In this document: positions 1 to 26,370 of the stretch, piece after piece | Numbering within the stretch: the first letter of the stretch is position 1 | How the letters are laid out: every line of letters begins with the position of its first letter | Assembly (NCBI GenBank): GCA_964543175.1 | Contig: CAZIWS010000003.1 | Span: 1-26,370 of the forward strand | Origin: an uncultured Candidatus Saccharibacteria bacterium | Lineage (GTDB): Bacteria; Patescibacteriota; Minisyncoccia; Phycocordibacterales; UBA9973 | Length of the DNA: 26,370 nt | Direction of reading: 5' to 3' | The notes under the pieces: model-generated | Database searches by the model: none | What the model was told of the DNA's origin: nothing | What the model saw: only the letters and a program-made list of their open reading frames with translations | Program-made: the position numbers and the translations under genes

Positions 1-1250
1 GTGTCTCTATCTCGCACGGTCACTGTATCGTTTTCTAAAGTTTCAAAATCTACTACAATGCAAAATGGCGTACCAATTTCATCTTGCCTTCTATATCTTT
101 TACCAATATTGCCATTATCATCCCAAATTACTCTACCAAATTCTTCCTTAAGTGGCGCAAATACTTTAACATTAGCATAATCAACAAGCTCTGGTTTATT
201 TTTAAGTAATGGCGAAACAGCACAAATAACTGGTGCAATACTTGGTTTTAATTTCAAAAATGGACGTTCTATATCTTCTTCATTGTAAGAAGAAAGTAAA
301 ACTGCCAAAACAGCTCGGTCAACACCAAAAGTTGGCTCTATGACATGTGGAAATATCTTTTCTTGACCTGATCCTTTTGAAAGATCTTCGTCTAAGTATT
401 CAAGTCCATGATTTTTTAAATCAAAATCAGTTCTATAGGCTAAACCAAAAAGTTCTTTCTGTCCAAATGGATATTCAAATTCAAAATCAACTGTTCTTTT
501 TGAATAATGAGCCAAATCATCTTCGGGAATTTCAACGTCATGAACTTTTGCCATATCAATACCAACTTCTTCTATCCATTCAAGCATTTCACTTTTCCAA
601 TATTCAAAATATTTTTCCCAATCCTCAGCTCGAAGAAAATATTCAATTTCCATTTGTTCAAATTCTCTTACCCGAAAAATAAAATCTCTTGGGGTAATTT
701 CATTACGAAAAGCTTTACCAATTTGCGCAATACCAAAAGGAAGTTTTGGGTGAAATGCATCTACTGTATTTTTAAAATTAACAAAAATTCCTTGTGCTGT
801 TTCTGGACGCAAATATGAAATAGCTGAAGTGTCTTCTGATACCCCAACTTTTGTTTGAAACATTAAATTAAATTTTTTAGCTTCTACTAAATTTCCTTTA
901 CATTCTTGACATTTTTCTTTATTTTCAATTTGATCAGTTCTAAATCTTTTTTTACATTTTTCACATTCAACCATTGGGTCAGCAAAATTTTCAACATGGC
1001 CTGCTTTTTGCCATACCTCTTGTCTCATTAAAATTGAAGCATCTATTCCATACATATCTCTTCGAGAATCTACAAACTTTTTCCACCAAGAATTTTTTAT
1101 ATTATTTTTTAAGGCTAAGCCAAAATGTCCCCAATCATAAGTTCCAGCTAAACCACCATAAATTTCAGAACCCGAAAAAATAAAACCTCTTCTCTTACAA
1201 AGAGAAACAATTTTTTCCATTAATTCTTTATTTGTATCTTTATTTTTCAT
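1..1250 (-). CDS. glyQS: Glycine--tRNA ligase, homodimeric (alpha2) class II type; 3' end runs off the window
   Basis: Not in the ORF track. Translated by hand from ATG at 1250 (alternative ATG 1220): MKNKDTNKELMEKIVSLCKRRGF..SEIYGGLAGTYDWG, YLRPETAQGIFVNF, FGIAQIGKAFRNEITPRDFIFRVREFEQMEIEYF, PHVIEPTFGVDR, anticodon domain GNIGKRYRRQDEIGTPFCIVVDFETLENDTVTVRDRD. The frame was checked at several points and is open at position 1. Confidence 0.97.
   Translation of the reverse strand, partial: MKNKDTNKELMEKIVSLCKRRGFIFSGSEIYGGLAGTYDWGHFGLALKNNIKNSWWKKFVDSRRDMYGIDASILMRQEVWQKAGHVENFADPMVECEKCKKRFRTDQIENKEKCQECKGNLVEAKKFNLMFQTKVGVSEDTSAISYLRPETAQGIFVNFKNTVDAFHPKLPFGIAQIGKAFRNEITPRDFIFRVREFEQMEIEYFLRAEDWEKYFEYWKSEMLEWIEEVGIDMAKVHDVEIPEDDLAHYSKRTVDFEFEYPFGQKELFGLAYRTDFDLKNHGLEYLDEDLSKGSGQEKIFPHVIEPTFGVDRAVLAVLLSSYNEEDIERPFLKLKPSIAPVICAVSPLLKNKPELVDYANVKVFAPLKEEFGRVIWDDNGNIGKRYRRQDEIGTPFCIVVDFETLENDTVTVRDRD
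362..383 (-). repeat. Degenerate copy of the CCmTTCGA-N4-CTCAGG element, in frame in glyQS (LSKGSGQ)
   Basis: Minus strand CTTTCAAAAGGATCAGGTCAAG resembles the ileS copy CCATTCGACAAGCTCAGGACAG; it encodes extra residues just before RYFPHVIEP. Confidence 0.5.
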
Positions 1251-1285
1251 TTTTTTATTTTTAAAAATTTTTAAATTAATAAATA

Positions 1286-3220
1286 TTATTCAATAACAAT
1301 TTCACCATAAGTAGGAAAAGATGGGTCATTTAAAAGTCTGGTATTTAAAGAATTTCGGTAAACTTTAATTTCAGCATTAGCAAAATCATCTTTAGCGCTT
1401 AATACAGTTTCATTAATAATAACAGGAGAGGTGTTTAATTGCGAAATAGATGGTTTAAGTGAAATTTGAAAAGCTATTTCTCTACCTTCTTGAGAAATTC
1501 CTGAACCTCTAGACAATGCTCCAATATTCCAAATTAATTCTTTAGAAGAACTATTATATTTTAAATCTTCAGATGGAGGAGAAATATTACCAACAAAATT
1601 AACCCAAGCTGGAAGAGAAGATCGAACTTGAACATTAGAAAGATTATTAGAAGTGTTAGAAATAGCCCAAACAATAGTATAAGTAGTTTCCTGTTCTTTT
1701 TTAGGAGGAATAGGGCCGGAGTTTTTAAAAGGACCAGAGAAATACAAAGCCTTGGTTGCTAAACCAACATCAGAAAGAACTTTAATAACTTTTGATTCAC
1801 TATTTACTAATTTTTGACTAGCATTTCCTTCTAAGGGCTGTTTACCTGAAATAGAAATATCAACATAAACTGAAGGATCAGCAACTATACCACCCACTGA
1901 AGAAAACAATGGGAAAGTTAAAAAATCAAAAGAAACTATTCCATTATCACCCGGATCCACTTCTGAAAAATTATATTCAAAACTTTTATTCCAAACAATA
2001 CTCTTAGTGGAAGAATCATAAAAACCATTTTTAGGATTTATACTTTTTTCATTTATAATATTTCCGGTTATTTTAGCAACAATTTCTAAATCATTTATTT
2101 TAGTATCTAAATTATTAACCCAACGAACCTGCCCAGTAATTTTATTTTTAGAATCAACAACATATTCTCTTTGATAAGAATTATTTACAAAAAGCTTAGC
2201 TTCAATAAAAGGTTTTTTAACTAAAATTTTATGACTTAAGGAATTAAAAATTATACCAATGGATGATTTATCAGAGCTTGACTGAGAACCACTAAAAACA
2301 TGAAAAACTTTTTCTTCTCCATCAAAAACTTCGGCCATTTTTCCAAAAATAGAAATTTCATTTTCAGAGCCTACTTGAATATCACCTAGATTCCAAACAT
2401 TGTCGCCAAAAGAAGGAGTAGGGCTGGCTGAGGTAAATTCAAAGCCAATGGGATAATCCATTTTTAAAAGAATTTGAGAAGCTGAATTAGTAGAATTTAA
2501 ATTAACTTTTACTTTTAAATTTATATCTTGATTTAAGCTAACTTCACTGGGGCCTTCAATTAAAAGATTAATGGGGGCTGAGCTAATGGAAACTTCATGT
2601 AATTTTTCTTTGACAAAAATAGAATTAGAACCTTCTAAACGATATTCTAAAGAAATTCTAATAGGCCTAATGCTACCCTGCTCACCAAAAAGAATTATTT
2701 TTATATTCTCACTTTTAATTCCCCCAGCAGGAATTGTTCCCAATGATTCTCTAATTCTTTCTGTTTCTTTAGATAAATCTCCTGAAGAATTTTTAGGATA
2801 TTCAATTAATAAATCAGATAATAAAAGATTTGAATTATTTTTATTAACTATTTCAATTTGGAGTGGAAGACTTTCTCCTCCAGCAACAAAAGAATTTCCC
2901 AAAACAGTAATTTCGATATTTTTATTAGAAACAGTATTGCCTTTTATAAAAAACATATAGCCTCCATAAAGCAAAGCTAAGATAAAAAAGGCTACTGAAA
3001 AAATAAAAAATTTTTTAAAAATAGAACTTTTTTGAGTAAAAATTTTTTGAGTTTTGGTCATTTTGTCTTTAACGGATTCTTGCCAAGAATCAGGAATTAC
3101 TTTTTTAAAACGAACACTACTAAAGTGATCAACGTGATCATTTTCCATTTGATAATCTCTACTGAAAAGTTTATTTTTAAGTTTTTCTATTCCATTTAAT
3201 TTATCTCTATCATTTAACAT
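1286..3220 (-). CDS. Membrane-anchored hypothetical protein with about four tandem Ig-like (DUF11/CARDB-like) domains
   Basis: 644-aa ORF with one hydrophobic helix (FFIFSVAFFILALLYGGYMFFI) followed by repeated beta-rich units: YP..F...W.LG....G (DYPIGFEF..VWNLGDIQVG; SLPAWVNF..IWNIGALSRG; EYPKN..LGTIPAG; IVWN..EVDPG). Confidence 0.8.
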   Translation of the reverse strand: MLNDRDKLNGIEKLKNKLFSRDYQMENDHVDHFSSVRFKKVIPDSWQESVKDKMTKTQKIFTQKSSIFKKFFIFSVAFFILALLYGGYMFFIKGNTVSNKNIEITVLGNSFVAGGESLPLQIEIVNKNNSNLLLSDLLIEYPKNSSGDLSKETERIRESLGTIPAGGIKSENIKIILFGEQGSIRPIRISLEYRLEGSNSIFVKEKLHEVSISSAPINLLIEGPSEVSLNQDINLKVKVNLNSTNSASQILLKMDYPIGFEFTSASPTPSFGDNVWNLGDIQVGSENEISIFGKMAEVFDGEEKVFHVFSGSQSSSDKSSIGIIFNSLSHKILVKKPFIEAKLFVNNSYQREYVVDSKNKITGQVRWVNNLDTKINDLEIVAKITGNIINEKSINPKNGFYDSSTKSIVWNKSFEYNFSEVDPGDNGIVSFDFLTFPLFSSVGGIVADPSVYVDISISGKQPLEGNASQKLVNSESKVIKVLSDVGLATKALYFSGPFKNSGPIPPKKEQETTYTIVWAISNTSNNLSNVQVRSSLPAWVNFVGNISPPSEDLKYNSSSKELIWNIGALSRGSGISQEGREIAFQISLKPSISQLNTSPVIINETVLSAKDDFANAEIKVYRNSLNTRLLNDPSFPTYGEIVIE

Positions 3221-3226
3221 TTGTTA

Positions 3227-3256
3227 ATTATAACCTTTTTGGGTGCTATTTTACAA
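3227..3256 (-). promoter_or_regulatory. Putative sigma70 promoter for the 644-aa gene (leaderless)
   Basis: TTGTAA (3256->3251), 18-nt spacer, TATAAT (3232->3227), 6 nt, then ATG at 3220. Confidence 0.6.
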
Positions 3257-3832
3257 ATGGCTTTCTTTTAATGCTTTATTTATTTCCATAAAAATAAATT
3301 TTTTATTTTTACTGGTTTTAAGTATTAATTCTTCTCCTAGGGGTAAATTGACAATTTCTTTGTTTATTTTAGCATCACCAATGTAACCTAAATTGTTTAA
3401 TAATCGTAAAACAATTATGGCTTCAATGTTTTTTAAGTCTTCAGTTGTTTCATATTTTTCTAAAAAAGATAAACCGTTTAACAAAACATCAAATAATTTT
3501 TTATTTAAATCTTCACCAATGATTAACCTTTTTAATAATTGAGAAATATTAAAAACTATTTCTAGGGTTTCTTTTTTCTTAGAAACTTTCTCTAATTTAT
3601 TAATTTTAGAAGCACTGGTTATTCGCCAAAAATCTTTTCCTTTAACTAAATCTAGTTTAGCGTAGCTAAAATCCTGCAAAACAAAGCGAAGCTTAGAAGA
3701 TAATTTTCTAATTCCTTGAGCTGAAGCATAAATCATACCCAGATCACGAGTAAAAATATGAAAATATTTATCAGCCTCTCGATAATTTTTACTACCCAAA
3801 ATCAATCCTTCAGTATGATAAATATGATGCAT
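3251..3832 (-). CDS. recO: DNA repair protein RecO (short form)
   Basis: N-terminal OB-fold pattern HTEGLILGSKNYREADKYFHIFTRDLGMIYASAQGIRKLSSKLR and C-terminal LRLLNNLGY. Confidence 0.9.
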   Translation of the reverse strand: MHHIYHTEGLILGSKNYREADKYFHIFTRDLGMIYASAQGIRKLSSKLRFVLQDFSYAKLDLVKGKDFWRITSASKINKLEKVSKKKETLEIVFNISQLLKRLIIGEDLNKKLFDVLLNGLSFLEKYETTEDLKNIEAIIVLRLLNNLGYIGDAKINKEIVNLPLGEELILKTSKNKKFIFMEINKALKESHL

Positions 3833-3879
3833 AAAGTTCGCTAAATAAAAATAAATAAATTAAATATATTTAAATAATC

Positions 3880-6800
3880 TTATTTTTTAATAGAAATCTT
3901 AAAAAATAAATTATCAATTTTTATTTCCTCGCCATTGTTTTCAGAAAAATTAATATTTTTTGCATTAACTGTTTTAATTAAATTAATTTCAAACTTTTTT
4001 AACAATTCTTCTCCAGTTTTATCTGTTTCAATTTCTAAAACTATCTCATCACTTGGATTTAAGTTAGCTTTTTTGCGTAAACCTTGAACTGCTCTAACAA
4101 ATTCACGATAGCACCCTTCTTTTTTTAATTCTTCGGTAATTTCTAAATTAAGTTCAATTTCTTCAGAAAGATTCTGATCAAAAACAATTTCTTTTACATT
4201 TAACTCATCTTGAATTAATTCTAAATATTCTTCTGATAATTTTATACTTTTTACCTTTAGCTCATTGAGCGGTTGCCTAACTGGAATACCAGCTTTTTGT
4301 CTAGACTGTAAACCTAAAGTTACAATTTTTCTAATCTTTTCCATTTCATTTATAATCTTTTTATCATTCTTCCCCCCAAAAACTCTGTCAAAGATGCCCT
4401 TTGACATTTTTGGCCAGGTGGCTAAATGAATGCTTTGTTCGTCTTGATTGTTTTTTAATTTTTGCCAAATATCTTCAGCAGAGAATGGAGCAAAAGGAGC
4501 CATTAATTTAGCAAGATTTTTTAAAACATAATATAAAGTTTTTCTCGCCTCGCCATAGCTTTGTGCGGAGGCGGATTGACTTGCCTCTTCTTTAATACGC
4601 TCTCGTGAACGACGCAAATACCATGTTGAAAGATCGTCAATAAATTCACGTATGGCCCTAACTGGTTCAATTAATTTATAGTTATTTAATTTTTCAGTAC
4701 AAAGAATATTTAATTCTTTAAATCTATTTAAAATCCAAATATCAAGAACGTTTAAATTATTTTTAGGTTCATGGTTGCTATTTTCTAATGAAGGATCTCT
4801 ATAAAGTTCATAAAAAGCTAAAACATTATAAAGTAAATTAAAAATTTTATTATGTAATTCAGAAACAGTTTTTTCGTCAAAGTTTTTTGATTCACCTGGC
4901 TGATTAACTGAATACATCCAAAGTCTTAATGTGTCTACTCCATATTTATCGATCATCACCCACGGATCAACAACATTACCAAGTGACTTACTCATTTTCT
5001 TGCCACTAGCATCAAGTAAGTGGCCTAAACAAATTACATTTTTATAAGCTTTTCCTTTGCCCATAATTGAGCCAACAGCATGAAGAGTATAAAACCATCC
5101 TCTAGTTTGGTCTATTGCTTCTGAAATAAAATCAGCTGGATAACCCTTGCCACTATCTATTAAATCTTTATTTTCAAAAGGATAATGGTCTTGAGCAAAA
5201 GGCATTGCTCCAGAGTCAAACCAAACATCCATTACTTCTTTAGTTCTTTCTAATTTTCCACCACAAGTCTGTCCTGAGCTTGTCGAATGGTCACAAATCA
5301 AACTAATTTGATCAATATACGGTTTATGTAAATCTAAATTAAAATTATTATCATGAGGCATTGGAATAAAATCTAATTTTCTTACTTCAGCATTTTGAAA
5401 AACTGGAAACTTTTTTCGATAATCTAAAATATTTTTAAAATTAAAATCTAAATAATCAGTACTAAAAGACAAGCGAGCAACTGATTCATGAGAGATAATA
5501 AGAATATTTTTATTTTGGTATTTTTTTTCAATATCGTATAAAAATTCAGAAATTCTTTTTTTAACATCTAAAAGAGATTCCGCTTTTTCTTGGGCATTTT
5601 CAAAAAAATTAGGATATTCAGCCCATTTTTTACCTTGATAATTACCTGCATTTAGTTCCCATAATCTAGAGTCAAAAATAATTTGATCTTCTGAAAGATT
5701 TAATTCTTTTAAAACAATTTCAGCTGTTTCTTTTGTGCGCACAAAATCTGAAGCAAAAATTAAATCAATATTTAAATCTTTTAATTTTTTAGTAGCCTCT
5801 AATACTTGTTTTTTTCCTAAGGTCGTTAAGTTATCTAAATCATCTTTTTTAGAACTAATTTTAAAAGTTAAATTACTTTGTGCTTCTCCATGACGCATAA
5901 TAAAATATTTATTTCCAGATTTTTTTGTTTTACTTTTTAAATCAGCAATCCCATTAAATACTTCAACTTTATTACATTTATCACAATGCCAAATAGGAAG
6001 AGGTGTTCCCCAATATCTTTCTCGAGAAATTGCCCAATCTTTTATTTCCCGAAGCCACTCACCAAAACGACCTTCTTTAATATGATCTGGTTCCCAGTTT
6101 ATTTCTTTGTTTTCTTTAACCATTTGGTTTCTTAAAGAAGTCATTTTTAAATACCAAGAATCTCGAGCATAATAAATAAGAGCGGTTTTACAGCGCCAAC
6201 AGTGTGGATATGCGTGTTCATATTTTTCTTTTTTCAAAAGTAAATTTCTAGCGGCTAAATCTTTAATAATATCAACTGCCACCTCTTCATCACGAACAAA
6301 TCTTTTTTCTAAAAAACCTGTACCAGTAAAAAATTTACCATCAAGTCCAACTAAATGATGTTTTGGTAAGTTAATTTTATTTCCTAAAACAAAATCATCT
6401 TGTCCATACATAACTGCAGTGTGAACAACTCCGGTTCCATCTTGGGTTGTTACAAAATCAGCATTATAAATTTTATAAGCATTTACTAATTTTTCTTTTT
6501 CTAAACCAGAAATTAAGTTTTGGGTAAATAAATAAAGTGGTTCATATTCAAGTCCAATTAAATCTTTACCTTTAAATTCTTCTATAATTTCATATTCCCC
6601 ATCCAAAACTGAAATTCTTTCCTTAGCAAGAATATAAAATTCATTTTCTTTTTTAATTTTTATATAAATAATTTCTTCGCCTATTGCCAAAGCAACATTA
6701 CCAGGCAAAGTCCAAGGAGTTGTTGTCCAAGCTAGAATAAAAACACTCTCTTGATTTTTAACTTTAAACTTAACATAAACTGATAAATCTTTTACTGTTT

Positions 6801-7422
6801 CATACCCTTGAGCTAATTCATGTGAAGAAAGTCCAGTTCCGCAACGAGGACACCAAGGCACAACTTTATAATCTTTATAAAGTAATCCTTGCTTATTAGC
6901 TTCTTTAATAACATTCCAAACAGATTCAATATATTTATTATGATAAGTTACATAAGGATTTTCTTGATCTACCCAAAAACCAATTCTTTCGGTAAATTTA
7001 TTCCAATATTCTAAATAATTCCAAACACTTTCTTTACACTTTTGATTAAAAGGCCCAATACCATATTCTTCAATTTCTTTTTTAGAAGTAAGGCCAAGTT
7101 CTTTTTCTACCTGAAGCTCAACTGGAAGACCGTGAGTATCCCAACCTCCTTTTCTAGCAACATGAAAACCTTGCATTGTTTTGTAACGAGGAATCACGTC
7201 TTTAAACGCTCGGGCTTCTAAATGATGAATACCTGGTTTACCATTAGCAGTTGGAGGGCCTTCATAAAAAACATATCTACCTTTTTTACCCTTCGAAGAG
7301 CTCAGGGTTTTCTCAAAAATTTTATTTTCTTGCCAAAATTTTAAAATTGCTTCTTCGCGAAGCGCTGATTCTGATTTATTACTTATCTCGAACTTAGTCG
7401 AGGCATTTTCTTCATTGTTCAT
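3880..7422 (-). CDS. ileS: Isoleucine--tRNA ligase type 2 with an inserted histidine-phosphatase domain
   Basis: FYEGPPTANGKPGIHH, GWDTHGLPVE, AWTTTPWTLPGN, GTGVVHTA, DWAISRERYWGTPLPIW, DVWFDSGAMP, EAIDQTRGWFY, KMSKSLGN, WYLRRSR; long IleRS2-type C-terminus (RQKAGIPVRQPL). Confidence 0.98.
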   Translation of the reverse strand: MNNEENASTKFEISNKSESALREEAILKFWQENKIFEKTLSSSKGKKGRYVFYEGPPTANGKPGIHHLEARAFKDVIPRYKTMQGFHVARKGGWDTHGLPVELQVEKELGLTSKKEIEEYGIGPFNQKCKESVWNYLEYWNKFTERIGFWVDQENPYVTYHNKYIESVWNVIKEANKQGLLYKDYKVVPWCPRCGTGLSSHELAQGYETVKDLSVYVKFKVKNQESVFILAWTTTPWTLPGNVALAIGEEIIYIKIKKENEFYILAKERISVLDGEYEIIEEFKGKDLIGLEYEPLYLFTQNLISGLEKEKLVNAYKIYNADFVTTQDGTGVVHTAVMYGQDDFVLGNKINLPKHHLVGLDGKFFTGTGFLEKRFVRDEEVAVDIIKDLAARNLLLKKEKYEHAYPHCWRCKTALIYYARDSWYLKMTSLRNQMVKENKEINWEPDHIKEGRFGEWLREIKDWAISRERYWGTPLPIWHCDKCNKVEVFNGIADLKSKTKKSGNKYFIMRHGEAQSNLTFKISSKKDDLDNLTTLGKKQVLEATKKLKDLNIDLIFASDFVRTKETAEIVLKELNLSEDQIIFDSRLWELNAGNYQGKKWAEYPNFFENAQEKAESLLDVKKRISEFLYDIEKKYQNKNILIISHESVARLSFSTDYLDFNFKNILDYRKKFPVFQNAEVRKLDFIPMPHDNNFNLDLHKPYIDQISLICDHSTSSGQTCGGKLERTKEVMDVWFDSGAMPFAQDHYPFENKDLIDSGKGYPADFISEAIDQTRGWFYTLHAVGSIMGKGKAYKNVICLGHLLDASGKKMSKSLGNVVDPWVMIDKYGVDTLRLWMYSVNQPGESKNFDEKTVSELHNKIFNLLYNVLAFYELYRDPSLENSNHEPKNNLNVLDIWILNRFKELNILCTEKLNNYKLIEPVRAIREFIDDLSTWYLRRSRERIKEEASQSASAQSYGEARKTLYYVLKNLAKLMAPFAPFSAEDIWQKLKNNQDEQSIHLATWPKMSKGIFDRVFGGKNDKKIINEMEKIRKIVTLGLQSRQKAGIPVRQPLNELKVKSIKLSEEYLELIQDELNVKEIVFDQNLSEEIELNLEITEELKKEGCYREFVRAVQGLRKKANLNPSDEIVLEIETDKTGEELLKKFEINLIKTVNAKNINFSENNGEEIKIDNLFFKISIKK
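4547..4575 (-). repeat. Short GC-rich hairpin element in frame in ileS (SASAQSYGEA)
   Basis: TCCGCCTCCGCACAAAGCTATGGCGAGGC; the GCCTC/GAGGC arms pair; it encodes extra residues after the WYLRRSRER helix. Confidence 0.6.
5269..5290 (-). repeat. CCmTTCGA-N4-CTCAGG element in frame in ileS (HSTSSGQ)
   Basis: CCATTCGACAAGCTCAGGACAG; shares TTCGA..CTCAGG with the copies at 7288-7308 and 10698-10718. Confidence 0.75.
5368..5913 (-). other. Histidine phosphatase (PGM-like, His_Phos_1) domain embedded in IleRS
   Basis: YFIMRHGEAQSN (RHG, Arg codon 5893-5895), IFASDFVRTKETA, DSRLWELNAG, ESLLDVKKR, NILIISHES (His codon 5488-5490), NAEV. Boundaries are approximate. Confidence 0.9.
7288..7308 (+). repeat. 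CCmTTCGA-N4-CTCAGG element in opposite orientation in ileS (TLSSSKG)
   Basis: ACCCTTCGAAGAGCTCAGGGT with 5-bp terminal inverted repeat ACCCT/AGGGT. Confidence 0.75.
7383..7403 (-). repeat. Related short hairpin element at the ileS N-terminus (ASTKFEI)
   Basis: CCTCGACTAAGTTCGAGATAA; CTCGA/TCGAG stem with a 6-nt loop. Confidence 0.5.
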
Positions 7423-7430
7423 ATTTTATA

Positions 7431-7439
7431 ATCTTATCA
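7431..7439 (-). promoter_or_regulatory. Putative extended -10 promoter for ileS
   Basis: TGA-TAAGAT, 8 nt before the ATG at 7422; no Shine-Dalgarno. Confidence 0.35.
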
Positions 7440-7503
7440 AAAAAATTAACAATTAGAAAGATTTAAATGGGGCTTGATTTTTATTTCAATTTTTATAATT
7501 TAA

Positions 7504-7538
7504 AAACTAACTACTAGAAACTAGTCCCTAGAAACTAA
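7504..7538. repeat. Intergenic heptamer tandem array, 5 x NNNCTAR
   Basis: aaactaa ctactag aaactag tccctag aaactaa, in exact 7-nt phase, starting 4 nt past the argS stop. Confidence 0.8.
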
Positions 7539-7542
7539 TTCT

Positions 7543-9372
7543 TTACATTTTCTCTGGAATTTGAATTCCCAAAAGCCAAAGCCCATTTTGCATAGTTTGA
7601 TAAAATGCTTGAACAAGTTTTAAATGATATTTAATATTAGAATTATCCTCACTTAGAATTTTATTCTGTACATAAAAAGAGTTAAAAGAACTCGCTAGTT
7701 GAGTTAAATAAGTAGCAATATGGTGTGGTTCAAAATTTAAATATGCTTTTTCTACTATTTCTGGAAATTGATGAAGAGTTTTTTCAAGAGATTCTTGTGA
7801 AAAAAAAGTTGTGTCTGAAATACCTTGAAAGCGCGACGGCGTGAACACGAGGAATTTTTTAGTAGAAAAATATCCGTGCATTTTAGAAATAACTTTTTTT
7901 TCTAAAGCCTTAACTAAAATAGATTTCGCTCGAACAGCAGTATATTGTAAATATGGCCCTGAGTCACCTTCAAAAGAAATTGATTTTTCAAAATCAAAAA
8001 CAATATCTGAGCCCAAAGAAGATCGAAGAATAGAATATTTTAAAGCTGAAACTCCTACAATTTCTGAAATTTTATTTTTCTCTTCTTTAGAAAAATTTCG
8101 ATCAGCTACTTTTTCTAAAATAACATTTATGGAATTCTGCAAAAGAGACACCCCGGTGACAACATTACCTAAACGAGAAGACATTTTGCCTTCAGCAAAA
8201 CGCATCATGCCATGGACAACATGTTTCATCTTTTTTTCTAAATCAGGATGTATTACGGAAATTGCTTTTTGAACTACTTTCATATATTCTGCTTGTTCAT
8301 TTGCAGTAATTACAATTGATAAATCTAAACTTTTTTGCCAAAAAGATTTTTTAAATTTTCTTAAACTTAAACCTAATTCTTTTGTTTCATAGGTAGGTAA
8401 ACCCTGAGAATTAATAAAAACCCGAGTATGTAATTTTGAATCATATTTTTCTCCATGAAAAACAATGGCCTTTTCTGATTCTTCAAAAATTTCACCAAAA
8501 TTTTGCCAAACAATTTTTTTGCCCTCATTGATCATCTGACTTTCAAAATAATACTTATCAAATTTTGTACCTAAAATTTTATAAATTTCCTCAAAAGATT
8601 CAAGGGTTATTTTTATTCCCCAGTTGTAAATTTCATTTATTTTTTTATCACTTTTGTTATAAATTTTTTTATTTATTTCAGTTATTTCTTTTTTAATATT
8701 TTCGTCACTGTCATATAGATTACTGCCTTTTGAATAACATAAACCAATATATTCAGCTTTTTGTGATATAGATAAATCATCTCTAGGCAAACCATCCTGT
8801 ATTAAAATATAAATAGCTTTAGCAATATGAGGACCAACATCACCTTGATAATTTGCCCTAATTATATTTGCTCCAGAAAATTCAACTATTCTAGAAATGG
8901 ATTCACCAATAGCATTACTCATCAAATGCCCAATATGAAAAGGTTTAAAAGGATTTGGCTGAGTATATTCAACCATAATTTTTTTACCTTTAGATAAATT
9001 ATTTTTCCCCCAGTTTTCACCTTGTTTTAAAATATTTTCAATATTTGCTGTAAAAAATTCTCTTGATAAGTAAAAATTAATAAATCCTGGACCAGCAATT
9101 TGAATTTCCTGAATTAAACCCCCACCCTTGCCCTCCCCCTTAATAAGGGGGAGGGTTTTGAGGGAGTCGATCCTTTTCATTTCATTTACAATCTTCTCTG
9201 CCAACTCTTTAGGATTCATTTTTAATTGTTTAGCATAAACCATAGCCACATTAGTGGAGTAATCACCATTTTTAAAATCTTCCGGATGCTCTAAGTTTAT
9301 ATCTTTAACTTCAACCTTAAGATTTTCTAAAACTTTTTTTATTAAATTTTCTATTTTATATTTAATGTCCAT
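7543..9372 (-). CDS. argS: Arginine--tRNA ligase
   Basis: LEHPEDFKNGDYSTNVAM, IAGPGFINF, MVEYTQPNPFKPFHIGH (HIGH), GLPTYETKELG, GKMSSRLGN, SFEGDSGPYLQYTAVRA, EPHHIATYL. Confidence 0.98.
   Translation of the reverse strand: MDIKYKIENLIKKVLENLKVEVKDINLEHPEDFKNGDYSTNVAMVYAKQLKMNPKELAEKIVNEMKRIDSLKTLPLIKGEGKGGGLIQEIQIAGPGFINFYLSREFFTANIENILKQGENWGKNNLSKGKKIMVEYTQPNPFKPFHIGHLMSNAIGESISRIVEFSGANIIRANYQGDVGPHIAKAIYILIQDGLPRDDLSISQKAEYIGLCYSKGSNLYDSDENIKKEITEINKKIYNKSDKKINEIYNWGIKITLESFEEIYKILGTKFDKYYFESQMINEGKKIVWQNFGEIFEESEKAIVFHGEKYDSKLHTRVFINSQGLPTYETKELGLSLRKFKKSFWQKSLDLSIVITANEQAEYMKVVQKAISVIHPDLEKKMKHVVHGMMRFAEGKMSSRLGNVVTGVSLLQNSINVILEKVADRNFSKEEKNKISEIVGVSALKYSILRSSLGSDIVFDFEKSISFEGDSGPYLQYTAVRAKSILVKALEKKVISKMHGYFSTKKFLVFTPSRFQGISDTTFFSQESLEKTLHQFPEIVEKAYLNFEPHHIATYLTQLASSFNSFYVQNKILSEDNSNIKYHLKLVQAFYQTMQNGLWLLGIQIPEKM
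7798..7875 (-). repeat. 78-nt in-frame insertion element in argS (GYFSTKKFLVFTPSRFQGISDTTFFS)
   Basis: GC-rich core gcgcgacggcgtgaacacgagg (16/22 GC) with a run of rare codons GTG TTC ACG CCG TCG CGC; imperfect inverted A/T arms; 26 codons inserted in the linker after SILVKA. Confidence 0.65.
9118..9168. repeat. 51-nt GC-rich palindromic element in frame in argS (DSLKTLPLIKGEGKGGG)
   Basis: Perfect 12-bp inverted repeat ccctccccctta (9131-9142) / taagggggaggg (9144-9155); 31/51 GC in a very AT-rich gene. Confidence 0.85.
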
Positions 9373-9395
9373 TTAACTTTATATTTATAAACTTT

Positions 9396-9818
9396 TTACT
9401 TTCTTCCTGTTGAACCAAATGCTCCTTCACCTCGAGATGATTCTGATAATTCTTGAACTTCTTCTAACTCTGCAATAACTACTGGATATATTATTAATTG
9501 AGAAACTTTATCCCCCTTCTCTATAGTATATGGTTCACTGCTTAGATTAACAAGATGAGTATTATATTCTCCGCGATAACCAGCATCAAACACTCCGCCC
9601 ATGGTATGAAGACCAGCCTTAGAAATACTACTTTTATCTTTTACAATAGCTGCATAACCTTCAGAAAATTCCATAGCAAAACCATGCCAAATTCTTACAT
9701 GCTCCATCGGCTGTAAAGTAATACTTTCCATGGCATATAAATCCATACCCACATCTCCCAAGTGATGATATTTAGGCAATTTCGCATCTTCTTTTAATTT
9801 TTTTATTTTAATTTGCAT
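9396..9818 (-). CDS. dut: dUTP diphosphatase (trimeric)
   Basis: All five motifs recognisable: GDVGMDL, KDKSS, GVFDAGYRGE, GDKVSQL, RGEGAFGSTG. Confidence 0.97.
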   Translation of the reverse strand: MQIKIKKLKEDAKLPKYHHLGDVGMDLYAMESITLQPMEHVRIWHGFAMEFSEGYAAIVKDKSSISKAGLHTMGGVFDAGYRGEYNTHLVNLSSEPYTIEKGDKVSQLIIYPVVIAELEEVQELSESSRGEGAFGSTGRK

Positions 9819-9821
9819 ATT

Positions 9822-10403
9822 TTATTGCATTGGATCCTTCCCCTCTTTAATGTGAATTAAAGCAAAAATTAAATAGTTTGTAATATCAAAAAGCGAATCT
9901 AAAATTTTTGGATTTAATTTTATAGATTTTTTATTATCTTTTTTTATAAAATTTTCCATTTTAATAATTCTATCAGTTTTTACTAATGCTTCATCAATTA
10001 TGGCAGAAACCCTCATCTTCTTCCAAGATTCTCCATAATCATGATTTTTCTTTAACAACATTTTTTTTATTTCAAAAATTATTTTTTTTATTTTGATAGA
10101 ATTTATAACTTTAACGTCTTTATTTTCTTGTAATCTCCAAATTCTAAAAAGAACATAATTTATTGTATGTGTAACGGTTTCCTCAATTGATTCGTTGATT
10201 AAATTTGATTTTTTCTCTTGTATAGATCTAATTCTTGAAAGTTTAGTTAAAATTCTATCACTAATAGAAGAAGGCCTATACCTACAAACACTTGAACCAT
10301 ATTCTTTCTTTTTTGATTCAATAATATTTAAACATTCGCTTGATATTTCATCAAACCAAAAAACTGTATCTTTATATTCTTTTTCTTTCTTATTCTTTAT
10401 CAT
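9822..10403 (-). CDS. Tandem DUF1599 (nucleotide-modification-associated) domain protein
   Basis: Two repeats: KKKEYGSS..RPSSISDRILTKLSRIRSIQE..INYVLF and KKNHDYGESWKKMRVSAIIDEALVKTDRI..FDITNYLIFALI. These match the KNHDYGEAW.MR.SS.TD.I..K..R..D.INY pattern I recall for DUF1599. Confidence 0.75.
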   Translation of the reverse strand: MIKNKKEKEYKDTVFWFDEISSECLNIIESKKKEYGSSVCRYRPSSISDRILTKLSRIRSIQEKKSNLINESIEETVTHTINYVLFRIWRLQENKDVKVINSIKIKKIIFEIKKMLLKKNHDYGESWKKMRVSAIIDEALVKTDRIIKMENFIKKDNKKSIKLNPKILDSLFDITNYLIFALIHIKEGKDPMQ

Positions 10404-10492
10404 AAAAATTTTTTATAAATTATTTTTCTTAAAAATATTTTTTATAATTTCTGATAATTCTTTTTGTTAATCCCGAAAAATATATTTTCATA

Positions 10493-11755
10493 TTATTTAC
10501 TTCTTAAAATTTTATCTATCTTCTTGGCAATAGCGACCATATCTTTTTCTTTTTTACCGCGAGTTGTTTCTGCACAAGTGCCAAGGCGGATTCCAGATGG
10601 ATCCATTGGCTTTCGAGTATCTCCTGGAATTGTATTCATGTTTACAATAATTCCAGCTTTTTCTAATTTTTCACTTGCTTGTCGACCACTTAGTGGTCGC
10701 CCTGAGAAATTCGAAGGGTTACCTGTGCTACCCCAAACATCAACTAAAATCAAATGAGAATCGGTGCCACCAGAAACAATATGCCAACCTAAACGATTTA
10801 ATTCACCAGCTAAAGCTTGAGCATTTTTAATTACTTGCTTGGCATATTTTTTAAAACTAGAACCCATGGCTTCTTGCAAAGCCACAGCCACGGCGGCTAT
10901 TGTATTTTCATGCGGTCCACCAAAAAGTCCTGGAATAATTACTTTATCAATTTTTTTATCAAGTTCTCTAGGGTCTTTTTTAACAAAAATTAAAGCATGT
11001 CTTGGTCCCCGAAGTGATTTATGGGTAGTGGTCATTACCACATCAGCATATTTAAAAGGACTTGGGTAAACATCACCAGCCACCAAGCCAGCAAAGTGAG
11101 ACATATCTACATGTAAAATTGCTCCTTTTCTTCCATCAGAATAAATTACTGCATCAGCTATTTCTCTGAACTTTTTAAAATCAACTATTCTTGGATAGGC
11201 AGTAAAACCACAAACTATTAAATCAGGTTTTTCTTTTATGGCTAATTCTTTTAATGCTTGATAATCAATTTTTTCTGTTTTAGGATCAACTTCAAATTGA
11301 ACTGAAGTCCATAATTTTCCAGTCATCGAAGCAGGGTGCCCATGAGTTAAATGGCCACCAGAAGATAATTTCATCCCCATTATTTTCCCACCAATAGGTA
11401 CCAGAGCAGAATAAATAGCAAAATTAGCCGGGCTACCAGAAAGAGGTTGTACATTTACGTGCCAAATATCTTTAGATATTTGGCCCTGAGCCTTAGTGGC
11501 GAATGGGCCATCTCCTTTTAATTTAAAAAGTTTTAAAGCTCTTTCAATACAAAGATTTTCAACTTGATCAATAATTTCATTTCCTCCATAATATCTTCGG
11601 CCTGGATAACCTTCAGCATATTTATTAGTAAGCTCTGATCCTAGTGTTTTTAAAACATCTTTAGAAACATAATTCTCAGAAGCAATTAAATTAATAACCT
11701 TTTTTTGTCTTTTAATTTCACTTTTAATTAACTTTTCAATTTTTTTATCTTGCAT
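10493..11755 (-). CDS. glyA: Serine hydroxymethyltransferase
   Basis: LIASENY, NKYAEGYPGRRYYGG, NVQPLSGSPAN, GGHLTHG, TTTHKSLRGPR (PLP lysine), GGPHEN, GGTDSHL, PSGIRLGT. Confidence 0.98.
   Translation of the reverse strand: MQDKKIEKLIKSEIKRQKKVINLIASENYVSKDVLKTLGSELTNKYAEGYPGRRYYGGNEIIDQVENLCIERALKLFKLKGDGPFATKAQGQISKDIWHVNVQPLSGSPANFAIYSALVPIGGKIMGMKLSSGGHLTHGHPASMTGKLWTSVQFEVDPKTEKIDYQALKELAIKEKPDLIVCGFTAYPRIVDFKKFREIADAVIYSDGRKGAILHVDMSHFAGLVAGDVYPSPFKYADVVMTTTHKSLRGPRHALIFVKKDPRELDKKIDKVIIPGLFGGPHENTIAAVAVALQEAMGSSFKKYAKQVIKNAQALAGELNRLGWHIVSGGTDSHLILVDVWGSTGNPSNFSGRPLSGRQASEKLEKAGIIVNMNTIPGDTRKPMDPSGIRLGTCAETTRGKKEKDMVAIAKKIDKILRSK
10698..10718 (-). repeat. CCmTTCGA-N4-CTCAGG element in frame in glyA (PSNFSGR)
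   Basis: CCCTTCGAATTTCTCAGGGCG, immediately followed by the perfect palindrome CGACCACT-A-AGTGGTCG (10683-10699). Confidence 0.75.
11481..11510 (-). repeat. Long-loop variant of the same element in frame in glyA (GPFATKAQGQ)
   Basis: TGGCCCATTCGCCACTAAGGCTCAGGGCCA; 6-bp terminal inverted repeat TGGCCC/GGGCCA; shares CCATTCG and GCTCAGG with the ileS copy. Confidence 0.75.
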
Positions 11756-11763
11756 ATTTATTT

Positions 11764-11772
11764 ATATTATCA
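11764..11772 (-). promoter_or_regulatory. Putative extended -10 promoter for glyA
   Basis: TGA-TAATAT, 8 nt before the ATG at 11755. Confidence 0.35.
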
Positions 11773-11786
11773 CAAAAAAGAATAAA

Positions 11787-12671
11787 TTACTTATTAAATA
11801 AATTATTGCTAAAAGCAAATTTATATCCCAAGCCATCCATGGTTATTTTCAACATACCTAATTGATCTGTTCGAAATAATTGGACATTAAAATCAAATAA
11901 CAAATCCAAGACCTCTTGATGAGGGTGACCATAATTATTATTAAAACCACTTGAAATTAAAGCATATTGAGGGTCAACAGCTTGCAAAAAGTCTCTTGAG
12001 GTTGAACTACGAGAGCCATGGTGTCCTATTTTTAAAATATCATTTTTTAATTTTTCAGAAGAATAATTAGCTAAAAGAATTTTTTCAGTTTTAGAGGTGG
12101 CATCACCCGTTAAAAGAATTGAGTTATTTTTATAAAAAAGCCGAGCAACTAAAGAACCATCATTTCTATCCCAACTTAAAACATCTTGATTAGGGAAAAG
12201 AATTTCAATAAAAACTTCATTTCCTAAATCTAAAATCATTCCTTTTTTAGCTAAAATATTAGGAATATTTTCTTTTTCTATTTCTTTTTTTAAGTTTTGA
12301 TATGTTTGAGAACTATTAGTAGTGCCAGGCTCTAAAATAATTCCCACTGAATAATTTTTTAAAATTTCAGAGAGCCCTCCAATATGGTCTTGGTCGGGAT
12401 TAGTAATAATAATTGCATCTAAGCTTCGATCAAAAGTAGGCATAATTCTAGAAAGCTGATTAATAATTTTTCTATTAGGGCCCGAGTCAACTAAAACTTG
12501 AATACCTGAAGAACTTTGAATTAAAAAAGCGTCTCCCTGTCCAACATCTAACATACTAAAAGTTACTTGGCGGTGAGAATTTAAATAATCAATTCTAAAA
12601 AGAATCAAATTAAAAATCACTAAAAATATACATATAAAAACTAAATAAAGTTTTTTATAATTCTTAAGCAT
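11787..12671 (-). CDS. comEC: ComEC/Rec2-type metallo-beta-lactamase-fold protein (stand-alone C-terminal domain) with N-terminal membrane anchor
   Basis: MLDVGQGDAFLI, VLVDSGP, ITNPDQDHIGG, NDGSLV, ILLTGDA, KIGHHGS, ISSGFNNNYGHPH, RTDQLG. Confidence 0.9.
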   Translation of the reverse strand: MLKNYKKLYLVFICIFLVIFNLILFRIDYLNSHRQVTFSMLDVGQGDAFLIQSSSGIQVLVDSGPNRKIINQLSRIMPTFDRSLDAIIITNPDQDHIGGLSEILKNYSVGIILEPGTTNSSQTYQNLKKEIEKENIPNILAKKGMILDLGNEVFIEILFPNQDVLSWDRNDGSLVARLFYKNNSILLTGDATSKTEKILLANYSSEKLKNDILKIGHHGSRSSTSRDFLQAVDPQYALISSGFNNNYGHPHQEVLDLLFDFNVQLFRTDQLGMLKITMDGLGYKFAFSNNLFNK

Positions 12672-12679
12672 GCTATAAT
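12671..12679 (+). promoter_or_regulatory. Extended -10 promoter for sod (leaderless)
   Basis: TGC-TATAAT, 6 nt before the ATG at 12686. Confidence 0.7.
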
Positions 12680-12686
12680 TTTAACA
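12678..12686 (-). promoter_or_regulatory. Extended -10 promoter for the comEC-MBL gene (leaderless)
   Basis: TGT-TAAAAT (12686->12678), 6 nt before the ATG at 12671. Confidence 0.6.
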
Positions 12687-13282
12687 TGGAAACATTTACT
12701 CAAAAAACATTTAATTTAAAAAACTTAAAAAATATTTCTCAAAAAAATATTGAAGAACATTTAAAACTTTATGAAGGTTACGTAAAAAATACAAATTTAA
12801 TTTTAGAAAAAATAAATCAATTAAATAAAGACCCTATTGATAATGCTTATTTAATTAATGAAATGCATAGACGTTTTTCTTTTGAATTTAATGGGATGCG
12901 CAATCATGAATATTATTTTTCTTCTTTAGAAAATAATTTTCAGGAATTAGAGGAAAATTCAGAATTAAAAAAATTAATAATAAAAGAATTTAATAGTTTT
13001 GAAAATTGGCTAACTATTTTTAAAAAATTAGCTTTAATTCGAGGAATTGGCTGGATAATGCTTTCCTATGATAAAAAAACAAATAAGCTTTTAAATCACT
13101 GGGTAGATGAACAACATTTAGGTCATCTTATGTCCACAAAACCAATTATTTGTCTTGATATGTGGGAACATGCTTATTTAACAGATTATTCACCAGCAGA
13201 AAAAAATAAATATGTGGAAGCATTTTTTGAAAATTTAAACTGGCAAGAAATAGAAAAAAATTTTAAAGAAGCTCTAAAATAA
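12686..13282 (+). CDS. sod: Fe/Mn superoxide dismutase
   Basis: Metal ligands in EEHLKLYEGYV, FNGMRNHEYYF and DMWEHAYLTDY; GIGWIML. Metal specificity cannot be determined. Confidence 0.95.
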   Translation: METFTQKTFNLKNLKNISQKNIEEHLKLYEGYVKNTNLILEKINQLNKDPIDNAYLINEMHRRFSFEFNGMRNHEYYFSSLENNFQELEENSELKKLIIKEFNSFENWLTIFKKLALIRGIGWIMLSYDKKTNKLLNHWVDEQHLGHLMSTKPIICLDMWEHAYLTDYSPAEKNKYVEAFFENLNWQEIEKNFKEALK

Positions 13283-13284
13283 AA

Positions 13285-14751
13285 TTAGTTTTTAAAGAAA
13301 TTTTTAATTTCTTCTTTAAAAAGAAAATAAATAAAATAAATATAAATTAAAATTGTAATTAAAAGTGGAAAATTTGGTATTGCAAAAGAAGCAAAAGATA
13401 ATTGAGAGAAAAATTTTACAATTAATAATTGATAATGAAGAAAAAGATAAGCTAAAAAACTAAAAGGGATAGATAATAAATGCCACAGAAAGCCCAATAT
13501 GCCTGACAAAAATCCCAAAAGCATTGAAATAGGAATAAAAGGAATAATTAAAACATTAGCCGGCAAAGCAACCAAAGAAAGATTGCCCATTTTGTATAAA
13601 ATAAAAGGCATTACAAAAATATAAGCAGAAAAAGTAACAGAAGCAATGTCTCTTAAATTAAAAAAAGAAGGAAGCCATAAAAAATATTTTTCAAGCTTAG
13701 GAGAAAGAAAAATAACTGCTAGGGTGGCCATAAAAGATAACTGAAAAGAAACATCAAATGCTAAAATAAAAGGATTTAAAAAAATCATTAAAATGGCAAC
13801 AATAACTAAAGCTCGAGCAGTATCATAATTTCTACCAGTTGCTCGGGCAAAAAGCATTAAGATAGCCATAAATCCTGCCCGAATAGCCGTTGCTTTTCCG
13901 CCAGTCATTAAAACAAAAAGAAAAATAGAAAAAATAGCTAAATAAATACCTAAAACATTAGGTAAAAAATAAAAAAGTTTCATAATCCATTCAGCAATAA
14001 TGGTAACATTATAGCCAGACAAAGCAACAATATGAATTGTTCCTGTATCAATAAAACTTTGACGTAATGATTCATTAAAAGAAGCTCTTTCCCCTAAAAT
14101 TAAACCGCCCAATAAAAGACTTTCCGGATGAGGAATAGTTAAATCAATTTTTTCTAAAAATTTATTTTTTATCAAAAACAAAAAAGATTTTAAATGATTT
14201 CCATTATTAGAAGAAATAATTTCAATTTGAGGGTAATTAATTAAATACAAAATACCATCTTTTTTTAAATAATTAATATAATCAAAAAATTTACCTTGCT
14301 CAGTATAAAAATTTTCTACTTTTTTTATTTTACCAGAAACAGAAATTAAATCTCCATACTTAAAATCTTGAATAAAATCGGTAGAAATTAAAATTTTTAA
14401 TTTTTGATTTAAAACTTGAATAGTTAATTTTTGATTATTTTCTCTAATTTCTACTTCATCAACAATAATGCCTGATAAAACAACTTCTTGGTTATTAGAA
14501 AAAATATAAAAATTATTAATATTTTTATTTTTAATATCAAGTCTTAGGTAGCCCAAAACCATCATTAAAATAAAAAAACAGAAAACGATTCCCCATTTAT
14601 TTTTATTTTCCTGTAAAAAAAAGAAAAATAAAATAAAAAAAGATAAAAATCCTATCAATAATAAAAAATAAATATTAAAAGAAAAAAAAGACCTAAATAA
14701 AATTCCTACAAAAAAGCCAAAAGAAATTGAATAAAAAATTTTATCTTTCAT
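13285..14751 (-). CDS. comEC: ComEC/Rec2 competence membrane protein (OB fold plus Competence domain, no MBL domain)
   Basis: Multi-TM protein with GLILGER, FIDTGTIHIVALSGYNV, AIRAGFM, NPFILAFDVSFQLSFMAT, ALPANVLIIP. Confidence 0.93.
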   Translation of the reverse strand: MKDKIFYSISFGFFVGILFRSFFSFNIYFLLLIGFLSFFILFFFFLQENKNKWGIVFCFFILMMVLGYLRLDIKNKNINNFYIFSNNQEVVLSGIIVDEVEIRENNQKLTIQVLNQKLKILISTDFIQDFKYGDLISVSGKIKKVENFYTEQGKFFDYINYLKKDGILYLINYPQIEIISSNNGNHLKSFLFLIKNKFLEKIDLTIPHPESLLLGGLILGERASFNESLRQSFIDTGTIHIVALSGYNVTIIAEWIMKLFYFLPNVLGIYLAIFSIFLFVLMTGGKATAIRAGFMAILMLFARATGRNYDTARALVIVAILMIFLNPFILAFDVSFQLSFMATLAVIFLSPKLEKYFLWLPSFFNLRDIASVTFSAYIFVMPFILYKMGNLSLVALPANVLIIPFIPISMLLGFLSGILGFLWHLLSIPFSFLAYLFLHYQLLIVKFFSQLSFASFAIPNFPLLITILIYIYFIYFLFKEEIKNFFKN

Positions 14752-14768
14752 TTAATTTTTTTTAAAAA

Positions 14769-15281
14769 TTAAAAAAATTTTTGATGGTCTTTTATATCAC
14801 CCACAAAAAGAGGCACTAAATTACCCCCAGCAAAATTGGTGGCAATAAAATCACATCTTTCATTTAAAGCTATACCAGCATGACCTTTTACTTTTATCCA
14901 AACAATTTCATATTTTCTTTTTAAATCAAATTCTAATTTAAAAAGCTCTTCCCATAAATCTTTATTTAAAACTAATTCTTTTGAAGCTGTGCGCCAATTA
15001 TTTTTAATCCAAGAATAAATCCATAAAGTAATACCATTTAATAAATAGCCTGAATCAGTATAAATTAAAATTTTCTTAGCTAGTATTTTTCTTTCTTGAA
15101 TTAACCTTAGTGCTTTTATGGGAGCCATCATTTCCATTCGGTTATTAGTAGATTCTTTTTCTCTTCCTCCTAGTTCAAATACCTTACCTTGAGGAGCACA
15201 AACAACAGCTCCCCAGCCAGCAGGCCCTGGATTTCCTAAAGAACTTCCATCAGTATAAATTATAATTTCATCTTTTTTCAT
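14769..15281 (-). CDS. rnhA: Ribonuclease HI
   Basis: IYTDGSSLGNPGPAGWG, TNNRMEM, YTDSGY, LNKDLW, KVKGHAG, NERCD (D-E-D-D set present). Confidence 0.96.
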   Translation of the reverse strand: MKKDEIIIYTDGSSLGNPGPAGWGAVVCAPQGKVFELGGREKESTNNRMEMMAPIKALRLIQERKILAKKILIYTDSGYLLNGITLWIYSWIKNNWRTASKELVLNKDLWEELFKLEFDLKRKYEIVWIKVKGHAGIALNERCDFIATNFAGGNLVPLFVGDIKDHQKFF

Positions 15282-15290
15282 ATTAATTTA

Positions 15291-15299
15291 ATTATATCA
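15291..15299 (-). promoter_or_regulatory. Putative extended -10 promoter for rnhA
   Basis: TGA-TATAAT, 9 nt before the ATG at 15281. Confidence 0.5.
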
Positions 15300-15307
15300 T
15301 TTTTATT

Positions 15308-17023
15308 TTAAAGAATATCAACAATTCTTAATCTTAATTCTTGCTTGCCACCAAATCTAGAAAGTTCCATCGTGGCGAGTAAATTTACCTTTAAGCCTTC
15401 TTTGATTTTAGTTTCAAATGAATCAACATTCGCAAAAAAAGAAATAGCTTTTATTTTTATATTATTTAAATCACAAAAAATAATTTCTAAGTGTTCTTGA
15501 GAGTTATTTTTGCCAAATTTTCTAATTTTTTCAATGGTCACATTTTCAAAAAGAAATATTGGCTTAGGATTTCCAATACCAAAAGGACTTAATTTTTCTA
15601 TTTCTTGATAATTTTTTAAATTTACTTCTTTAAAAGAAATTGATAAATCAAAATTAATTGGCGAAACAATATCTTTTAAATTATTATTTAAAAAATGTTT
15701 TTTATAAGAATCTATTAATACATCTTGCAAAAGATGAATTTTTTCATGGAAAACACTAAAGCCTCCAGCCAATTCATGCCCACCAAAATCAATAAAACAT
15801 TCTTTATTTTTTGACATAATTTCAACTACTGAAATTTCTCCACTAGACCTACAGGAACCTTTAATTATATTATTTTCATCTTTACCCCAAACAAAAACAG
15901 TTTTTTTATATAAATCAGAAATTTTTCCAGCCACTAAACCCAAAATACCAATTCTCCATTTAGGATTTCCAATTACAATAATTTCTTCTATTTCTCTTTT
16001 TTCAAAAATCTTTTTAACTTCACGCATAATTCCAGCAACTAATAATTTTCGGTCATCATTAATTTTTGATAAATATTTAGATAATTCACTTGCACTAAAC
16101 AAATCCCGAGTAACTAAAAGTTCAAAAGCTTTTTTAGGATCAGCCATTCTAGAAGCAGCATTTAACCTAGGAGCAACCATAAAAGTTATATCATCTTCTG
16201 TTAAATATTTTTGTTCAATTTTCATTTGAGCTAAAAGTTTTACTAAGCCAAGACGACGGCTTTTTCTTAAAACCTTAATTCCAAAACTAGCTAAAGTTCT
16301 ATTTTCACCAGTTAAAGGAACTAAATCAGCTAAAGTTGCCAAGCCAACCATATCTAAAAGCCATTTTTCCCAACCATTATGAATTTTATAAAATTCAGCA
16401 TATTTTTTTAAAAAAGCTTGCATAAATTTAAAAACAACACCAGCGCCACAAAGCATTTTTTCAGGATAATTTATAGCATTTTTAGAAAAATTTTCTACTT
16501 TAGGATTTAAAATTGCATAAGCTTTAGGTAATCTAAGAGAAACAAGCCCTTCTTCGTCAACACTATGAAGGGGTAAGTGATGGTCAGTAATAATAACATC
16601 AATTAGATTTACTTCAGCTTGAGCTACTTCTTGAATAGCACTAATGCCTAAATCAACAGTTATTATTAACTTAACATCTTTTTGTTTAAATTCTTCTATA
16701 GCTGATAAGTTTAAACCATAGCCTTCAGAATTTCTCATGGGGATATAAACTTCGTAATTTTTAAAATTTATCTTTTGAAATAAATCATCAAAAATCACCG
16801 CTCCGGGTATTCCGTCAGAATCATAATCAGCATAAATAATAATTTTTTCTTGCGCTTCTATGGCATTAAAAAGACGCACGCAAGCTTTTTCCATATCAGG
16901 CAATAAAAAAGGATCGTGAAGATCTTTTTGATAATCAGGGTTTAAAAATTTTTCTATTTCTTTTTCTTCAGTAATTCCCCTCTTTAAAAGCAAAATTTTA
17001 ATAAATTCAGAAATTTTTACCAT
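15308..17023 (-). CDS. recJ: Single-stranded-DNA-specific exonuclease RecJ
   Basis: YADYDSDG, YIPMRNSEGYGL, ITDHH, GAGVVFK, LATLADLVPL, APRLNAASRM, KGSCRS, FGGHELAGG, PFGIGNPKP. Confidence 0.96.
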   Translation of the reverse strand: MVKISEFIKILLLKRGITEEKEIEKFLNPDYQKDLHDPFLLPDMEKACVRLFNAIEAQEKIIIYADYDSDGIPGAVIFDDLFQKINFKNYEVYIPMRNSEGYGLNLSAIEEFKQKDVKLIITVDLGISAIQEVAQAEVNLIDVIITDHHLPLHSVDEEGLVSLRLPKAYAILNPKVENFSKNAINYPEKMLCGAGVVFKFMQAFLKKYAEFYKIHNGWEKWLLDMVGLATLADLVPLTGENRTLASFGIKVLRKSRRLGLVKLLAQMKIEQKYLTEDDITFMVAPRLNAASRMADPKKAFELLVTRDLFSASELSKYLSKINDDRKLLVAGIMREVKKIFEKREIEEIIVIGNPKWRIGILGLVAGKISDLYKKTVFVWGKDENNIIKGSCRSSGEISVVEIMSKNKECFIDFGGHELAGGFSVFHEKIHLLQDVLIDSYKKHFLNNNLKDIVSPINFDLSISFKEVNLKNYQEIEKLSPFGIGNPKPIFLFENVTIEKIRKFGKNNSQEHLEIIFCDLNNIKIKAISFFANVDSFETKIKEGLKVNLLATMELSRFGGKQELRLRIVDIL

Positions 17024-17029
17024 TTAAAG

Positions 17030-17038
17030 AGTATAGCA
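17030..17038 (-). promoter_or_regulatory. Extended -10 promoter for recJ (leaderless)
   Basis: TGC-TATACT, 6 nt before the ATG at 17023. Confidence 0.65.
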
Positions 17039-17065
17039 CAACAACCGAACCCTAAAAACAAAAAC

Positions 17066-17093
17066 TTGCTTTTCTAAAAATTTCTTGTATTAT
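17066..17093 (+). promoter_or_regulatory. Putative sigma70 promoter for the 99-aa orphan
   Basis: TTGCTT (17066-17071), 16-nt spacer, TATTAT (17088-17093). Confidence 0.5.
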
Positions 17094-17145
17094 AAGAGCA
17101 GAAAAAGAACATGGTGTTCTTTATAAAACTTAAAAAAAAATTCCT

Positions 17146-17445
17146 ATGGCGACAAAAATTTTAGAAGGTGTCAATTTATCCAAAACAAAAAAAATAGCGT
17201 TTTGGGAAAGCATAATAAATAAAAAAGAAATTAAAATAGGCACCTTGATTTATTTTAAAGAAACTAAAGGTCCAATACTCTGCGACTCAGTAGAGGTATC
17301 TAAACAAAAAAAACATCATCTACAAAAACGGCCCTTTATTTCAGGAGTTTTCAAGGGTGAAGAAAATAATTTTAAAAAATTCCTTGGCCATGCATACAAC
17401 CATGGCAAGCTTTCAAAGGAAAAATACATATTTTACATGGAATAA
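17146..17445 (+). CDS. Small basic hypothetical protein (99 aa)
   Basis: Fills an otherwise empty intergenic gap, has a candidate promoter upstream and a clean terminator 6 nt after the stop; no family recognised. Confidence 0.7.
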   Translation: MATKILEGVNLSKTKKIAFWESIINKKEIKIGTLIYFKETKGPILCDSVEVSKQKKHHLQKRPFISGVFKGEENNFKKFLGHAYNHGKLSKEKYIFYME

Positions 17446-17451
17446 ATATCG

Positions 17452-17490
17452 AAAAGCGCCAAAGCATTACCTTGGCGCTTTTTTATTTTT
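17452..17490 (+). terminator. Intrinsic terminator
   Basis: 11-bp inverted repeat aaaagcgccaa (17452-17462) / ttggcgctttt (17472-17482), 9-nt loop, followed by a T-rich tract. Confidence 0.85.
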
Positions 17491-17501
17491 ATTTAATTTT
17501 T

Positions 17502-17507
17502 TATATT
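17502..17507 (+). promoter_or_regulatory. Putative -10 box for the HIT gene (leaderless)
   Basis: TATATT, 6 nt before the ATG at 17514, downstream of the terminator; weak evidence alone in AT-rich DNA. Confidence 0.4.
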
Positions 17508-17513
17508 TAAATT

Positions 17514-17906
17514 ATGGAAAATTGTATTTTTTGTAAAATATCAAAAAAAGAAATACCTTCAGATAAAATTTATGAAGATGATAAATTTTTTGTTTTTTTA
17601 GATATTCAACCAGTTTCTTTAGGTCATCTTTTAATTATTCCCAAAAAACATATCGTCTGGATGCAAGAAGCTGAAGATGAACTTATTTCAGAAATTTTTA
17701 AATTAACAAAAAAAATTATGTTAGCGATTAAAAAAAGCACTCAGTGTAGTTATGTTCAGGTTTCAGTTAATGGAGAAGAAGTTCCTCATTTTCATATTCA
17801 TTTATTTCCAAGATATTTAAATGATCAATTACCTCAATTCCCTAGAAAAAAATACCAAAAAGAAGAAATAACAGAATTAGTAAAAAAAATTACTTTAGAG
17901 CTTTAA
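17514..17906 (+). CDS. HIT-family nucleotide hydrolase
   Basis: NCIFCKI, IYEDD..VFLDIQPVSLGHLLIIPKKH, EVPHFHIHLFPR (HxHxH triad). Confidence 0.95.
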   Translation: MENCIFCKISKKEIPSDKIYEDDKFFVFLDIQPVSLGHLLIIPKKHIVWMQEAEDELISEIFKLTKKIMLAIKKSTQCSYVQVSVNGEEVPHFHIHLFPRYLNDQLPQFPRKKYQKEEITELVKKITLEL

Positions 17907-18948
17907 TCCCGGGAAGTGTTTTTTGAGTTAAAAAATCAAGAGTAGCTCCTCCGCCGGTTGAAATAAATAAATTTTTATTTATTTTTTCTTTTTTAGATTT
18001 AGAATAAATAGTCACAATGTCTCCTCCGCCAATAATAGTTTGGGTGTTGGAAAGATTGATTGTTTTAATAATTTCTTGACTAGCTTTTTCTCCCCCATTT
18101 TCATATTTACCTAAAGGGCCATTCCATAAAATAAATTTAGATTTTAAAATATAATTTTTAATTAATTGAGTAGATTCTTTACCAATATCAACAATGACAT
18201 CACTTTTTTTAACTTGAGTTATTTTTTTATTTATATATTTTTTATTGTCTAAAACTAAAAGATCTATTGGTAAAATTATTTTTTTATTATTTAAAATATT
18301 TTTTTCAATTTTAAAATCATCCACTAAAGACTTACCAATGGGATATCCTTTAGCTTTTAAAAAATTATTAAGCAAAGCGCCTCCAATAAAAATAAAATCA
18401 GCTATTTTTAAATATTTTTTTATTAAAGGCATTTTAGTTGAAAACTTTGCTCCTCCTAAAATAAAAAAGAAAGGGTGTTTTGAATTTTCAAAAACTTGAG
18501 TTAAATTTTTAATTTCTTTTTCTAATTGAAAGCCAGCATAGCTAGGTAAAAACTTAGGAATACCAACAACAGAAGCATGCTGGCGATGAGAAACAGAAAA
18601 AGCTTCATTTACATAAAAATCCGCTAAACTAGATAAATTTTGAGCAAATTTTATATCATTTTTTTCTTCTTGAGGATACTTTCTAATATTTTCAAGCAAA
18701 ATTAAATCTTTTTTAATATGTTTTTTAAGATAATTTACAATGGGCAACATACTATCTGTGCCATCTTTGCCTAAATGGGAAACTAAAATAATTTTAGCAC
18801 CTTTTTTTTGTAAAAAATCAATAGTAGGTAATGCTTTTTGAATTCTAAAATCATCTAAAATTTTTTTATTTTGAATGGGAACATTAAAATCAACTCGAAT
18901 TAAAACCTTTTTATTTTTTATATTTTTTAAATCTTTTATAGTTTTCAT
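17890..18948 (-). CDS. pgk: Phosphoglycerate kinase (compact, 352 aa)
   Basis: RVDFNVP, SHLGK, LLENIR, YVNEAFSVSHRQHAS, ILGGAKFSTK, WNGPLG, GGGD, STGGGATLDFL. Confidence 0.96.
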   Translation of the reverse strand: MKTIKDLKNIKNKKVLIRVDFNVPIQNKKILDDFRIQKALPTIDFLQKKGAKIILVSHLGKDGTDSMLPIVNYLKKHIKKDLILLENIRKYPQEEKNDIKFAQNLSSLADFYVNEAFSVSHRQHASVVGIPKFLPSYAGFQLEKEIKNLTQVFENSKHPFFFILGGAKFSTKMPLIKKYLKIADFIFIGGALLNNFLKAKGYPIGKSLVDDFKIEKNILNNKKIILPIDLLVLDNKKYINKKITQVKKSDVIVDIGKESTQLIKNYILKSKFILWNGPLGKYENGGEKASQEIIKTINLSNTQTIIGGGDIVTIYSKSKKEKINKNLFISTGGGATLDFLTQKTLPGIKALK

Positions 18949-19724
18949 TATTGCTCAATTGTTTTTATAATTTCTTTAAATTTATTTAAATCAATACTAT
19001 CTCGTCCAATTAAAAGGCCATCAGCTTCGCCTTCTGAAAGAAAATTTAAGGCATTTTTAGGATGAACTGACCCTCCATAAATTATTTTAATTTTACTAAC
19101 TGCTTCAAAACCAAATTTATCACTTAAAACTTTTTTAATAAAAACTTTTATTTCCCTAAATTCTTCTGCCTTGGCTTCACTGATAGCATTTTTGCCAATT
19201 GCCCAAATGGGCTCATAAGCAATAATAATTTTAATTAAATCTTTTTTAGTAATATTTTTTAAACAATTTTCAACTTGCTCTTTAATATAACTTAAATAAT
19301 TAAGATTTAAATCTCTTTCTTTTTCTCCTATACAAATTATAGGACTAAGGCCTGCCCTAAGAGCACTTTTAATTTTTTTATTTACTTCTTCATTTGTTTC
19401 TCCATTAAGTCTTCTTTCAGAATGTCCTAAAATAACATAACGAACACCTAAATCATAAAGCATCTCACCAGAAATTTCTCCAGTAAAAGGACCATTTTCT
19501 TGATAAAAAAGATTTTGGGCACCTAAGCTAGCTTTAAATAAATTACTTTTTTTAAAAGTGTGAAAATATTTTTTAAATTTAGCTAAATAAACAAAAGGGG
19601 GGCAAATTACTATTTGATTTTTTTTAACAGTTGAAATAATTTTAGAATTAGCTGAAAACAATTTTTCAGCTTCTTTTTGAGAAGTTGGGTTCATTTTCCA
19701 ATTAGCAATAATTATTTTTTTCAT
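18948..19724 (-). CDS. tpiA: Triosephosphate isomerase
   Basis: ANWKMN, GPFTGEIS, ILGHSERR, AYEPIWAIG, YGGSV; its stop overlaps the pgk start by 1 nt (TAATG). Confidence 0.97.
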   Translation of the reverse strand: MKKIIIANWKMNPTSQKEAEKLFSANSKIISTVKKNQIVICPPFVYLAKFKKYFHTFKKSNLFKASLGAQNLFYQENGPFTGEISGEMLYDLGVRYVILGHSERRLNGETNEEVNKKIKSALRAGLSPIICIGEKERDLNLNYLSYIKEQVENCLKNITKKDLIKIIIAYEPIWAIGKNAISEAKAEEFREIKVFIKKVLSDKFGFEAVSKIKIIYGGSVHPKNALNFLSEGEADGLLIGRDSIDLNKFKEIIKTIEQ

Positions 19725-19730
19725 TTAATA

Positions 19731-19739
19731 ATTATAACA
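19731..19739 (-). promoter_or_regulatory. Extended -10 promoter for tpiA-pgk (leaderless)
   Basis: TGT-TATAAT, 6 nt before the ATG at 19724. Confidence 0.7.
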
Positions 19740-19746
19740 CAATTTT

Positions 19747-21534
19747 TTAATCTATTTCTTTCCATTCATCTAGAAAATAAGAACCTGAGGGACCGCTGGT
19801 AAAATTAACATTGGCCAAACCAGATTCATAAGTAACACTAGTAGCACCACTTAAAGAAATTTTATAAGCATTAGCTTCTTTAGCGCTGGCACTACCAGTA
19901 AAGCCAATGGTTCCATTGGGAGCACTTAAAATTACCGAGCCGGCTGCCCCAGATATATCAATGGCATTACTACTACAAAAAGAAGCATCGCAATTACTAG
20001 TGGTAACAAATAAAATATAACTACCTGTTTGGCCACTACCATTTAATTGGCCACTTCCACTTAAGGCCAAACGTCCGTCTGAAACTAAAACACCACTAGT
20101 ATTACCATAACTTGAATGTAAAACAATTTTAGCTGAACCAGAAATATTTACATTACCAGTAACATAAACTGTTCCAGTTAAATATAGGGTATGGCTACCG
20201 CCAACATTTAAATCACCAGTTATTTTTTTAGGACCTAAGCTTGAAGAACTCCAACTGGGAGTTGTGTAATTACCTGAATAAATTCCACCAATTTCAGCTT
20301 CATTTTTCCAGCTATTTATATTAGCCAAAGAAATAGGGAAAGGTTCATAAAGAGGATCAGTTTGATTTAAACAACTTTTATTATTACCGGTACCATTTTG
20401 GCAATAAATATCATCAGTTGCATTAACATAATTAACAGTATGAGCTTGAGCACTACCAGAACCACCAGTACCAACTTTAAACTGATTCCATTGATTTGTA
20501 CCAGAAATAAGACCTGTAAAACCACCTATATAAATTTTAAAAAAATAATCTAAATTAGCTGAACCATTCCAAGATGAACCTAGGTGACCAATTTTCCCCA
20601 AACCATTACCATAAATATTTTGATTAGCTCCAATAATATAATATTTAGAACTAGAAGCGCTAGCATCAACCACCAACCAATAGGTTTCATTAATTAATAA
20701 AAGAGGTTCAGAAGAAAAAGAAACCTCAGTCCAACTATAATTATTACTTATTAAAGAAGAATTTAAAGTGCCACTAGCTATAACTGTTGTTCCTGGGTTT
20801 CCATTATTATTATTCATAATTTTTACAGTAGCATTACTAGGACTACCAATTTTTTTAAGATATAACTCAACTTTATTTAATGGCAAAGATTCATTTAAAA
20901 TAAAACTTTGAGCAATATCCTGAGTACTGTTATTATTAGCAAAACTTATATTTAAACTAGGATTATCATTGCCATTGCTTTGATTTGCATTTAAGGCAGG
21001 ACTATTAGCTGAAATTGCTGTGCCGGTAACATAACAAGAGCTAGTTCCGATAATTGGACCATTGGCATAAACGCTACCCACAATGCCAGAACTACCAGTT
21101 AAATTTAATCCTCCCTGTCCAACCTGAATACCATAATTAAAAGAAATACCAGTATCAGTATTTAAAAACATTTTAATTTTCCTTTGAAAGTTATCAATAT
21201 CACCCAGTGAAATAATTTCTTTAGCATTGCCACTTAAAGTATTAACCCAAGTGGTAACACTATTACCATTTAAAGACATATTTTCAATATCATTAATTGG
21301 TAAATTATTAACAACTCTATAAAAAGCATCTTCGCCTCCAGATTCAGCTAAAAAGAAAGCCTGAGTTGATTTTAAATTCATGCTAACATTTTTAAAATCT
21401 AAAACAGCCGGAGAAACTAGGCCAGCAATAATTGCCAAAGAAATAAAAAGAAAAAATACAACCGAAATAAGCATAGCGGCCCCTGATTGATTTTTTATTC
21501 TTTTCTGATATTTTTTTTTATTTAAATAATTCAT
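19747..21534 (-). CDS. Large PilX/PilK-like minor pilin with extracellular beta-rich domains
   Basis: Prepilin-like leader QSG|AAMLISVVFFL (no E5), QAFFLAESGGEDA, N/S/G-rich body, internal AQSF..VELYLKK.G.P..YWLV domain, C-terminal G.VYVTGN..VILSAPNG.I.F..EA.AYKI.L..A..V.YESGL unit. Confidence 0.8.
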   Translation of the reverse strand: MNYLNKKKYQKRIKNQSGAAMLISVVFFLFISLAIIAGLVSPAVLDFKNVSMNLKSTQAFFLAESGGEDAFYRVVNNLPINDIENMSLNGNSVTTWVNTLSGNAKEIISLGDIDNFQRKIKMFLNTDTGISFNYGIQVGQGGLNLTGSSGIVGSVYANGPIIGTSSCYVTGTAISANSPALNANQSNGNDNPSLNISFANNNSTQDIAQSFILNESLPLNKVELYLKKIGSPSNATVKIMNNNNGNPGTTVIASGTLNSSLISNNYSWTEVSFSSEPLLLINETYWLVVDASASSSKYYIIGANQNIYGNGLGKIGHLGSSWNGSANLDYFFKIYIGGFTGLISGTNQWNQFKVGTGGSGSAQAHTVNYVNATDDIYCQNGTGNNKSCLNQTDPLYEPFPISLANINSWKNEAEIGGIYSGNYTTPSWSSSSLGPKKITGDLNVGGSHTLYLTGTVYVTGNVNISGSAKIVLHSSYGNTSGVLVSDGRLALSGSGQLNGSGQTGSYILFVTTSNCDASFCSSNAIDISGAAGSVILSAPNGTIGFTGSASAKEANAYKISLSGATSVTYESGLANVNFTSGPSGSYFLDEWKEID

Positions 21535-21542
21535 TTATTTAA

Positions 21543-22058
21543 TTAATAACTTCCTCTTAAAATAACACTATTATAAAAATCTCTATCTCTATTCAAAACA
21601 TCAAAGCTTACTTGAACATTTAAACTAAACTTAAGGGCCTTTCCTTTTATGGTATTGATTCCAAAAAACGACAAATCATTAACCTTAAGATTGGCAGAAT
21701 TTAAATTACCAATTAAAACATTATTTTCAAAAAACTGAATATTATTATTATTTAAAAGAAATTTAACATAAATCTCACTATTAGCAGAATCAATTTTTTT
21801 AAGAATTAACTCATTTAAATTAAGAGACACTATGTCAGAAGACTGGCGAATTTCTCTAGAAATTTTCTCCATTAAATAGGAACCTTCTATTAATTCAGAT
21901 TGAATTCGATTTTCTTTAAAAGATTTCATCATTGAAACCATGGCATTTATTACTGCAATAGAAAGAATAGCAAAAAAAGAAATATATAAAAGGGTTTCTA
22001 AAATAGCATAACCATTTTTGTTTTTTAAATTATTTTTTTGTAAATTTTTATTTCTCAT
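21543..22058 (-). CDS. Type IV minor pilin (PilW/GspJ-like)
   Basis: KNG|YAILETLLYISFF class III signal peptide with E5; MEKISREIRQS. Confidence 0.8.
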   Translation of the reverse strand: MRNKNLQKNNLKNKNGYAILETLLYISFFAILSIAVINAMVSMMKSFKENRIQSELIEGSYLMEKISREIRQSSDIVSLNLNELILKKIDSANSEIYVKFLLNNNNIQFFENNVLIGNLNSANLKVNDLSFFGINTIKGKALKFSLNVQVSFDVLNRDRDFYNSVILRGSY

Positions 22059-22067
22059 AATATGAAA

Positions 22068-22550
22068 TTAAGAAAAAATATCCATTAAATAAAAAGATAA
22101 GTTCTTGGTAATATTTTTATTTCCCTCAAACCAGCTAACCGAAATATTAATTAACTTAGTTTTAGGGTCATTGTTGCCATTTGTAGAGATATCGCTTGTA
22201 TTAATATCTCTATTAACATTTTCAATATTAATTTTGCGAGTAAATTTTCCTATTTGGTTTAAACTATTTGTTAAAATCCAATTATTTTCTGAAAATATTA
22301 AATAATAATCTTCTCCTGGGTTTAAATTATTAATATTATTCCAGTCTAAGTCTCTCAAAATTCTAACCCCCTCGGCTCCTTCTTCTAATAAGAAATTAGC
22401 TTGAGCTGTGTGAACTGATTGATAAGAAAGAGCTACGGTTCGATGGGCCACAGCCATGGCACTTAAAACAGAAATAGTGATAATTGCCACTGCAATTAAA
22501 ACCTCTGCCATCATAAATCCTCTTTTTTTATTTTTAATCTTTTTTTTCAT
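22068..22550 (-). CDS. Type IV minor pilin (PilV/GspI-like)
   Basis: KRG|FMMAEVLIAVAII with E5; QANFLLEEGAEGVR; KLINISVSW. Confidence 0.85.
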   Translation of the reverse strand: MKKKIKNKKRGFMMAEVLIAVAIITISVLSAMAVAHRTVALSYQSVHTAQANFLLEEGAEGVRILRDLDWNNINNLNPGEDYYLIFSENNWILTNSLNQIGKFTRKINIENVNRDINTSDISTNGNNDPKTKLINISVSWFEGNKNITKNLSFYLMDIFS

Positions 22551-22551
22551 T

Positions 22552-23019
22552 TTAATTTAAATTAATTGCTCCAGTATTAGAAATAGAAATAGTTTTATTT
22601 AAACTTAAATCAGAAGAAATGGCCACTTCAATTATACCAAAAGTATTGGGATTTCCGTTTTGTTTATTAAAATAAATTTCTGAATTATTGTCATCTAAAG
22701 AAATATTAGAAATAATTGCTGGTGAAGTAAGTTCAAATTCCTGATTATTTAAATCATTACTAGAATAAGAAGTACCTTTAAAAAGAACAATTCTATCTTC
22801 TTCAAAAAATACTCCGTACTCTGATAAGTCTAAGGAAGCTAAAGTTTGTGCTTGGGCTTTTTTAAGATTTAAAAGTATTTGCTGGCTAGCATTTTTTAAA
22901 ACTTGTGTTTTTTTAATATTTGAAAAACCTGGAACAACTACGGCTAAAATAATACCCAAAATTGCTAAAACAATTGTTATTTCAATAATATTTATTCCTT
23001 TTTGTTTTTTGTTTTTCAT
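22552..23019 (-). CDS. Type IV minor pilin (FimT/GspH-like)
   Basis: QKG|INIIEITIVLAILGII with E5; LKKAQAQT; YGVFF; IYFNKQNG. Confidence 0.85.
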   Translation of the reverse strand: MKNKKQKGINIIEITIVLAILGIILAVVVPGFSNIKKTQVLKNASQQILLNLKKAQAQTLASLDLSEYGVFFEEDRIVLFKGTSYSSNDLNNQEFELTSPAIISNISLDDNNSEIYFNKQNGNPNTFGIIEVAISSDLSLNKTISISNTGAINLN

Positions 23020-23021
23020 TT

Positions 23022-24239
23022 TTAATTTATAGTGTCCATCACAGTATACATTGGAGTAATCATAGAAACTGCAAAAAAACCAACGGCACTTCCAATAATA
23101 ATCATTAAAAAGGGCTCAATAATGGTAGATAAATTTTTTGTTTTGTTGTCAATTTCTTCTTCATAAAAAATAGCAATGTCATGGAGCATTTCAGAAAGCT
23201 TACCTGTTTCTTCCCCTACTTGAATCATTTCAGCCATCATTACGGGATATAATTTATTGTCGGAAATAAAAGCTTCAGAAAAAGGAAACCCTTTTTCAAT
23301 TCCAGTTTTAGCTTTTTCTAAAATCTTTCGATAATACATATTTTGAACAACTTCTTGAGTAATTTCAATTGAACGAGTAATCGAAACGCCAGAAGACAAA
23401 AGAGAAGATAAAGTGCGAGCAGTTCGAGCAGTATTTAATTCTCTAATTAGTCCCCCAACCAAAGGAATACGAATAAAAATAAAATCAAAATATTTTTTCA
23501 TAAAAACTGCTTTAGAAAGCCAAGAAAAAAGAAATATCATTCCAACAATAATAATAAAAGTTAAAATTAAATTATTAGAAAAGAAATTACCTAAAGAAAT
23601 AATTATTTTAGTAGAAACAGGCAATTCAGTTCCTAATTCAGTAAAAGTTTTTGCTAAAGTTGGAACAACAAAAGCAAACATTAAAATACCAATTAAAATC
23701 ATAGCCGATAAAATAACCGAAGGATAAATTAATGCTCCTTTTACTTTTTTAGTTAAAGAATGAGCTTTTTCTAAATTAGAACCAACTTCATTTAAGGCCC
23801 CAACTAAATTACCTGATTCTTCTCCTGCTCTAACCATAGAAATAAATAGGGGTGAAAAAGCTTTAGGATGTTTAGCCATTCCAGAAGAAAGATTTCCTCC
23901 TTTATTTATTTCATCACTAATAGAAATTAAAATAGCATTAAATGTTTTATTTTTAGTTTGTTTTTGAAGAACGGACAATGCTCTAGAAATTGACAGCCCT
24001 GCTTTTAGCATTCCACTTAAATTTTTAGTAAAAATTATTTGTTCTGATATTTTTACTTTTCCAAAAAATTTTTCAAAAGAAGAATTTAAATTAGCTAGTT
24101 GTTGGTTTTTTTTAGAAATAGACAAAGGAATAAATCCCCTTATTTTAATTTCACGAGCAACAGCAAAGCGATCAGTTGAATTCATTGATCCTTCAAAAAT
24201 TTCTCCTTCTTTTGATTTTGCTTTATAAGAAAAAATCAT
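23022..24239 (-). CDS. pilC: Type IV pilus platform protein PilC / GspF family
   Basis: FSYKAK, LSGMLKAGLSI, MVRAGEESGNL, ALIYP, VVPTL, MIQVGEETGKL, IIEPFLMIIIG; two T2SSF repeats. Confidence 0.95.
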   Translation of the reverse strand: MIFSYKAKSKEGEIFEGSMNSTDRFAVAREIKIRGFIPLSISKKNQQLANLNSSFEKFFGKVKISEQIIFTKNLSGMLKAGLSISRALSVLQKQTKNKTFNAILISISDEINKGGNLSSGMAKHPKAFSPLFISMVRAGEESGNLVGALNEVGSNLEKAHSLTKKVKGALIYPSVILSAMILIGILMFAFVVPTLAKTFTELGTELPVSTKIIISLGNFFSNNLILTFIIIVGMIFLFSWLSKAVFMKKYFDFIFIRIPLVGGLIRELNTARTARTLSSLLSSGVSITRSIEITQEVVQNMYYRKILEKAKTGIEKGFPFSEAFISDNKLYPVMMAEMIQVGEETGKLSEMLHDIAIFYEEEIDNKTKNLSTIIEPFLMIIIGSAVGFFAVSMITPMYTVMDTIN

Positions 24240-24250
24240 ATTTATTTAAA

Positions 24251-25999
24251 TTACTCAGAAATAACTCTTAACACTTCTTCTAGGGTTGTTAGCCCCATAA
24301 CGGCTTTAAAAATCCCATCTTCAATCATAGTCATCATTCCTTCTTTTTTAGCTTGTTCTTCTATTTGATCTTGAGAGGCTCCTTTAATAATTAATTCTCT
24401 AATTTGAGTAGTTACTTTTAAAACTTCATGAATTCCAATTCTACCCGAATAACCATCTTCTGATTCTTCACTTTTAATTGCTTTATAAAAAGGAATTTTA
24501 TCCCAAGTTGTTTCATTTGAGATTATTTTTTCTGTTTTTAAAAAAGAAATCATTTTATCTAAATCAATAGCTTTAGCTAAATTTTTTATTTCTGCTTCTG
24601 ATAAAAAATATTTTTCTTTAACATTAACAAGTTTTCTAACAAGTCTTTGCCCGATAATAGTTTTTACAGTAGAAATAATTAAAAATGGCTCTGCTCCCAT
24701 ATCAATTAATCTAGGAATTGCCCCAGCTGCTGAATTGGTGTGGATGGTGGAAAGAACTAAGTGCCCAGTTAAAGAAGCATTAATTGCCAAACCTGCTGTT
24801 TCTTTATCTCTAATTTCTCCTACCATAATTATATCTGGATCTTGACGTAATAAAGAACGCAAACCATTAGCAAAAGTTAAACCAATCTCCGGCTTAACTT
24901 GTGTTTGATTTATTCTAGGCATTTGATATTCAATTGGGTCTTCTACGGTAGAAATATTTACATCAGGTTTATTTAAAAGATCTAAAAGAGTATAAAGGGT
25001 AGTTGTTTTTCCAGAGCCAGTTGGCCCTGTAGCTAAAATCATTCCAATTTTTTGTTTTAAAGCATCATGAATTCTTTCAGATCCTTCGCCGTGAAAACCT
25101 AAAGATTCAACAGAAAAACCGTGAGCATTTTCTTTTAAAATTCGAATAACAACTTTTTCACCAAAAAATGTTGGTAGGGTTGAAACACGAAAAGAAATTT
25201 TTTCACCATCCTGTTCTATTTTAAATCTTCCATCTTGAGGAAGTCTTTTTTCATCTAATTTAAGATTTGTTAAAACTTTTATACGAGCAATAATACCAGG
25301 AGCAACATTTTTATTTAAAATCATGGCATCATGTAAAATCCCGTCTATGCGATAGCGTACTACTAATTCAAGTTCACCTGGCTCAACGTGAACATCAGAA
25401 GCATTTTGTAAAATTGCATGAGAAATTAAAGAATCAACAATTTTAATTACCGGCAAATCTTCTGCCATTTCTTTTAATTCTTTTTCTGATTTATCACCTT
25501 CTTCATTTGAAATTGTTTTCAAAGAGGAAGATTCTTTTTTTATTATTTCATCAAATTCAGCTTGCAATGTTTTACCATATTGCAAAAGAGCTGATTTAAT
25601 AGAAGATGTATCAGTTAGCCTAGGTAATATTTTCAAGCCAGAATGTTTTTTTATAAAATCAATAACTGTTAAATCATCTACGTTTAACATGGCAACTTCT
25701 AAAGTATGATCATTCTTTTTATAAGCAATGATATTATGATTGCGAGCAATTGGTTCAGGGATAAGAGAAATAATAGAAAAATCAATTTTTTCTTTCAATA
25801 AAGAAACAAAAGGAATTCCTAAAATAAAAGCTTCAATTTTTTTTAAATCAGTTTCTGAAATTTTTCCATCAGACAAAAGAATATTACTTAGTTTTTGTTT
25901 TTTAGATTCAGCTTTTTTAATTTCTTCATCTAACTCAGCACGAGTAATATGCCCAAAGTCTAAAAGAAATTTTTTAAATTGCTCTTGGTCAATAATCAT
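24251..25999 (-). CDS. pilB: Type IV pilus assembly ATPase PilB / GspE family
   Basis: ASDVHVEP, RYRIDG, EKRLPQDGRF, Walker A GPTGSGKTTT, TVEDPIEY, LRQDPDIIMVGEIRD, TGHLVLSTIHTN, GYSGRIGIHE. Confidence 0.96.
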   Translation of the reverse strand: MIIDQEQFKKFLLDFGHITRAELDEEIKKAESKKQKLSNILLSDGKISETDLKKIEAFILGIPFVSLLKEKIDFSIISLIPEPIARNHNIIAYKKNDHTLEVAMLNVDDLTVIDFIKKHSGLKILPRLTDTSSIKSALLQYGKTLQAEFDEIIKKESSSLKTISNEEGDKSEKELKEMAEDLPVIKIVDSLISHAILQNASDVHVEPGELELVVRYRIDGILHDAMILNKNVAPGIIARIKVLTNLKLDEKRLPQDGRFKIEQDGEKISFRVSTLPTFFGEKVVIRILKENAHGFSVESLGFHGEGSERIHDALKQKIGMILATGPTGSGKTTTLYTLLDLLNKPDVNISTVEDPIEYQMPRINQTQVKPEIGLTFANGLRSLLRQDPDIIMVGEIRDKETAGLAINASLTGHLVLSTIHTNSAAGAIPRLIDMGAEPFLIISTVKTIIGQRLVRKLVNVKEKYFLSEAEIKNLAKAIDLDKMISFLKTEKIISNETTWDKIPFYKAIKSEESEDGYSGRIGIHEVLKVTTQIRELIIKGASQDQIEEQAKKEGMMTMIEDGIFKAVMGLTTLEEVLRVISE

Positions 26000-26005
26000 T
26001 TATTT

Positions 26006-26014
26006 ATTATAACA
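26006..26014 (-). promoter_or_regulatory. Extended -10 promoter for the pilB operon (leaderless)
   Basis: TGT-TATAAT, 6 nt before the ATG at 25999. Confidence 0.7.
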
Positions 26015-26046
26015 AAAAAATCTCCTCAATGGGAGATTTTTTTGTT
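26011..26046 (-). terminator. Intrinsic, structurally bidirectional terminator
   Basis: Perfect 15-bp inverted repeat aacaaaaaaatctcc (26011-26025) / ggagatttttttgtt (26032-26046), 6-nt loop, 17 nt after the upstream stop codon. Confidence 0.85.
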
Positions 26047-26063
26047 GAATTAAACAGAAGCAT

Positions 26064-26369
26064 TTATTTCTGTACATCTGAAATTTTATACCCATAAGGA
26101 AGAATGCCAGCAGAAACACCTCCAGCCCTATCGTTACAACCATTTTGTCCTGGATATGCTTTAAGTATTTTAGAAATAGGATCAATAGAATTAGGTATGA
26201 CAGCTGGACATTGCCAGCTACTATAATTCCACTTACGTTCTCCATTAGCATCACCGCCAACTCCTCCAGATTCAAGTCCTGCGTCGCAATTTTTAGATCC
26301 GCCTTTTCCACCATTTGCCCAAATTAAATTACTACCAACATAACTTTGTCCACCATCTTCTCCAGGAGA
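26064..26369 (-). CDS. C-terminal 101 aa of a glycine-rich, Cys-containing protein (5' end outside the window)
   Basis: Not in the ORF track. Open frame: SPGEDGGQSYVGSNLIWANGGKGGSKNCDAGLESGGVGGDANG...NGCNDRAGGVSAGILPYGYKISDVQK*, TAA at 26066->26064, followed by the terminator. Confidence 0.8.
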   Translation of the reverse strand, partial: SPGEDGGQSYVGSNLIWANGGKGGSKNCDAGLESGGVGGDANGERKWNYSSWQCPAVIPNSIDPISKILKAYPGQNGCNDRAGGVSAGILPYGYKISDVQK

Positions 26370-26370
26370 C

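Follow-up and report, generated by a model that had tools for sequence, protein, structure and literature searches.

A candidate family of 22-26-nt non-autonomous insertional DNA repeats in essential genes and non-coding DNA of a Candidatus Saccharibacteria genome

Introduction

How does the same short DNA motif come to lie inside several essential genes of a genome with almost no spare DNA? The question is raised by contig CAZIWS010000003.1 of the uncultured Candidatus Saccharibacteria assembly GCA_964543175.1, of which a stretch of 26,370 nt was analysed as a whole (hereafter, the window). The organism is an ultra-small bacterium (Paceibacteria/CPR), and its genome is present in read sets from bioreactors, digesters and wastewater. 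A sequence-only reading of it had described five copies of a palindromic element inserted in frame in ileS, glyA and glyQS, and had proposed a non-autonomous mobile element by analogy with Rickettsia palindromic elements (RPEs) and with REP sequences spread by RAYT nucleases. The analysis presented here leads us to consider the copies as members of a family of insertional DNA repeats that are non-autonomous and very small, at 22-26 nt per unit, a reading to which we assign a probability of about three in four.

Results

Motif, unit structure and reading frames

A pattern search of the 762-kb genome with CC[AC]TTCG-N5-16-TCAGG yields 9 matches, 4 of them in the window, while order-1 and order-3 Markov simulations predict 0.13-0.53 on average and none is found in the reversed sequence; with CCNTTCG-N4-14-CTCAGG, 9 matches are observed versus 0.07 simulated. 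The motif itself is genuine. Concerning the five copies said to share the motif, four are recovered exactly as listed (5290->5269, 7288-7308, 10718->10698 and 11510->11481), whereas the one in glyQS is not demonstrable (see below). An analysis of k-mer over-representation did not surface the repeat family, its copy number being too low.

The repeat unit measures 22-26 nt and is composed of an asymmetric core of 19 bases, CCCTTCGACAAGCTCAGGG, and a short variable 3' tail of 3-7 nt. The position matrix derived from 258 unique copies shows conservation of the 19-mer and of 7 nt on its 3' side, with GYGARCGG as tail consensus, and none on the 5' side, and tandem arrays of the repeat display periods of 22, 23, 24 and 26 nt. 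The core ends form a CCC/GGG pair, often lengthened to 5-7 bp, around a 13-nt loop; stems are G-C rich and span 3-7 bp, with loops of 13-18 nt. The term "palindromic", as originally applied, is weakly true in the sense of a short terminal inverted repeat, but the core is asymmetric and has a stem of only 3-6 bp around its 13-18-nt loop. The ileS copy at 5290 folds no better than its shuffles (z +0.5), and the stable palindromes correspond to sequences neighbouring the core copies, not to the core itself.

Five of the six frames are open, and all five stop-free frames are used genome-wide on both strands. STSSGQ, PSNFSG and PFATKAQG are sense-strand readings and TLSSSKG is antisense, the STSSGQ-type frame being the commonest reading of the repeat inside genes. 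Both the claim that copies are read in different frames and strands and the claim that conservation operates at the DNA level are hence borne out, the same 15-19-mer being translated in five frames from the two strands and recurring outside protein-coding sequence, in intergenic DNA and the tmRNA gene. Rfam contains no family at any motif site, either in an E-value scan of window positions 1-12000 or in a scan, at the gathering threshold, of 14 loci belonging to other phyla; the rRNA and tRNA regions of the genome, considered as a universal RNA source, show no extended match to the core; and a literature search on the peptide translations of the repeat and on in-frame palindromes of CPR found nothing relevant.

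Copies and candidate copies in ileS, glyQS and glyA

The features considered in the window are collected in Table 1.

Table 1. Repeat copies, inserts and rejected candidates in the window
Feature	Position	Strand	Remarks
24-nt unit CCATTCGACAAGCTCAGGACAGAC	5267..5290	-	In frame in ileS, read HSTSSGQT
Core copy ACCCTTCGAAGAGCTCAGGGT	7288..7308	+	Antisense to ileS, read TLSSSKG; member by pattern
Small hairpin CTCGA-CTAAGT-TCGAG	7383..7403	-	Variable N-terminus of ileS; not a family member
Claimed decayed copy in glyQS (LSKGS)	362..383	-	Membership not demonstrable
glyA site D insert, 14 codons in place of 6, net +24 nt	10691..10732	-	
glyA site A insert, 42 nt, GDGPFATKAQGQIS	11474..11515	-	+14 aa

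The 24-nt ileS unit sits between two Cys codons, with a GAC...GAC direct repeat at its borders, and the 8 aa that it adds are not present in 7 of 8 IleRS orthologues; G016, the one congener sharing the insert, has a diverged unit, AATTCAACAGGCTCAGGGCAA, at the same site. Among the window copies TGTC adjoins only this one (as GGACAG). The ileS copy at 7288-7308 lies in a variable linker of conserved length and forms a weak 5-bp hairpin (fold z -1.5); since it adds just one codon with respect to 8 orthologues, it is a replacement and not a clean insertion. A related hairpin had been proposed at 7403->7383, but the TTCG...CTCAGG core is absent from it, and with a 5-bp stem and +4 aa in a length-variable region its membership is not demonstrable. 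Nor is that of the presumed decayed glyQS copy at 383->362, which matches about 12 of the 19 core positions, with an indel, has a fold z of -1.0 and amounts to 5 additional aa (15 nt) in a loop that varies in L152 as well.

In glyA, which encodes SHMT, site D contains the core CCCTTCGAATTTCTCAGGG (10718->10700), with a palindrome of 8-bp arms, CGACCACTAAGTGGTCG, directly on its 3' side (10699->10683). The insert is common to P0007 and P0009 and is not found in P0002, P0003 and most orthologues. It belongs to a recombination tract of ~120-150 nt, 87-92% identical to P0009, as compared with 72-80% for the remainder of the gene. The third codon positions of the core are 7/7 conserved versus P0007 and P0009; selection on a hairpin was considered as a cause and rejected, because the recombination tract with P0009 accounts for them.

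Site A contains the hairpin TGGCCC-ATTCGCCACTAAGGCTCA-GGGCCA (11510->11481), and its 3' end pairs with coding sequence downstream (CCAAATATCT/AGATATTTGG). The insert is missing from 7 genus and order orthologues as well as from P0003, P0005, P0007 and P0009, and is kept, progressively decayed, in P0002, P0004, P0008, P0011 and P0014, with both stem and core lost in P0004, P0008 and P0014; protein-level evidence places it in P0006 too. It is thus common to, and decaying in, alleles ~78-92% identical at the protein level. In the glyA palindromes the right arm is only partly ancestral, and the palindrome beside one copy shows a compensatory pair change between alleles. Two more SHMT sites hold a canonical 24-nt unit, cleanly inserted, in the close alleles P0003 and P0005, and insert presence is patchy among alleles 85-92% identical. 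The solved SHMT structure 3pgy lacks all three SHMT inserts, as judged by alignment; placement relied on this structure since the AlphaFold model, with a mean pLDDT of 55, was too poor.

The description of the copies as extra residues between conserved motifs therefore applies to ileS 5290 (+8 aa), glyA site D (+8 net) and glyA site A (+14), and does not apply to ileS 7288; the proposed search for empty sites in orthologues identifies the same three as insertions, of 24 nt, net +24 nt and 42 nt, respectively. The window copies are not recent jumps: site A is shared and decaying, site D arrived within its recombination tract, and the ileS unit is shared with one congener.

Copies elsewhere in the genome and in relatives

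Other in-frame copies of this genome are located in CysRS, TsaD, a Mur ligase and MnmA, the TsaD insert being a ~105-nt mosaic ~90% identical to an intergenic copy. The tmRNA gene, in region 1700-2000 of contig C53, holds a 45-nt inverted pair of the repeat that is missing from 5 congeners. In relatives, copies are present in a GAPDH-like gene, where the change is a replacement rather than a clean insertion, and in two other genes, and the corresponding sites of the present genome (G000) are empty. Intragenic copies are stop-free, lie in length-variable loops and have lengths that are multiples of three, which agrees with the length check put forward by the sequence-only reading; in-frame, stop-free loop copies would predominate in genes because selection removes disruptive insertions. 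Approximately half of the copies of this genome are intergenic or in an RNA gene; some lie between genes or behind tRNA genes, others in terminator-like hairpins or in a loop of the tmRNA. The idea that the element survives by landing in tolerant protein loops consequently describes the genic copies well, but such loops are not its sole refuge.

Copies per genome in the genus range from 0 to 12, and those of this genome differ in stem and loop, so there is no evident within-genome copy-and-paste burst, the C14/C42 mosaic pair excepted. Copy orientation with respect to GC skew is unbiased (8 on the G-rich strand, 7 on the C-rich one), which counts against a strictly lagging-strand ssDNA mechanism, as this predicts a bias.

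Distribution across bacteria and viruses

The suspicion that the family may be widespread proved justified. In a sample of the genus and the order, 67 copies are found in 31 genomes versus 16 for a control pattern, and the exact core is present in 67 of 401 Patescibacteria genomes, where the control is found in none (0/401). It also occurs in more than 15 phyla, cultured isolates such as Sphingomonadaceae and Microbacterium included, and in at least 118 viral contigs. One motif-bearing genome has 32 copies, and in the Chloroflexaceae genome L048 one copy interrupts a heptamer array. A core identical across phyla would imply horizontal spread.

Comparison with known small repeats

Among described repeats, the small dispersed repeats (SDRs) and the intragenic REP and RPE elements come closest. 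SDR1-8 of Nostoc punctiforme and relatives, the subject of Elhai et al. 2008 (Genome Res 18:1484), reportedly measure 21-27 nt and have weak hairpin potential. To our knowledge, they have been described from heterocystous cyanobacteria only, and their consensus sequences are not known to include this 19-mer. The likeness comprises unit size (21-27 nt in SDRs; clean 24-nt inserts and 22-26-nt periods here), a weak hairpin, presence or absence at orthologous sites (here seen at several loci), tandem and nested copies, insertion into other repeats (here the L048 array) and copies inside genes. The difference is that the present core recurs unchanged in more than 15 phyla and in viral contigs, and that its CPR copies are often in frame in essential genes, and in tmRNA. 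SDRs of Nostoc are mentioned in two citing papers (PMC3116915, PMC2884548).

The CGTC/TGTC-tagged REP superfamily comprises, according to Di Nocera et al. 2013 (PMC3733652), short stem-loop repeats of many phyla that carry a CGTC, TGTC or CCTC tag at one end and sometimes lie wholly in ORFs, including aminoacyl-tRNA synthetase genes; the CGTC ones have a CCA tail, loops of 4-5 nt and stems of 8-9 bp whose first pairs are A-T. Occurrence in many phyla, copies within ORFs and head-to-head dimers are common to both; the repeat described here differs by its 3-7-bp G-C stem and conserved 13-nt loop, and by the lack of a TGTC tag in window copies other than ileS 5290. It should be noted that GTGAC(A)/ATGAC(A) tails, the complement of the TGTC tag, are found in about a tenth (27/258) of the cross-phylum copies, and that in two CPR genomes copies adjoin classical TGTC-tagged REPs.

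MITEs are 70-300 bp long, with terminal inverted repeats of 15-30 bp and a matching transposase, and are ruled out by the 22-26-nt unit, its 3-7-bp terminal inverted repeat and the fact that no matching transposase was found. RPEs span ~100-150 bp and are not known outside Rickettsia. They resemble the present family in being in frame in genes and non-autonomous, and differ from it in that the latter is 22-26 nt long (24-42 nt for the window inserts), weakly palindromic and cross-phylum. Insertion of RPEs in frame in probably still functional genes is mentioned in PMC3733652. REP/REPIN-RAYT systems (PMC3116915) share the hairpin repeats and the inverted doublets, the tmRNA insert being such a pair, but here there is no GTAG tag (no conserved 5' bases in the 258-copy matrix), the RAYT-like genes of these genomes are not bordered by the repeat, and its copies are few, about half of them intragenic.

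Discussion

Insertion, inheritance and possible mechanism

The repeat acts like one of the smallest known insertional elements of DNA. Units enter the DNA irrespective of its coding content. From then on a copy fares like any other stretch of the gene: it passes to descendants, is eroded by point mutations and can be extended by further mini-hairpins into a mosaic, and copies move between related lineages through homologous recombination of alleles. Insertion may proceed on or through a single-stranded hairpin and would leave 2-3-bp direct repeats (GAC...GAC, GGC...GGC, GG...GG), as suggested by three cases whose boundaries were picked after the fact. As had been claimed, the window encodes no candidate transposase or nuclease, and no reverse transcriptase was found in the genome; its sole DUF559 nuclease gene adjoins the C14 copy, a single case. 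The inserter could be an enzyme acting in trans, of the HUH/Y1 or another type and perhaps carried by phages; alternatively, templated synthesis primed by microhomology might produce the insert from another copy. Horizontal spread may make use of the ComEC and type IV pilus proteins that the genome encodes, or of viruses, the core being common in viral contigs.

A broader proposition, which we advance tentatively and consider possible though doubtful, is that the 19-base core defines a pan-bacterial family of the smallest autonomous-looking units (22-26 nt), moved between phyla by phages or DNA uptake and inserted without an element-encoded or lineage-specific transposase. One candidate inserter would then be a conserved replication or repair activity of the host, with the hairpin as its substrate.

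Alternative origins

An origin that dispenses with any dedicated enzyme seems unlikely, but deserves attention. Gap or break repair, or template switching, would copy another repeat copy from the genome or from DNA acquired by transformation, primed by 2-3 nt of microhomology and the hairpin, and the "element" would be a recurrent mutational product and not a transposon. Several observations fit: the replacements at ileS 7288, glyA site D and the GAPDH-like gene, the 2-3-nt direct repeats at junctions, the lack of an associated transposase, the visibly mosaic alleles, the presence of ComEC, PilB/PilC, RecJ and RecO genes in the window, and the fact that each of the two glyA inserts terminates in an inverted duplicate of the sequence immediately downstream, which snap-back synthesis would produce. 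However, the right arms of these palindromes are not fully ancestral, and such patching alone explains neither the recurrent clean 22-26-nt units and tandem arrays nor the same 19-mer template in more than 15 phyla.

Mobilisation in trans of a REP-like element by the abundant HUH/Y1 (RAYT-like) transposases of the genus, where genomes carry 0-11 Y1_Tnp genes, appears improbable, and with it the REP/RAYT analogy of the sequence-only reading. While the sole Y1 gene of this genome has a motif copy ~230 nt upstream, and motif-bearing genomes are more often Y1-positive (42/67 versus 139/334 of the others; odds ratio 2.4, p = 0.002, not corrected for phylogeny), all the Y1 genes inspected, seven in G000 and relatives, have a cognate hairpin of their own on either side, of the type TGTCAAAGG-N5-CCTTTGACA and not TTCG...CTCAGG. 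Moreover, 25 of the 67 motif-bearing genomes, among them the one with 32 copies, have no Y1 gene, G003 has 11 Y1 genes and no motif, and no conserved GTAG-like tag is seen 5' of the core. We would give hardly any credence to convergence on a host-selected structural signal (protein-binding, RNase or pause site) or a flexible peptide linker, to which the predominance of the STSSGQ-type frame in genes, the compensatory pair change and the conserved third positions of site D could point. The last are explained by the recombination tract, and the same nucleotides are read in five frames and from either strand, and recur between genes and in tmRNA; copies are patchy among close alleles, old ones drop stem and core (site A), folding is weak, motif sites are devoid of Rfam families, and neither a conserved position nor synonymous-site constraint is seen across many independent lineages. 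A family of small non-autonomous insertional repeats remains our preferred reading.

Implications

The repeat accounts for many of the GC-rich, lineage-specific inserts seen in loops of CPR housekeeping proteins and in tmRNA, and shows how essential genes can lengthen in genomes with almost no spare DNA. The strings STSSGQ, FDKLR, LRQAQG, PELVEG and LSLSKG in predicted proteins are translations of it, and should hence not be taken as homology or functional motifs. Its patchy inserts among near-identical alleles are markers for recombination and strain tracking. If a sequence of 22-26 nt is able to insert, or to be inserted, across phyla, this would set a lower size limit for mobile DNA and point to a novel insertion activity, and, should the pan-bacterial proposition be true, the family would be a general and hitherto overlooked means by which loops of essential proteins and structural RNAs gain insertions.

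Enrichment and distribution of the repeat

The sequence-only reading had listed repeat sequences with their positions, and four of these were found exactly in place. In the genome holding the window (762 kb, 29% G+C, 133 contigs, of which the window is contig C3) the pattern CC[AC]TTCG-N5-16-TCAGG occurs 9 times, versus 0.13-0.53 in Markov simulation and 0 in the reversed sequence, and CCNTTCG-N4-14-CTCAGG also 9 times, versus 0.07 and 0, respectively, so the motif exceeds its frequency in randomised sequence, a comparison which that reading had proposed. Looser rules bring the family to about 15 members; it is not visible in the k-mer statistics of the genome, the copies being too few.

CCNTTCG-N4-14-CTCAGG matches 67 times in a set of 31 genomes from the genus and order, where the control matches 16 times; single genomes hold 0-12 copies of the motif. 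The suggestion that the family may be widespread in CPR bacteria is borne out by an even sample of 401 Patescibacteria genomes, where 67 genomes, belonging to 61 of 319 genera, hold the exact core (at most 32 copies each) and none of the 401 holds the control. At least 119 loci were obtained from 185,579 species genomes, the matches listed covering more than 15 phyla and including the cultured carriers Microbacterium, Microlunatus, Sphingopyxis and Porphyrobacter, and at least 118 loci from IMG/VR viral contigs.

Sequence and structure of the unit

Across 258 unique copies, taken from viral contigs and from other genomes, the 19-mer CCCTTCGACAAGCTCAGGG is conserved together with about seven 3' bases (GYGARCGG), while nothing is conserved on its 5' side except two weakly complementary bases. 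Tandem arrays show periods of 22, 23, 24 and 26 nt; four copies at the 22-nt period and three at 23 nt are seen among loci L331 (G257:C58), L237 (a viral contig) and L332 (G400:C2). As single-stranded DNA, the ileS copy at 5290 folds no better than its shuffles, and folding of the other window copies is weak (z -1.5) or stabilised by an adjoining palindrome. A hairpin is thus present but modest, and the term "palindromic element", as originally applied, overstates the structure. In CPR genomes, copies also adjoin classical TGTC-tagged ATTCC...GGAAT REP hairpins, and in a Staskawiczbacteria locus the canonical core begins at the base that directly follows a tRNA gene on its 3' side.

Coordinates of the features (window positions unless a contig or locus is named; G000, genome holding the window; other G, related or sampled genomes; C, contigs; L, loci)
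Feature	Position	Strand	Description
Genes	3-12671	minus	GlyRS, DUF11 protein, RecO, IleRS, ArgRS, dUTPase, DUF1599 protein, SHMT, metallo-beta-lactamase-fold protein
Genes	remainder of window		SOD, ComEC, RNase H, RecJ, HIT, PGK, TIM, type IV pilus proteins
glyQS site	383->362		15-nt loop difference, poor core match
ileS GC-rich insert	4547-4575		in frame, SQSASAQS
ileS unit	5290->5267	minus	24 nt, CCATTCGACAAGCTCAGGACAGAC, between two Cys codons
ileS His_Phos_1 domain	5368-5913		aa 507-653
ileS copy	7288-7308		family match; protein just one codon longer than orthologues
argS insert	9118-9168		GC-rich
glyA gene	10493-11755		SHMT
glyA site D	10732->10691	minus	fourteen codons in place of six
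glyA AT-rich insert	11113-11133		IYSDGRK, +7 aa (aa 208-214)
glyA site A	11515->11474	minus	42-nt insert
TsaD mosaic	G000:C42:~2950-3060 (L159/L160 pair)		~105 nt, in frame, four different mini-hairpins
Second mosaic	G000:C14:~9880-9990 (L159/L160 pair)		intergenic, between metG and a DUF559 endonuclease gene
tmRNA gene	G000:C53:1498-1952 (L163)		455 nt
Y1 transposase gene	G000:C59:243-1055 (L165)		
tRNA-adjoining core	L040:339-431		Staskawiczbacteria

Copies in the window

In-frame elements had been proposed at six sites in glyQS, ileS and glyA, and their insertion status was established by aligning the genes codon by codon with closer metagenomic alleles and with orthologues found in 30 related genomes. 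Extra residues are confirmed for the ileS unit at 5290, which has no counterpart in seven orthologues, as well as for glyA sites A and D. The related genome G016 carries a 24-nt unit of equal length and diverged sequence at the same ileS site, which is therefore either an old insert or a hot spot. The ileS copy at 7288 does belong to the family, yet it is a replacement within a variable linker and not an insertion of extra residues. Neither the glyQS site, described as a decayed copy, nor the 7403 hairpin, described as related, is a demonstrable member, the latter having no core.

IleRS also shows a different GC-rich family in the insert common to G016 (SQSASAQS), and a whole histidine-phosphatase domain inserted in its catalytic region; overall length is equal in orthologues across the genus and order, hence this fusion is conserved.

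SHMT presents four insertion hot spots. The site A insert is missing in all seven first-set orthologues and in the solved SHMT 3pgy, and is carried by the closer metagenomic alleles P0002, P0004, P0006, P0008, P0011 and P0014; its stem and core decay progressively in the five compared at DNA level (P0002, P0004, P0008, P0011, P0014). P0003 and P0005, among the nearest alleles (each ~85% nucleotide identity to the glyA of the window), have no site A insert; P0003 bears a clean canonical 24-mer at site B, GG|CCCTTCGACAAGCTCAGGACAAGG|C, and P0005 one at site D, GG|CTCTTCAACAAGCTCAGGACAAGC|A. The site D insert of the window is common to P0007 and P0009 only, and its tract is 87-92% identical to P0009 versus 72-80% in the rest of the gene, therefore it entered this lineage by homologous recombination. 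SHMT alleles in this clade are mosaics: along glyA, resemblance to P0009, P0003 and P0005 changes from one 100-200-nt block to the next, a pattern pointing to frequent homologous recombination. The window also holds the genes for ComEC and the type IV pilus. The AT-rich IYSDGRK insert, without the motif and placed to within one residue by alignment, is kept in most close alleles and missing in more distant orthologues and the solved SHMT.

Copies elsewhere in the genome and in relatives

Further in-frame copies occur in the genes for CysRS (antisense, PELVEG), TsaD, a Mur ligase and MnmA. The TsaD mosaic is ~90% identical to the intergenic one, whose neighbour is the only DUF559 endonuclease gene of the genome; TsaD of G016 and G002 has no mosaic insert, and G006 and G013 show different GC-rich inserts at the same site. 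In the tmRNA gene, two inverted copies together form a clean 45-nt insert within the PK1 loop; five congeners, whose genes measure 396-402 nt, do not have it. The tmRNA gene of G000 also has a 14-15-nt hairpin insert, CCGCCAACTGGCGG, and the tag reading frame is unusually long genus-wide (27 residues), with a CCAUACUUCGGUAUG hairpin inside. Conversely, relatives carry copies in three genes, one of them GAPDH-like, whose sites are all empty in G000, and G015 has a TTCG...CTCAGG copy (MTLRQAQGG) at the ArgRS site where G000 has an in-frame insert of another sequence family. Copies use all five stop-free reading frames, on both strands, the sixth containing TGA, in agreement with the different frames and strands originally noted.

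Mobilisation and relation to known systems

As the sequence-only reading stated, the window encodes no transposase-like gene, and no reverse transcriptase was found in the genome. HUH/Y1 (IS200-like/RAYT-like) transposases were considered as candidate mobilising enzymes: there is one Y1 gene in G000 and 0-11 per genome in the genus (~210-270 aa, up to 11 in genomes of 600-700 kb), and in the phylum sample 42 of 67 motif-bearing genomes are Y1-positive versus 139 of 334 others (odds ratio 2.4, p = 0.002, uncorrected for relatedness). The same sample holds 25 carriers without Y1, the richest included, and these enzymes are therefore not required. The TTCG...CTCAGG motif flanks none of the inspected Y1 genes, each of which lies between copies of its own hairpin, ATATCAAGGGGAGTCCTTGATAT for the G000 gene and one of the TGTCAAAGG-N5-CCTTTGACA type for those of relatives (L182-L187). 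Y1 genes and cognate hairpins look like a REPtron-like system in Paceibacteria; orphan Y1-type hairpins lie on C29 (three, ~260 nt apart), C48, C2 and C4.

No GC-skew bias of the copies was seen. Three clean inserts are bounded by direct repeats of 2-3 nt (GAC, GGC, GG), and both glyA inserts terminate in an inverted copy of neighbouring sequence; these few cases would be compatible with a small target duplication or with templated synthesis primed by microhomology.

REPs within genes, including those of aminoacyl-tRNA synthetases, and RPEs in frame in genes are documented, and CGTC-tagged REPs are without known transposase (PMC3733652). The family lacks defining features of GTAG REPs, RPEs and MITEs, and of CGTC REPs as regards stem and loop. 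Compared by description only, it is nearest in size and behaviour to the small dispersed repeats (SDR) of Nostoc (Elhai 2008); no description of the 19-base core or of its cross-phylum distribution was found in the literature. The feature is real and the sequence-only reading largely correct, save for two listed items that are not demonstrable members and a palindrome that is weak. The window copies are old, and pass between lineages by recombination.

Follow-up and report, generated by a model that had tools for sequence, protein, structure and literature searches.

The 14-bp gap between a superoxide dismutase-like gene (sod) and a divergently oriented gene for the C-terminal part of ComEC (comEC-MBL), taken together with the start codons of both genes, probably constitutes a conserved bidirectional core promoter that would yield two leaderless mRNAs with predicted start sites 15 bp apart. 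A sequence-only reading of the 26,370-nt stretch of DNA analysed here (the window) had proposed two overlapping promoters placed to start at the A of each ATG, and this is supported as the best reading by the start-site layout of the genome, by relatives and by other gene pairs. The features concerned are as follows.

12671..12679, plus strand: TGCTATAAT, predicted extended -10 element of the sod promoter, one of the 47 TGnTAnnnT sites at -15 genome-wide.
12678..12686, minus strand: TGTTAAAAT, predicted extended -10 element of the comEC-MBL promoter, a near-consensus box kept in relatives.
12686..12688, plus strand: ATG start codon of sod, the ORF start, with homologues aligning from residue 1 and at the fixed 6-nt spacing.
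12669..12671, minus strand: start codon of comEC-MBL (CAT on the plus strand), the sole start codon before the N-terminal membrane helix.
12686..13282, plus strand: sod, Fe/Mn superoxide dismutase-like gene, 198 aa (Pfam Sod_Fe_C 7e-24; Sod_Fe_N weak).
11787..12671, minus strand: comEC-MBL, stand-alone C-terminal part of ComEC, 294 aa (Pfam Lactamase_B).
13285..14751, minus strand: comEC-N, N-terminal part of ComEC, 488 aa (Pfam DUF4131 and Competence channel domain).
15291..15299, minus strand: TGATATAAT, candidate promoter for the rnhA-comEC-N unit, located 9 nt before the RNase H gene (14769..15281).

Pfam and solved structures bear out the labels that had been given to the two divergent genes, namely an SOD-like protein of the Fe/Mn type and, for the other, the beta-lactamase-like domain from a split ComEC. 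The only plus-strand gene within a long minus-strand array is sod. Its best match among solved structures was 1ma1 (8e-22), while the Sod_Fe_N match scored 23.2 bits, under its cut-off of 27. By eye, the predicted SOD ligand positions are kept (EEH, NH, D..WEH), and the usual HHxKHH is replaced by EEHLKLY. The product of comEC-MBL consists of one membrane helix and a beta-lactamase-like (nuclease) domain; it matched the solved ComEC chains 9ic4 and 30bt at 1e-34 to 1e-36, covers residues 517-791 of an 801-aa ComEC, and carries a metal motif that reads NPDQDH, the reference form being HPDxDH. All three domains of ComEC (DUF4131, Competence and Lactamase_B) are present, divided over 13285..14751 and 11787..12671, and comEC-N converges on sod with 2 nt between their stop codons.

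The segment 12669-12688, CATGCTATAATTTTAACATG, contains the start codons of both divergent genes as read from the sequence, which the ORF starts at 12671 (minus strand) and 12686 (plus strand) confirm. The plus strand runs TG (12671-12672), TATAAT (12674-12679), 6 nt and ATG (12686-12688); the minus strand has TG opposite 12686-12685 and TAAAAT opposite 12683-12678, followed likewise by 6 nt and ATG. The opposed order TGC-TATAAT-6 nt-ATG and TGT-TAAAAT-6 nt-ATG described by the sequence-only reading was therefore recovered on both strands, as were three details that it had added: the first T of each TG is base-paired to the A of the opposite gene's start codon, the hexamers overlap by 2 bp (12678-12679) common to both strands' boxes, and no good -35 box or Shine-Dalgarno sequence is present at the two starts. 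The reciprocity goes further, in that T-7 of each box pairs with position 5 (A) of the other box, and T-15 and G-14 pair with A+1 and C-1 of the other side. In each box the TG at -15/-14 lies one base upstream of TAnnnT, as in an extended -10 element, and the genome has a sigma-70 gene with region 3 (Sigma70_r3 match of 72.5 bits, contig C19). At the fixed 6-nt spacing, 20 bp with both start codons included is the tightest gap for two leaderless extended -10 promoters. The generalised pattern CATGNTANNATNNTANCATG had one match in the window and none in 100 shuffles of it. Although the 20-bp sequence pattern is a near-perfect dyad, the folding energy for a hairpin or cruciform (-1.3 kcal/mol, z 0.22) indicates no structure or unusual fold, and an Rfam scan of the window matched no family.

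The placement of both boxes depends on the start codons, and differing starts had been named as a point that would count against it. The sod frame has an in-frame stop 7 codons upstream (TAA 12665-12667) and the MBL frame one 3 codons upstream of its ATG, with no start codon between in either case, and homologues of both proteins align from residue 1. Use of the next downstream Met in sod would lose the first metal-binding His. Upstream stops and residue-1 alignments uphold both starts, and from the reading frames we regard both start codons as firm.

We then considered the genome as a whole. Of 626 ORFs, 47 have a TGnTAnnnT motif that begins at -15, whereas other offsets give about 2 (0-5 at most of them), with shoulders of 10-15 at the three flanking offsets from -18 to -16. 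The shorter forms behave in the same way genome-wide: TANNNT begins at -12 in 111 ORFs versus about 28 elsewhere, and TA[AT]AAT at -12 in 56 versus about 4. ATG is the start codon in 46 of the 47 ORFs with the motif at -15, and both sod and MBL use it. By gene context the motif was found at 15 of 102 divergent starts, 19 of 196 long gaps and 5 of 187 short same-strand gaps; it is enriched at probable operon-first genes, and TGnTAnnnT-N6-ATG is the genome's dominant start-site layout. Opposed TGnTAnnnT pairs at the 15-bp start-site spacing are not in excess over the whole genome (5 seen versus about 3 expected), nor are those of the 18-bp class, and the opposed-box arrangement stands out at gene starts rather than throughout the genome.

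The bases before start codons are poor in G (fraction 0.06-0.11 at -13..-1), so there is no Shine-Dalgarno signal genome-wide, and counts of GGAG, GAGG and AGGA are near background. As the genome has no assembled 16S gene, three same-genus genomes were used for the 16S 3' end; their 16S genes end GGAATAATTCAATT with the CCTCC tail absent, and anti-Shine-Dalgarno loss is thus inferred from genus relatives. Ribosomal protein uL1 was not found in this genome. The host is an ultra-small bacterium of the Paceibacteria (CPR), and run searches yielded DNA metagenomes only, from bioreactor, anaerobic digester, landfill and groundwater sources.

Twenty-five relatives, which are not independent samples, were aligned with the MBL start as anchor. 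The core CATGnTAYAATnnTAnCA beside the comEC-MBL start is kept in about 20 of the 25, and G1, T3, A4, Y5, A6, A7, T8, T11, A12, C14 and A15 are each kept in 16-23 of them, the minus-box positions included (T11 in 19, A12 in 22, C14 in 16 and A15 in 22). The freely variable core positions, 2, 9, 10 and 13, are the n positions of both boxes. Conservation is higher in the gap core than in the coding DNA on its flanks, and the MBL codons next to the core are not conserved. At the MBL ATG of these relatives, TGnTAnnnT stands at -15 in 14 of 25 and TAnnnT at -12 in 18 of 25. About half of the relatives have sod 16-115 nt away from the MBL start, with the promoter remaining beside that start. A doubly leaderless state is therefore no fixed requirement, and the predicted leaderless state of sod is not conserved. 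Small palindromic insertions have entered between promoter and sod.

A scan of CPR genomes for divergent gaps of 14 nt had been suggested as a check; it was made here for sod/MBL loci and for sequence patterns in the order. Among 63 Paceibacteria species loci, a sample that overlaps with the 25 relatives, 14 nt is the commonest sod/MBL gap (11 loci; any other gap at most 4). Pattern searches across the order covered the 14-nt gap class and an equal-information class with a 17-nt gap (18 bp): 17 of 401 genomes carry the 20-mer pattern, in most cases at gene pairs other than sod/MBL, and a reversed control gave 0; the 17-nt-gap pattern was found in 10 of 401 genomes. Of the foreign 20-mer matches, 14 of 16 lie between two long ORFs starting exactly at both ATGs, and for ten ORFs flanking such matches (six pairs) the Pfam domains begin at residues 1-6.

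The alternative that best survives these data, though we think it unlikely, is a promoter working one way, in which TGCTATAAT on the plus strand drives sod, MBL is expressed by read-through from rnhA-comEC-N, and the minus box is a by-product of symmetry. As read from the sequence, TGATATAAT is a probable promoter of the rnhA-comEC-N unit, and its transcripts would run antisense through sod toward MBL. No promoter motif belonging to comEC-N itself was seen and no terminator-like site lies between comEC-N, sod and MBL, so MBL is reachable by read-through from this unit; Rho, too, was not found in the genome. Furthermore, since translation of most genes here starts at internal positions with no Shine-Dalgarno sequence, MBL does not strictly depend on a leaderless mRNA. 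However, the minus-strand TA at -12/-11 and TG at -15/-14 are kept even where sod is 24-100 nt away, a distance at which the plus promoter puts no known constraint on the minus-box bases, and a matching pattern on both strands is seen at other gene pairs of the order with a 14-nt gap.

We consider it very unlikely that both genes are instead leadered, with promoters inside the opposite coding regions and gap boxes that do not set the starts. A weak -35/-10 match does lie inside sod on the minus strand (12742-12713, 9/12), and relatives with long gaps must have leadered sod mRNAs. Classical -35/-10 promoters inside the opposite genes were nevertheless rejected as candidates, their matches being no commoner than in shuffled sequence (28 vs 23.5 and 98 vs 101.7). 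A start site held at a constant distance from the ATG would account for the sharp genome-wide peak at a single offset, which is otherwise difficult to explain, and the gap core is better conserved than the coding DNA beside it.

The near-perfect dyad could also be read chiefly as an operator at which a dimeric regulator binds, perhaps one of oxidative stress or competence, making the site a regulated switch; such proteins, the C proteins and QseC, do serve in known switches where divergent promoters overlap and mRNAs are leaderless (PMC8789080). We hold this to be highly improbable: the conserved positions are exactly the two TGnTAnnnT boxes and the variable ones exactly their n positions, the same pattern recurs between unrelated gene pairs, no regulator gene is linked, and the DNA has no unusual fold (z 0.22). 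A regulator might nonetheless bind here as well. A Fur/PerR-type box, considered by eye for the TATAAT-like dyad, was rejected, as its right half misfits and the conserved positions are those of the -10 boxes. A chance match in AT-rich DNA, with a genome of 29% G+C and about 25,000 occurrences of TANNNT per strand, is scarcely credible against the absence of the pattern from 100 window shuffles and from the reversed control, the 17 genomes that carry the real one, the conserved core and the modal 14-nt gap.

In the bidirectional promoter that we favour, a sigma-70-type holoenzyme would bind in either orientation, with no need of a -35 box and with region 3 touching the TG. The DNA would be melted from -11 to about +2 and transcription would begin at the A of that side's ATG, that is, at A12686 (plus strand) for the leaderless sod mRNA and opposite T12671 (minus strand) for that of comEC-MBL. 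Translation would proceed from the 5'-terminal AUG, and such initiation fits a lineage without a Shine-Dalgarno signal and without the 16S CCUCC tail. Since both open complexes would need the same 8 bp (12675-12682), the site should admit one polymerase at a time; the mutually exclusive occupancy put forward by the sequence-only reading follows from this geometry and agrees with what is described for bidirectional promoters (PMC12825309). The sod:MBL ratio would be determined by how strong TATAAT is relative to TAAAAT, with true competition between the two sides only at high occupancy. The MBL promoter probably also restarts expression of the distal half of the split comEC behind the antisense sod.

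The site would thereby be a passive partition of initiations and not a switch. That it forms a regulator-free toggle, as had also been claimed, is unsupported, because a toggle needs feedback or memory and neither is visible at the locus, nor is a regulator gene or an operator. No element for mutual repression or feedback was found there, the conserved bases being fully explained by the two -10 boxes. At E. coli bidirectional promoters, competition appears only when activity is high (PMC12825309). The site does not by itself show a regulatory link between oxidative-stress defence and DNA uptake. The bistable switches of C protein and QseC/QseM combine a DNA-binding protein, operators and feedback (PMC8789080); they share with this locus overlapping divergent promoters, theirs being leaderless on one side, whereas no DNA-binding protein, operator or feedback is seen here.

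Among the nearest known systems are the prokaryotic bidirectional promoters, in which -10 elements that overlap or are shared give divergent starts separated by 7-25 bp (bioRxiv 10.1101/2020.01.31.928960; PMC10268837; PMC12825309). These often drive mRNAs and bind a single polymerase at a time (PMC12825309), and their preferred spacings are 18 bp, at which -7T pairs with -11A, and also 10, 12, 23, 29 and 7 bp (Warman, Forrest, Wade and Grainger; bioRxiv 10.1101/2020.01.31.928960). As in that class, the -10 elements here overlap on opposite strands and their key bases are reciprocal. The spacing differs, in that the predicted 15 bp falls within 7-25 bp but is not a listed optimum. The preprint by Warman, Forrest, Wade and Grainger has a 2021 Nat Microbiol version. 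In contrast to the promoters of that class, a spacing of 15 bp lets each hexamer match the consensus in full, with nothing but the self-complementary AT in common, and one strand's extended -10 TG coincides with C(-1)A(+1) on the opposite strand. Because both transcripts are, on our prediction, leaderless, T-15 is also the partner of the opposite start-codon A. Taken singly, each element is identical to that of ordinary extended -10 (TGnTATAAT) sigma-70/sigma-A promoters, with TG one base upstream of the hexamer and no usable -35, the difference being that two copies are interlocked on opposite strands.

In Deinococcus, Actinobacteria and GeneMarkS-2 'group C' genomes, the -10 box keeps a constant distance to the start codon. 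The same is described for the leaderless genes of Mycobacterium (PMC3898074, PMC4633059). The present genome resembles these in its TANNNT peak about 12 nt before the ATG, its weak or absent Shine-Dalgarno sequences and its strong preference for ATG; it differs in that the host belongs to the Paceibacteria (CPR), that the promoters are mostly extended -10 with TG, and that the 16S of the genus has no anti-Shine-Dalgarno. We found no paper in the CPR literature that describes a fixed-distance -10 or leaderless layout. A subgroup of Parcubacteria without the anti-Shine-Dalgarno motif and uL1 has been reported (Tsurumaki et al. 2022, PMC9297842), in a paper that makes no mention of leaderless mRNAs or promoter placement; the lack of CCTCC at the 16S 3' end of genus relatives and of a detected uL1 here is in keeping with that subgroup.

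More tentatively, and as a possibility that we would not yet favour, the doubly leaderless, doubly extended -10 arrangement at 15 bp may be a distinct class under selection in Paceibacteria that have lost the anti-Shine-Dalgarno, with polymerase competition coupling the paired genes, here sod and the distal half of a comEC split by antisense sod. If the bidirectional promoter is real, it would be a natural and complete bidirectional expression unit in 20 bp that supplies two genes with promoter, start site and translation start, and its 15-bp spacing with TG/opposite-start reciprocity is not among the classes described for E. coli. The 20-mer would then also be a compact two-way promoter part for synthetic biology, and the TGnTAnnnT-N6-ATG rule could be used by gene callers and annotators of Paceibacteria for start codons and operon boundaries. 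For this large uncultured group, it would tie together three facts that are so far either unreported or reported apart from one another: that the anti-Shine-Dalgarno has been lost, that Shine-Dalgarno motifs are lacking, and that promoters are set directly against start codons.

The start codons of sod and of the comEC metallo-β-lactamase gene (MBL) both lie within a single 20-bp site, CATGCTATAATTTTAACATG, read directly at positions 12669-12688 of the window. The features of the site, and the neighbouring gene that bears on it, are as follows:

12669-12671, minus strand: MBL start codon (CAT on the plus strand), opening ORF 11787..12671
12686-12688, plus strand: sod start codon, ATG, opening ORF 12686..13282
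plus strand: sod extended -10, with TG at 12671-12672, one base, TATAAT at 12674-12679, six bases, then ATG
minus strand: MBL extended -10, with TG at 12686-12685, one base, TAAAAT at 12683-12678, six bases, then ATG
13285..14751, minus strand, as MBL: comEC-N, a separate gene for the rest of ComEC (DUF4131 and Competence domains)

Positions 12678-12679 are common to both hexamers, and in each TG the T is base-paired with the start-codon A of the opposite gene. The sequence-only reading had described a bidirectional leaderless promoter here, and on re-reading the sequence we found every detail of that description (boxes, 6-nt spacings, hexamer overlap and TG/start-codon pairing) to be right. 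The generalised pattern CATGNTANNATNNTANCATG had one match in the window, and 100 shuffles gave none. Computed folding of the region gave nothing notable for the single strand at the site, and a scan of the region matched no Rfam family. In-frame stops lie 3 and 7 codons 5' of the two ATGs with no alternative start codon in between, homologues of both proteins align from residue 1, and a start further 3' would cost MBL its membrane helix and sod its first metal ligand; judged from sequence, the start codons of sod and MBL are secure.

The sod product is an Fe/Mn superoxide-dismutase-like protein (Sod_Fe_C, 7e-24; Sod_Fe_N below its Pfam cut-off) whose closest solved structure is 1ma1 (8e-22). 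It carries EEHLKLYEGY where HHxKHH is usual; a canonical-type SOD, in an ORF open for at least 271 aa, is paired with MBL over an identical 14-nt gap at L040, a locus in a distant family. The MBL product consists of one membrane helix and the β-lactamase-like domain of ComEC, and aligns to residues 517-791 of a solved 801-aa ComEC (~1e-34). In its ITNPDQDHIGG motif (window 12360-12380 region), Asn replaces the His that opens the ComEC metal motif HPDxDH (THPDADH in the solved protein), as in most same-genus relatives among loci L002-L032; more distant families retain the His. comEC is thus split into two genes (window 11787-14751), with sod antisense between the halves.

To place the site in its genomic context, we counted motifs upstream of 628 crudely called ORFs of at least 100 aa in the own assembly (762 kb, 133 contigs, 29% G+C). 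Since G is depleted before their starts, a Shine-Dalgarno signal was judged absent from these 628 ORFs. A very sharp promoter signal was instead found at a fixed offset: TGnTAnnnT begins at -15 in 47 ORFs (typically 0-5 at other offsets; 10-15 at -18 to -16), TANNNT at -12 in 111 (typically about 28 elsewhere) and TA[AT]AAT at -12 in 56 (typically about 4). The 47 TGnTAnnnT sites, which include both the sod and the MBL promoters, share a weak TTt at -35 to -33, a T-rich spacer, TGnTA(T/A)AAT and an A-rich 6-nt stretch, and otherwise nothing; 46 of them precede an ATG start codon, and they are concentrated at probable operon-first genes. Classical -35/-10 pairs were no commoner than in shuffled sequence. 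The genome encodes a sigma-70 with region 3, which contacts the TG of extended -10 promoters. As transcription usually starts 7 nt from the -10 box, a fixed 6-nt spacing between box and ATG is predicted, and the simplest reading is that most transcription units begin at the A of ATG and would be translated as leaderless mRNAs.

The 16S gene was not found in the own assembly. Three complete 16S genes from same-genus genomes (L050, L051, L052) carry GGAATAATTCAATT after helix 45, replacing GGATCACCTCCTTA, and CCTCC is absent there and in the next 25 nt; the genus appears to have no anti-Shine-Dalgarno sequence. This missing CCTCC at the 16S 3' end is shared with a uL1-lacking subgroup of Parcubacteria that has lost the motif, described in a study that does not mention leaderless mRNAs (PMC9297842). 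Neither ribosomal protein uL1 (PF00687) nor the Rho RNA-binding domain (PF07497) was found in the 96.5%-complete genome. Relatives recovered in protein searches carry the labels Candidatus Paceibacteria or Parcubacteria, with Nomura-, Taylor- and Zambryskibacteria among them. Searches of sequencing runs traced the organism only to DNA metagenomes, from bioreactors, digesters, landfills and groundwater, and listed no RNA run.

A search of 41 relatives found a sod homologue in 37. Gene order is conserved as comEC-N / sod (antisense) / MBL / glyA, and the split-comEC/antisense-sod layout recurs throughout the genus and in several further families of the order. We profiled conservation across 25 loci, oriented and anchored on the MBL start. 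G1, T3, A4, Y5, A6, A7, T8, T11, A12, C14 and A15 are each retained in 16-23 of the 25, while positions 2, 9, 10 and 13, exactly the n positions of two interlocked TGnTAnnnT boxes, vary freely; the adjoining MBL codons show no DNA-level conservation. TGnTAnnnT lies exactly at -15 of MBL in 14/25 loci and TAnnnT at -12 in 18/25. The plus-strand TGnTAYAAT remains tied to the MBL start even where sod is farther off, the distance from hexamer to sod always being the gap minus 8 (6, 8, 9, 30, 40, 53, 72, 75, 80 or 107 nt). The conserved unit is therefore the bidirectional core, and the leaderless state of sod varies.

In a second, overlapping sample of 80 species-level loci, MBL adjoins sod in 63, and a gap of 14 nt is the clear mode, seen at 11 loci where no other gap length exceeds 4. 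The full pattern is present in nine of these 11; one differs only at the C and one lacks both TGs. At L012, in the relative G017, the gap between promoter core and sod ATG is 115 nt and holds a perfect inverted repeat of 16 bp, CCGTACATAGCTTTTA ... TAAAAGCTATGTACGG, with a GC-rich core between its arms. It looks as if a small palindromic element had entered just 3' of the inferred start site, so that a leaderless sod became a leadered one; the element may be related to palindromic inserts noted earlier in ileS and glyA of the window. Similar extra DNA occurs at L013, L015 and L009. A second cluster of sod/MBL gaps, at 37-43 nt (L059, L061, L067, L072, L073, L123, L125 and others), has the plus-strand box still abutting the MBL start and a minus-strand TGTTAATAT-like box ~10 nt farther out, pointing to another kind of interlocking, one that would give MBL a short leader.

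The sequence-only reading had proposed scanning CPR genomes for divergent pairs with 14-nt gaps. Among 401 genomes sampled from the whole order, 17 had the 20-mer pattern and none its reversed control. Fourteen of 16 foreign matches sit between two long ORFs starting exactly at the two ATGs, with pairs including RmuC/YqeY, PfkB kinase/class II aldolase, PilM/ComF-like, DedA-like/MBL, DprA/SerRS and another SOD/MBL; in the 10 flanking ORFs analysed with Pfam, which come from six of these pairs, the domains begin at residues 1-6. Judged by these matches, the 14-nt class is a recurrent architecture. A 17-nt-gap pattern of equal information content, representing the published E. coli class with its preferred 18-bp start-site spacing, was found in 10/401 genomes (control 0), so that under this equal-information test the 14-nt class is at least as common, the counts being descriptive and the relatives non-independent. 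Natural-competence genes occur in 6 of the 14 genuine 14-nt pairs (L040-L045, loci in other families of the order: comEC-MBL three times, PilM/ComF-like twice, DprA once), a share that may reflect small sample size or shared ancestry. Away from gene starts, the own genome shows no enrichment of opposed boxes at 15-bp start-site spacing; its remaining short divergent gaps (24, 28 and 38 nt) hold back-to-back boxes.

What is conserved as a unit is thus a pair of near-consensus extended -10 boxes, one on each strand, placed in the leaderless geometry that is standard for this genome. RNA polymerase would bind the site in either orientation, melt about -11 to +2 and initiate at A12686 or opposite T12671, so that start sites 15 bp apart would yield two leaderless mRNAs. 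Because both predicted open complexes need the same bases, 12675-12682, simultaneous occupancy would be impossible, as reported for bidirectional promoters in general (PMC12825309); the mutual exclusion proposed earlier follows from this model. At 15-bp spacing both hexamers can be full consensus, since only the self-complementary AT is common. The symmetry also differs from that of the 18-bp class: there -7T pairs with -11A, whereas here TG is C(-1)A(+1) of the other strand.

The further proposal, a regulator-free toggle between sod and MBL, is unsupported. A toggle requires feedback; conservation is limited to the two boxes, and in many relatives sod is not leaderless. The switches published for overlapping divergent promoters rely on DNA-binding proteins (PMC8789080), and at E. 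coli bidirectional promoters competition is negligible at basal activity, arising only on strong activation (PMC12825309).

No promoter motif of its own was found for comEC-N, which probably belongs to a unit whose start, TGATATAAT, precedes the RNase H gene. No terminator-like site was found between comEC-N, sod and MBL, nor was Rho found in the genome, which makes both read-through toward MBL and head-on transcription across sod likely. Only 2 nt, and no terminator, separate the stop codons of sod and comEC-N, so overlap of the convergent transcripts is expected. The window's strongest terminator-like hairpin (17452-17482, minus strand, 14-bp stem, six G-C pairs) sits in a region of 490 nt that has the 15308..17023 gene on one side and small plus-strand ORFs, at 17146 and 17514, on the other.

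The component parts (bidirectional promoters, leaderless genes, extended -10 promoters and anti-Shine-Dalgarno loss in Parcubacteria) are all known. In the literature searched we found no description of the leaderless layout in CPR, of a 15-bp doubly leaderless promoter class, or of a link between either and anti-Shine-Dalgarno loss. A modest function seems more probable than a switch: beyond the antisense sod, the minus-strand promoter would re-establish expression of comEC's distal half, with the ratio of sod and MBL RNAs set passively by the strengths of the two boxes.
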